Source: Octopus sinensis | Lineage: Eukaryota | NCBI RefSeq assembly: GCF_006345805.1 | Contig: NC_043003.1 | Span: forward strand, 44,454,001 to 44,518,000 | Length of the DNA: 64,000 nt | Direction: 5' to 3' | Part shown: positions 1 to 64,000 of the stretch, piece after piece | Layout: each line of letters opens with the position of its first letter | How positions within the stretch are numbered: the stretch's first letter is position 1 | The notes under the pieces: model-generated | Database searches by the model: none | Told to the model about the DNA's origin: nothing | What the model saw: only the letters and a program-made list of their open reading frames with translations | Translations under genes and position numbers: made by a program

Positions 1-3000
1 CTAAACTGTTTTGCAATTATCTCTAAAAAAAAAAAATCGGTGTGTTAAAGAGAAAAGAATCGTGAGGTAAAAATTACTATAACGAATCCCAGGAATTAGA
101 CAATATAATGTCTGATATTATCGTGTAAGAACGATAAACCTCTTTGATCACTTTCGTGTACTTCGTTTTCCTCATTTTTATGCAATGGTTTCAACAACCG
201 ATAGTCATTCTCCACGTTAACTCTTAATGAACAGACATAGTTTTTTTTTTATAATGCTCTCGAACAAAGACCATAATTCTTTCTATCATAGTCTTGTATT
301 TGTCATAGATGTGTGCTGTGTCATTTATGTTGCATTTGAATACACAAAACACAGTTTTCATTATCTGTGATGATTCTATCCAGGGAAAGTGCGGTAGTAT
401 ATCTAGTCTTTACTGGTGAGCAGAGAGCAACTCTTTGAGCTGAGAAGCAGTTAAAAGATGAGCGACCCACAGACAAAATTCAGACACAATACTTAATTCA
501 TGAAGGTGTTTTATGATGGATGCATCACTTGAATTGATTTGCTTTGACAATTCTCATGTAGGTTGCTTAGCGTTTTCCGCAACTATATATTTCAGAATCT
601 CAATCATGTTAGAACTTTTCTGTCCAGATCGAAGTGGTTTGTGAGAGAAACGCATCCTGAGCGAATTAAAGATTCAGACAATTAAAGGTTCATTTCCATC
701 GATTTCCGTAAACTCAACGAATATTTCTTTCTTCTTCCAATGCTGAAGAGACCTCTTTTACAATTATTCCACAAGCATTGTCTGATCAAAATTAATTCAA
801 GAAACAATATCAATACAATTTTAAGCACAATGATATAACGCAACATGAAAAGAAAGAAAAATAAGAATGTAAATATGAATGTATATATTAATGTAAGTAC
901 TGAAAATATATAGTCGAAATCATCGTATCCAGGATAGGACTTTCTATCCGAATTAATACAAGGAAGGGTGAGGCAATTTATGCTCAGCTTCCGTTAATGA
1001 ATAAAGAAAAACGGAAAATTTAGCGTGTTTTAGATTGACGTTCCGCAGCTACAAATTATTTGAATATTTCTATTATTTTACTCTCTTGAGAAAAAAGGAC
1101 ACGTGAAATTGAGTAGAGCTATATATAATTTTTCTATAAAGTTCTTCGGCTGGCGTTTATTATGATATGTCCGTCAAAATAGATATCACCTTGGTCAAAG
1201 AATAGCAAAAAACAATGATATGACTATGCAGGAAGTTTGAAGAAGTGTTCGGAATTCGATTTACTTTTGAATTATTTTTATTTCAAAGAATGAATATCAC
1301 TAAATTTAATTTTCTTTTCTTCTATAGAGTATATATGTATTTATGACGCCAACATAAACTCAATAAACTATTTAAACGAACGTGAGAAATGAGGTGTAAT
1401 CTATTTAAATAAACTGGAGTAATAATTTTACACTTAGTTATAAATCATAAAGATTGCGAGACGAAAGCCTAATGATAATTCATTACGAAAATAGCTGAGT
1501 ATAAGCTTCAATACATCCATGCAAAAACTTTTGCAATTAATATTATTAAGGAAATGGCACAAAATATATGTGGTAGTTCTTATTTCCTTCGGAAAGAGAA
1601 ATAATGATAGAAGAAATACGATTTTAAAAGGAAAATAGCATAACAACTTACACCATAACATCACAACAGAAAAGAGAATGGGAAAAGAAAGATCAAACAT
1701 GAATATTTTTCTTAATACTGCACAAAAATCAATGGACAGCAGTAAATGATGAAAATCTAGAAATTGAAAGAGATTCTCTAAAATTATACCACACTAAGTA
1801 AAAATCAGAGAAAGAGAAAGATCAAGTCAAAGGATGCTAGTTTATCGATAAGATGAAGGCGTTTTATGAAAAGGTAACTGTTCTCAGATCATAACAGAGC
1901 TAACTTCAATGGTGAACGCACGTTTTTCTAAAGGATAAAGAAAGTAAAAATGGAAGCTATTCTAGAAGCGTTGAAAAGCCCAATCGAAAATTTCGAGAAT
2001 CTAATGTTAAGAACACCTAATGTGCAAAAAATTACTCTGAAAGAAAATACCATTTACAAGAAGCTAGCTATATCAAAGAATAAAGTTGAGTTTAGAACAG
2101 CAACAAAGACGAATTACTCAAGCCAACTGACTAGATAATATCATAACACAATATCTTAATATTCTTTACATCAACCAGATATAGCGGGTAAATATCTTAA
2201 ATGATATATGGCAAAGAAAACTAATAAGAAAAAATAATAGATTTTATGATTAAAAATTAGAAGGATCGGTATAAAACGAAATAAAAAATGAACTCATGAA
2301 TGATTCTATCGTCTTCACTGGTGTATCTAATCAGAAACACACACATACACTCACACACATGCAGTTATATAAAGGCACCCACCAACATAAATCCACTTTT
2401 TCTTGCATTTTATACCGCCATTTCAACTTTTGTAGACATGTAATTTTCATACAACTCAGACAGTTTACATCATATGACGGTATTTCTACGAAAACAGAGA
2501 CAATTGTGGATATATCTAAACTGCAGTCACTCCGTATGTTATTCCAGAATTCAATAACGTATAGAGAAAATTAATTTCCAAACACCCGAAATATTACTTC
2601 TATTTGATCGATTCCGCAACGTTACAGAATATAACTGCATACAAACCTGAGATAATTTAGCAATGAGAACTGCCTTCAATAAATAATCACTGACGCCCTG
2701 TAAAATCATGCAACTCCTGCAGCTGCCGGGAATCATTCATCGCGAAAAATGTTATATATTTCAGCACTAAAATAACCTCTAGAAGATAAATATGGAGGAT
2801 TATTTTGCATTCATCCAAAGAATCATTGAGTGAGTGATAGACATGTAAAATTGAAGCAAAAACTTTCTTCTTAACCAAGAAAGATTTTACAGGTATTTTT
2901 AGCTCATGTAACTTCCACATGTAACAAGGTCTAGAATAAGTACAAAGTATTAAAATAATATCTCCCGGGGTCGAATTGCATGGCTAGAGTCAAAGGACTG

Positions 3001-3157
3001 AAACCAGCATAATATAAAAGAACGCCCTCATTCAGCATATTCCAGTCATATAGGAATGACCATAGAAAAGGTGATTACACTGGTGGTGTTTCAGCAGATG
3101 ACCGACTAAGGGCTGAAACTTATAAAGAGATTAAAGAAAAGAATTAATATATATATA

Positions 3158-4410
3158 GACGAGGGAGTAAACAAAACTAATCGAAAAAGTTGTCGTGTGG
3201 GACAAGCCTGTTGTAATTCAAGCTTCTGCCGCTAGAAGCCTCTTGATGCAACCATCAGGCATCAGTCTGCTAACTGGTATCGTAATATAGGGTCGTACTG
3301 GCACGTGGTGCGTCTTTGTTTTGCAGTGCTTCTCCCCTGTTCGTCTTTTTTTGTGATAGCTGAAACGAATGAACAGCGTGCTTCCGTAAAATTTTGAGGC
3401 ACACATCTTCCAAAACAGTTCTCATGCTTCAAATAGCTTACAAGGATGCTGTCATGAGAAAAACATAGGTTTATGAGTAGTTTTCAGGCTTTAGAAATGG
3501 TCACTTGTCGCTTGATGACCAATATTATTCAGGGCGGCTGTCGATCTCCCGAACGAATGAAAACATCACGAAGATTTATGAACCAACTTTGGAGGACCAT
3601 CGCCGAACAATTGACGAAATTGTTGATATGACTGCTGCATCATTCTGACGTTGCGCCAACGAATTTTGTGTGAGGAATCGCAAATGAAAAGGTGGCAGCA
3701 AAATCTGTGCCTCGATTGCTCAAGGAAGATCAAAAGCAGTCATGACTGAATGCATGTCATGAACTGAAAGAATAGCTGGAAGTTGATTCGGATATTTATT
3801 CAAAGGTCATCACTGGTGACGAAAGCTGGTACTACGGCTACGGCCGAGAAACGAATCAGCAATGAAGGCAATGAAAGCATTCAATATCATCGCGCCCCAA
3901 AACAGTTCCTCAAGTGAAATGCAATTTCAAGATGATGCTGAATTATTTCTTCGGTGCGAAAGGAATTATCCTTGCAAATGTTTTCCTCCTGGCCAAACCG
4001 CTAGCCGGAAATTCTACTTTGCAGTTCTGAAGCATTTACGAAACACTGTCAGATCATAACGCCTGAGGCATGGTGAAACCAATTCGCCTGCGCACAGCGC
4101 CTTGTGGGTAGGGCAATTTTTGACTACAAATTGCATGAATCCGCACAGCTACTCTCGCACTTCACCCAATCTTGCTTCCTGCCACACTTTCTCTTCCCTG
4201 AATGTAAAAGTACTGAAAGGAAAACGTTTTGCAGATGTGCTCGACGTGGAGGAAAATAATAACGGAGGCGTTATATGGCATCACCATGCAGGTGTTCCAT
4301 GTCTGCTTCAAATAGTGAGAAACGAGTCCGAACTGATGCATTGTTTCAAATGGAGAATATCCTAAAGGTGATAAAAGTGTAAGCATGTAAAATTATATGA
4401 ATAAAACATT
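3158..4410 (+). mobile_element. Degraded mariner (Tc1/mariner) transposon; 3' end abuts a Penelope-like insertion
   Basis: Starts ACGAGGG after a TA run, like the other mariner ends here. Broken frames give ITGDESWYYGY (first catalytic D) and a PNLASCHTFSSLNVKVLKGKRFADV-like C-terminal block. Many stops and frameshifts; right TIR not found. Confidence 0.8.
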
Positions 4411-4419
4411 TACATTATT

Positions 4420-5900
4420 TACATTATTTAGATTTGACGGGCATTTTACCTCATCTTGTTCATTGTTAACACAACGTTTCGGCTGATATACCCTCCAACC
4501 TTCATCAGGTGTCTTGGGGAAATTTCGAAAGACCCAACTATGAAATTAGGGAGGAAGTTGTCACAGATCTTGATCAAGAACAAGGATCACTTTACACCAA
4601 TGAAGTATAGACAACTCACTCAGCACTACAGTAAACCACCACACATATACGGTCCACCTAAGATTCACACGGATGGTATTCCATTAAGAACTATAGTGAA
4701 CTGTAGAGGTTCAGCATGTCATCCACTGAGCCGCTTCCTTGTGGATATAATCAGTCCATTACCAGAAAAGTCAACATATTACGTGATGAATTCCACCCAC
4801 TTCACAGAATTGATCAAGGATACCTCTATTGAATCAAACCAGATGATAAGTCTAGATGTGATAAATCTGTTCACCCAAGCCCCAACTGGTGAAGCACTAT
4901 TGGTGACTCAAGAAAAATTAGTGACAAACACTCATCTAAAAGAACGCACTAGTAACCGATATGGAACTTGGTAGAAATGTTGACCTTTTGTGTAGCAACA
5001 ATCTTCTTCAGTATGGACACTGATATATATCGACAAGAGGAGCGTTTAGCTGTGGGTTCGCCTTTATCACCGATAATAGCCAATATATACATGGGATACT
5101 TTGTGAATTTGTCTTTAGCATCAACACCCCTAAAATCAAAACTATGCCTGCGATATGTTGATGAAAATGTATACTCTGGCCCCACAAGTGCTTTTAGATC
5201 ACGTGAACTCAATAAAGCTGTCCATAGAGTTTACAATGGAAAAGGAGAAAGACAATCAGCTAGCACTCCTGGACATATTAATAATATGCACCAAGAATGC
5301 ATTCAGGACATCCATATACCACAAGCCGACCCTCAGTGGACGATACATCAACTTCAATTCCCACCATCCATACAGTGTAAAGAGAGGGATTCCTCAGTGC
5401 CTAAAACATCGAGCAAAGAATATAAGTAGCAATCGTGATACACCCCACGAAAAAATGATCAAGCTCAATAACAATCTATTAAGCAACAACTACCACGAAA
5501 ATATACTATCCACTCTAGTTATGAAGAAAAAAGAGTGAGAAAACAATAAACTGTCCACAGTCTGTCTAGGCTATGTGAGAGGACTCTCCGAAAAGATTCA
5601 AAAGATATGCGTCCCATAAGATCAGGACAATGTTCAAGAGTAATAGAACACTTCGCAAATATCTCATTCGAGTAAAACCATCAATAGAAAATATAACCAA
5701 ATACTGCGTGTACTCCATCCCATGCAGCTGTGGTCGGTTATACAAAGGCTAAACATGCCGCCCCCTTAAAACAAGGGTAGAGGAAAATCGCAAAAATGTG
5801 ACACGGGAATATATGATAAATCGGGTATTGCTGATCATGTATAGAAAATGGGAGAAGACCTCACTCTGTGGGATGAAGTTTAAAAAAATGGCATCGTGTC
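4420..5900 (+). mobile_element. 5'-truncated Penelope-like retroelement (RT plus GIY-YIG endonuclease, Penelope/Poseidon-like) with an inverted terminal-repeat fragment at its 5' junction
   Basis: Frameshifted ORFs 4456-4974, 4968-5429 and 5155-5538 give HIYGPPKIH..GIPLRTIVNCRGS, MISLDVINLFT, AVGSPLSPIIANIYM and LRYVDE. About 5700-5790 gives CVYSIPCSCGRLYKG*TCRPLKTRVEE (GIY-YIG). Confidence 0.92.
4468..4513 (-). ncRNA. Minimal type I hammerhead ribozyme motif in a PLE terminal-repeat fragment
   Basis: Minus strand: GACAC-CUGAUGA-A-GGUUGG(AGGGUAUA)UCAGCC-GAA-ACGU-U-GUGUU. Stem I GACAC/GUGUU, 6-bp stem II, palindromic ACGU stem III, GUU cleavage triplet. Confidence 0.75.
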
Positions 5901-6180
5901 ATTGTAAAATGCACCGTTGTTCCGGCTGCATGAAGATTACACATCTGTACATGTATGCATAAATACATATTTATATAGATACCATACATCCATAAATCCA
6001 TCCATCTATCTCTCCTTCATGCCTAGGTGCTGTGTCAAACACATAGTTCCAAAAACATCTCTATACATACTGTTACTGCATTGCAAGCATAATTTTCAAA
6101 GTTAAAATCATTAATGAAGATAGGCAGGTAGACAAATACATGTATGTGTGTATATGTTCTTTTTCTCTTTCTCTTTCTCT

Positions 6181-6576
6181 CTCTTTTACTTGTTTCAGTC
6201 ATTTGACTGTGGCCATGCTGGAGCACTGCCTTTAGTCGAGCAAATTGACACCAGGACTTATTCTTTGTAAGCGTGGTACTTATTCTATCGGTCTCTTTTG
6301 CTGAACCGCTAAATTACGAGGGGGTAAATACACCAGCATCGGTTGTTGGGGGACAAACACAAACTCACAAACTCACAAACATACACACTTATATATGTAT
6401 ATATACATATATACGATGTGCTTCCTTCAGTTTCCGTCTACCAAATCCTATAACAAGGCTTTGGTTGGGCCGAGGCTATAGTAGAAGACAGTTTCCCAAG
6501 GTGTCATGCAGTGGGACTGAACCCGGCACAATGTGGTTCGTAAGATAGCTACTTACCACACAGTACTGCTACGCCT
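6181..6576 (-). mobile_element. tRNA-headed SINE, family A
   Basis: Matches at least six other copies in the window. tRNA-like head on the minus strand with A box and B box (GGTTCAGTCCC), an internal CA/TA microsatellite, and a GAGTAAAAGAG-type tail. Confidence 0.9.
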
Positions 6577-6590
6577 ATAAATGTGTGACC

Positions 6591-6706
6591 CTTACAGCAC
6601 GTAGGTTTCCCAAACAGTCACCCATCTAAGTACTAACTAAGCTCGATGTTGCTTAACTTCCTTGATTGGACGAAAACCGGTCCATTCAACGGTGATATGG
6701 CCATAT
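6591..6706 (-). pseudogene. 5S rRNA-derived copy (diverged, about full length)
   Basis: Reverse complement reads GGCCATATCACCGTTGAATGGACCGGTTTTCGTCCAATCAAGGAAGTTAAGCAACATCGAGCTTAGTTAGTACTTAGATGGGTGACTGTTTGGGAAACCTACGTGCTGTAAG, colinear with the metazoan 5S consensus but with many substitutions. Confidence 0.9.
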
Positions 6707-6795
6707 ATTTTATCATTTGGTTTTTCCATTGGGATAACAATAACCTGAATTAGAACATGCTTCAGAGCAAAGCGTTAGTTCAGTACAGAGAGGTA

Positions 6796-7247
6796 ATGTT
6801 AAACTGATGTTGACAAAAGGATAAGCAAGTCTGTTATGAAGTACATTATATCTTACAGATGTTTCTACTAAAGGATGTAGGGCACAGATAGCTTCATCGG
6901 CGCCTCCAGCTCCAAGTCCATACAGCAAGTGCTTATACCTTTGTCAGTTTAATTCCTTAGGTGTGCAACTATGTATCTATTTATGCGTGCGTTTATGCAT
7001 GCATGCATATATGTGTATATATACATATGCCCATACATACATATATATGTGTTCATGTGTGTCTGCAAGTTTGTGTGCGCGCGCGTGTGTGTGTATGATA
7101 ATATACATGTGAATGTGAGTGTGTGTATGTATATATTCACATTTATAAATATATATACACATGAAGAAATATATGCATACATACAAATTTATATATATAT
7201 ACATATATATATATACATATACATACATACATATACATATATATATG

Positions 7248-7326
<79 letters not shown>

Positions 7327-7616
7327 ATGTATGTATGTATATGTATATACTTTTGTCATTTTAATTTCTGATGTGTGCATGTACGTATTCCTGTGTGTGT
7401 GTTTATGCATACATGCATGCACAAACACACACATAAATACGTACATACACACATCAGGAATTAAAATGACAAACCTATAAGCACTTGCTTTATGGGCTTA
7501 GTGCTGGAGGCTCCTATGAAACTACGCATGCCCTGCATCCTATAGTAGAAACATCTGTAAGATAATATGTAGTTCATAACAGACTTGTTTATCCTTTTGT
7601 CATCTCAGTTTAACAT
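6796..7616. mobile_element. Foldback/MITE-like element with ~180 bp inverted arms around a TA/CA microsatellite core
   Basis: 6796-~6975 (ATGTTAAACTGA...GACAAAAGGATAA.CAAGTCTGTTATGAA...) is the diverged reverse complement of ~7440-7616 (...TTCATAACAGACTTGTTTATCCTTTTGTCATCTCAGTTTAACAT). Confidence 0.8.
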
Positions 7617-7665
7617 ATATATATATATATATATATACGCATACATACACACACACACATATATA

Positions 7666-7736
<71 letters not shown>

Positions 7737-8339
7737 ATGTATATGTACATACATATATACATATATGTACACATATATATACACACATAAATATTTATAT
7801 TTGCATATATGTAGAGAAAGAGAGGGAGAGAGAGCGTGTGTATGTGTGAGATTGGGAAAGGGAGAACAAATGGGCATCGTGTAAAATGGGGATTAAAAAT
7901 CTAAGGAAATTGATAAATTTATATTTCTATATTTCTTTTAATATTCATTTTACATTTCGCAGGTCTTTTATTTCCCCGAAATCGTTTGTTCCGTGATGGT
8001 CCATTAAGTTGCCAGTCACACAAACCGCAGCCTATTATAGGTATTAAATCTATGATTTTATACCGCTAAATCAAATGCAAATACGCCATTTGTTAAATTC
8101 TCTGGCGTCAAGCTAACACAAGTTTGCAGCAGTTTGCAGTTGTAGCCTATTTGTTTGATTTCGTAGTTTTGTCACGATGAAATAAATCATATTCTTTAGT
8201 TTAATTTATTTATTTTTTATTACTTTCACTCCAATTCATTCGTTGCTTTTACATTACATTCTTTGTTAAACTCTGCACCTCTCTATCTATCAATCACTTA
8301 GTCATTCTGTCTATCTCTCTATCAAACTTTCTATATATC

Positions 8340-8379
8340 TCTCTCTCTCTATTTATCTATCTATCTATCTATCTATCTA

Positions 8380-8432
<53 letters not shown>

Positions 8433-8455
8433 ATCTATCTATCTATCTATCTAAA
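8340..8455. repeat. (TATC)n microsatellite
   Basis: Direct reading. Confidence 0.95.
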
Positions 8456-9329
8456 TGCCTGTCCGTATATCTGTGTCGTCTATCAACAGATCTATCTACT
8501 TGACTTTCTCGATAAAAGATTTCATTTCTCATTTTCTCTCTCTCTCCTTCTCTCCCTTCTCTCCCTTCTCTCTGTCCCTTTGTATGATGTATGCATGTAC
8601 GCACTAATATATACCTATAAACACACGCATTATCTACATTTGTCTCCTTATGCCTCTATGATAACATATGCGTATGTGTGTGCCTGTCTATTGTAGCCTC
8701 TGTGTGCTGTATGTCTATATGTGCATATGATATTATACATACATATATATATAAATCATATATATATATATATATATATATACATAGACACACACACATG
8801 TATATGTATACATATGTATATATTGAGGGAGAGAGGGAAAGAGAGGAAGTGACAGATAGATACATACATACAGGCATAACTAGATATCCACATACTAGTG
8901 TTTGTGTGTGTGTGTGTGTGTGTGTATTTGTGTGTGTGTTTCTGTGCACGTGGAAGTGTTTGTGTGTGTTTCTGTGTGTGGATGTGTAGGTATGTGGGCT
9001 ATCTTTTCAAATTTGAAGACCTGGGCTGTCAATTTGTGGTGAAAGCAAATGAATAAAATCGTCATAAACGGATGCAAGTAAACATACCACCACGTTGAAA
9101 GCCGTATCAGGCTCACTGAAGTGCAATTCAACCTCAATGCATACTAAACTTATTTCATTCTTTCATGTAATATTGTTTTCTCTCTCATTCTCTATAATTT
9201 CTATTTCATGTTTCCAATGTACATGTCCTTCCATTGCTAATAGAATTTCTCTAGGTTCCTGTACACTCAGACACACAACAGAGCTCATACAACTAGTTGA
9301 GAAAACACACACACGTATGTACATATTAA

Positions 9330-9724
<395 letters not shown>

Positions 9725-9899
9725 AAGTCCGTGTCCCAGCATGGTCACATTCAAATGACTGAAACAAGTAAAGCTAAGAAAGAATATATGTATGTGTGTA
9801 TTTTGTTTTTCTATTTTCATTTTTACATCCAATTTTCAAATTTTTTTCCTCTTTTCGTTTTCTTCCTTAATTTTTTCGTTTCTTTTCTATCTTCACCCT

Positions 9900-10030
9900 T
9901 TTTTCTGTCGCATGACTTTGTAAATGAACTATCCAGTGTGTTTATTTTAATGGCCTACTAATGTATGCAGTGAGTTTCTTTGCCCTAGGAGTCGGGAAGA
10001 ATTGGAAACAAAATTGAAAGGAGATAATAA
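9900..10030 (+). mobile_element. 3' terminal fragment of an R4/Dong-like LINE
   Basis: TTCTTTGCCCTAGGAGTCGGGAAGAATTGG...GAAAGGAGATAATAAT resembles the 3' UTR of the copy ending at 12170 (TTCTCTGCCCTAGGTGTATGGAAAACACTCGG...AAAGATAATAAT) and is followed by (AAT)n. Confidence 0.55.
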
Positions 10031-10037
10031 TGGTATT

Positions 10038-10092
10038 AATAATAACAATAACAATAACAACAACAACATCAATAATAATAATAACAGTAATG

Positions 10093-10166
<74 letters not shown>
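10038..10166. repeat. (AAT)n tract preceding a Dong-like LINE
   Basis: Direct reading. Confidence 0.97.
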
Positions 10167-12169
10167 TGGATTAAACGCACTCAAGATGACTACAAAAATC
10201 GACAAGAACAGGTATGAGAAGACATCTCGATCGTTGACTAAAGGAGATCACTAAGAAAGGCTCATAAGTGGAAATCCCCTGGTATTGATAGAGTACCAAA
10301 TTTCTGGCTCTCATCACTCTCGTCCGCACGCAAAATGTTAGTAATACTATTTAATAGTATTATGAAAGACCCGAAAAAAACACCACATTGGATGGCAAAT
10401 GGTATTATTTACCTCCTCCCCAAAAATAACAAAACGAAAGACCCAAACAACTATCGGCTTATAACATGTTTATCTACTACCTATAAGATCTTGACATCTA
10501 TTCTAGTAGAGAAAACATATACGTTTATGGAAGAGAATAACCTCTTTCCCACTGAACAAAAAGGATGCAGACGAGGCTCATACGGATGCAAAGATCAGCT
10601 CCTAATTAATCGCATGATCCTTGAGAACTGCTATAACAAGCGCAAAAATCTCAGCTCTTCAAGGATTGATTATAAAAAAGCCTTTGAGAGCATACCACAT
10701 TCGTGGATTCTGAAATCGCTGGACATTTTCAAAATTTCTCCTGTGATTTCAGATTTTTTAAAGTATAATATGTCCCTATGGACACGAAGCTCCAATTATA
10801 TCATTCTAATGGAGTATTGCACTCAAACAACATTAGCATAAACTGTGGAATTTTCCAAGGTAACTCACTTTCACCACTAATATTCTGCATAGCACTAATA
10901 CCACTCTCAAGTGAACTGAATAGAACAGGATATGGCTACAAAATTGACAACAAGAAAATAAGCCATCTATTTTATATGGATGACTTAAAGCTATATGGCA
11001 AAGATGATGAAGAGCTTGAAGGATTATTACATACAGTGAAAGGATTCAGTGATGATATCGGGATGGAGTTTGGCCTTGAAAAGTGTGCCAAAGCCGCTTT
11101 TAAGAAAGGGAAATTGGTAAAGTCTAGTTCAATCGAATTAGATGTCGAAATAGTAATAAAGGAACTTGAGCAGGAACAAACCTATAAACACCTAGGAATA
11201 AATGAAGGCTCTGGTATCCAGCATGCAAGCATGGAAGAGAAGGTTAGGAAAGAATGTTATAGAATAGTCCGAGCAGTCCTGAAGTCTGATCTGAATGCAT
11301 ATAATAAGGTTTTAGCCTTAAATTCCCTAGCAGTACCAGTTGTTCTCAATAGCTTCAATATGCTTAACTGGAATACTAGTGAAATAATGAAAATTGACAG
11401 GAAAAACTACCAAGCAATGTGATGAAAAATGGAGCTGACCCAAAATGCCGATTCTGTAACGATGAGATTGAAACAATAGACCACCTAATCTCAGGATGTA
11501 GAGTCTTAGCACCTGCAAGACATGATAGAGTCGGCCAGTATTTACACTGGACAATATGTCGGCATTATAAAATCAAAACCACTGACAAATGGTATAAACA
11601 TCATCCAGAAGCTGTGACTGAGGGAGAAAATGTATCGATTCTATGGGACTTCTCCGTGAAGACCGACAGGACTATAAAAGCCAATAAACCGGATATCATT
11701 GTAAAAGATCAGACAAAAAGGATGTGTTTATTAATTGACATGAGTATTCTCTGTGATCACAATATAGCGGCGAAAGAATTTGACAAGATTAGTAAATATA
11801 AAGACCTGCTAATGGAAATTGAAAAAATGTGGCATCTCAAGGCGACTATAGTACCAGTGATTGTAGGATCTCTAGGAATGATAAAAAACGGTACTGAAAC
11901 TTATTTGAAAATGATTCCAGGCTTACCATCCCTACAGGAAGTGCAAAAAATCGTATTAACTGGAACAGCTCATGTACTGAGAAGAGCACTATCGCTGTGA
12001 AAATAACATCCATCCATGAATTTATTTATTTATTAATTTTTAAATACATATTTTATCTGTGAATTTGCGCGTGTAATCTGGGAATGCATACAATGCCCTT
12101 CTCTGCCCTAGGTGTATGGAAAACACTCGGCGAGAAACGGAAGAAAATTTGAAGAAAGAAGGAAAAAAG

Positions 12170-12170
<1 letters not shown>
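10167..12170 (+). mobile_element. 5'-truncated, internally deleted R4/Dong-like non-LTR retrotransposon (RT plus CCHC plus restriction-like endonuclease)
   Basis: ORFs 10335-10841 (YRLITCLSTTYKILT, EQKGCRRGSYGCKDQLLI, IDYKKAFESIPH), 10778-11422 (GIFQGNSLSP, HLFYMDDLKL) and 11419-12000 (CRFCNDEIETIDHLISGC; KPDIIVKD..LIDMS..KEFDKISKY). RT thumb joins the zinc knuckle abruptly near 11420. Ends in an (AAT)n tail. Confidence 0.95.
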
Positions 12171-12225
<55 letters not shown>

Positions 12226-12226
<1 letters not shown>

Positions 12227-13020
12227 TGAACGAGAATAACTCGAAAAAAGATATAGCATGGAAGGAAAATATGCAGTCATGTTACAAGCGGTACGAATCC
12301 CAAGACAGAGACCGAAGACCGGTGGTTATGGATGTGGAAGTGTTACCTGACGATAGACACATATGCACTTATATTCGCGGCAGAAGAATAAGCATTAAAG
12401 ATGAAATATTTGAAGTGCAGAATTGACAATGCTAAGAGCGACAAATGCACAATGTATGGTGAGATGTGTGAAACGGTATAGAACATTCTCAGTGAATAGC
12501 GGCAAATGGTACAATACGATTACAAAAGATGATATAATAATGTGGAAAGAAAGATCCATTGGGACCTTTGTGTATATCACGGTCTACAAAGTGCAAAGAA
12601 ATGGTATGACCAAATCCTAGGAGTTACCGTAAATGAAGACTACAAAATCCTATGGAATGCAATGATGCAAGGTGACAATTATATCAGGCATCGGAAACTT
12701 GACATGGTTGTGTGGAACCAAAAAGTTAGACACACTTCCATGATGATCGATATATCATGTCTCAGTGTAAACGTGATGAGAGAGAGAGAGAAGAAAAAAC
12801 TTAACATATTTGAAGATTTAAAGTGGGAAATACGCAGGTTGTGGCCATTGAAAAAGAGTGGACTTGTTATCTGTAGTAATTGGCGTTCTTGGAATTATCA
12901 ACGCTCAACTACCAAGAAGGCTCGACAAGATTGGTTCGAATGTAAAGATTGAACACCTAAAAAATAGTCATTACCTAGAATTGCAAGAGTTATCCGAAGA
13001 ATTCTTGAATCATGCTCATT
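12226..13020 (+). mobile_element. More degraded 3' fragment of an R4/Dong-like LINE (zinc knuckle plus RLE)
   Basis: Begins right after (AAT)n at 12170-12225. ORF 12542-12952 IHWDLC..HGL..AKKWYD..KILWN..RHRKLDMVV..MIDISC; upstream frames give C.MYGEMCETV.HIL and PVVIG-like remnants. Confidence 0.85.
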
Positions 13021-13049
13021 AAAAATATGTCACCTTAGTCTGCTGGCCA

Positions 13050-13247
13050 TTTATAGCTGACGCTTTCAATCATATCCAGCAAAATAAGCCGAGATCTTGA
13101 AATAGAAATCAGCAAAATGTGGAACCTGAAGACTAAAACAATACCTGTTGTCATAGGTGCCCAGTAACCATCAGAGCATCACAACAAACCACAGCACATA
13201 CACAAGGCACACGACAGTGAGTTGAAAGTACGCTATAAAAATAAAAC
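13050..13247 (+). mobile_element. Short R4/Dong-like RLE 3' fragment ending in (AAT)n
   Basis: GATCTTGAAATAGAAATCAGCAAAATGTGGAACCTGAAGACTAAAACAATACCTGTTGTCATAGGTGCC = DLEIEISKMWNLKTKTIPVVIGA, followed by (AAT)n at ~13248-13340. Confidence 0.8.
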
Positions 13248-13324
<77 letters not shown>

Positions 13325-14005
13325 TAATAATATAATAAATACTGCAATTTTTGTTGTTCATCAACGTTTGAAGATTTCCTTGATCTCTCACTCCGTCCCT
13401 CTCTGTCTCTCTCTGTCTCTCTCCCTCTGTCTCTCTCTCTCTCTCTTACTCTCTCTCTTTAACATGACTATATGGCTGTATTTTCTAGTAATGGAAACGT
13501 AAGCAGGAATATAAAAGCTAGCTAAAATCATGTATTTATGTCTTTTACACGTAGAATAACAATTTAACTACCATTTCCTCAACAACTTAACTACTGTAGC
13601 GGTCTCTGATATCCTCACTGTTTGAGAGACCAATCAACATTTTAAATTTCTAATGGGTTTTACTTATATCTTCAATGTTGAAAGCGTACTTGCATTTCAG
13701 CATTCCGGAAATCCTGATAAGGATTGTTGTAAAGTTTGACAAAATACCGATAGTGATAGTAATGGGGAAATGAGATAGGTAGAAGTTGTGGCGAGCATGG
13801 TAATAATAATTATTGTAATTACAATAATAATGTTATTGATATAAAATACTAAGTGAAATGAGTTAGACCATGTAGTGATGGTGAGAATTGGCAACGTGGA
13901 GAATCCTCCAGTGATGGTGAGTGTATGTTGCAATTTGATTTAAACTAAACATGCTCAATATCAGGTCGACAGTTACTAGAACGGCAAACAAAACAAGCGG
14001 GCGAT

Positions 14006-14180
14006 CCTTCGGTATAAGTAACGTAAGTACCGGAAGTGGCTTTGTTTGCATTTCTGAAGATAACAGAAACCCTTTTCTCCCACCCCTAACCCTAACCCTA
14101 AACCTAACCCCCCATATATATATATATATAAAAAGCAGTTTCTTGAAATGTATCCGGTATTTCGGTACTTATACCGAAGT
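14006..14180. mobile_element. Small MITE-like element with ~30 bp imperfect inverted repeats and an internal (CCTAAC)n tract
   Basis: CTTCGGTATAAGTA (14007-14020) is the exact reverse complement of TACTTATACCGAAG (14166-14179), extending imperfectly to ~30 bp. CCTAAC repeats at ~14085-14110. Confidence 0.65.
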
Positions 14181-14399
14181 CACGCAAACAAGCGTGTTTG
14201 TTGGGGAAGGTAGAATTTGAACACTCTGCGCGACGAAAAGCTACAACTGTCAAAGGACGGGCGAACATATCAGCTCTCTATATGAGGCCTTAAACACTGT
14301 AGGTAAGATTATGTGTGAGCTCTCTGAGACTTGGTTGGTCACCCAGCTCGTGAGATTGTCACGATAAAAACAATGCTGATTGCACAAACTTATAAACGC

Positions 14400-16620
14400 A
14401 ACATAAAAATGAATAATGACAAATTCAGATAATAATCATATCTGCGTTAAAGGGACCGTGAATCTTAACAAGGAAGATGTCGATCAAAGCAGGTAAAAAG
14501 TATTGGATCAAGCTCCGGAAGGTCATCATCAAATCATTGATCAGGACTAGGACTGAAGTTAAAATTGCAGATGAAGGAAAACGAAATGGGAAAAAATAGT
14601 GATAAACAAGATTGTAATTGAATTTTGGCTGAGAAAAGTGGCCAATAAAAGAGAATGCGAATGAAATGAATACATGATGAAAAAGGAGTTTTTGAAGCTC
14701 CCTCCGGTTTGCTACATTATGCAAGAGCAGTTCGTACAAATTATTGGATCATAGGAGATTTAGAGTTTGAAGAACATGAAATAACAATAGCAGAAAGAAG
14801 TAGGAGATGAAAAAAACTGTAAGAGAAGGAAATCACTGCGTGCCTGAAAGTGTTGATGGAGTTAACAGTGAAGAGGATCTATGGGGATAAGTGACAGTAA
14901 ATGTTGCACAATACTTGAACGGTGAAGAGATTGAGATTCTAGAAATGCTGCGAGGTAAAAATGTGTGACGTGGATAATGAAATGTCACCGAATTTAAGGG
15001 ATATGGACAGAGTAAAAGTAAGGAGGGCTACAGGGAAACCTAATAACGTTTTTGAGCTTGGTTAAAACATAGAGCTTTAGTGAAATAAAGTAGCTAATCC
15101 TAGCTACTGCTAAAGGCCTAACTGATTTATTTGGATGCATACGGAAGAGTGCTGAAAAAGAAAAAAAAAGGGAAAGGAAAGGAAAGAGACAAACTGGAGG
15201 AAGAGAATACGAAAGAAGTTGGAACAGACACTGAAAGAATTGGGAAATCGAATAGGAGAGAGATATGATAGTAGATATAGAGGCTTAGAATGGAAAAGAT
15301 TGTTTCAATTAAATAGTAGACGTCTTTTAGAGGACATAGAGGAGCAACAACATCAGGGACTGATTCCTCATGCGGAAAAATATAGTATTTTAGAGACAAC
15401 CTTATAAAAGGACAGTGAGACATAAAGAAATTGTAGAGCGGCAATCACAGACAGACATCTTGCAACTATACCAAGACAATCGTCAGAATTGTTCTAAATT
15501 GTGCGAATCCGAAGGTAAAAAACAGATGTCCTGGCCCTGACGGAGCATAAAGCTACAAAGTGAACTTTACACATATTCATGGAAGGATGGCTACACAACC
15601 GTATGAATGTTTGCAGCATGGTTACGTCCGTACCTGGATGACAAGTGGATGAACGTTGTTATGCCTCAAAGACACTTTGAATGATAAATTTGTATCAAAT
15701 TTTCGATGTACAACAGGTTTACCACTTATAACTGTTTTCTTGTTGGAAAAGTTATATAATCATCTGGAAAGTAACGATCTACTTCCCGTAGAACACAAAC
15801 GATGCAAGAAGCAAAATGGGTTAACAGAGGACCACTTATAAGATGTTAAAGGATAACTGGAAATTGTAGAATCGGATTGGCGGGATTGAATGTAACATTA
15901 GTGGATTACAGAAGAATATATGACATGGTACTACATAGCTAGATAAGTAAAACAATGAGCACATTTGGCGTTGCAGAGAGTATGGAGGAAATGGTATATG
16001 AAGCTATTAAAAATAAGAATAATGAATTGATTGGGCAAAAACAAAGTCTTGGGAAAGTGAACATTAGACTAGATATATTTCATGGTGGTAACCTATAATT
16101 ATTGTGGTGTCCATCGTAATACTCAATTTGTTATCATGAGAGGTTAAAATGGTTTAGGATTTGGTAAAAGGATATCGTAAGATAAATCATCTCTTTTCCA
16201 TGGATGATATAAATCTGAAACAAAAATATGGTTTGGGTTGAAAAGGGAGCAATTAAAAAAAAAGAAAGAGAAAGTCTTCATATAACAGGTCAAGATGAAG
16301 CGTCAAAAATGTACTACTTGTGAAAATATGTGCGAGGATAGAAGGTGTAAGCAAAATGTAGAGTGAGTGGGATTTGAGATGAAATAATGGCACACGTTGT
16401 TAGAGAATATCCCAAGTTCAATCACTGAGAATTTAAGAAATGGTGGCATGATCAAGTTGGGAAGTTTCGCAGCAGCAGCTTTGTCATAATAGGGGTGGAT
16501 TTGAAGATGGAAGTAATTCGTATAATCATCATGTGCAAAAAATATTTGTGTCAGAGAAATGCAAGATTATATGGGATTTCTCTATTCAACCAGATAAGAA
16601 GCAAGACAATAATAACCCAG
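14400..16620 (+). mobile_element. Highly degraded R4/Dong-like LINE
   Basis: Broken frames give LEKLYNHLESNDLLPVEHKRCKKQNG, VPGPDGA, RLDIFHGGNL and INHLFSMDDINL, the same family signature as 10167-12170. Boundaries approximate. Confidence 0.7.
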
Positions 16621-16686
16621 GCATGAACTAAGCTAGGTTTGATGCATATTTCCTTTAGTTAATAATAACTATTTCTTTTTTCCATC

Positions 16687-18340
16687 TCATCCTAATCCAC
16701 CTATAACTACAGGCATACGTTTTACTCGTACTTTCCGTTGCTCAATAGCTACGTCGTGGTATTTTGCTGTTTCTTCTATACCTCTCATAAGGAATTTTTC
16801 CTCATTTGGGACGGTAAAGTCAATTATCTGGCAATTTCTTTTTACTTTGTCTACTATTACCAAAACAAGCATTTTGGCTTCTATTACGTTATCAGTTGTT
16901 AGGATCACCATAGTAATGTGTTGAGAGAAATTATTTGTAGTTTGAATAACTTCTGGAGATATGGATGTTTGAAACAGTATCCTCAACCCTTATTCAGGGA
17001 TCGTTTGAACAGAATGAGTTCCGCGACTTGAAACAACTTCTCATCGGGACACACCTGCAATTTCATGCGTTATCTACTTTGATATGACGTCAATACATTG
17101 TGTACATACTACTGTGATGTATGTGCCTTGTTTATTCCGATCAGATGTGTGGCCATGACTAACTGGATAACAGAGAATATGGGCAAAAAGCAGGTGGATT
17201 CCCAGTGAAGGTTATTTAAATGAACGGGGGAAAGTATTAATCGTATAGTTAGTGAATGTAGTTTGCAGATACAGTAAGACTACAAGAAAATACATAGCAA
17301 CCTAGGAAGAATTATCCACTGAGTGTTATGTAGTAAGCTAGAGTGTTCTCTCTCGCCTTTTCTAAACCAATCACTAGAAGTTCTAAAGCCATGACTGCAG
17401 AGATTCTGGCTCTTGGAGAGCATCCCTTTCGGGGTAGGGAGTAGGAGACGTTTATTTATAAACATATAGAAAGGATAATATTGAACTAATCGACTTTGTT
17501 TTAAACGAATAGACAATGCTGTTATACGCAAAGGTAAATCCGGAAAATTTGGTGGGGTTTTACTACAGCGCCTGCATAGGCAATTCTTGTCCATCAAAGA
17601 GCATCATTGATCACAAGGCAGGGGGATCGGTTGAATTGCATAGAGATTGTTTTGGTATGGATCACTATTCGGACAGGATGAGAAGCGAATTTACAAGCAC
17701 GTTGTGCAGACTCACTTAGAAGTGGACTGAGACGAATTTAGCATTGACAGGTCGAGCGGAATTTCATCTCTTCCATCTGTTATGAGGTTCATTCTCTGCC
17801 AGTGACCCCTGGAATGTCCATGCCTTGGATGATGATATGCAGACGTTCGCTGGCTCTAATTCATTTGCAGATATTGCAGAACTGTGAGCTGGTTAGGTTT
17901 CCATCTATTTGAAACGTTTTCCCACAGCTCATTGTTTGAGTGAGCTACAGTGAGTAAAGGCCAAGATTTCGCGCCCTACATCTCAAATAACATGAAGCAC
18001 TCCCTGCTCTTTACCAGTGAGACACTAGGTCAGTGGAAGTTCCACTTTAGTAATACAGAGAGAATTAACTGTGCGTAAGAGCAAGAAGTGTTTTGCAAAA
18101 TATCTTGGTATCGATGATGACGAAATTAATTTTCTGTCTGGTAATTCTTTTGTTCCGGGGACGAGTATAGATAACTTACCAAACCCCCTAGTTTGGAATT
18201 GCTATCAATGGACACTAACGATTCTAGGTAGATCCAAGAGAACAGAAGTGACCCCAGGTGGGACCGTACGAAATGCAAGCCCATCCATGCATTCGCGACA
18301 ACAAAGGAACGGAGCATTCAACACAAATGAAAACTGAAGA
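16687..18340 (-). mobile_element. Highly degraded R4/Dong-like LINE, tail-to-tail with the previous copy
   Basis: ORF 16687-16986 gives RLE-like LVIVDKVKRNCQIIDFTVP...KYHDVAIE...PVVIGGLG. Upstream minus frames retain RT-like remnants. Confidence 0.65.
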
Positions 18341-20041
18341 ATCGAAATAAAATATTATTCTTGCTATCTAAATTCAAATATAAATGTTGAAGGATGAACT
18401 ATTCCACAAGTATCAATGTATAAGGCTTACGTTATATATTGAATATGATATCGAAATTTCACACCGATCATAATTGGTAAATATCAGAGTATGTAGCTTA
18501 CATGTGGTCTACTCTCAAAATGTTAAATATGACAGAAATGCCACTTTTTTATAGCCTTCAATATCAATAGTGCTGTTGTAATGACTCCTATCGAGAAAAG
18601 TTACCTTTATATTAGATATCAAGACTGTACCTCACACAAAATAATATTGTAATAGATACATATGGATTATGTAGCAAATACATGGGAAACAATATTAAGG
18701 CATATATATGTAGCAATATTTATCATAAACAATACGATTTCAAGAAGTAGCCTTCAGGTGAAAAATAAATACTCTGTCAAAAGGAAATTTATTATAATTT
18801 AGAGTCTGCTTTGTTTCTCCACAACATCAATTGTATTCTCTTTATATATAAACATACATTAAAATAATAATCTTAAAATAGAATCTAAAATTTCAAGATA
18901 AATTATACACCGAATGTCACATGAAATATCCGATTGTAACAAAATAATTATCATCCAAATGCAACGTAAACAACACAATAGAATTAATCAAATTTAATGT
19001 AAGATCCTTTCAAACTAAGAAAAAAGGTAAATTATTGCTATGAAGGCACACAAAAATACGTTCTCAAAGTATTAGAAATGCTACAGAACCAACGGTACAG
19101 AAAGTGTCAAAGATTTATAGCAAAACAGAATCATATTAAAAAAGAAGTAAAATAAACACGAGCCGAATTACATACAAACCATCAAAATAAACAAAAATGT
19201 AGACATACAACTCCACACCTAAAGCTATTTGAAGATATGACCTAGCATAAACGAGAAGACGGGCAAGGAAACACAGTAGAACATTGATTAAGGCAGATGG
19301 GGCAACCATTAAATTACACACAATTACGCGAATATTCTAAAGAATAAATAAGCGTAATTTATCTCTAAAAAAAAGATAATAACTGAATATTGATTGACTG
19401 AATAATCATCGTTGTAGCAATTCTAATCCATGCTTTATCTGCAAAATGACACCCGTTCTGCCAAGAAACAATGTTCAAAACTACAGCGTAGAAAAGGGAG
19501 ATTTTTCATTCTTTTTTCAATCTACTTTAGTTTGTGAAATTGAAAAGGAAGAAGCACATGATAAAAGTACCTAAAGAAATATATATATTTATTTTAAGTC
19601 TCAATACAATAGAAGCCAAAGAAAATGGTTAAACCTATGATACCAGTAAAAATATGCATTAGAAAACACTCTAGGAAACACACTTTCCGCCCAATGAAAA
19701 AGTTTTTGAATGAAATACGCAAAACCTATACATGTATTTCGTAAAAATTATAATAAATTGCCCCAGGATTTCTTCCAGCAAAGACAGTAAATGAAGCATG
19801 GTGGTAATCTTCAGAGAATAAAATATTTAAACTAACGGAGAAAAAAATATATAGTCACAACCTAACAATGATCTAGCTTAACTAGTGATTAAATACTTAA
19901 TCGAATTACTCAGGAAACCAAGTATCCAAATTTTGACTGAAGTGTCGGAGCCATGCACACCTATATATGGGTGTAAGCTTAAGGTGCATGATGAGGAAAC
20001 AGGATATATCTAATTCTCAGCATCGTCTACAGTAACTCTTA

Positions 20042-21340
20042 TACGAGGGGCGTTCAATAAGTAATGCCCCTGACCCACTTCCCATAGCAGTAGAGCAACC
20101 AAACTTGGCACATTTATTAGGCTTTTTCTACATAGGAACTACCCAGAGTTATGCATTTCTTCCATCGTTTGAAGCAGCTCTGGAGACCGTTTTTGTAGAA
20201 GACCCCAGCTTGGTCCTCCAACCACGACGTGACTTCAGAAATCAAGGCTGCATCATCTGGGGAACGCGATCCTTTCAAAAACAACTATCATGGCTGGGAA
20301 GAGGGGAAAATCAGAGGGTGCAAGGTCAGGAGAGTAGGGGGTGTTGGGGGATGAGTTCATAGCCGCACGCCTGTGCTTCTGATCTGGCGACACGCGAGTT
20401 GTGGACCGGAGCGCTGTCCTGCAGGAGGAGGATGCCTTTGCTGATCTTGCCCTGCCTCTTGATTTTGATAGCTTCTCTTAATTTCCTCAAAAGTGAAGCA
20501 TAATAGGCTCCTGTAATTGTGGTACCCTTTGCCAGGAAATATGTCATCACTACTCCGTCCTGCTCCCAGAAGACTGTGAGCATGAACTTGCCAGCGGAGG
20601 GCTGCACCCTTGCCTTCTTTGGAGGAGGTGAATCACGGAGCTTCCATTGCATTGACTGGGCTTTGGTCTCTGGATCATAGTGATGGACCCAGGTTTCATC
20701 CTGTGTAAACTGTCTTTTGAAAAATTTTGACTCATCTTCTTGGCACATCTCCAAATTCATCCTCGAGCACTCGACGCGTTCTTGCTTCGGGAAAAGTGTG
20801 AGCAACCTGAGAATCCATCTGGCAGACACCTTTTGCATATGCAAATGGTCATGAATTATAGTTTCCACAGACCTGGTACTAATCGTGATCGCACGGGCTA
20901 TTTGGCGAATAGTTATGCGTCGATCTTCCAAAATGGCAGCCTCAACTTGACGGACAGATGCCTCATCAATGGCAGAAGGGAGGCGACCAGATTTATGAGC
21001 TGTTTCCACAGAGTTCCGACCATGTTTGAATTCACGATGCCAGCGTTTTACAAGGTCATATGATGGGACATCATCACCATAAGTTACTTTCATTTCATCA
21101 AACGTCTCCTGTGGTGTGCGTCCTTTCAAATACAAAAACCGGATCACTGCTTGATACTCAACAGGCTCCATTTCACACTTGACTCAGTTCAAACACCTGT
21201 AAATCGGAAACCAGAATTAGTTCATAGCTGTAATTTGCCACGTAATCTATAGAGATATGAATAATTGAACATGCAAATTTTCAGCTAGATCAAACAACAG
21301 CAAGTGGGTCAGAGGCATTACTTATTGAACGCCCCTCGTA
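20042..21340 (-). mobile_element. Near-full-length mariner transposon, 1299 bp including both TA dinucleotides
   Basis: TIRs TACGAGGGGCGTTCAATAAGTAATGCC(C/T)CTGACCCACTT at both ends, with TA at both ends. Confidence 0.97.
20117..21171 (-). pseudogene. Mariner DD34D transposase, frameshifted near HPPYSPDL
   Basis: 281-aa ORF with TQDETWVHHYDPETK and LLQDSAPVH. A +1 shift at ~20345 puts YSPDLAPSDF and the C-terminus in another frame. Confidence 0.93.
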
Positions 21341-21451
21341 TACATAAATTTCCAAACTATTACAAAATGCATTGGGGTTCTACATAGGCAGCTAACATTC
21401 TTTTGTGTATTATCATATCCTACTTTTACATTTAATGTTTTTTTTTTATCT

Positions 21452-21658
21452 CTTTTACTCTATTACATATTTCAGTCATTTGACGGCGGCCATACTGGAG
21501 CACCGCATTTAGTCAAGCAAATCGACCCTAGTACTTATTCTTTGTAAGCCTAAAGCTTATTCTAACGGCCTCTGTTGCCGAACCGCTAAGTTACGGGGAC
21601 GTAAACACACCAGCATCGGGTGTCAAGTGATGTTGGAGGATGGGGTGGCAAACACAAT

Positions 21659-21718
<60 letters not shown>

Positions 21719-21849
21719 GCTTCCGTCTACCAAATCCACTCACAAGGCTATATTAGAAGACACTTGCCCAAGGTGCCACGCAGTGCGTCTGAACTCAGAA
21801 CCATGTGGTTGATAAGCAAGCTACTTACCATACAGCCAATCCTGCGCCT
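21452..21849 (-). mobile_element. tRNA-headed SINE, family A
   Basis: Colinear with the other family A copies; internal (CA)n(TA)n. Confidence 0.9.
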
Positions 21850-21863
21850 TCAAATAAGTAACG

Positions 21864-21968
21864 TTTACAGCACCTAGGATCCCAAGCGGCCACCCTTCTA
21901 AGTACTAACATTGCTCACCTTCGGTGATCGGACGAGAACCGATGTTTTCAAAGTGATATGGCCGTAAA
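21864..21968 (-). pseudogene. 5S rRNA-derived copy with an internal deletion
   Basis: Reverse complement reads TACGGCCATATCACTTTGAAAACATCGGTTCTCGTCCGATCACCGAAGGTGAGCAATGTTAGTACTTAGAAGGGTGGCCGCTTGGGATCCTAGGTGCTGTAAA, matching the 5S consensus but missing a short segment between the A box and AGTACTT. Confidence 0.9.
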
Positions 21969-22244
21969 GATCTGTATGAAATAGTTGCTGAATGCAAGTA
22001 TACCTTCATGTGAAGTTAACGTTTTTTTTAATTTATGATAAATATTGCGTTGTTACTTACCGTTTTAGCCGATTATGTATAGACATGGAAATCGTCCCAC
22101 TTGAATTTCCAGGAGTGTACTTGCGTAACACTTTCTTACGATCCCTCATTAAGTATTTTGAATGCATTTTTCATTACGTGTACATTAATTTGTTACATGA
22201 ATACATATATGTATGTATATATATATATATGTGTGTATATATAT

Positions 22245-22366
<122 letters not shown>

Positions 22367-22382
22367 GTATATATATAAATTC

Positions 22383-22756
22383 TAACTTCGGTAATTTGGT
22401 ACGATCGTTTCATGCTACATCATGTTAGTAAATGTTGTAGGTATTACAGCAATTTTCAAATGTTGAGCAATCATCAGCCATTAATAGAGGTTTTCTATTA
22501 ATATTTAATTTTCATATCAGCTGAATATTCTGAATATTCTTCAGTCAGTTGATAAACTCTACTACCTTAATGTTCTTCAAATTAAAATCGACATCTTTGT
22601 CTATATATCTACCTTCTCTATAATGTTATCAATTGATATGGAAAGTATGTATTAATGGAAAACCTCTATTGCCCAACATTTTTTAATTGTTGTAATGCTT
22701 ACAACATTTAATAAAATGCTGTGGCGCGATACGATCGTACCAAATTACCGAAGTTA
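22383..22756. mobile_element. MITE with long imperfect TIRs and TA at both ends
   Basis: TAACTTCGGTAATTTGGTACGATCGT at 22383 and ACGATCGTACCAAATTACCGAAGTTA ending at 22756. Similarity continues ~120 bp inward (AATAGAGGTTTTCTATTAAT vs ATTAATGGAAAACCTCTATT). Confidence 0.85.
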
Positions 22757-22866
22757 TTCTTGTTGCATGTTTTGAATATATTCACCCCATCGATTTATAT
22801 GGATTACACCATACAAAATTCTGGTGCATCTAGCTTAAATATCATATTCATTTGAATCTAAATTTT

Positions 22867-23018
<152 letters not shown>

Positions 23019-23300
23019 TAATGAATTCAAGAAACAGATTAAAGACAAAAAAATATCAACGGAAGTACGTAGCACAGGAAAAGCATCAAAACGGCTCAGA
23101 GATGGGAAAAGAGTTGTTATTTCACATTTCGAGCATAGCTCTTCTTTTGGAGACAGGAAACACAAGACAGTCTAAAACAAAATGTGGAATGAGGAAAAAA
23201 TTCGCCAACAGACCATGTCTAGTTATATTTTTTGCATGACCGGAAGTAGGACAACGAGAAATTGCTTTCTCGGACAGGAGAGAGTTAGGAATGGTTGGTA

Positions 23301-23537
23301 TAAGGTGGCAAGCGGGCAGAAACGTTAGCACGCCGGGCGAAATGCTTAGCGGTATTTCGTCTGCGTTACGTTGTGAGTTCAAATTCCGCCGAGGTCGACT
23401 TTGCCTTTCATCCTTTCGGGGTCGATAAATTAAGTACCAGTTACGCACTGGGGTCGATGTAATCGACTTAATACATATGTCTGTCCTTGTTTGTCCCCTC
23501 TGTGTTTGGCCCCTTGTGGGTAATGAAGAAATAGGTA
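23301..23537 (+). mobile_element. tRNA-headed SINE, family B
   Basis: A box (GGCAGAAACGTTAG), B box (GAGTTCAAATTCC) and body GAGGTCGACTTTGCCTTTCATCCTTTCGGGGTCGATAAATTAAGTACCAG; near-identical to copies at 54761-55270. Confidence 0.92.
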
Positions 23538-24544
23538 TATATGTGTATGTCTGTGTGCGCATGCGTGTGAGCGTGTTGGTATGTGTGTGTGTGTGGTAGG
23601 ATGTATGTGTATGGTGGTAACTGATTTTAATGCCGTGATGAGAGATCAACAGCTACGTTGACAGGTGTGTATGGGTGGGTATATTAGTGTATGTTTGTTT
23701 TAGCACAGCTTCTTCGATGGAATGGTCAATAGTGAGTTTGGGCAGTCTGAAAGGTGTGTGAATGGGTGGTTGTGGACGTCTGTGTATGTGTGTGTGTGAG
23801 TGTTGGTATGTGTACCTGAAATGAGTGGGAAAGTATGTATGTGCGTGTGCGAGTGTGTATGGGTGTGTCTATCTTAGTGCCTTATTCTGTCGCTCTTCCT
23901 CTCTGTATAAATATGTGCGTAGCTATCTCTGTGTGTCCCTCTGTTGCTCCATATATGTGTGTGTATGTGTGAGCGCGTGCAAATGTGTGCGTGCATGTAT
24001 GTGTGCGTGTTTGTTTTGTGTAGAGGTGTGTGCGTGTGTGCGTATGCTTGTGTGTTGCGTTTGCGCGCATGTGTGAGTGCATGTGTATGCGCGCGCAGAT
24101 ATGTGTGAGGTGTGTGTGGGCTGTCTGTGGTCTGGATGTTGTGTGGTATGGGAGTATAAAATAAAAATATTTAATAAAATTAATAATAATAATAATAATA
24201 ATAAGTACATATGATAAATGAGAAATCATAAATAAATATTGGTAAATTGAAAACAGAAATAACAGAAGTAAATAAATAAATTCTTAAAAATATAAATAAA
24301 AAGAAAGAAAGAACTCAAAGCAAATGAATAAAATAGCAACAGTAATAACATTAAAACATTTTTTTATAAATTGCATTAAACCTATAAGAAATAACCGAAT
24401 AAAAGAATAAATGATAAAATAAGTCGAAATAACCGAATAACAAAAAATCATTTAAAAAATGTGTTTTTATAATGTTGTATATGCAGTTTTTGAGAGGAGG
24501 GGTTGTGTTTAGTCCGAAAGGGTTTTGTTATGTAGTGTAAAAAT

Positions 24545-24850
24545 GTAAATCTATTCTAGGCAGAGTCTCGAGTTGGTGGATCCATTCTGCAGGGTAAGGC
24601 CGATGGTGGTGATACTTGAGGTGAAGTGGATGGCCAAGCGAATATCACGGACTACGCTGGTGTTCGCACGTAGAGAAACATCTCGTAGGTGTTCGCTGAA
24701 CCGCCCGTCTACCCGGTGGCCCGTCTGACCAACGTAGGGGTAGGATGGAGGGGTAGAAAAGGGGTAGAAAAGAAGTTCAAAGGGGATGTGGTTGGTTGGG
24801 GGATTGGATTTGGGAGGGATAGACAGGCGGTAGTGCGATACATTTGACGA
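24545..24850 (-). mobile_element. Penelope-like GIY-YIG endonuclease 3' fragment; CA-rich 3' region probably extends to ~23560
   Basis: Minus frame YVGQTGHRVDGRFSEHLRDV...AIHFTS...LQNGSTNSRLCLE*. Confidence 0.7.
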
Positions 24851-24891
24851 GCCTTCTCCAGTACATACATGTAAATATATATATATGTACC

Positions 24892-24940
<49 letters not shown>

Positions 24941-25004
24941 TATCTATGTCTATGTTTCTCTCTCTCTCTCTCTCTCTCTCTGTATATATATTTATATATA
25001 TATA

Positions 25005-25067
<63 letters not shown>

Positions 25068-25435
25068 GTATTCATATATATGTGTGTATGCCTTTCGGTC
25101 AATGGAGGTGACAGAAGAAATTGGATATATACATACACTAATTAAATTTATGAATACAGTTTATTGTTAACAAATGCATAAATTTTTTAAAAAGATGATG
25201 TCTGAGTTTCCAAGCGTTTTGACGGAATCACTTTAACTTTCGGAGATATTTTTAGCTATTTAATATGTTTACGAATGAAGTTAGAAAACAGTGGATCAAT
25301 AAACAATAATTTGTAGTTATACGCCTTAGGCAAGATTATGCCAACCAGAGAAGAGACAAAGGTAGTTTGTTTCATTACAAATGTGTTTACTTCATTGCAT
25401 TTGTCATTGATTGTGAATTCCGGCATATATATATA

Positions 25436-25466
<31 letters not shown>

Positions 25467-25999
25467 CAGACATAAACTATTCCGAATTTACAGATATAAT
25501 TTCAGATTGAAAAACATATATGTTGCTGTTTTAAAGTACGTGAAAATACAAAGTTATATAAACTTATAATTTATTTTAATCTTAGGTGTACATTAAAATA
25601 AACAAGTTGGAAATGAATTCCTTTATATATTATTTACTCATCATGGACACAAAAAAAAATCATACACAGCCAAACACACGCATACTCATCAATATATGCA
25701 CTACATTATATAATGTATGCACTACATTATATAATTTTGGTCGTAGTTTGAGAAGTATCTTACGTAAGCATCCTTTAGTTATGTCATATTCTAATGTTCC
25801 ATTGCTGTGAAGAACCCGTGTCCAACAAAATATTTCAGTAAATATATAAATATATATACGTATGAAATAGAAAAGAGTGAAAGAACTACAGAAGGCTTGT
25901 TTTATAAGGTTAAATAATATATTCAAGTCGTTATGTTAGAAACATAGTTTTTAGAGAAATCAACTTAGGCTCTACGGTCGCTCCTCTCCCGATCGGAGG

Positions 26000-26978
26000 C
26001 GGTAATTTCTGGTCTTGTGCTGCAATTAATAATCCCTCTATCTCTGCGTTGAGTCCTGAGCTTCTCAACCATTGCTGGGATTTTCCTTTTTTTATTTCTT
26101 TTGCATTTAGTATAGTCCAGTATTTGCCATGAAGGGTCTTTTCTTGCCATCGTTTTATCATGGTTCGTTGTTGTTCTAGTTTTAGTTTGAATATCATTTG
26201 TTTTATAGCTTTTGTTGTTTCTTCATCTTCTTCGTCTTCTTCATATTTTTTAGGTGATATGATTTCTTGTTTGTATTTGTCTGCTTCCGTAAATACTGAT
26301 AACAGTTTCTTTTTTATTTTGCTCGTATTTTGCCGCTATGTGTATAAGTTTTCCTTGCTTCTGAAGTAGATATTTTTGAAGTCCTATGGTGGTTATTTTC
26401 TAGTAGTTTTCCAGCTGTATAAAACCTCTACCACCTTCTATACGTTGTATATATAGCGTTTCTATATCAGATTTTGGGTGATGCATCCAAGATCCTGTCA
26501 TTATTTTTCTTGTTTTCCTATCTATTTTGGTCTCCAGTGAAGGACATTGAAGCTGTAACGTATAACTGGGACGGCTAAAGTGTTAATACCTATTATCTTG
26601 TTTTTAGCATTGAGCTCTATTTTTATTATTGATCTAACTCGTCTATAATATTTTTCTTTCATTTGTGTGTGTTGTGTCTTATCTAGTTCATGGATTCCTA
26701 AGTATTTTTAAGTTTGGCTTTGATCTAATTCTTTTATTTCATTGGTTTTATCTAGTGTGATGTTACTACTCTTAACTAGTTTTCCTCTTTTCAGGGTTAC
26801 TTTGGTGCATTTTCTAATCCAAATTTCATGTCTATTTCTTTGGTGAATCCATGAACTGTCTTTAGTAGTGTTTCCAGCTGTTTGTCATATGTAGCGTAGA
26901 GTTTTATGTCATCCATATATAAAAGGTGGCTGATCGTTTTGCCGTAACAGTTATATCTGCATCCAGTTCTATTTAGCA

Positions 26979-26979
<1 letters not shown>
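26000..26979 (-). mobile_element. 5'- and 3'-truncated R4/Dong-like LINE
   Basis: ORFs 26797-26979 (ISHLLYMDDIKLY...KFGL) and 25931-26197 (RWQEKTLHGKY...WLRSSGLNAEIEGLLIAAQDQ). Its 5' end abuts an (AAT)n/(ACT)n tract. Confidence 0.92.
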
Positions 26980-27064
<85 letters not shown>

Positions 27065-27096
27065 TTACTACTATGATTATTATTATTATTATTAGT
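26980..27096. repeat. Compound (TTA)n(TAG)n microsatellite
   Basis: Direct reading. Confidence 0.95.
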
Positions 27097-27574
27097 TAAT
27101 AAACCGTATGTTATACACCTGGTTGTTTACTAGTAAACAATATGTTTAAATATTCGCGTATGTATATGTGCATTTTATGTTCGTGTAACATATATACTTG
27201 ATATATAAGTGGGGGTATCTGTGTAATATTCGTGTATCTATAAAAAAGTAAGTTAATATAAATATATATGATCATATATGGGTTTTAGGTATGGATATTT
27301 CCACATCACACATTAGCTCTTCAAATTTTCACTTACCTATTATTTTAATCTCGCTTTTCACATTGATATAGAAGAAACTTGAATAACATGTTTCACTTGT
27401 GTTTTAAACACTGTCAGTCAGCAGCTGGCCTTACAAGAGACCTAAGGGCTCATCAACGGAGTGATTGTACTGTTTGTTAGGGTATGGTGTGTGTATTGAT
27501 GGGACGGTTATCATCTCTCAGAATGTATTATATATATATATTCGGAGGTTTGGACGTGATGTAGAGATATTATC

Positions 27575-28716
27575 TATTAGAGCAAATAAGGTACTCAGAG
27601 ATGTGGATTGAGATTGTTGTATATATACAAATAGTTATTAACATGTCATATGTTTTTTACAAATCACATGCAAGCGCTTTCATCTACTCTAATAGATTCT
27701 TCAGATTTAAATTGTGTGCAGGGATTTGACTTTTTATAGCATTAGGGTAAAGTTTGGAGTGGAGAGAGCGGGGGGAAAGAAGAGTAATATTGAGTGTATA
27801 GAATAGGAAAAGAGGGAGATGAATGGGGAGATAGTGCAGAGAGGAAGTGAAAGACTATGTTTTTGTGCGTGTATGCGTGTGTGTGTGTGTGTGTGTGTGC
27901 CTGTGTATCTGAAAGGAAGCGTTTTAAGCAAGAGACAATGAGAAAATGAAAAGACTATACATTTTAAGTAGATGCCTAGAACAGATGCTTACTTTGGTTC
28001 AGCCAGTTCACCAGGAGGTGTGAAAGAATACTGTGAAAAATGTGTTTTTCTTAATGTCAATGGAAAAGAGGGGAAGAAAGGGAGGAAGAAAGAAAACAGA
28101 ACCCCACCCCTAGAGAAACCACCTTGTCTCGCCATTTTTACAGACCAAGAATCAACTTGCCATCTTCTGTTGAAGGAACTCACCAACAGATATTTTAGTT
28201 ATAAACACGTATTTTTCTCCTTTGTTTCCTTCTCTTTTCCATTGACATGAAGAAAAACACATTTTTTCACCTTGAAAACATTTTTCTTTCAGATCTGTCT
28301 GAACAAAACTAAGCATCTATTCGCGCCACCTACTTAAAATATATATATTCTTTTCCGTTTCTCTTTATCTCTTGTTCAAAACGCTTCCTCTCAGATACAC
28401 AGGCACATACGCACACATGCACACGTACACACACACTCTCTCTCTCTCACTTTCTCCCTCCACTATCACCCCATTCCTCTCTCTCTTTCCCTACTCTATA
28501 CACTCCACAATACTCATCTTTTCCCTCTCTCTCTCCACCCAACCCATTCACTAATACTATAAAAAGAGATAAATCCCTTCACAAAATTTAAATCTGAAGA
28601 ATCCATTAGAGTAGATGAAAGCGCTTATATGTGATTTGTAAAAGCATGTGACGTGTTAATAAATAATTGTATGTGTACAGCCATTCAGATCTTAGAGTAC
28701 CTTATCTTTTCTAATA
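27575..28716. mobile_element. Foldback element with ~510 bp diverged inverted arms and a ~120 bp spacer
   Basis: Left arm 27575-~28090 mirrors right arm ~28210-28716, e.g. AAGCGCTTTCATCTACTCTAATAGATTCTTCAGATTTAAAT vs ATTTAAATCTGAAGAATCCATTAGAGTAGATGAAAGCGCTT. ORFs 27734-27931(-) and 28372-28554(+) translate as paralogues. Confidence 0.88.
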
Positions 28717-28878
28717 TATATATATGTATATAATTATAAACATAAAATTATAATTAAGGGCACTGGTAGGCCAGCACCAATACACTAGAGTAGGTGTCAA
28801 ATGTCTGCAAAGTTTGTTCTCCTATTCTTCACAAGGCTGAATGAGAGGAAATGGAAAACATATGTATATATATATATA

Positions 28879-29097
28879 CTCTTTTACTCTTTTACTTGTT
28901 TCAGTCATCTGACTGCGGCCATGCTGGAGCACCGCCTTTAGTCGAGCAAATCGACCCCGGGACTTATTCTTTTGTAAGCCCAGTACTTATTCTATCGGCC
29001 TCTTTTGCCGAACCGCTAAGTAACGGGGACGTAAACACACCAGCATAGGTTGTCAAGCAATGCTAGGGTGACAAACACAGACACACAAACACACACA

Positions 29098-29143
<46 letters not shown>

Positions 29144-29322
29144 ATATATATACATATATACGACGGACTTCTTTCAATTTCGTCTACCAATCCACTCACA
29201 AGGCATTGGTCGGCCCGGGGCTATAGCAGAAGACACTTGCCCAAGATGCCACACAGTGGGACTGAACCCGGAAACATGTGGTTGGTTAGCAAGCTACTTA
29301 CCACACAGCCACTCCTGCACCT
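28879..29322 (-). mobile_element. tRNA-headed SINE, family A
   Basis: Well-preserved copy with an internal (CA)n(TA)n tract. Confidence 0.93.
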
Positions 29323-29440
29323 ATATATATATGTGTTTGTGTCGGGGGTATACTTAATATATATATAATATATATATATAGGTATATATTTATACATATT
29401 TATATGTATATATACGTACGTATATATCTGTGTACGTATG

Positions 29441-29502
<62 letters not shown>

Positions 29503-29503
<1 letters not shown>

Positions 29504-29954
29504 AATAAATGAAAGAATGGAGCTGAACGACGAATTAACAAAATTCCTTTCTTCTCGACATATGTTTCGAAGGCTGCATATTCTTAATTTCGAAGGAATA
29601 AGGGGTGCATTATGCCGCCTTCTCAGAAAAAAAAACAAGGAACTTATGTCAGCATCAAAATGAACAAAAATCTTTAGATGACTGCCCACACGGAGCCCAT
29701 AGCGATAATGAGTGTTTCTTATAACGGAATACTTTAAAGAAACACTCATTATCGCTATGGACACCGTGTGGGCAGTCATCTAAAAGTTTTTGTTCATCTT
29801 GATGCTGACATAAGTTCCTTGTTTTTTCTGATGAGAAGGCGGCATAATGCGCCCCTTATTCCTTCGAAATTAGGAATATGCAGCCTTCGAAACATATGTC
29901 GAGAATAAAGGAATTTTGTTAATTCGTCGATCAACACCATTCTTTCATTTATTT
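29503..29954. repeat. Near-perfect 218 bp inverted repeat with a 16 bp spacer; probable head-to-head PLE terminal-repeat pair
   Basis: Arms 29503-29720 and 29737-29954 are reverse complements with about 15 differences by eye. Left end sits in (TA)n. Confidence 0.95.
29812..29916 (+). ncRNA. Type I hammerhead ribozyme motif with intact core
   Basis: CUGAUGA 29828-29834; stem II GAAGGC/GCCUUC with further helices; GAAA 29889-29892; palindromic ACAUAUGU stem III; GUC site ending at 29900; stem I 29812-29827 pairs with 29901-29916 (14 of 16 including G-U, with a 2x2 internal loop). Confidence 0.82.
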
Positions 29955-30110
29955 TATTTAAAAAACACACAAATTTCCACACGAAAGCACGTGATCTCTG
30001 CCCTTGGCATGTAGCTTCAACCGTGTTTTTCTGACGTGAATTTGCTACCCAGGTATGGGTTAACCGAATTATCCATAATAAGATAATTCATTCAACTACT
30101 TATATATATT

Positions 30111-30151
<41 letters not shown>

Positions 30152-30720
30152 TTGTGTGTGCGTGTAGACCACACGTGTGAACATGCATGAGGCTGGTTGT
30201 AAATATTCCATCTCCAAATTTCCTCTCAATGTATAGGGAAATCCTCAGTTAGAGCAGAAACAACTAGTCCTGACGTAACACACTGATCGGGAGAAACAAG
30301 TAACACGAAGTATCAAAGTTAATATTGTAACCAGAAAGCGATATATGCAGCCATAGAGAATCCCTACATCAATAGCTATGTGGCTATATTCTTCACCATG
30401 TTTATACATTGTAATTCAACGTATTATATTTATTATTTTTACTTATCTCTTTCTGAATTTACCTGAATAACAACTGGTTATTCATCAAATTTTGTATCTG
30501 TCCAAATGCAGTTATATTCCTCACCGCTTCTTAAGTGCTTTTCTCTGAATAATACCACCCTATCTATCTACACAGCTACGGGAATATATACATGCGTACA
30601 TATATGCATATATGGATCTCTATGCATTCCTAGCTACTCAGCTACTTACCGAGCAATCTATGCATGTCTGCGTTTGCTTCCCTCCTCTCCCCCGTTTCTT
30701 CCTTGCATATATGTATATAA

Positions 30721-30757
<37 letters not shown>

Positions 30758-31309
30758 TGTATAGATGTATATATACATATACACTCATATACGTAAATAT
30801 GTGTTTATATATATATATAAGTATATATACATATATATATATATAAATGTATATACGTGTGTGCATATATATATGTATATTAGTTATGTAAAATATACAC
30901 AGTTCTGTGTATGTCTATATACTTACACTTAAATATAATTACGTTCATATGGATTGAATCATGCAATTGATACATCAAACAGACAACCAACGTTAAATAT
31001 ACGGAATGGAATGATTATGCGTATGTTAAAGATTGACCTATATAGGCATCTGCTATAGCCAAACAACGCAATTGACTCTGCCCTTATGAAAGTAATATAT
31101 CATAGTACGTCATTTACCATATCTACTCAGTAAGGTATCCTAGGTGATTCTTTTCCCATATGAGATTTCTGTGAGAAATATCTCTGAATGCTTCTCGTGT
31201 GGTTTTAATCATTTTTCACAGAGCTTCAAACAAAAGGTTGAAAAGATCAGCAAGATGATTCTTCGCTATGAGGCCTTTTAAAAGCACCCGTCAATCATTC
31301 AATTTGTGG

Positions 31310-31361
<52 letters not shown>

Positions 31362-31673
31362 AGATATATTATTATATCGACATGTCCTTGAACGAATAGG
31401 CTGCTATATTTAATATCTCATATGGTCTACAATCAATTTAATGGAATGCTGAACAGTGTCCAAACATGTTTAGAAAGTTGTTCTCTATTCTCTATTTGCG
31501 CGCCTGTGGCTTTTGAGCATGGGAATCGACACACATACATATATATGTCTGCATGTGTCCGAGAATGTGTTTGTATGTGTGCATATGTATATATATATAT
31601 ATATATTATATATATATATATATACATACATTTATGCATATATGTACATATTTATAGGTATATATATATATAT

Positions 31674-31710
<37 letters not shown>

Positions 31711-32153
31711 GAATGAATATACATACATACATATAAGTGTGTGTGTGTGCATGTGTGTGTGTAAATGTAAAATTGTTTGTGCTCGTGCCGCTACAAGCAC
31801 TAGGAATAATGAATTATAAAATATATTTAAGGGCGAAATTTGTTTACTTGTTTCCAATTTCGTGTTATTTTAAGTTATCTCATTCTAAGTCAACTGTTTA
31901 TAAAAAAGTGTTAAAAACGACTCACAACGTTCTAACTCTAGAGTCAGTTACTCTCCCTGTAACTAAGAAGCCATTTTCTGATGTGTTATATTTACTGGAA
32001 TTTCCTATAGTTTATTTATAATATTAGCTATTCAAAATGTTATAATGCAGTCAAATGATCCACTATACAGTTTCCGTACGTCAAGAGTTGGCATCGTAGT
32101 TACATTACATGAAAATTTTCTTGACTTCAGTTCCCTCCGATTATTCATGTATA

Positions 32154-32347
32154 CTCTTTTACTCATTTATTTGTTTCGGTCATTTGACTGCGGCCATGCT
32201 GGAGCACCGCCTTTAGTCGAGCAAATCGACCCCTGGACTTATTCTTTGTAAGCCCAGTACTTATTCTATCGGTCTCTTTTGCCGAACTGCTAAGTGATGG
32301 GGACGTACACACACCAGCATCGTTGTCAAGCAAAGCTAGGGGGACGA

Positions 32348-32379
<32 letters not shown>

Positions 32380-32386
32380 GATATAT

Positions 32387-32418
<32 letters not shown>

Positions 32419-32591
32419 CATATATACGACAGATTTCTTTCAGTTTTCCGTCTACCAAATCCACTCACAAAGCATTGGTTGGCCCGGGGCTATAGTAGAA
32501 GACACTTGTCCAAGATGCCACGCAGTGGGACTGAACCCGGAATCATGTGGTTGGTTAGCAAGCTACTTACCACACAGCCACTCCTGCGCCT
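32154..32591 (-). mobile_element. tRNA-headed SINE, family A
   Basis: Well-preserved copy. Confidence 0.93.
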
Positions 32592-35255
32592 ATATCACAT
32601 TTTCTTGATAATGTAACTTCCTAAATTTATAAGCTAATATTTTAATATAAACACTGGTATGTATTACACCGTCCCTTTACATTACCTTAATATATTCGGA
32701 GCTGTTTGTAGATAAATGTCTCATAGCATATTTATTATATGTGATTGAGGAAGATGATGCGTGTATATATGCATGCATATATATATATATTTATATATAC
32801 ACACACACATATATGCATGTATGTTTGTACATATAAATTTGTGTAAGCTTAAATATTCTGCACTATTTGTGATATTTGCCGTTTTATATCTTAAATCACA
32901 GTAGGGTCCGATACAAACTTTTTTTGGTTTTTTTGTTATGACTCATATTCATGTTTCAAGGAATGAAGAATTTCGTGTGTTTATTTTACTATATACGCAA
33001 TGTTGTACGTTTGTTCAACATGAAAGTAAGATCAATTCTCTTGATATTCCTTATTCTGTTGTACTTGACTTCTCTGCTACAAGTATTTTCATTTTTTGAC
33101 GATACTTGCTTTCCCGATTTTGTCTATTCTTATCGCTTGAAATTATATAGGGATGCTTTTTTTTTTATTTTTGCGGTTTCTTGGTGCCGTCAATATTTTT
33201 TCCATATATCTCTGTATGATTAATGCTTTATTACTTTCGCACTCGCACTAGTCTATTATATTTTATTTATAAAATGCATTTATAAAAATTATTGTTACAT
33301 AGTATATAGATTTAAACTATATAGAACAAATTGATAGTTCATTATATTCTGTTTCTCTATTTTTTTATGATTACATTAGATTATTAGATTTTAGACCTCC
33401 TCCAATCAGATTCAAGTGATAACATTAATATTTTGTTTATCAACTCTACGTTTTTGTGCCGATAATGTACACATGTTAATGTACGATGTTAGGAATACAT
33501 TTTAATAAACAGAAAAATAATCAAGACTTACATATTAAAATAATGTATATTTATTTAAGTAAAATGTAAGTTTGTGAAAAATATAGGTAATATATTTTAA
33601 TGTACTTCACATGTATTTATCTCGTGTTCATTTCGTTTACATAATATGTACGCACGCGCACACACTTATACGTACATATATAGACATGCATCAACATATA
33701 TATGTATTATGTTTGCATATATATATATGTGTGTGTGTGTGTGTTTGTGCATGTATACGTACACATATACACGCGTATATATGTCTGCATGTACACACAG
33801 ACACACATACGCACAGATGTATGTTTGTATCTTGGAGCTGGAATTAACTTTAATATTTATTTAGTTTTCTTCGCACAAACAGTTCACTGACGCAAATCAG
33901 CAGATGCACTGAAATAACATCGGTTGGTGTAACAATTGGTCTGACGAAAAGTTGGAGATCAGATAATGAATGTTTTAGTGATGTTAACTGTACTTTTTAC
34001 TATTTGAATGGTTAATACGTGCCTTCCACGCTTTCATTGTTTTAGTTTCGCATCATGGCTTCTGAGTAAATGACTTGTCTCTCTCCCTCTCACACACGTA
34101 CACATACGCACGCACGCACACATCCACACAGACAATATTTCTGTCTCTCACTCTCGCTGACGCATACACGGATATTATCCATGAGTATGAGAGTGTGAAT
34201 ACCGTTTCCTTGTTGGTAGTATCAGCAAAGAAAATTCTGTCTATGGAGAGATAAAAGTCATTTACTCAATTAAAAATATATTAGTACCTTAGTAATAAGT
34301 ATTAGTGCATTAGTAATACGTGAATTATTTCAAGTTTCATGTTTATATGGAATTTTAACCGGGGTGACGTACACAGCGAACCATGCGATGATCCAGAATG
34401 CTCGAGGCACAACGGCGTGAATACACGAGGAAATGCAAGGAAAATTACGAGCAAAAGTTAAAATGAAGAGAAAACAATAGGAAAAAATTTAAAGAGGGAA
34501 GGAATTTATTTTCTATGATCTCTTAAATACATTAATTCGTTAATGTTAAATCAAATCAAAAATCTACACCTAGTATAGGATAATCGAATGTGGGAGAGGC
34601 AACAGCGCGTCAAGCTCAGTGTCGAAACTGGTGAGGTAAAAGACTTCTAGTCCAGCAAAATTTCAAGAATTACAGACGCGAGTTTTGAAATTCGGCGCAG
34701 TTCTTCGATCGTATATAGATGCGTATTCTTTCGATGATACAGAATCTGCACTTTATAACCCATTTATGATTGACTTAAATAACAGTACGATTCTCATTGT
34801 CTGTGTGCAATATGGATGCCTATCAGGTTCCAGATAAATGTTGCTAGTATTTGTGCTTTACCATTTGGTCTAAATGCTTGAAAGGAGAATATTGACTGCT
34901 TTATATATAGAGACAGTGTTGTGAGAAAATTTCGCAGTGCGTCTATACACACGTTTCTCATATCAATGCATAACTAGGACATGTTTATGCATGAAGACTC
35001 GGGATATTTGGCTACATTAATCCTGCCATTCAAGGAGAAGATTGTGAGAAAAACAGCAAAGCATAAGTTTCTTTGGAGTAATTTCAACAAAGCATTGATT
35101 TTCTGTTAAGTGTATGCAGGTGACATCTTAAAGGAAGAGATGCAAGAGTTAATATTGCAAATGTTAGCCGTAAAGATGTTTCAGTTGATAGTGAATAGCG
35201 TGACTATTGCAATTATATATAAGTTTGCCATTTGGTTTATGGGATGGATTTATAG

Positions 35256-35375
35256 TGTGGTACTTACTCTATCAGTCTCATTTGCCGAACCGCTATATTA
35301 CGGGAACGAAAACACACCAACTTCGGTTGTCAAGTATTGGTGGGGAGATAAACACTGGCAAAACATACAAATATA
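35256..35375 (-). mobile_element. Partial, diverged SINE family A body
   Basis: GGTACTTACTCTATCAGTCTCATTTGCCGAACCGCTATATTACGGGAACGAAAACACACCAAC matches the family A body. Confidence 0.75.
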
Positions 35376-35376
35376 C

Positions 35377-35461
<85 letters not shown>

Positions 35462-35469
<8 letters not shown>

Positions 35470-36039
35470 AAAAATATGGTAAAGTAAAAAAATTCACTTT
35501 ACCACACACCGAACTTTTCAGAAATAGCAGCCAAAAATATGGTTATTTCTTCAACTGCAAATAAAAGTCTCCAGACAATGCATACTCAGAAAATAACTCA
35601 CATAGGTATAAGGGAAAAACAATGAAAGATCACATCCATATACGATACCCGAGGACAGTCTGTTTCTGGATTTGTGGGTAAATCGCCACTTTTCCTTCAT
35701 CAGATTTGAAAATACTAAGAATCAAACATACCCGTCCGATATCTGTAACATCGGACAAACCATGCCAGACACCCAGTACTAGCGAATCCAAAAATACGAA
35801 TGAGATCTATTATTCTCCCTGTCCACCCACGTGAGTCGTAGAACATTACATTTCTACAGAGGTAAAAACTGCAGTTCTTGGAGAGAAAAGCATTATATTG
35901 TCATCAAAACAGGGGGTAGAATTAATTAATTATTAATAAATTCGACCAAGCAGTATTCGGTATGTAAAGACCATTTACGGTGTATTTGAAGTATTAATTT
36001 ATAAAAATATGGTAAAGTAAAAAAAATCACTTTACCACA
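35462..36039. repeat. Segment bounded by 45 bp direct repeats, containing a hammerhead-like core on the minus strand
   Basis: TAATTTATAAAAATATGGTAAAGTAAAAAAA(T/A)TCACTTTACCACA at 35462-35506 and 35995-36039. Confidence 0.8.
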
Positions 36040-36439
36040 TATATATATATGAAGTGTACGTGGGTATATATTTATAAAAATAATTTTGAAAACCCCACCA
36101 CGTGGACTCTGTTGAGAATAGTAAGGAATAATTATGAAATTGTTATTACACTTAACTTTTAAAAATAATTTTGATAAGTTTCGTCTTTTCAAGAAGAAAA
36201 AAAACATGTAAAATCTCTAAGGGAATTAAAATTTATCCTATATAGTGGCATTTTTAAACTTCTTTTACACACACACACATATACACACACACATATACAT
36301 ATATAAATTATTTTAGATAAATATTTACCGACACGTAGGAGAAATTTGAAACTTGAACTATGTTTAAATGCACAGGGAGCTATTAATTTGTTTGCTGGAA
36401 TAGATAATAAATATAAAAGTAAATTTATATAAATAAATA

Positions 36440-37000
36440 TTGATAATTATTATTCATCTATAAATCCTGAAGTTCTTAATTAGGCTCTTTTGCTTGCTAA
36501 AAAAGATTTATCCTTAATTTAAAAGAAATTAAAATAATTTTAGAAGCTAGAAAATCAGTAACATTATTTGATAATATGATGGATTTGATATTTCTATGGG
36601 ATCAGCTGATTTTGATCAGGTTACTGATCTTACAGGGATATACATTCTATTTATTTATATGGGTAGTGATTTTCCGGAAATTAGAGGTGGATTGTACAGA
36701 GATGATACGCTGTGTTTAATTGATAACATATCTAATAATGAATTAGATTTTTGTATGAAAAGGCTTCATGAATTCTTCAAAAGTTTTGGTTTATCTCATT
36801 GTATTGAAAATGAACATGATTTTGTTAATTATTTAGATGTTAATCTGAATCTTGTTAAATATCATTAAATTAATACTAATTTAAAGTATATTAATTTTAA
36901 TACTAATCATCCTACAGCAATTGACATACTTTGGTTTAAAAGATTCAGTGATGAATTTCATATTTGTCTTCTAATGTGTAAATTTTCAATAGTAACGATG
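36440..37000 (+). mobile_element. Degraded, AT-drifted Penelope-like RT fragment (YRDD type)
   Basis: ORF 36596-36868 MGSADFDQVTDLTGIYIL...GLYRDDTL...FFKSFGL...VNYLDVNLNL; upstream ILEARKS. Confidence 0.8.
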
Positions 37001-37035
37001 AATACTACAATGTAGCGCGTGAAAAACGGAATATA

Positions 37036-37090
<55 letters not shown>

Positions 37091-37374
37091 GTTTATATAT
37101 ATATATATAAGATCGTATCTTATTTATTGTAAACGAGAGAAAAACAGTATAAATTATAATAATACTAAATAGATGCACAACGTATCGGGTAAATATAATA
37201 TTATGGGGTGAGTAATAAAATTAAACTTGCTAAAGCTCATAAAAATAAGGATGATACAGTAATTAATAAATTGACCACAAATGAATCTCATAATAAACAA
37301 ATCAGTAGTAGAGAAAAATGCAGTGTAAAACAATATTCTGAAATTAATATCAATAATGGAGATAACTTAAGTGC

Positions 37375-37384
37375 AATAATAATT

Positions 37385-37415
<31 letters not shown>

Positions 37416-37492
37416 TAATAATAATAATAACAACAACAACAACAACATCAACAATAATAATAATAATGATAATAATAATGATAATAATAATG

Positions 37493-37590
<98 letters not shown>

Positions 37591-37635
37591 AAGAAGAAGA
37601 AGAAGAAGAAGAAGAAGAAGAAGAAGAAGAAGAAA
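37375..37635. repeat. Compound (AAT)n/(AAC)n/(AAG)n microsatellite
   Basis: Direct reading. Confidence 0.97.
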
Positions 37636-38990
37636 TTTAAGAGTTGAAACTATATTCCATAAGTTAATTTTCATCATAATTTTCATCATAAAATTTATGA
37701 CGGTAATAATATTTGTTCTATTATTCCTTTTACAAAACAAAACTAATTTCGTCAAATGATTTTACTGATTTATATGTAAATATTATAATAAAGGAAATGT
37801 GTATAATAAAATAATTAATAATAAAATTATTAGAATTCGCCTTTGAGTATCTATAACCTTATTTTAATATCAATAGATTAGATGCGTGTTTTTGTTATAG
37901 TAATAGAAACAATATTACTTTAATTACTAACGCTATTGAATGACCTAATCGAAGTAGTATAGCTTAGATATTTGTGAATGTAGGTTTAAGCGTAATTGTT
38001 ATTTCAATATATTTTGTATGCAAAATAACCTTATATACAGATGTAGATTTGAGTCTGAAGGAAATAGTCATTATTAACTTTTATTAATCTATGTTTTGCA
38101 AACAATGAATATACTTTGAGAAATAGCAATAAGTTTAATTAAATTCATATGGACGTTAAAGGAGAGTAAGAAATTATATAACCTTGTATCAACATTTAAA
38201 ATAAAATAATGACCAATGAGAACGTGTTTTAATCATGTAAACGCCCTTCAAAGTTTGCGTTTAGAAAGTACTATTATATTGAATTGATGATATGGAGGAT
38301 TATGAGGTATTAAAGTATTAATTATTTTAGGTAATTAAATGATATATAAATTATCAAATCTTCAGAATATGTATATATATATGTTTGCATGTATGTATTT
38401 ATATGTGTATGTAATTGTCGTTGTATGTAGATATATGCATATATACGTATATGTATATGTGTATGTATATGTGTATATGCATATATATCTAGCTTTAGGT
38501 TTGGAATTTATATGCATGTGTGCACCCATGTGTGTGTGAGTGTGTATGTGTGTGTGAGTGTGTATGTGTATGTGTTTGTGTGTCTGTGTTTACTATTATT
38601 ATTCTTGTTTTCTAATAAATTCATTAGGATCATTTATTGATTCTCAATATTATATTAAGTAATATAGTACTAATTATATTAAGTAATATAGTACTAAATA
38701 TTTATTAATCTCGAAATATATTCTGAGTAAAGTATCTTATGTGGCGGCGCAATGGACTCGCGGTCGAAGGATCGGGGTTTCCAATGTATATTAGCAGTTA
38801 TTATTTCAAATAATTGTAGGGTTTAAATTTGTAGAATTGTAATTGTAATTATAAATTTATTTTTATTTATTTAAATTTTATTTTATAGATGTATTCATTT
38901 ATATACATTATCTGAATATCCATGCAAATATATAAGCATATGCATAGAATATGTATATCGGGGTATGTGTATATATGCATATATATATAT

Positions 38991-39021
<31 letters not shown>

Positions 39022-40141
39022 TTGTGTGTGTGTGTATATATATATTACTTATTTGTTACATATTTTAGTAAATGAATATTTATATGTATTATGTATTTTT
39101 TTATATATATATATATATAGTATTATGTCTCTATGTATGTATATATTTGGGCATGTATGTGTTTGTGTATCTATGTATGCATGTATGTGTGTCTCCATAG
39201 CTATTTTATATAGATATATGTATATTATAAGCAGTACGATATATTATATTCGTCTAATAAACTATGTACTTTTAGTATAGGAAAAGAATAATTATTATTT
39301 TGATATTGAAATCCTTTGGACGTTCTAAAGTTACTTATATTGAATAATCTTAAATGTAACCATATGTATTTAAATTAAATTTTAAACTAAACCCTATTGT
39401 AAATAGGATTTGTTTATAGTTTTATATATTTCCTTCGCAAGTATGAATGCATTGGACTATAAACGCATTGATATAAAGTGAATTATTTCATCTGGACAAT
39501 AAGACATTTTTATTTATCGATCTAAATATTAGCATAGATAAAGATTATTCTGGCATAAATGATATTTATTGAGCACCTCATTAGAGACATACTTTGTAAA
39601 TTACCTTTGTGAAACTATCATCCTTGTATTCTTCCGTAAACATAAATGCCTATAAACATTACGATGCGATCTTTAATTTTAATTTTAATTTTAATTGTAG
39701 CATTATTATTCTTAGAATGGAAGTGAGTAATTATGAAAAGAACATTTAAGAAGTCCTTATGGTTAAACTTTGTTGGAAAATTGGTCAATTCAACGTTTAT
39801 TTAATTCCTATGATAATTATGTTATGATAATATGTTTTAGAACGTTTATTTCTTCTATAAACTACATAATTTTTAATTCTTTATTTTTGTTTTTTAGTAA
39901 GAATTATTATGTATAAATAATGAAATGTAATTTATAATATTATTTGTTATTTGGATAGAGATGATACAGTATTTTAAATGCATTATTTTGCTATTTACTG
40001 AAAGAGAAATAGCGTAGTGTTGTTATAATAACATGTACTTTTTAATAAAATGGAAGAATGACAGGTTATTTCTTATTTCACCATGGTTTTTTAACCATTT
40101 TTAGAAATTATTTGTTCCTAGTATACACGGTTATATATATA

Positions 40142-40304
40142 AAGGCTCAGGAGAGGGTGTGTGTTAAGTAGTTTGATTACCGACCACATGGTTCCGGGTA
40201 CAGTCCCACTGCGTAGTACCTTGGGTAGTTGTCTTCTGCTATAGCCTCGGGCCGACCAAAACCTTCTGAGTGGATTTGGTTAACGGAAATTGAAAGAGGC
40301 TTGT

Positions 40305-40353
<49 letters not shown>

Positions 40354-40583
40354 TCTTTACTCTTTTACTCTTTTACTTGTTTCAATCATTTGACTGCGGC
40401 CATGCTGGAGCACCGCCTTTAGTCGAACAAATCGACCCCGGGTCTTATTCTTTGTAAGCCCAGTACTTATTCTATCGGTCTCTTTTGCCGAACCGCAAGT
40501 GACGGGGACGTAAACACACCAGCATCTGTTGTCAAGCAATGCTAGGGGGACAAACACAAACACACACACACACATATATAATA

Positions 40584-40618
<35 letters not shown>

Positions 40619-40778
40619 CGACAAGCTTCTACTAAATCCACTCACAAGGCATTGGTCGGCCCGGGGCTATAGCAGAAGACACTTGCCCAAGATGCCACGC
40701 AGTGGGACTGAACCCGGAACCATGTGGTTGGTTAGCAAGCTACTTACCACACAGCCACACACACACACACACACACAC

Positions 40779-40839
<61 letters not shown>

Positions 40840-41045
40840 TATATATATAATATATATATATATGTATATGTATGTGAGCGTCCGTGTGCGTGTGTGTATG
40901 TTGTGACTCTCTGTTTGCTCCCACCAACATTGTTTAATAAACGAGCCCGGTTTGTTTACGTCCCCGTAACTTAGCGGTTCGGTAAAAGATGGCGGTGCTC
41001 CGACATGGCCGCAGTGAAGTATCCGAAACAAAAGAATAGAAGTAT
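40142..41045 (+). mobile_element. Older SINE family A copy split by an opposite-orientation copy of the same family
   Basis: Head half 40142-40307 and tail half ~40890-41045 lie on the plus strand, flanking microsatellite and the inner copy. Confidence 0.75.
40353..40757 (-). mobile_element. tRNA-headed SINE, family A (inner, better-preserved copy)
   Basis: Near-identical to 28879-29322 and 32154-32591. Confidence 0.93.
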
Positions 41046-41689
41046 AAAAGAATATATATATTGTATATTATATGTATTTATATTATATATAATACTGTAT
41101 AAATATTTATATTAATAATGTGGTTCTAGAGGAGTTTTGGTAAAGCTTAGAAAAAACTAGCTTACATTCAAAATCCATTTTCAAATCAATTTCTTTCTCT
41201 GTGACACCTTTCCATGTAAGGACCAGAAGGATGAAAACTCTTTTCATTATTTTTTATTTTTTATTTATTTTTTTGGTGTTCTTAACCATTTCGAAGTTTG
41301 ACTCGTTTTCTAGCATGAACATTAGTAGGTCTTTGTAGTATTCTGTCTACATTAATACTGCAGTACGTCCTATATCGGCTTCTTTAATTGCCAATTCTTT
41401 AACATTGTGCAATTCAATTAAGTTTTTCTATTCAGCAGTACTGAGAGTTGAATTAATTCTTTGATTGTGTAAGGTATTAGAAGAGAAGTTCAGATTGTGA
41501 TCACAAAAGTCGTTGTGTGCTTTATTCCTACCTTTAGGTGGAATATAATTGCTTTTGTTTTTAACAAATGACACATTGTCGTTATTATAGTTAAGTAGAG
41601 TTTCCATAACTCGCATTTTAAGCAAAATTCTGTTATATTTCATTCTAATATATTTGCATAGGGTTGGAGTAAATTTCAATCCTCACTTT

Positions 41690-42090
41690 TGTATTCTTTT
41701 ATTCTTTTACTTGCTTCAGCCATTCGATTGCGGCCATGCTGGAACACATCGTTGATGTGTGTCAAACAAATAGGCCCCAGGACTTTATGTGTTTTAAGGC
41801 CTAATACTTATCGTGTCGGTTTCTTTACTAATGCGTTAAGTTACAGGGATCTAAACGCACCAACACCGGTTGCCAAGCGGTGATAGGTAGAAGAACACAG
41901 ATAAAACACACATGCACACACACAGATGACGAGCTTCTTTCGGTTTTTGTCTACCCATTCCATTCATAAGGCATTAGTCCGCCTGCGGCTATAGTAGAAG
42001 TCACTTGCCCAAAGTGCCACGTTGTGGTATCGAACCCGGAATCATTTGGTTGGGAAGCAAGCTTCTTAACACGCTGCCACGCCAGCGCCA
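41690..42090 (-). mobile_element. Diverged SINE family A copy
   Basis: Colinear head, body and tail with many substitutions. Confidence 0.85.
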
Positions 42091-43107
42091 ATTTTGACTT
42101 TCGTTGTTGAAAATGTTTTTCTGACAATTTTATCAGTTTGAATTTTTCCTGGGAGACTAAATATATTTAATTTTTTAGGAGAATATGTTTCTGTCTAATC
42201 ATTTTAAAACGCATTTACGTGGTTCAATTTCCTTTGTTGTGAAATAAATATATTAACTTCAGCGGTGGATGCAAGTTGATATTTTTAACTTACTCTGACC
42301 GACTGTGAGAAGAGAAAAATTGACACTTATTTTGAATATTTCAATGAAATAAATTCATAAATTGTGCAGCAAATATTAGTGTTATGTGTTATGTGTACAA
42401 ACAAGTGCAAAGTTAATATTGATAAAGAGTGAGTCTAAATACAGATTAGGTTAAGATTACAGCTTATTATTTTACACCGGGTCTATGTCTCATTGAAAAT
42501 ATTTGAAATAATCTTCCAGATATATTCATATTTTTGTACGTCTTAAACCTCCAGTATTATTAATATTTCAGAAGCTTTGAGTTCATTTGATGTAGAATAT
42601 AATCCTCCATAATACCCAGGCTGAATATTTGGAACCATCGGCTTAAGCTTTGTTTTGGTTTTATAATGTCCCAAATGATACTAAAATTGTTAATCTTCTC
42701 ATTTTATTTCAATATTAAACTTGAAACCTTCGCGCTCTTCCTCTTATCTATTTCATAGAAAGATAAAGTGTTGTTATTGCAGCGACTTTTGAAGTTCACC
42801 TACTTCTCAGACATTGTCACATTACCAGTCTTCTTCAACTAAAATAATAATAAAATACATTAAATTATTACTATGTCGATTATTATTGCAATCTTATTCA
42901 TTCTTATTATTTTAGTTTATAATGCGGAGAGGAGAGCTTGTAGAATCGATAGCTTGCTAGGCAAAATGCTAAGCCATTACGTTCTGAGTTTAAAATCCTT
43001 TTCGCGGTCTATAAATCAAGTACTAGTGAAAGACTGGGATCAATGTGACCGAGTAGACCCCGCCACCCTTCGAAAATGTTGGGCCTTGTGCGTTAAGTAA
43101 TAAAGAT

Positions 43108-43330
43108 TATTATTATACCTTATATAAGGTGGTAATTTTGCAGAATCATTCGACAACGGGCAAAATGGTTAGTGGCATTCGCCCTTTTTTAAGTTTTAAT
43201 TTAAAATCCGATTGATGTTGACGTTGCTTTTTTTTAATCCTTTGGGTGTCATTGAAATACGTACCGGTGGAGCACGTTTTCTATGAAATAGGTACCAGTC
43301 ACGTATTGTGGTCGATATATTCGACTAGTC
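43108..43330 (+). mobile_element. Highly diverged SINE family B copy
   Basis: AAGGTGGTAATTTTGCAGAATCATT...GGCAAAATGGTTAGTGGCATT...TAATCCTTTGGGTGTC...TACCGG resembles family B. Confidence 0.55.
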
Positions 43331-44099
43331 CCAACCCCAAAATTTCAAACTTTATGCCTTTGGAAGAAATCGTTATTATAGGTTATATACGTTTGACAGG
43401 TGAATCGTAACTGTCATCTGATTATATTGAGAAAATTTTATTAGAGATATTTCAATGGAATATAAATAAACAAATCAATGTATAGATATAATTTATCTGA
43501 TATCACTAATACAAATATATCATTCTTTGAATGGTCTGTGCAATGTTTAATAATTAATCTATTTTCATTTATACATTCGGCACCAAAGTGATAATTCATA
43601 GACAGGTGTTCGACAACATCAAGTTTTACATAGAAGACTCGGGGCAATGAAAAAAGAACAGTCGCTTATCGTCTGACCCTTCCCATACAGTTCCTATGAT
43701 ATTGAAAAAACACGACAGCGACATGAAGACTTTGATTCCCACACATATTCAAAACATGCTCCTATCAAAATAACATATAGTGTCAACAGAGGAAAAAAAA
43801 AAAATTTAATCAAGGAATTAAAATGTTATCACCAACTGCACCCATATTCAACAGCAGGAAGGAGTCTTGAGCTAGGAAAAGCATCATTTGAAGATCAGCA
43901 TGACAATATTTCAAAGAGCGTCAGGGGAAAATGGGTAACCAAAAAAATGAAACAGAACCCGAAAGCATAGGACCTTTGTTTCTCTTATTGGTCCATTTAT
44001 ACGTGATAACGGCATTCTCCAGTATGACGTTATATAAAGGGCAGAACAGCAGTAGAAACCACATAGCTTTGTGGTTAGTAATCCCACTGATATTGACGC

Positions 44100-44320
44100 A
44101 TGGGATCTGTGCGAACTTTATCCCCCAACATATAATTTCGAGCATAATTATTTCTGCCTCAGGAATCATAGCAGCAATAAATGCAATTCTGCAGCAGGCC
44201 CTGATGGATCCCATGCTAGTGTCCTGAAGGAATGCAGACACCAGCTTGCAACCCCTATGATCAACTTCTAGAAAAAGCGTCACCCCAGACTTCAAAGAGG
44301 CAAGCGAGTCTCTTGCAGTT
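44100..44320 (+). mobile_element. CR1-like LINE RT N-terminal fragment
   Basis: NSAAGPDGSHASVLKECRHQLATP in ORF 44071-44271. Confidence 0.7.
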
Positions 44321-44329
44321 AACTATTAC

Positions 44330-45170
44330 TCAATGTCATTCACCTTCCATATCATCAATGTGTTTAACATTCTGGTGAGTTGAAGGACAACTGGTTTCCT
44401 GGAGAGTCACAACTGTTTAGAATTCCAACCCGCATAGCTTTCGTTGCGGTAGGGACGGTCTAGTACAGCTTTTACATCATATCAATGATGTCCTTAAAGC
44501 TTTGGATCAGGTTCGAAGTCTAATGTATCAAAAATCTTTACTGTAATTAAGAGATTCCGCATTTGGGTAAGCTAACAAAGTTGAAAACCCTGGTTTGTTC
44601 GCATCGTAATCACCCTGCGCTCCGCTCTCTTCACTGGGTTGGCAAACATAGTAAGACATCATTCAGAGTCATTAAAGCTAGGGTCTACATATGTGGCTGG
44701 GCATCAGAATTTTGCAAGCTCACTCCAAGTGATGGTACGGTCGCTTGCTACCTCCGGTATAAAATGGCTTACTTTTCGTGCAAAGAGTACAGTTTTCTGC
44801 CGCCATAAATTCACTGATAAAAACGAGCAACACCCGACTTGGCCATTAATGATCCTCCTACGACCTAATTCTAGACTTCGTGTGCTCGTCCGTCTTGAAT
44901 CTTCCAGCATGCATTGCCTTGTTGTATAGGCCACGATCGACTGTATTTTGTGGGTTATGATCTGCTTGCATCGATATGCCCAGATGAGTCCAGTTAAGAT
45001 GATCAATGCAATCCCAGGACACGTGGCAACGTTCACATTTCAAATGTCTGTAATGGCTACCAGCTCTTGACTGAAAATGGAGCCCATCTGCAAACATCGT
45101 TATTTTAGTGTTTCCTGCTGGAGTACACACCCTAATATCAATTAAAACAATTTTCACCTTTCCAGTAAGT
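44330..45170 (-). mobile_element. CR1-like LINE 3' fragment (RT C-terminus and 3' end)
   Basis: Minus frames give ITMFAD, HLGISMQAD, FARKVSHFIPEV..TITWSELAK and C-terminal remnants. Confidence 0.6.
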
Positions 45171-46443
45171 AACTAAGTGTCTCGAATTAGTCGCTCGCAA
45201 GAAGGAATCAACAAGACAACCACTGTTCCCATCTATTGACTAGGGAAGATACTGGAAAGGATCGGCGAGAAAGGAAAAACCTGTTGAGTCTGACTCTTCT
45301 CTGCTTTTTTGAGGGCTAATTGCTGGCATAGCATTCGCGTTGTTCCGTGCCGGCAGCCCTTCCTGTCGACGTGACGTATAGTCCATTTGCATGTCGTGCC
45401 GGGGTCGTCCGCCGGCCGTTTTGGCGCATTTGCAACGATGAAATAACGCTCCATCTTTTGTTTTCTACCTCAATCGATGGAGATATATGCGGACGTCACC
45501 CAGCGGGGTTTTATTATCAGGTACGAAGCACGCAGTGCAAGGCAAGCGCCTTAACGGATATGGTACAGCCGATGCACGACTTAAACGAGAACAGTTTTGG
45601 AGTGTTTGACTAGTTGTGGGAAGTGTAACAAACAGAAAGTAGAGCGCAGCATGTATGGAAAACACACATCGAGCAACAGCGCAAAAGTTTGCTCGACCTT
45701 GATTTTCCGTACCGAGAATACCTATCGATACATTTCGATCAGTAGTAAGCTATGCGTCCTAAAAAGTATCAATTGCCTTGTTGCAAACTGTACGCAATGG
45801 CTGCTCTCTGACACTTCATGTCACGTGGAAGCAGAATTCGCAAGGAGGCGGAGTGTAATAATATTTTAAGACCAAAAGAGTTATATAATTTCCAATTCTA
45901 GCATGGCAACGTGTTAAAAATCTAGCTACCTATGTGCTTTTGCATTCAGTCCCACTACGCAACAACATAAGAAATTGGCTTCTAACATATCCCGGTTTCG
46001 ACTAAAAATTTGAGAGTGGATTTCATACACAGCAAGTGAAAGAAGTTCAACGTATATAAAAATGTGTATATATGGTCTAAATATACAGAATATAGTGCAA
46101 CTACGAGGTGAAGGAACAACAAATCGGGTTAAAACACTCATATGAAATGGACGAAATAATTAACATTTTTAGCACACGTTCATTTGCAGAAAAGAACGAG
46201 GAGAGAAAAATGCATTTGTATACCTATATGTATGATTGTTTGTGCTTTGTGTTCAAACCTTACACTCCTTGGAAACACTTGCTGGCTTTTTACTGTCCCA
46301 GTAATGTTCAGGTTCGTCAAGCAGTCACCTAGAGAATAAGTACCAGTCTTCAAAAAAAAAAGGAGCATTGAGGCTGATTTGCTCGTGCCGCCGCATGTCA
46401 GCATACGAAGGATTGGACGAAATAAAACAAATCTATGTACACT

Positions 46444-46489
<46 letters not shown>

Positions 46490-46491
<2 letters not shown>

Positions 46492-49400
46492 AGTCAAAAC
46501 AATCGATGAAGAGATCCTCCTCGTAATAAATAACAAGGCCGAAAGCCTACACATAGAGAAGATCTCCAAGTTATGGAAAGATGACTGCAACAAAGAGGAA
46601 CTAAAATCCCTACAACGCTGGGAAAAAAGTGCCGCCTGGTTCCTAAACTATGAATCGACTTTCAAAACGGATTACTCTTCCAATAACCCGTTCATAAAAA
46701 TGGGAAAACCAGGAACCCAACCACACAACTACTCCGCCAACCCTCCAACCTTGAACAAAAGAAGGAAACAGCATATTGAAGATGTACCTTCTTACCCCAC
46801 GTCCATAAGGAGGAACAAGAACCCTGGAAACTCTCACCACCAGAATTACATTAACGAATTTCCCTCTTCAAGGAGACGCTATACACAACAACTCAACAAC
46901 TACTCGAATACCTTATTAACAAATAAAAGAGGATCCCACTACCAGGATAGACACAACAACATCCACACCACGAGGGGACAACAAGGTAATTTTCACTTTC
47001 TCAACTCTCACAATACACAACAAACCCATACCACTCGATACAAGCACCCACGCAGGCCACTCATATCACCACAATCCATCACAACACAAAGAAACACACA
47101 CCAACACCCGCAATACAGGAACACCCCATTCTATCCACAACCACGAACCCGAACCATATTTCACAACAAGGAATATAAACAACACACAGGACCTCCTAAC
47201 ACCAACAGACAACCCCTCTACCCCAACCATTTTTTAGACACAGCACACAGATACAGGCAAACAAAATAACACAGGACAGGGAAGAGAAACATAAACTAAT
47301 TAAAGTCATCAATTTAACCAATACAGAACCCAACCCCAACCTTCTCAACTTACTCTCCAAAGGTCTGAAATTCACACCCCCCCCACGTCCAAACTACTAC
47401 GAAATGAAGGAAGACATTACAGAATTTTGTAGAAAATTGCGACTTAGTGAGGAACCATTCGACCAGCACAATGAGGATGAGTCACTAGCTAGAAATAAAA
47501 GCAACTACACCCCACGAAAAGGTAGAAATAAAATCCTAGACGAATTCTGTGAGCACATTACAAACTTCCCCTACCAACACTTACACAAACCAAAACCAAA
47601 CCAAACCTCAACAAGAAAGAGTGGGAAGAATTAAACAAATTAAAAAATGAAAGATCTATCACCATTAAAGAGGCCGATAAAGGAAGTGCAGTAGTCTTAA
47701 TGGAGACAGAATACTATATCAACTTAGCACTCTCACCTTGGAAAATGGAACATATTACGAAAAGGCTGAACACTACAATCAACAGAAAATTATGAGAAAC
47801 TTAAAAACCCTGATCAACCCCCACAAAGAAGAACTCACTAACAAAGAATTCAACTTCATCACAAATTTCACTAGAAAACCAGCCTCTTCTACGGTATTCC
47901 CAAAATTCATAAAAGCGAATTAATAAGTAAGGCATGCAAGGAAGCCACAAACTCTGTAATCAATGTCCCCTCACCAAATGACCTCAAATTGAGACCTATA
48001 ATAGCAGGTCCCGCTTGCGAAACCCACCGCCTTAGCAACTTCATTGATACCCTCTCAAGCCGTTCCTCAAACACATTAAAAGCTACATAAGGGACGATCT
48101 AGATATGCTCAACCACCTCCCCAATACACTTCTTGCTGAACAAACCCTGCTAGTAACATTCGATGTAGTCAATCTTTACTCCAACATCCCCCACAACCTA
48201 GGAATAGAAGCTATCCAATTCTGGCTGGATAATTACTCCAACGAACTCCCACACCGCATCAAAAAGGAATTTATTTTAGAAGGACTCAAATTCATCTTAG
48301 AGAATAATTTCTTCACCTTCAACAACAAATTCTACAGACAAAAATCAGGGACGGCAATGGGAACGAAAACAGCTCCCACTTACGCCAACGTAGTCATGGG
48401 ATACCTGGAAATCACCCTCTATAATAACGTTCTTAACCAATTTGGCACCACTCTCCACACACACATAGAGAAGAACTGGAAGAGATATCTTGATGACTGC
48501 TTCATCCTTTGGCCCGAAACCGTCGAGAAGCTTAACGAATTTCACACTCTTATAAATGGGCTCAACACAAACATTATTTTCACAATGGAATACAGCCCTC
48601 AACAAATTCCCTTCCTCGACATCCTCATTAAAATTCACAACAAAAATAGAAACAGACATATACTACAAGCCCACAGACTCCAAGCAATACCTCCCTTTCA
48701 ATTCATGCCACCCCCTAGACACGTTAAAATTAACATTCCCTACAACTTAGCCAAGAGAATTTGCACTATAGTCTCCAATAAAACAACCCGTCTCTTACGT
48801 CTACAAGAACTCAAGGGCATTAACAAGCAGGGATTACCCCACGTCACTAATTGACAATGGGATCCAACGCCCCTAAAACTCAGCACGCAGGAACTTAGAC
48901 GCCCTAAACCTGTTACAATCGAAACCCCATACTCTACCATACATCTCTACACACAACCCCCTCAACAATGAAGCTTTTGACACCATCCTCAGAACATTCC
49001 TGTACTACAAAAGGACCATAGAATGAACAAATCCTCCTAACACACGAAATCATAAAGAGCAAAAGGCAACCCAAATCATTGAAAACCATCCTAACAAATG
49101 CCAAAGTACTGCCAACCACAACAACTAAACCCACAGTAAACAAATGCATAGACCCAACTGTGGTATATGCATCAACCTAATAGAAGGTCCGGAATTCCTT
49201 TTTAAACAAGGACAACGTTTCACAGTAAAACAACTTCACATGCGCATCAGAAAACCTAGTATATGTCTTAACTTGCTCGGGATGTAATGAACACTACATA
49301 GGCCAAACAAAAAATAGCCTCCGCCAACGCATGACTGTCCACAGATCCCAAATAATAAAGGAATATAGAAAAATAGCATTTAGTGCACATATTGATACCT

Positions 49401-49537
49401 GTGCCGCACAACTCCATCCCAATTTTAGAATCTTTCCCCTCTACAAATTTAAAGACATTGCCACTCATACCCAGCGAATAACCATGGAATCCCACCTTAT
49501 TAATAAATACAGACCACTTCTAAACACATGCCCCTAA
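46490..49537 (+). mobile_element. Near-full-length, frameshifted Penelope-like retroelement with a Cys-rich linker (Neptune/Naiad-like)
   Basis: Starts after (TA)n. Low-complexity N-terminal ORF to 47269; VINLT..LLSKGLKFTP; RT motifs LLVTFDVVNLYSNIPH, QKSGTAMGTKTAPTYAN and WKRYLDDCF; linker KC..PNCGIC; GIY-YIG CASENLVYVLTCSGCNEHYIGQT.NSLRQRMTVH; stop at 49537. Confidence 0.95.
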
Positions 49538-50013
49538 CACGAACCCACAACAAACACACTTACACCTGCACACACCCTACACACACACCTTACCCAGATA
49601 TTAACACCATGACACACACAAAATATTTCCACCACACACACATAATTGAATACGGGTGCAAAACATCCAACACTATTTTTTGGAAATGGCTGTAAATATT
49701 GACTTCACACAAATACGTTGCTTCCCGATACAGGCACAAGCCAGCAGAACTATAAATATTGAAAATTGTACCCACACACACACACATATATACACGCGCG
49801 CGCGCCCAACATACATATAAACCACACCGCGCGCGCGCGCGCACACACATACATACATACAGCTCTCCCTGTTCTAAACGAACTTACTTATCCAGTCAAG
49901 CGGAAAATACACTCCCTAACTACGCGCTAAAAAGCTATTTAAAATATCCACATGACGTCTACTGACCAGCCTGAACAATAAGAATTTTTAACAAGACTAT
50001 TTTCGAAAATTCT

Positions 50014-50215
50014 AAACATTCACGTGACCTCTTTATTATGGCCAATAAGAAATTTTAGGCGGGACACTAGCCAAATTTTAACTTCTCTGGAGCCTTTTTT
50101 CTTACCCCAACACCAACTTCCATTCAAACATTCACGTGACCCCTTCATAATGACCAATCAAAATTTTAGGCGCGAAACCAAGCAAATCCAAAACAACTCT
50201 GGAGCCTCTTTTTTT
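50014..50215 (+). repeat. Two tandem ~88 bp units with a 112 bp period, downstream of the PLE
   Basis: Each unit reads AAACATTCACGTGACC...CCAAT..AAATTTTAGGCG.GA...CTCTGGAGCC; units at 50014-50100 and 50126-50215. Confidence 0.85.
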
Positions 50216-50372
50216 CACATATAAGAGACAGACTCTAATCTCTCTTTTATATTTTGATAAGCATAACAAATGCGCAACCGCTAAAAAGAACTTTCACCTA
50301 ATTAAATTACTTAAATTACTTCAATTATTTGTCAGCATTTTCTTCATTTCCTTTTTTATATATATATAATAT

Positions 50373-50417
<45 letters not shown>

Positions 50418-51099
50418 GTGTGTGCGTGTGCATTCATGTGTATATGTATATATATATAAATATATATATATATCTATACCACACACACGTATGTATATAT
50501 ATATATATATATATATACGTGTGCATATATGTATATATATATATATATACATATATGTGTGCATGTGTGTTTGTACGTGTTGTATGAATATGTAGCCATG
50601 CACACATACACATATACATATACATAGCTATAATTACTTCCAAATTTTGAATGTCCTCCGAGAGGCTCTATGCAGATTCTTCCTTAAATTTTCTTATTAA
50701 ACTTTTTTATATTTAGCACTTAATTATTTCATTTCCTGAGTGGTCTGTTGGTGGTCATGTTACGAAAGGCAACGATTTAATATGTTACGTCCAACACATT
50801 AATTCAGTCTCTAATCTGTTCAACTTTTACTCCGAATACTCGACGAAAAGAAATGTAATTTTCAGTTTCAAGAATTTGAATGCATGTTTCTGTTAAAATA
50901 CCCAGTATTAATTTAATACGAACCGAGAAACCAGCTAGCAATGTATTTAAGGAATATTTACCTGAAATTAGATTTTAATCTTATTATACTTATTATACTT
51001 AATTTTATTATAACTGGAATTCGAAAATATATTTTTTTTAAACTATAGAAGCCGAGTCGTGACTGTATGGTAAGAGAGATAGACATGGTTTTCGGCTGT

Positions 51100-52580
51100 G
51101 ATGTTTATTTATTTATTGGGGGGAAGGCTGTGCGATGTTTCCCCTCTTCTGTAATGGCGCGGAGTCAGTGAGGAGCTGCGAAATCTTGAGTTGTTCTGTG
51201 TCAAAAGTTGAAAGCTGCCCGGCCTAGTACTATGTGTCGTCGTAGAAAGAAATATTAGAGTGCCTGAAGAAAATAGACAAAGCTATGGAAAATAGAAGTT
51301 ATCCTACAGCGACCGAAGAAAAATACGAAGATATAAAAATGGAAGATGTAAGGGAGGGGAACGAAATGAAGGTGTTCCCTACCGAAGAAGTTTTCAAAGA
51401 AGTTGCGGAAAGAACAGTTATTTATAGAACTTACACAGTGGAAGCCAGAAAAATTGAAAACATGTCGACGGCACAAATAGAAAAGTTGTTGAGATTTTCG
51501 TACCTTGCGAGAGGAAAGAAATTTGGAACGGTGGAAGTGCGGTTTGGAAAGGTAGCTACCGCCAGTCTGCACTCAGCGACGCCACTGTGAAAGAATGCGG
51601 TAGTTCTTCTGCCCGTTTACAGTGGAGACGTTCTTCCAAGGTTATGGTAGAGGAAATACCCTAGGAGGTCGATGTAGCCTGGCTGGTGGCTGATATACTG
51701 CTAGGAATGGAGAAGTCATTGGTGGTACTACAGGCTACCACAACACTGCATAGGAACTGGCAGAGACAACCCCTTGATATGGTGGTACAAGTGGTGGAGG
51801 AAGATATAGAAAATATGGTAGAGAACATAACAGTTGGAGACACGACACTGAAAGTTAGAGTGGAGGAATGAATTCCGAGATGCTATAAATGTTAGAGCGG
51901 AGTGTAATCCACCACCAGAGGAAGTTAAGCAGAATGAGAAATTGGTATGTGCTGCACAGGTCGTGGAGGAAAAGGACATGACCATCGAAGATGCAGACAA
52001 ATGGCAGCTGGGAGATAGCGGAGAAGAAAAGGAAAAAGAAGAAATAGGACATATGTGGTAAAGAATGACCCCCAAACCGCACCCACCCGTCACCGACCAC
52101 ACCCACACTACCGCAACCACTTCCTACAGACACCAACCCTCACAATGCCCAGTCTGACAAAAAAACTAATTGCAAACACAAGGAGCCTCAAATTTACCCA
52201 CCACCACCTTGTAAGGAAAATTATACATTGACGTACAAAGGACAGGATGAGGATCTGGATAAGGAGGTAAATTCGGGTGACGGAGTAGTCATGGTGGATG
52301 TAGCTGGTGTAACTGGACTCTTATGAACATTTATTACGTTCTGGAGAACCTGTGGAAGTTGAATAAGTATATGGAATATTGTGACTGCGACTGGTGGAAG
52401 AAAAATATTGACACCAGCAAAATGCCGGAAAGAATACGGTTCGTCAATATTTTAAAGAAATGCAATGTAGATATTTTTTTAAAGACCTGGATTAACTGTT
52501 GTTAATGAACTGTTGTTAAATGAAAGATGTATAAATTGTTGTTTCAAATGGTAATACAAACGATATAGAAATAATTTTAA
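51100..52580 (+). mobile_element. Possible internally deleted Tx1/L1-like LINE (ORF1 remnant plus 3' end)
   Basis: Purine-rich ORFs 51285-51590 and 51686-51871 run into IPRCYKC (broken zinc knuckle), then a Lys/Glu- and Pro-rich stretch and an A-rich end near 52580. No endonuclease or RT motifs seen. Confidence 0.45.
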
Positions 52581-52746
52581 AAAAAGTTTCAAAAAACATT
52601 TGTTGCGGAGGTGGGGCCGAGGGGCTTCATTCCTTCTTTTCATTATATTAATTCATTACCTTCATTCGTTTTTTCGACCCCACCTTCTACTGTCCCCTTT
52701 ATGTAAGGCCATTATAGCCAATTCCACAAAATACAGAAGCCTGCTG

Positions 52747-52818
<72 letters not shown>

Positions 52819-52919
52819 CATACATACATACATACATACATAATATATACATACATACATATGTATGTATATATATGTATGTATAGATATATGTATATCT
52901 ACGTATGTACATATCTATG

Positions 52920-53140
52920 GAACTGTGATTTTGCGTTTGAGTTTGGCCCCTACCACGGCGCGACAACCGATGTTTGTGAGTTTACGTCCCCATTAGTGGT
53001 TCGTGAAAGGGACTAATAGAATAAGTTCCAGAATTTAATCAAAAGAGTGCTGGGATTGATTTGTTCGACTAAAAGCCCTCCAAAATTATGCCCCCAGGAT
53101 GGCTGTAGTCGAATGACTGAATCAAGAAAAAGAGAAATGT
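52920..53140 (+). mobile_element. Diverged SINE family A tail half
   Basis: GACAACCGATG...TTTACGTCCCC...GATTTGTTCGACTAAA...GAATGACTGAA..AAGAAAAAGAG. Confidence 0.75.
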
Positions 53141-53399
53141 TAAAATACGTACAGATTTGTTGATGTATTTTACATCGACGTAGAAGGAAGGAAATATTAG
53201 ACAAGGATTGTAGCTCGTTCGTTCAAACTGAATACTTCATGATATATCCCTCGTTAATATATCGCTTTAACTTATGTGGGCGTAGATGGTTGGTAACTAT
53301 TAACACCATATAATGAATGGGGTAGAAATGATATTTGTTCAATTTCGGGTCTTAAATATGACAATATATATGCATCAGCTTAGAGTGAACGACTATACC

Positions 53400-53560
53400 G
53401 CATTTTCCCTAAGAATAATCCAGAGCTAGAAAATATCTACACATCAATTTTCCCTCACACTCATACACTCTGGAATCCTCTGTTGATATATTGTATAGAA
53501 TACAACACTCCAGTGGTCCCTTTTACAAAAGATGCTCGAAAAGGAGATGTGATTTAAATT
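53400..53560 (+). mobile_element. CR1/L2-like LINE 3' remnant
   Basis: Frame reads IFPHTHTLWNPL, resembling the SFFPRT..LWNSLP motif at CR1/L2 ORF2 ends. Confidence 0.35.
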
Positions 53561-54760
53561 ATCTCCATGTTTCAAGGTGTTGATCTTCAATAGACTTTTG
53601 CAATGCATCAATAACATGATGCGTAATGAAATTCTTGAACAGTTTCCTATAATCGGGATATGTGAAATAGATTTATTTTACAGAGGGTAGAGTCGTATAT
53701 AGCGTATTCATCAAGCATTTCCATCTTGTTTAAATGGGATTGCCGCAGAAAACATTGTTCTTAAAAGTTCTGCAATGGTCGATCGTTATTATTTTCTTAT
53801 AAATTGCCCTGTTTGACCATTGCAGGTTTTCAAAAGCATACCGCGAAACACGGAATCTTCCAAAGCCGTTACCTTCTATATGATAGAGATGCGATATTGT
53901 TTAGGTTCGAATTCAAAATAGGGTAATAGTTCTTCTGTTATCAATATATTTCAGATTTTTCATTGAGCACGAGAAATCTATTGTATACCATTCTTACGTC
54001 GAAAGGTACAGGGCAGTTTGACTATACGTGTTAAAGGCAAGATAAGACTTTGGAGATTGAATGCCTCTTTTGTGGAAAAAAATATCTTGACTATTTAGTG
54101 GAGTGCACATTGTTAAATCTTAATAGAATCGCAGTCTTGAACCACAGAAGTTATGTTCCGAAATGATAGTGATTTCGTTCGAAATATTGCAATACAATTC
54201 AGCTTTCGCAAGGAATACGCAATAGATGAAAGAAAAAAATGAGAACAAAGGATCCTATTGGATCTACATCCATGCCTATATATTTAACAGTGGTCTAATA
54301 AAAGAATCCTTACTATTTAAAATATAGAATATAGAAAGTTATCAGTTGATATTATAGAATATAGTAAATTATAAATTGTTATTATAGAAAACCGAAAATT
54401 GTAAGTTGTCGTTAATGTTGTTACCAAATGTTTCATATATGAATAAAATTATGACGCTACATGAATATAAAATCACAATTTCAAGACTTTGAAAAAATGA
54501 TTTATGACTTATCTGAGAAATTATCGATCGTTTCTGTATACTTTCACACGTGCCACTCCGTGAACTCGCTAGCTCCAAAATGATTTATGGAAAATGTTAC
54601 AACGTCATAAACTGACAGATGACAGATTGAATTAGAAAATACACTGCTTGTGTCAAATGGTCACATAAAGACGATTTTAGTTGTTGAAATGTCGGGCGTA
54701 CTGAGCCGCTATGTAAGGTGTAATTTTTTAGATTTCAAAAAGGTCTATATTACAATCGTC

Positions 54761-55270
54761 AAGGCGGCGAGCTGGCAGAAACGTTAGCGCGCCGGGCGAA
54801 ATGCTTGGCGGTATTTCGTCTGCGTTACGTTGTGAGTTCAAATTCTGCGTTACGTATTTCTGCGAGCTGGCAGAAACGTTAGCACGCCGGGGGAAATGCT
54901 TAGCGGTATTTCGTCTGCGTTACGTTGTGAGTTCAAATTCCGCCGAGGTCTACTTTGCCTTTCATCCTTTCGGGGTCGATAAATTAAGTACCAGTTAGGC
55001 ACTGGGGTCGATGTAATCGACTTAACACCTATGTCTGTCCTTGTTTGTCCCCTCTGTGTTTAGCCCCTTGTGGGTAATAAAGAAATAGGTATTTCGTCTC
55101 GTTACATTCTGAGTTCAAATTCCGCCGAGGTCGACTTCGCCTTTCATCCTTTCGGGGTCGATAAATAAAGTACTAGTTTCGCACTGGGGTCGATGTAATC
55201 GACCTAATCTCTTTGTCTGTCCTTGTTTGCCCCCTCTATGTTTAGCCCCTTCTGGGTAGTAAAGAAATAT
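54761..55270 (+). mobile_element. Tandem SINE family B array (head duplication, near-full copy, 5'-truncated copy)
   Basis: Head ~54761-54845, second copy ~54862-55090, third copy ~55088-55270. Confidence 0.9.
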
Positions 55271-58200
55271 ATGTAACGATCGTTATTCCCACATGATACA
55301 CATGTCTTCCTGTTTCAGAGCGGTCCGTTATTAGCGTGTAGGTGACGAAAATGAAGACGAATGACATCAATCTAGGGGACATGGGGAAAATCTTTCTCCT
55401 TAGGAGAGGCGCAAAATTTGGCAATCCCAGGTAATCTCTTTAAAGCAAATACCACTTGATATTTTATATAATTTAACAGGCAGAATATAAATTTGCACTG
55501 GTGCAAATGCTAATTAGCTTCTATCATTCCAAAGCTTTCCACATAGTCGACCATGGCTAAATGACATTTCTTCGAAAAGTAGTCGGCCTCGGTCCTGCCA
55601 TAAGAAACAGTATCGTACTCTTCCGTTTCAATCCGCCAAACTCTGGATTATAGCTTCCTTGCCAATTCAAGTCCTCTGCAGAGTTTATCTAGTTGCATTT
55701 GCTCCTTTGGGTATTAACAAATAAGACGTGATTCTTAAAACGAGGCTTTCGTGCTTTGTGTTTAAATTTTGAGGGGCAAAACCCAGCCAAAAATTGCTAG
55801 CAGGATAAGAAATGTGCCCCACCAGACATATAAAGCTTACGGACTTTCATTTTTTGTTTTCTTTCAGTCATGTCATATAATTATAAACATATTTATATTT
55901 ATTTTCTGGTTTCTTTTTATTTCGGCTATTTTATATTCCAACACTTCTCAAGTTATGTACATAATCTCCGTCACACATCCTAGTGTTTTATTTTAAAAAA
56001 AATCTAAATCATGATCGCTTTACGTTTATCCCAAACTTATTCGAAGCTATTTAGCTATTGAAGAAATTGTAGTTATTATTCCTACTATTAGTCAAAGTGG
56101 AAACATAATATCCCCATAATCCCTCCCAAAAGAGATTAGTTGTAGCCAACCACAATTGGCATACTGGTTCTAACTCAAGTTTTGCTCCACTTCTTAATAA
56201 TTCTTTTGTGCTTTTCATAATGTGGTTGGTTCGTGATAAAAATATGAGCATGACATTCAGTTAAAATGTATTCAGATAATCGTTTCATAGTCATCCCCTC
56301 GGCAGGAATTGTACACAACGTATATGATCTTAATTTCTTTCATGCAGAAAGCAAGAGTACGTACCTTTTCGAATTGTGGTATTTCTCAACATTTTCTCAT
56401 CCCTTTTATCTAATTCACGTGTTATCTGAACATTTTTGCATCAGATAATGAACAATATCTTGAGATATCTTCCATAATATCTACTTTTGATCTCTTGCTT
56501 CATTCCTGCAATAACTTCATTTTCTTCCAGTGCATTAAATCCATATTTTCATCAGCCACCCTGTTGAATGATTTTGCGTTGTTTCTAATGACTAATGCGT
56601 GAATTAATCTTGGAATATGCTTTTGTATTCTCCTTGTACCATTTTATTTCCTCATATTCGATAAGTGATTTTTTTTATAACAAAGTAAACATATAGGAAA
56701 TTGAAACATTGTTTAGGCTTCTGCAAGTTTAGGCTTCTGCAAGTTAACTGAAGGCAGCAGAATTAAGAAAGACGAATGCTACACATGGAAAGTGATAGTA
56801 GCAGTAAAGACAACAAATTCATCAACGAGAATAATTAAAATAGTAACAATGCCGGAAATACAGCATTAGTACCCTGATTGAGAAAGAAGTGTTTTCATTG
56901 TTGAAATTTGAAAGTTCGAAATATTGTACCACTGCTAAAAGGGTAATGGAGTTTAAATGTAAAAATATGAACATTAGCAGCAGCTATGATAGCAAAAGCA
57001 GAAGAAATGAAAGCACAGTAATTTTTTTTTCCAAAGCTGAAACATTTTGCACGAAATCATTAACATTTTGAAATGCTATAAACTGCCACACATTTTAGAC
57101 CAAAGAGGAAAGACAATTGTTCATGTTTACTTATCTATAAAAGAAATGAATTAGAGCGCATGCTTTCAAACTATTCTGAATTGTATTATAAAAACGTTTG
57201 CCAAAATATAATTTTCTAGGACATGCTCCTAATGACGGATGCATCAGATTTATTTTCCACTCTGAAACGAAACCCAGAAAAGCTTCATCGCCCTACAAAG
57301 GAATGGAGAGTGTACACTGCTACACCTCTTCCTGAAAGAGAGAGTGCTCTTAGTAAAAATCTATGACATAACAATGAACTTTTGTTTCGTGGCTGGAGAG
57401 ATATATGGTTTTCAAATATCCTAACATATTGCCAGAAATAAAGAGATTTAGAAGGAAAATTGGGTTGGGATTGGATAAGAGATTACGATTCAGGTGAGAC
57501 ACGAGTGCTGGACAAAATCATCGACCCCTTCGAGAAACGAAGCGCGCAGAAAACGCTGGTAATAGAGTAATATAGGTGCCTTAGTGATACGACAGAAGAG
57601 ACATTAAGATTTTCTCCACTACCAACAACAGCAACAGAAAATTACCAATGCATGGGAGGACTCACCACTACGAATACAACAAAATCAAAACAAATAGCAA
57701 CGACATTAAGTAACGCACAAGAATTTAATCAGTAACAAGAGCATGCAACCACTGCAAGAGTGACTAACAGACACTTGCAGCACCATCAGCAACAACAACG
57801 ATAACAACAATATTGGAAATACAAGAACCAAAGATAACTGGAGATGCAACGTCAGCAATGAGCATCATATTACAGACAACGGCAGCAGAATCACACTCAT
57901 ACCGTAAAAATAATTGGAAATATACCAACAATAATACGAACCCGCAAACTCCCGAACATGCCCGTTTCCACTCAACCCAAACATATATAATGTATGGCAT
58001 AGGTGACTGTGAAAAGCCGACAAGCCAACAAGCTTCTTAATAAAGGCAAACGACAGAAAAAGAACAATACCGATAGGAATAAGTATATCAGCAATTATAT
58101 CAACTAGACTATTTGTGTATTTTAGCAGACTTTGCAAGAAAGTTCATTATTTCAGATACAATTTACCGTAGGACTATCATTTGGCATAGCTTTCTAGGAG

Positions 58201-59012
58201 TTTCTCCCTCTTGCTAAATGAACATCTTCCATTCTTCTTCACTGCAGGCACTCATGATGTTGTCGAAGACTTGTAAACACGCAATGAATTTGAAACATGT
58301 CAGTGATACCGTGTGGTGAGTTTGTTTGCTTTCTGTTCTTCAGTATATATTTTCTACGTCGTATTTGATAGACGAAGCTACATGTATCAGGAAACCAGAG
58401 TCCCAAAAATGGATAAGGCGTATTAATACTGATTATTAGTTTTGGCAAGACCAAGAATCAGTAATATTGGGGAGGCTTTTCAGTCTTTAAGCACTAAAGC
58501 AATGAGGTTGCTGAAACCTCTATATCATTTTATGAACATGCTTGTCGTAGGAAGAAAGTTAAAGACTTGAGAGTTTTCAAATTGCTGATCTGTTACAGAG
58601 AGCATTGATCCCCTTGACTATAGAATACATCCAGTGAATCTTAACCTGACAACACTAATTTGGGTGGAAGCATTTCGGCGTTTTTAGATTAACCCTGCCG
58701 TCAGCCTGATCTCCTCGCGAGACCCGTAGAAGAAAGGCAATCATGGAATTTTATGGAATATCTGTTGTGGTGGATATGATGAATCTAGCAATTGGACGAG
58801 TGTATTGTAGTAGAGATGAGGCCTAAATTATTATTGAAATGTTATTGTTTAATAATATAAGTAATTACCTATTAGCCATCCAATTTAAACGCACAACTGG
58901 ATTGTAACTCATCAGACATGTACAGGCATCGCGAAGATGTCATCGAATACAACTGACAGATAGGCGTCGGGTTAATTACGTCAGAAAAGACGATGTTCAT
59001 GTTTATGCTGAT

Positions 59013-60298
59013 TACGAGGGGCGTTCAATAAGTAATGCCTCTGACCCACTTGCGTTTGTTTGATCTAGCTTAAAATGTTGCATGTGCAATTATTTATATC
59101 TTTATAGATTAAGTGGCAAATTACAGCTCTGAACTAATTGTGGTGTGTGATTTACAGGTGTTTGAACTGAGTCAAGTGTGAAATGGAGCCTGTTGAGTGT
59201 CGAGCAGTGATGCAGTTTTTGTATTTGAAAGGACGCACACCACGGGAGACTTTTGATGAAATAAAAGTAATTTATGGTGATGATGCCCCATCATATGACC
59301 TTGTAAAACGCTGGCATCGTGAATTCAAACATGGTCGGAACTTTGTGGAAACAGCTCCCAGATCTGGTCGCCCCCTTCTGCCATTGATGAGGCATCTGTC
59401 CGTCAAGCTGAGGCTGCCATTTTGGAAGATCGACGCATAACTATTCGCGAAATAGCCCATGAGGTCAAGATTAGTACCGGGTCTGTGGAAACTATCATTC
59501 ATGACCATTTGCATAAGCAAAAGGTTTCTGCCAGATGGATTTCCAGGCTGCTCACACCTTTCAAGAAGCAAGAACGCGTCGATAGCGTGAGGATGAACTT
59601 GAAGATGTGCCAAGAAGATGAGTCAAAATGTTTCAAAAGACTGATTACACAGGATGAAACCTGGGTCTATCACTATGATCCAGAGACCAAAGTCCAGTCA
59701 ATGCAGTGGAAGCACCGTGACTCACCTCATCCAAAGAAGGCAAGGGTGCAGCCCTCCGCTGGCAGGGTCATGCTCACAGTCTTCTGGGACCAGGACGGAG
59801 TAGTGATGACAGATTTCTTGGCAAAGGGTGCCACAATTACAGGAGTCTATTATGCTTCACTTTTGAGGAAATTAAGAGAAGCTATCAAAATCAAGAGGCG
59901 GGGCAAGATCAGCAAAGGCATCCTCCTCCTGCAGGACAACGCTCCGATCCACAACTCGCGTGTCGCCAGATCAGAAGCACAGGCGTGCGGCTATGAACTC
60001 ATCCCCCATCTCCTGACCTGCACCCTTTGATTTTCACCTCTTCCCAGCCATGAAGTTGTTTTTGAAAGGAAAGCGTTTCCCAGATGATGCAGCCTTGATT
60101 TCTGAATTCACGTCGTGGTTGGAGGACCAAGCTGGGGTCTTCTACAAAAACGGTCTTCAGAGCTGCTTCAAACGATGGGAGAAATGCGTAACTCTGGGTG
60201 GTTCCTATGTAGAAAAAGACTAATAACTGTGCCAAGTTTCGTTGCTCTACTGCTATGGGAAGTTGGTCAGGGGCATTACTTATTGAACGCCCCTCGTA
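59013..60298 (+). mobile_element. Near-full-length mariner transposon, same family as 20042-21340
   Basis: Same TIRs with TA at both ends; 1286 bp. Confidence 0.97.
59183..60223 (+). pseudogene. Mariner DD34D transposase with at least two frameshifts
   Basis: ORFs 59183-59440 and 59422-60030 (TQDETWVYHYDPETK, LLQDNAPIH); deletion at HPPYSPDL; stop at 60221-60223. Confidence 0.93.
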
Positions 60299-61680
60299 TG
60301 TCCTTTCAGTCTTAAATTTTGAACAAAGAAAATTTCCCTAGAAATATATATATCACTTCAATTTTTATAGCATTCACAGCTTAAAGTACAAATAAAACAT
60401 TTCGGCCACCCATCACAAACATATCAGTATATATATAATCTGTACAAAAAAAAATGAAAAAATATTCTAAACTTGTCTCGTTTAAGATACCCTGAAACTA
60501 AATGACATTGACAGATTTAATGGCTAGAATAAATATAGCTCAATAAATAAATACAAGTTATGTATTGCATGTTAATTGTCCTCGAGGGAAAATGCACAGG
60601 TGTCTTACGTTTTGCTAGGTAGTTGAATCAGTAATTGACAGGTACGTTCATAATTCACGATCTCCAAAATATCTACCCTAAATAACATATTTATTCACAT
60701 TTCTCTTGCAGTAATCTAAACTACTAGATTAAGCTTGATAGTCTCCTAAACACTTTAAAAATTTTATCATTGATAATAAAACTTTCTATCGATTGGGGAA
60801 TAATATATATTGCAAGATACAATGTAAAGTTTAGCGTAAGAATTTGAAGAAGATGGAAATGAAAAAGAAGAGGTACAAATTAACATGGCACATATATAGT
60901 TAAGAAATAAATTAGAATTAAACTGCGTGAAAACTATGCACAAGGAAATAAGAAATGAATATATTAAATAACAACAAAGAAATACTGAAATTCATTTGAA
61001 TCACAAAACTAGAACCGATACTATTAGCATATTGCTGTTACCATCGATAAATAACGCATTTATTAATAATACTCTTTATACTTCCAAATCGCCAGGCACC
61101 TGCAAAATACTTTTGTTCAATATAATGTTAATGAGAGAGGAACGCGGTCATAAAAGTCAAATATTCTTTAAATCAGTTGGTTTAGATATCAAGCAGCCAA
61201 CGTCTGTTCGAAACCTATAGCAATAATAAATTAAGACAGGCTATCACGGAAAACTCAAACAATAATTAAGTAGAATGCTACAAGTATCTTGTGATAATAT
61301 GTGCAGCATATCCGGTGCTTGACAACTTAGGAAGATGTAACAGTAACATTACTTTATACAAAATCTGAACTTTGGTCACGTATGATATTGTAGGAGAATT
61401 ATATGTGGAGATAAAGATCAATGACAAATATAATGATCAATGGCAAAGACATCACTAAATATCTCAGTAATAGAGCAAAAGCAAATTTAATAAATAAAAT
61501 TTCTAATCGAAAGTGCTCACTGGCTCGGACCTCAATGAAACTCTACAATATCAATTCATCTTGAACTTCCCTCATTTCTCTATAATATCTCTATTATATA
61601 TTCCTATATATTCCTATTTATATATCTATATATATTCCTATATATATATATCTAGATATATTCCCTCTATCTCTCTATAA

Positions 61681-62239
61681 TACTTGGTTATCCGGAATGT
61701 TCGTACCGATTTTTAAAGGAAAGAAAAAGGTTAATAAAAACTTGCCATTACATTTTTAATCAACCAAATATGAACCATTTTGTTGCATAATGCGTCTCCA
61801 TCTTTCCCTTACCTTGAAAATATCCTCTTCCCAGAATTGAGGTGGCTTCAAGGCAAAGAATTCATCAAAGTATCTTTTTACGTCATCTAAGGAATTGAAA
61901 TTTTCACCATTAAGACTATTCTGCACAGATCTGAATAAGTGGAAATCCGAAGGAGCAATATCTGATGAATATGGAGGGTGGGGTAACACATCCCAGCCGA
62001 GCTGCAGCAATTTCCCAAAGCATCAAGTGTCGAAAATGAATTTCTTATCTTCCACTTTAAAGGGTTACAGAATTAACACAGTTTATAAGAACATAAATCT
62101 TCTTCCACAAAAAGAAAGCTTAAATTGTGCTCTAAATGGAGGTGTAGTAAAATCCTATTTTATGAACTCAAACATGTTCTAAACTAAGTCGAAAGGTAAG
62201 CTACTACAAATCGCCACGAACTTTCTGGATAACCCAATA
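61681..62239 (-). mobile_element. Internally deleted mariner of a different subfamily (mellifera-like by recall)
   Basis: TIRs TTGGTTATCCGGAATGTTCGTACCGATTT and the reverse complement TTGGGTTATCCAGAAAGTTCGTGGCGATTT. The N-terminal (M)EDKK.HFRHLMLWE is fused to LLQLGWDVLPHPPYSSDIAPSDFHLFRS...QNGSYLVD. Confidence 0.9.
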
Positions 62240-63960
62240 TATCGTAATACACTATTATCTGTTAATAGTAAGTGATTATGCTGGATGTACACAATTTCCC
62301 GTCAGTCTACTCTCCTTCAGAAATTCGCAAAAAATTTGATTTTTTTTTTCAACTGTCGTGTCTTACCTCTTGTACTACAAACAATCTTGAGAATGTCATC
62401 TTTCTTATTTTAAGCAATGAATATTCCCCCCAGTAACTACCTAATTTTGATTGTCAACCCATCATTAGCATCATAGCTTGGCACTGTCTAGAATACCAAC
62501 AGATTTAATGCAGTTTGCGATGAATATGGTAGTTATAATTATTCCAATCACCATATTGAGTATCGTACTCAACGCAACAATTCGGCATTTAAAATTCAGG
62601 ATGATTTTCGTTCACTAATGGTTATTAGTAAACATATATGCACTACACTTTTACTTTGAAACCATGAATACTCGTAAAATACATATAATACAACATATAG
62701 AAACTGAAACTCATAATCTCTTTGGAACACGAAAGCAATATCATATTATTTCAAAACATTAAATCTTTCATTGACGAGTAACCTGACACTTCAATTATAT
62801 TATTGTATTTAGTCAAGCTTGTCAAGTAAGTAAATACCCACTAAATAAGTTGGTGACAGACAGAATCATTCAGTTGGGCAAATATATTTCAAACTTAATT
62901 TAGTTACAAAGCGCAACGCCACGTCATTGGATGAAAATATTTATCGATATTCAGACAAAATTTAACAAAATTGTAAAGGCTTAAGTATTGGATTACATCA
63001 TATGTATTTCCTTCTTTTTGTATTCAGGTGTAATGTGTTTTTATATATTAAATCTTTTATCAACCGTATTTCTAAGTGGAGAAGAAGGCTATGTCAGGAT
63101 CTGGTAGTGTTTTTATTGAGTTAAATTCCTGCCAATAGAATTAAAGTATTTTACAGCAATTTGCGTTTATATCGATGAATTTATTGTTATTTTCAATGTT
63201 ATTTATGCGAAAATTTAAGGTATCGGTGAAAATGGTCACTATATTGCTACAACGTATTATTTCCGATATTTTCTCTCGCTCTATATGTCATTAATTTTAT
63301 GTGTGTCACTTTATATAAAAGCTATCAAGTATTTGGTTAATATAATCTCTGAGAGACTTGTAAAATCTGAGAATGGAAATGCAATACAAACTACCAATTA
63401 AACATATAAATGGAACCGCATCACATGTCATCAGTACTTCATCTCTGTGAAATTCTAATGAATATTACAATGACAGTAACAATCTGCATTCATTTCAAAT
63501 CCATTCGACGAGAAATAATTTGAATCAATTTTGTTGAGTTACCAATATAATAGCATAGTATCGCTAGTATCACTATGACAACGCTGTCAAACGACATATT
63601 TTGATTGTCCAGTAAGTACGTCAATTCCATTTGATCATTATTTGGATCACGTATGCTAATCAACTGAATTTCGTTTTGGAAACTCTTTCTTTATGTACTA
63701 CGGAGTTCAGTCTCATTACTACACATACACAGCTATAACTATGGATCTTAAAACAATGTAAATTACTTTTCTTCTGTTAGTGGTTTTAGTCAGTGTGATT
63801 TGGTAATACAGGGGTAATGGCATCTGAGTGTTAGAAGGTACTATCAATATTAGCACTTTCATTGCTAATACTTATCTTATCGTCCCCATTTATGGAATTT
63901 TGAACCCAACGTGGATAATTAAAAGGGACACATCAAGACACAATTCCACGTTGGTGACGG

Positions 63961-63992
<32 letters not shown>

Positions 63993-64000
63993 CCATTTCC

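What the first reader, a model, noticed from the sequence alone, without database searches (positions are those of the whole stretch)
6181..6706. Possible 5S rRNA-tRNA composite SINE (copy 1 of 2)
Seen: on the minus strand a near-full 5S copy (6591-6706) is followed 14 bp later by the tRNA head of a family A SINE. The same layout recurs at 21452-21968 with a 14 bp linker identical at 8 of 14 positions (ATAAATGTGTGACC vs TCAAATAAGTAACG). Both SINE parts carry CAAGGTG, unlike the 5S-less copies at 28879, 32154 and 40353 (CAAGATG). Established: composite 5S/tRNA SINEs exist in some vertebrates and insects. Inference: an octopus SINE subfamily with two Pol III promoters in tandem that moves as one unit. 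I do not recall this being described in cephalopods.
Basis: partly seen in the sequence, partly recalled or inferred. Interest (0 to 1): 0.7.

Follow-up and report, generated by a model that had tools for sequence, protein, structure and literature searches.

The report
Octopus 5S-plus-SINE composite retroelement copies
Two old, decayed copies of a mobile element in an octopus genome carry a whole 5S ribosomal-RNA-like sequence joined by the same 13-base linker to a whole tRNA-like SINE, which most likely means the pair was copied as one unit; this kind of fusion is known in vertebrates and insects but has barely been recorded in molluscs.

Summary
Rfam finds only two 5S matches in the window, at 6589-6708(-) and 21862-21969(-). 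Each sits 13 nt upstream of a full-length copy of an abundant Octopus SINE, in the same orientation.

Similarity between the two loci starts at 5S nt 4 and stops just past the SINE tail. The flanks are unrelated. The 5S, head and body are equally diverged (79-83% identity), and the linker matches at 8/13 with identical length. Neither unit's ancestral sequence contains a Pol III terminator (T4 or longer). This fits one fused 5S-linker-SINE source copied by retrotransposition as a unit.

Limits:
- The two SINE parts share no exclusive derived sites.
- This family shows no target-site duplications even in young copies, so that test does not apply.
- In 114 kb of Octopus DNA (window plus two O. 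bimaculoides loci), only these 2 of 13 SINE 5' ends carry 5S.
- Genome-wide copy number could not be measured here. A 2026 O. vulgaris repeat annotation lists a SINE "5S" class (4 families, 9.8 Mb) without describing it.

Verdict: a new member of a known kind, of moderate interest.

The parts
6181..6708 (-). Composite copy 1 (c1): 5S-like + linker + full SINE. An A/G-rich tail runs on to about 6160.
6589..6708 (-). 5S rRNA-like module of copy 1, matching the full model 1-120.
   Evidence: Rfam RF00001, 63.9 bits against gathering score 38. It has one private TTTT, from GGTTCTCG to GGTTTTCG.
6576..6588 (-). 13-nt linker of copy 1 (TCACACATTTATA). It has no T4 terminator.
6420..6575 (-). SINE head of copy 1: a tRNA-like 5' part with box A and box B, then the central region.
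   Evidence: Alignment with 14 other heads. Box A and box B motifs, and an ARAGORN cloverleaf found only at relaxed thresholds.
6347..6419 (-). Internal (TA)n(TG)n-type microsatellite of the SINE in copy 1.
   Evidence: Present in every full copy.
6181..6346 (-). SINE 3' body and GTAAAAGAG-type tail of copy 1.
21452..21969 (-). Composite copy 2 (c2): 5S-like + linker + full SINE.
21862..21969 (-). 5S rRNA-like module of copy 2. It has a deletion of about 10 nt covering the end of box A and the intermediate element.
   Evidence: Rfam RF00001, 51.1 bits. Alignment.
21849..21861 (-). 13-nt linker of copy 2 (TTACTTATTTGAA).
   Evidence: 8/13 identical to copy 1, same length.
21721..21848 (-). SINE head of copy 2, with a 17-18 nt internal deletion.
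21452..21627 (-). SINE 3' body and tail of copy 2. The microsatellite lies at 21628-21720.
28887..29322 (-). 5S-less SINE copy c3 (younger subfamily, CATCTTGG). Comparison copy.
32162..32591 (-). 5S-less SINE copy c4 (younger subfamily).
40368..40758 (-). SINE copy c5 (younger subfamily). Its 5' end is lost in a microsatellite, and it is nested inside c7.
41703..42089 (-). Divergent, older 5S-less SINE copy c6, with a perfect box B (GGTTCGATACC).
40143..40312 (+). 5S-less SINE head c7 carrying the same C state as c1 and c2. Its body continues at about 40853-41032 after the nested c5.

Best explanation
The two loci are retrotransposed copies of one fused Pol III element. The element consists of a complete 5S rRNA-like module, a fixed 13-nt linker without a terminator, and a complete tRNA-like Octopus SINE (head with A and B boxes, internal microsatellite, 3' body and GTAAAAGAG-type tail).

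Proposed origin and mechanism:
1. One fusion event put a 5S copy 13 nt upstream of a SINE. This was either a SINE insertion into the AT-rich 3' flank of a 5S copy that had lost its T-run, or a reverse-transcriptase template switch.
2. Transcription from the 5S internal control region reads through the linker and the whole SINE.
3. The partner LINE recognises the SINE 3' tail and reverse-transcribes the whole RNA. New copies therefore start at 5S nt +1 and end at the SINE tail.
4. The same master can also fire its A/B-box promoter and give ordinary 5S-less copies.

Both copies here are old (about 0.10 JC distance from a near-consensus copy) and are decayed, non-functional relics.

Shown: the anatomy, the homology borders, equal divergence of the modules, the absence of terminators, and the Octopus origin of the SINE.

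Inferred: transcription from the 5S promoter, mobilisation by a LINE, and the existence of an amplifying family.
For: - Two full-model 5S matches, both directly upstream of full SINE copies and co-oriented with them.
- A blastn of the two units with 3 kb of flank on each side gives one collinear match, from 5S nt 4 to 15-20 nt past the tail. The other hits are microsatellite.
- Identity between c1 and c2: 5S 78.7%, linker 8/13 with equal length, head 81.9%, body 83.1%.
- JC distance is 0.20 between the copies and 0.10 from each to the near-consensus copy b1, so their SINE parts are of similar age.
- There is no T4 run anywhere in c2 or in the young SINE b1. c1 has only one, a private C>T change. 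A true 5S gene would terminate right after nt 120.
- The SINE family is abundant in O. bimaculoides.
- A published O. vulgaris annotation lists SINE class '5S' with 4 families and 9,831,953 bp, one of them recently active (PMC13282606). De novo repeat finders only produce such consensus sequences from multi-copy 5S-headed repeats.
- Precedents exist: 5S fused to the 5' end of a tRNA-derived SINE head in Deu-SINEs (described in PMC4758252 and PMC4824008), and HaSE3 in moths (PMC3272025).
Against: - Only two copies were seen, 15 kb apart.
- There were none among 7 SINE heads in another 50 kb of O. bimaculoides.
- The SINE parts of c1 and c2 share no exclusive derived site, while c1 shares three with the 5S-less b1. 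A private composite lineage is therefore not demonstrated.
- No target-site duplication brackets the unit. Young 5S-less copies show none either.
- I could not compare the 5S parts with the canonical Octopus 5S gene. Most differences they share against human 5S are ordinary protostome states.
- It is not established that the 'SINE 5S' families of the O. vulgaris paper have this structure.
- Activity of the 5S control region is untested, and c2's is deleted.
Confidence: 0.62

Rival explanations
1. Recurrent dead-end chimeras. Each copy arose independently when the LINE reverse transcriptase, on reaching the 5' end of a SINE RNA, switched template to the 3' end of one abundant 5S-related transcript carrying a 13-nt trailer. 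The chimeras themselves never acted as masters.
For: The SINE parts of c1 and c2 share no exclusive derived sites and sit in different sub-lineages: c1 groups with b1, while c2 has ancestral states. Template switching onto small Pol III RNAs is the accepted origin of chimeric retrogenes and was proposed for 5S-tRNA SINE heads (PMC4758252 and PMC4824008).
Against: It needs the same unusual donor RNA (5S plus a 13-nt non-terminated trailer) and the same junction twice. Two of 13 SINE copies is far too frequent for sporadic switching. A 9.8-Mb 'SINE 5S' class with 4 families in O. vulgaris points to amplification. A composite master that also fires its A/B-box promoter explains the shared sites with 5S-less copies equally well.
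Confidence: 0.17
2. Independent SINE insertions at a preferred site 13 nt downstream of members of a dispersed 5S pseudogene or 5S-derived repeat family (targeted insertion).
For: This SINE does favour AT/TA-rich targets. c3 and c5 lie in (TA)n, and c5 is nested in c7's internal (TA)n. The linker ends in an AT-rich stretch (ATTTATA in c1, ATTTGAA in c2).
Against: No solitary 5S or 5S+linker copy exists in 114 kb. Nothing homologous continues after the SINE tail, so the 5S unit would have to end exactly at the insertion point. The upstream flanks are unrelated, so these are not 5S rDNA array units. Nucleotide-exact reuse of a site is not seen for the other copies.
Confidence: 0.09
3. A local DNA-level duplication, such as unequal recombination or gene conversion between two nearby loci, copied one 5S+SINE unit to a second place 15 kb away.
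For: Both copies lie on the same strand within 15 kb. No further copy was found in the other 50 kb examined.
Against: The duplicated segment would have to end exactly at 5S nt +1-4 and at the SINE tail, with no flank carried along. The 0.20 JC distance equals that between unrelated old SINE copies.
Confidence: 0.05
4. Genuine 5S rRNA genes that happen to lie next to SINEs.
For: Both pass the Rfam gathering score over the full model.
Against: There is no T-run terminator after nt 120. c2 has a 10-nt deletion in the control region. Helix I is mispaired in c1 (alignment). They are single dispersed copies rather than a tandem array. The divergence between them (21%) is incompatible with a concertedly evolving gene family.
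Confidence: 0.02

Closest known systems
5S-tRNA chimeric-head Deu-SINEs of vertebrates (AmnSINE1, LmeSINE1, OS-SINE1 type; Nishihara et al. 2006, as described in PMC4758252 and PMC4824008)
   Same: A 5S rRNA sequence is fused to the 5' end of a tRNA-derived SINE head. The element keeps the SINE body and tail. The origin proposed for that group is a single fusion or template switch followed by amplification.
   Different: In those families the tRNA part is partial and the 5S promoter has taken over. Here the whole tRNA-like head, with both A and B boxes, is retained behind a complete 5S and a 13-nt linker, which looks like the earlier dimeric stage. The host is a mollusc. Whether the octopus SINE carries a Deu domain was not tested.
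HaSE3 of Helicoverpa and related lepidopteran SINE3 families (PMC3272025; PMC10886601)
   Same: A 5S-derived head joined to the body and tail of a co-resident tRNA-derived SINE (HaSE1). It is interpreted as a 5S/tRNA-SINE chimera in an invertebrate.
   Different: In HaSE3 the 5S head replaces the tRNA head. In the octopus element both heads are present in tandem.
Dimeric (complex) SINEs such as MEG-TR of fruit bats (listed in PMC10946416) and Alu or B1-dID type dimers (SINEBase definitions, PMC3531059)
   Same: Two complete Pol III-derived modules are combined into one retrotransposing unit, which SINEBase counts as a new family.
   Different: My recollection, not checked here, is that MEG-TR has the modules in tRNA-5S order. 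The host is mammalian and the tails are L1-type poly(A). Here the order is 5S then tRNA-like SINE, with a non-poly(A) tail.
Chimeric retrogenes made by LINE template switching (U6-L1, 5S-L1; Buzdin et al., cited in PMC4758252)
   Same: A full-length small Pol III RNA copy is joined to the 5' side of a retroelement copy.
   Different: Those chimeras are one-off products, with variable junctions directly at the small-RNA 3' end and truncated partners. Here the junction, linker and full-length partner recur.
'SINE 5S' class in the 2026 Octopus vulgaris repeat annotation (PMC13282606: 4 families, 9.83 Mb)
   Same: Same genus, and a SINE class defined by 5S similarity. This is probably the same elements.
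   Different: It is only a class label in a table.

Membership tests
SINE (SINEBase definition, PMC3531059) | Short (<1 kb), interspersed, non-tandem repeat | tested here: met
   The units are 528 and 518 bp. The two copies have unrelated flanks.
SINE (SINEBase definition, PMC3531059) | [quoted passage not shown] | not testable with these tools
   Only 2 composite copies were seen in 114 kb. No Octopus genome can be scanned here. The indirect evidence is the 9.83 Mb 'SINE 5S' class in O. vulgaris.
SINE (SINEBase definition, PMC3531059) | Head at least 60% identical to tRNA, 5S or 7SL RNA over at least 60 nt | tested here: met
   Full-length Rfam 5S matches at 63.9 and 51.1 bits, against a gathering score of 38.
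SINE (SINEBase definition, PMC3531059) | Distinguished from an RNA pseudogene by extra body sequence or by substitutions shared among copies | tested here: met
   An extra body is present (linker plus complete SINE). The linker is shared between copies. Shared substitutions against the canonical Octopus 5S could not be judged.
5S-derived SINE (SINE3) / 5S-tRNA composite SINE | 5S-derived module at the extreme 5' end of the repeated unit | tested here: met
   Homology between the copies begins at 5S nt 4.
5S-derived SINE (SINE3) / 5S-tRNA composite SINE | Conserved 5S internal control region (box A, intermediate element, box C) able to drive Pol III | tested here: inconclusive
   c1 keeps all three regions with substitutions. 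c2 has lost about 10 nt at box A and the intermediate element. No functional test was possible.
5S-derived SINE (SINE3) / 5S-tRNA composite SINE | tRNA-derived segment after the 5S part | tested here: inconclusive
   Box A TGGCTGTGTGG has 1 mismatch. Box B has 2 mismatches, and is perfect in c6. A cloverleaf appears at the same place in 4 heads, but only at relaxed ARAGORN thresholds. The Rfam tRNA model gives no match, and ARAGORN at default settings finds none.
5S-derived SINE (SINE3) / 5S-tRNA composite SINE | No Pol III terminator between the modules, so that one transcript spans the unit | tested here: met
   No T4 run in c2 or in the SINE b1. c1 has only one, a private TTTT.
5S-derived SINE (SINE3) / 5S-tRNA composite SINE | 3' tail shared with a partner LINE | not tested
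   LINE fragments occur in the window (10335-12000), but no LINE 3' end was compared with the GTAAAAGAG tail.
DeuSINE superfamily | Deu central domain | not testable with these tools
   No SINE-domain library (SINEBase, Dfam or Repbase) is on hand. The literature says tRNA-Deu is a main octopus SINE class (PMC8967140).
Template-switch chimeric retrogene | Individually variable junction directly at the small-RNA 3' end, with a partner truncated at variable points | tested here: not met
   Both copies have the same 13-nt linker and the same SINE start.
Functional 5S rRNA gene | T-run terminator after nt 120, tandem array, near-identity among copies | tested here: not met

The most novel reading that the evidence does not exclude
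Octopus genomes hold an amplifying heterodimeric SINE family in which a complete type-1 (5S) and a complete type-2 (A/B box) Pol III promoter module are carried in tandem. It would be the first characterised 5S-derived SINE in Lophotrochozoa. It would also be an observable intermediate of the process thought to have produced the 5S-tRNA chimeric heads of AmnSINE1-type elements. One master would emit both 5S-headed and ordinary copies.
Probability: 0.45. Interest if true: 0.5.

Novelty: new member of a known kind. Interest (0 to 1): 0.4.

Why it matters
5S-derived SINEs are rare (about 2% of catalogued families) and are reviewed as known only from fish, reptiles, mammals and insects. A full 5S joined to a full tRNA-like SINE in octopus would extend them to molluscs. 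It would show the dimeric stage that models of 5S-tRNA head formation assume but rarely observe.

There is also a practical point. Such copies inflate 5S rRNA gene counts in cephalopod annotations. They also explain the otherwise undescribed 'SINE 5S' class in octopus repeat tables.

It does not change any general principle of SINE biology.

Tried and rejected
1. Target-site duplications. None are convincing around the whole unit, around the SINE part alone, or around 5S-less copies including the young b1. I rejected this test as uninformative for this family.

2. Shared derived substitutions in the 5S parts. Adding a Drosophila 5S, also from memory, showed that most are ordinary protostome states. 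Without the canonical Octopus 5S I dropped this argument. The 1983 octopus 5S paper is not held.

3. Fishing other copies through spurious ORF 'proteins'.
- A six-frame query of 5S+linker found nothing.
- A consensus 5S+linker+head query found two O. bimaculoides proteins. These gave 50 kb of Octopus DNA with many SINEs but no 5S.
- The mariner transposase route gave ENA contigs L001 and L002, which lack the SINE and are not octopus.
- Look-ups of window ORFs and of P0124-P0126 found nothing on record.

4. Two metagenome pattern scans, one for the junction and one for the SINE head, gave no match.

5. Hidden 5S remnants upstream of 5S-less heads. Smith-Waterman scores were no better than shuffled controls.

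6. Monophyly of the composites. They share 0 exclusive sites. This neither proves nor excludes a common master.

7. The Rfam tRNA model on a young head gave no match.

8. The low-threshold Rfam miRNA matches (mir-297, mir-466 and others) are microsatellite artefacts.

Full report
OBSERVATION

On the minus strand, Rfam's 5S_rRNA model matches over its whole length at 6589-6708 (63.9 bits) and 21862-21969 (51.1 bits). The gathering score is 38. These are the only family matches at gathering level in the 64 kb. In the E<=10 scan, no other 5S match is among the 150 best of 235 matches that were listed. The other high-scoring matches there are miRNA models hitting microsatellites. ARAGORN finds no tRNA gene.

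Reading the sequence and aligning the two regions shows the same order in both:
- a 5S-like module;
- a full SINE with head AGGCGCAGGAGTGGCTGTGTGGTAAGTAGC..., an internal (TA)n(TG)n microsatellite, a 3' body, and a GTAAAAGAG-type tail.

WHAT THE SINE IS

The window holds further copies of the same SINE without 5S:
- c3 at 28887-29322(-);
- c4 at 32162-32591(-);
- c5 at 40368-40758(-);
- c6 at 41703-42089(-), which is divergent;
- c7 at 40143-40312(+), whose body resumes at about 40853 after the nested c5;
- several fragments.

I made a six-frame translation of a consensus of 5S+linker+head and used it as a protein query. It hit two annotated Octopus bimaculoides proteins, LOC106868758 and LOC106867260. 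Their loci are L003 and L004, 50 kb of GCA_001194135.2. Both are dense with the same SINE at 75-97% identity. The window is therefore Octopus DNA, and 'family A' is a major Octopus SINE.

Support for a tRNA-like head is moderate:
- box A TGGCTGTGTGG has 1 mismatch to TRGCNNAGTGG;
- box B GGTTCAGTCCC has 2 mismatches, and c6 has a perfect GGTTCGATACC;
- ARAGORN at relaxed thresholds draws the same cloverleaf at the 5' end of four heads;
- however, the Rfam tRNA model does not match a young head, and ARAGORN at default settings finds nothing.

IS THE COMPOSITE ONE UNIT?

(a) Borders. I ran blastn on the two units with 3 kb of flank on each side. It gives a single collinear match running from 5S nt 4 to 15-20 nt past the tail. 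All other hits are microsatellite or non-collinear. This excludes a segmental duplication that carried flanking DNA. The borders are those expected of an RNA that starts at 5S +1 and ends at the SINE tail.

(b) Equal decay. Identity between c1 and c2 is 78.7% in the 5S, 81.9% in the head and 83.1% in the body. The SINE parts are 0.20 JC apart, and each is 0.10 from the near-consensus copy b1. The modules look equally old. On the scale used for O. vulgaris (JC 0.09 is about 25 My and 0.2 about 56 My; PMC13282606), each copy is very roughly 25-30 My old. That age is an inference.

(c) Linker. By my binomial estimate, 8 of 13 matches has a chance of about 0.01 at this base composition, before counting the identical length. 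The junction is therefore homologous.

(d) Terminators. No run of four or more T occurs anywhere in c2, nor in the young SINE b1 plus its flank. c1 has one, created by a private C>T change inside the 5S. A real 5S gene terminates in a T-run right after nt 120. Here only TTT is present in the linker, so a Pol III transcript started in the 5S could run through the SINE.

(e) Frequency. Thirteen SINE 5' ends can be assessed in 114 kb, and only c1 and c2 carry 5S+linker. This holds by Smith-Waterman against shuffled controls, by an nhmmer profile, and by Rfam on L003 and L004.

WHAT DOES NOT HOLD

It is also present in the 5S-less c7 and in the 5S-less O. bimaculoides copies b1, b2, b3 and b5. The old c6 has C at that site too. 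It marks an older or general subfamily. CATCTTGG is the derived state of the young c3-c5 group.
- The SINE parts of c1 and c2 share no exclusive derived site. c1 shares three with the 5S-less b1 (GGGAAAG, ACTACGC, GGCAGTG), where c2 keeps the ancestral states. A private composite lineage is therefore not demonstrated. A master that also fires its own A/B-box promoter would produce plain copies with the same states, so this does not refute a composite master either.
- Target-site duplications are absent around the unit. The young b1 shows none either, so the test does not apply to this family.
- My first impression was that the two 5S parts share many derived changes. That came from using human 5S as the yardstick. 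The canonical Octopus 5S was not obtainable.

MECHANISM

Best explanation, about 0.6 confidence:
1. A single fusion placed a 5S copy without a terminator 13 nt upstream of a SINE.
2. Transcripts from the 5S control region read through the linker and the SINE.
3. The partner LINE used the SINE tail, so whole-unit copies were inserted.
4. The two copies here are old relics. c2 has lost about 10 nt of box A and the intermediate element, and helix I is mispaired in c1.

The fusion itself could have been a SINE insertion into the AT-rich flank. This SINE likes TA-rich targets: c3 and c5 lie in (TA)n, and c5 sits inside c7's own microsatellite. Alternatively it could have been a template switch, as proposed for vertebrate 5S-tRNA heads (PMC4824008).

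Rivals:
- Recurrent dead-end chimeras made with one unusual 5S transcript (0.17).
- Site-specific SINE insertion behind a dispersed 5S pseudogene family (0.09). No solitary 5S+linker was seen, and there is no homology after the tail.
- Local DNA duplication (0.05). The borders argue against it.
- Real 5S genes (0.02).

LITERATURE

- Fusion of 5S to the 5' end of a tRNA-derived SINE head is known in Deu-SINEs of vertebrates (PMC4758252 and PMC4824008).
- A 5S head on the body of a tRNA SINE is known in moths as HaSE3 (PMC3272025).
- SINEBase treats a combination of two complete SINE modules as a new (complex) family and gives the criteria used in my membership table (PMC3531059).
- A 2024 review states that 5S-derived SINEs are known from reptiles, insects, fish and mammals. 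No mollusc is listed (PMC10946416).
- The 2026 curated repeat annotation of O. vulgaris tabulates a SINE class '5S' with 4 families and 9,831,953 bp. One family has 7 recent insertions. No description is given (PMC13282606). That is about 3% of SINE base pairs, and it fits an amplifying family better than sporadic chimeras. Whether those consensus sequences have the structure seen here could not be checked.

VERDICT

This is a new member of a known kind, a 5S-tRNA-type composite SINE in a new phylum. It is notable for keeping both complete heads. Interest is about 0.4.

Noticed in passing
window 40143-41032: Nested SINEs in opposite orientation. Copy c5 (40368-40758, minus) sits inside the internal (TA)n microsatellite of copy c7, whose head is at 40143-40312(+) and whose body resumes at about 40853-41032(+). 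Together with c3 lying in (TA)n, this suggests that the SINE prefers TA-repeat targets, including its own microsatellite.
   Followed up: partly
window 20326-21171 (-) and 59422-60030 (+): Two decayed mariner-type transposase ORFs (HTH_48 plus Transposase_1). Their closest database relatives (84-90% amino-acid identity) are not octopus. They include a protein of the mantis shrimp Oratosquilla oratoria (P0011) and ENA contigs L001 and L002, which lack the Octopus SINE. No O. bimaculoides protein was among the 120 hits listed. This may be horizontally spread mariner.
   Followed up: partly
L003 10001-14854 and L004 10001-15284 (O. bimaculoides LOC106868758, LOC106867260): Two annotated 'uncharacterized proteins' match a six-frame translation of the SINE head at 64-72% identity over about 9-10% of the 605-aa query (roughly 55-60 residues). 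Either SINE pieces are exonised in them, or the gene models include repeat sequence.
   Followed up: no
window 4456-5538, 10335-12000, 48105-48854: Broken reverse-transcriptase ORFs. By the look of their motifs the first and last appear Penelope-like and the middle one LINE-like, but none was run against a domain library. The one at 10335-12000 is split over three frames. None was compared with the SINE tail, so the partner LINE is unknown.
   Followed up: no
window-wide, e.g. 6971-7480, 9326-9961, 22190-22380, 50370-50630: Long (TA)n, (TG)n and (TATG)n tracts give dozens of low-threshold Rfam 'miRNA' matches (mir-297, mir-466, mir-5014, mir-3149) and long spurious ORFs (IYIYIY..., THTHTH...). 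These are artefacts of low complexity.
   Followed up: yes
L004 10740-10950: The O. bimaculoides assembly has a run of N that starts inside the internal microsatellite of SINE copy b2. SINE-internal microsatellites may be a recurrent cause of assembly gaps.
   Followed up: no
protein P0121 (Eumeta japonica EVAR_54388_1): A moth 'hypothetical protein' was the best hit to the translated 5S part of the query (165 bits). It looks like a gene model called across 5S rDNA.
   Followed up: no
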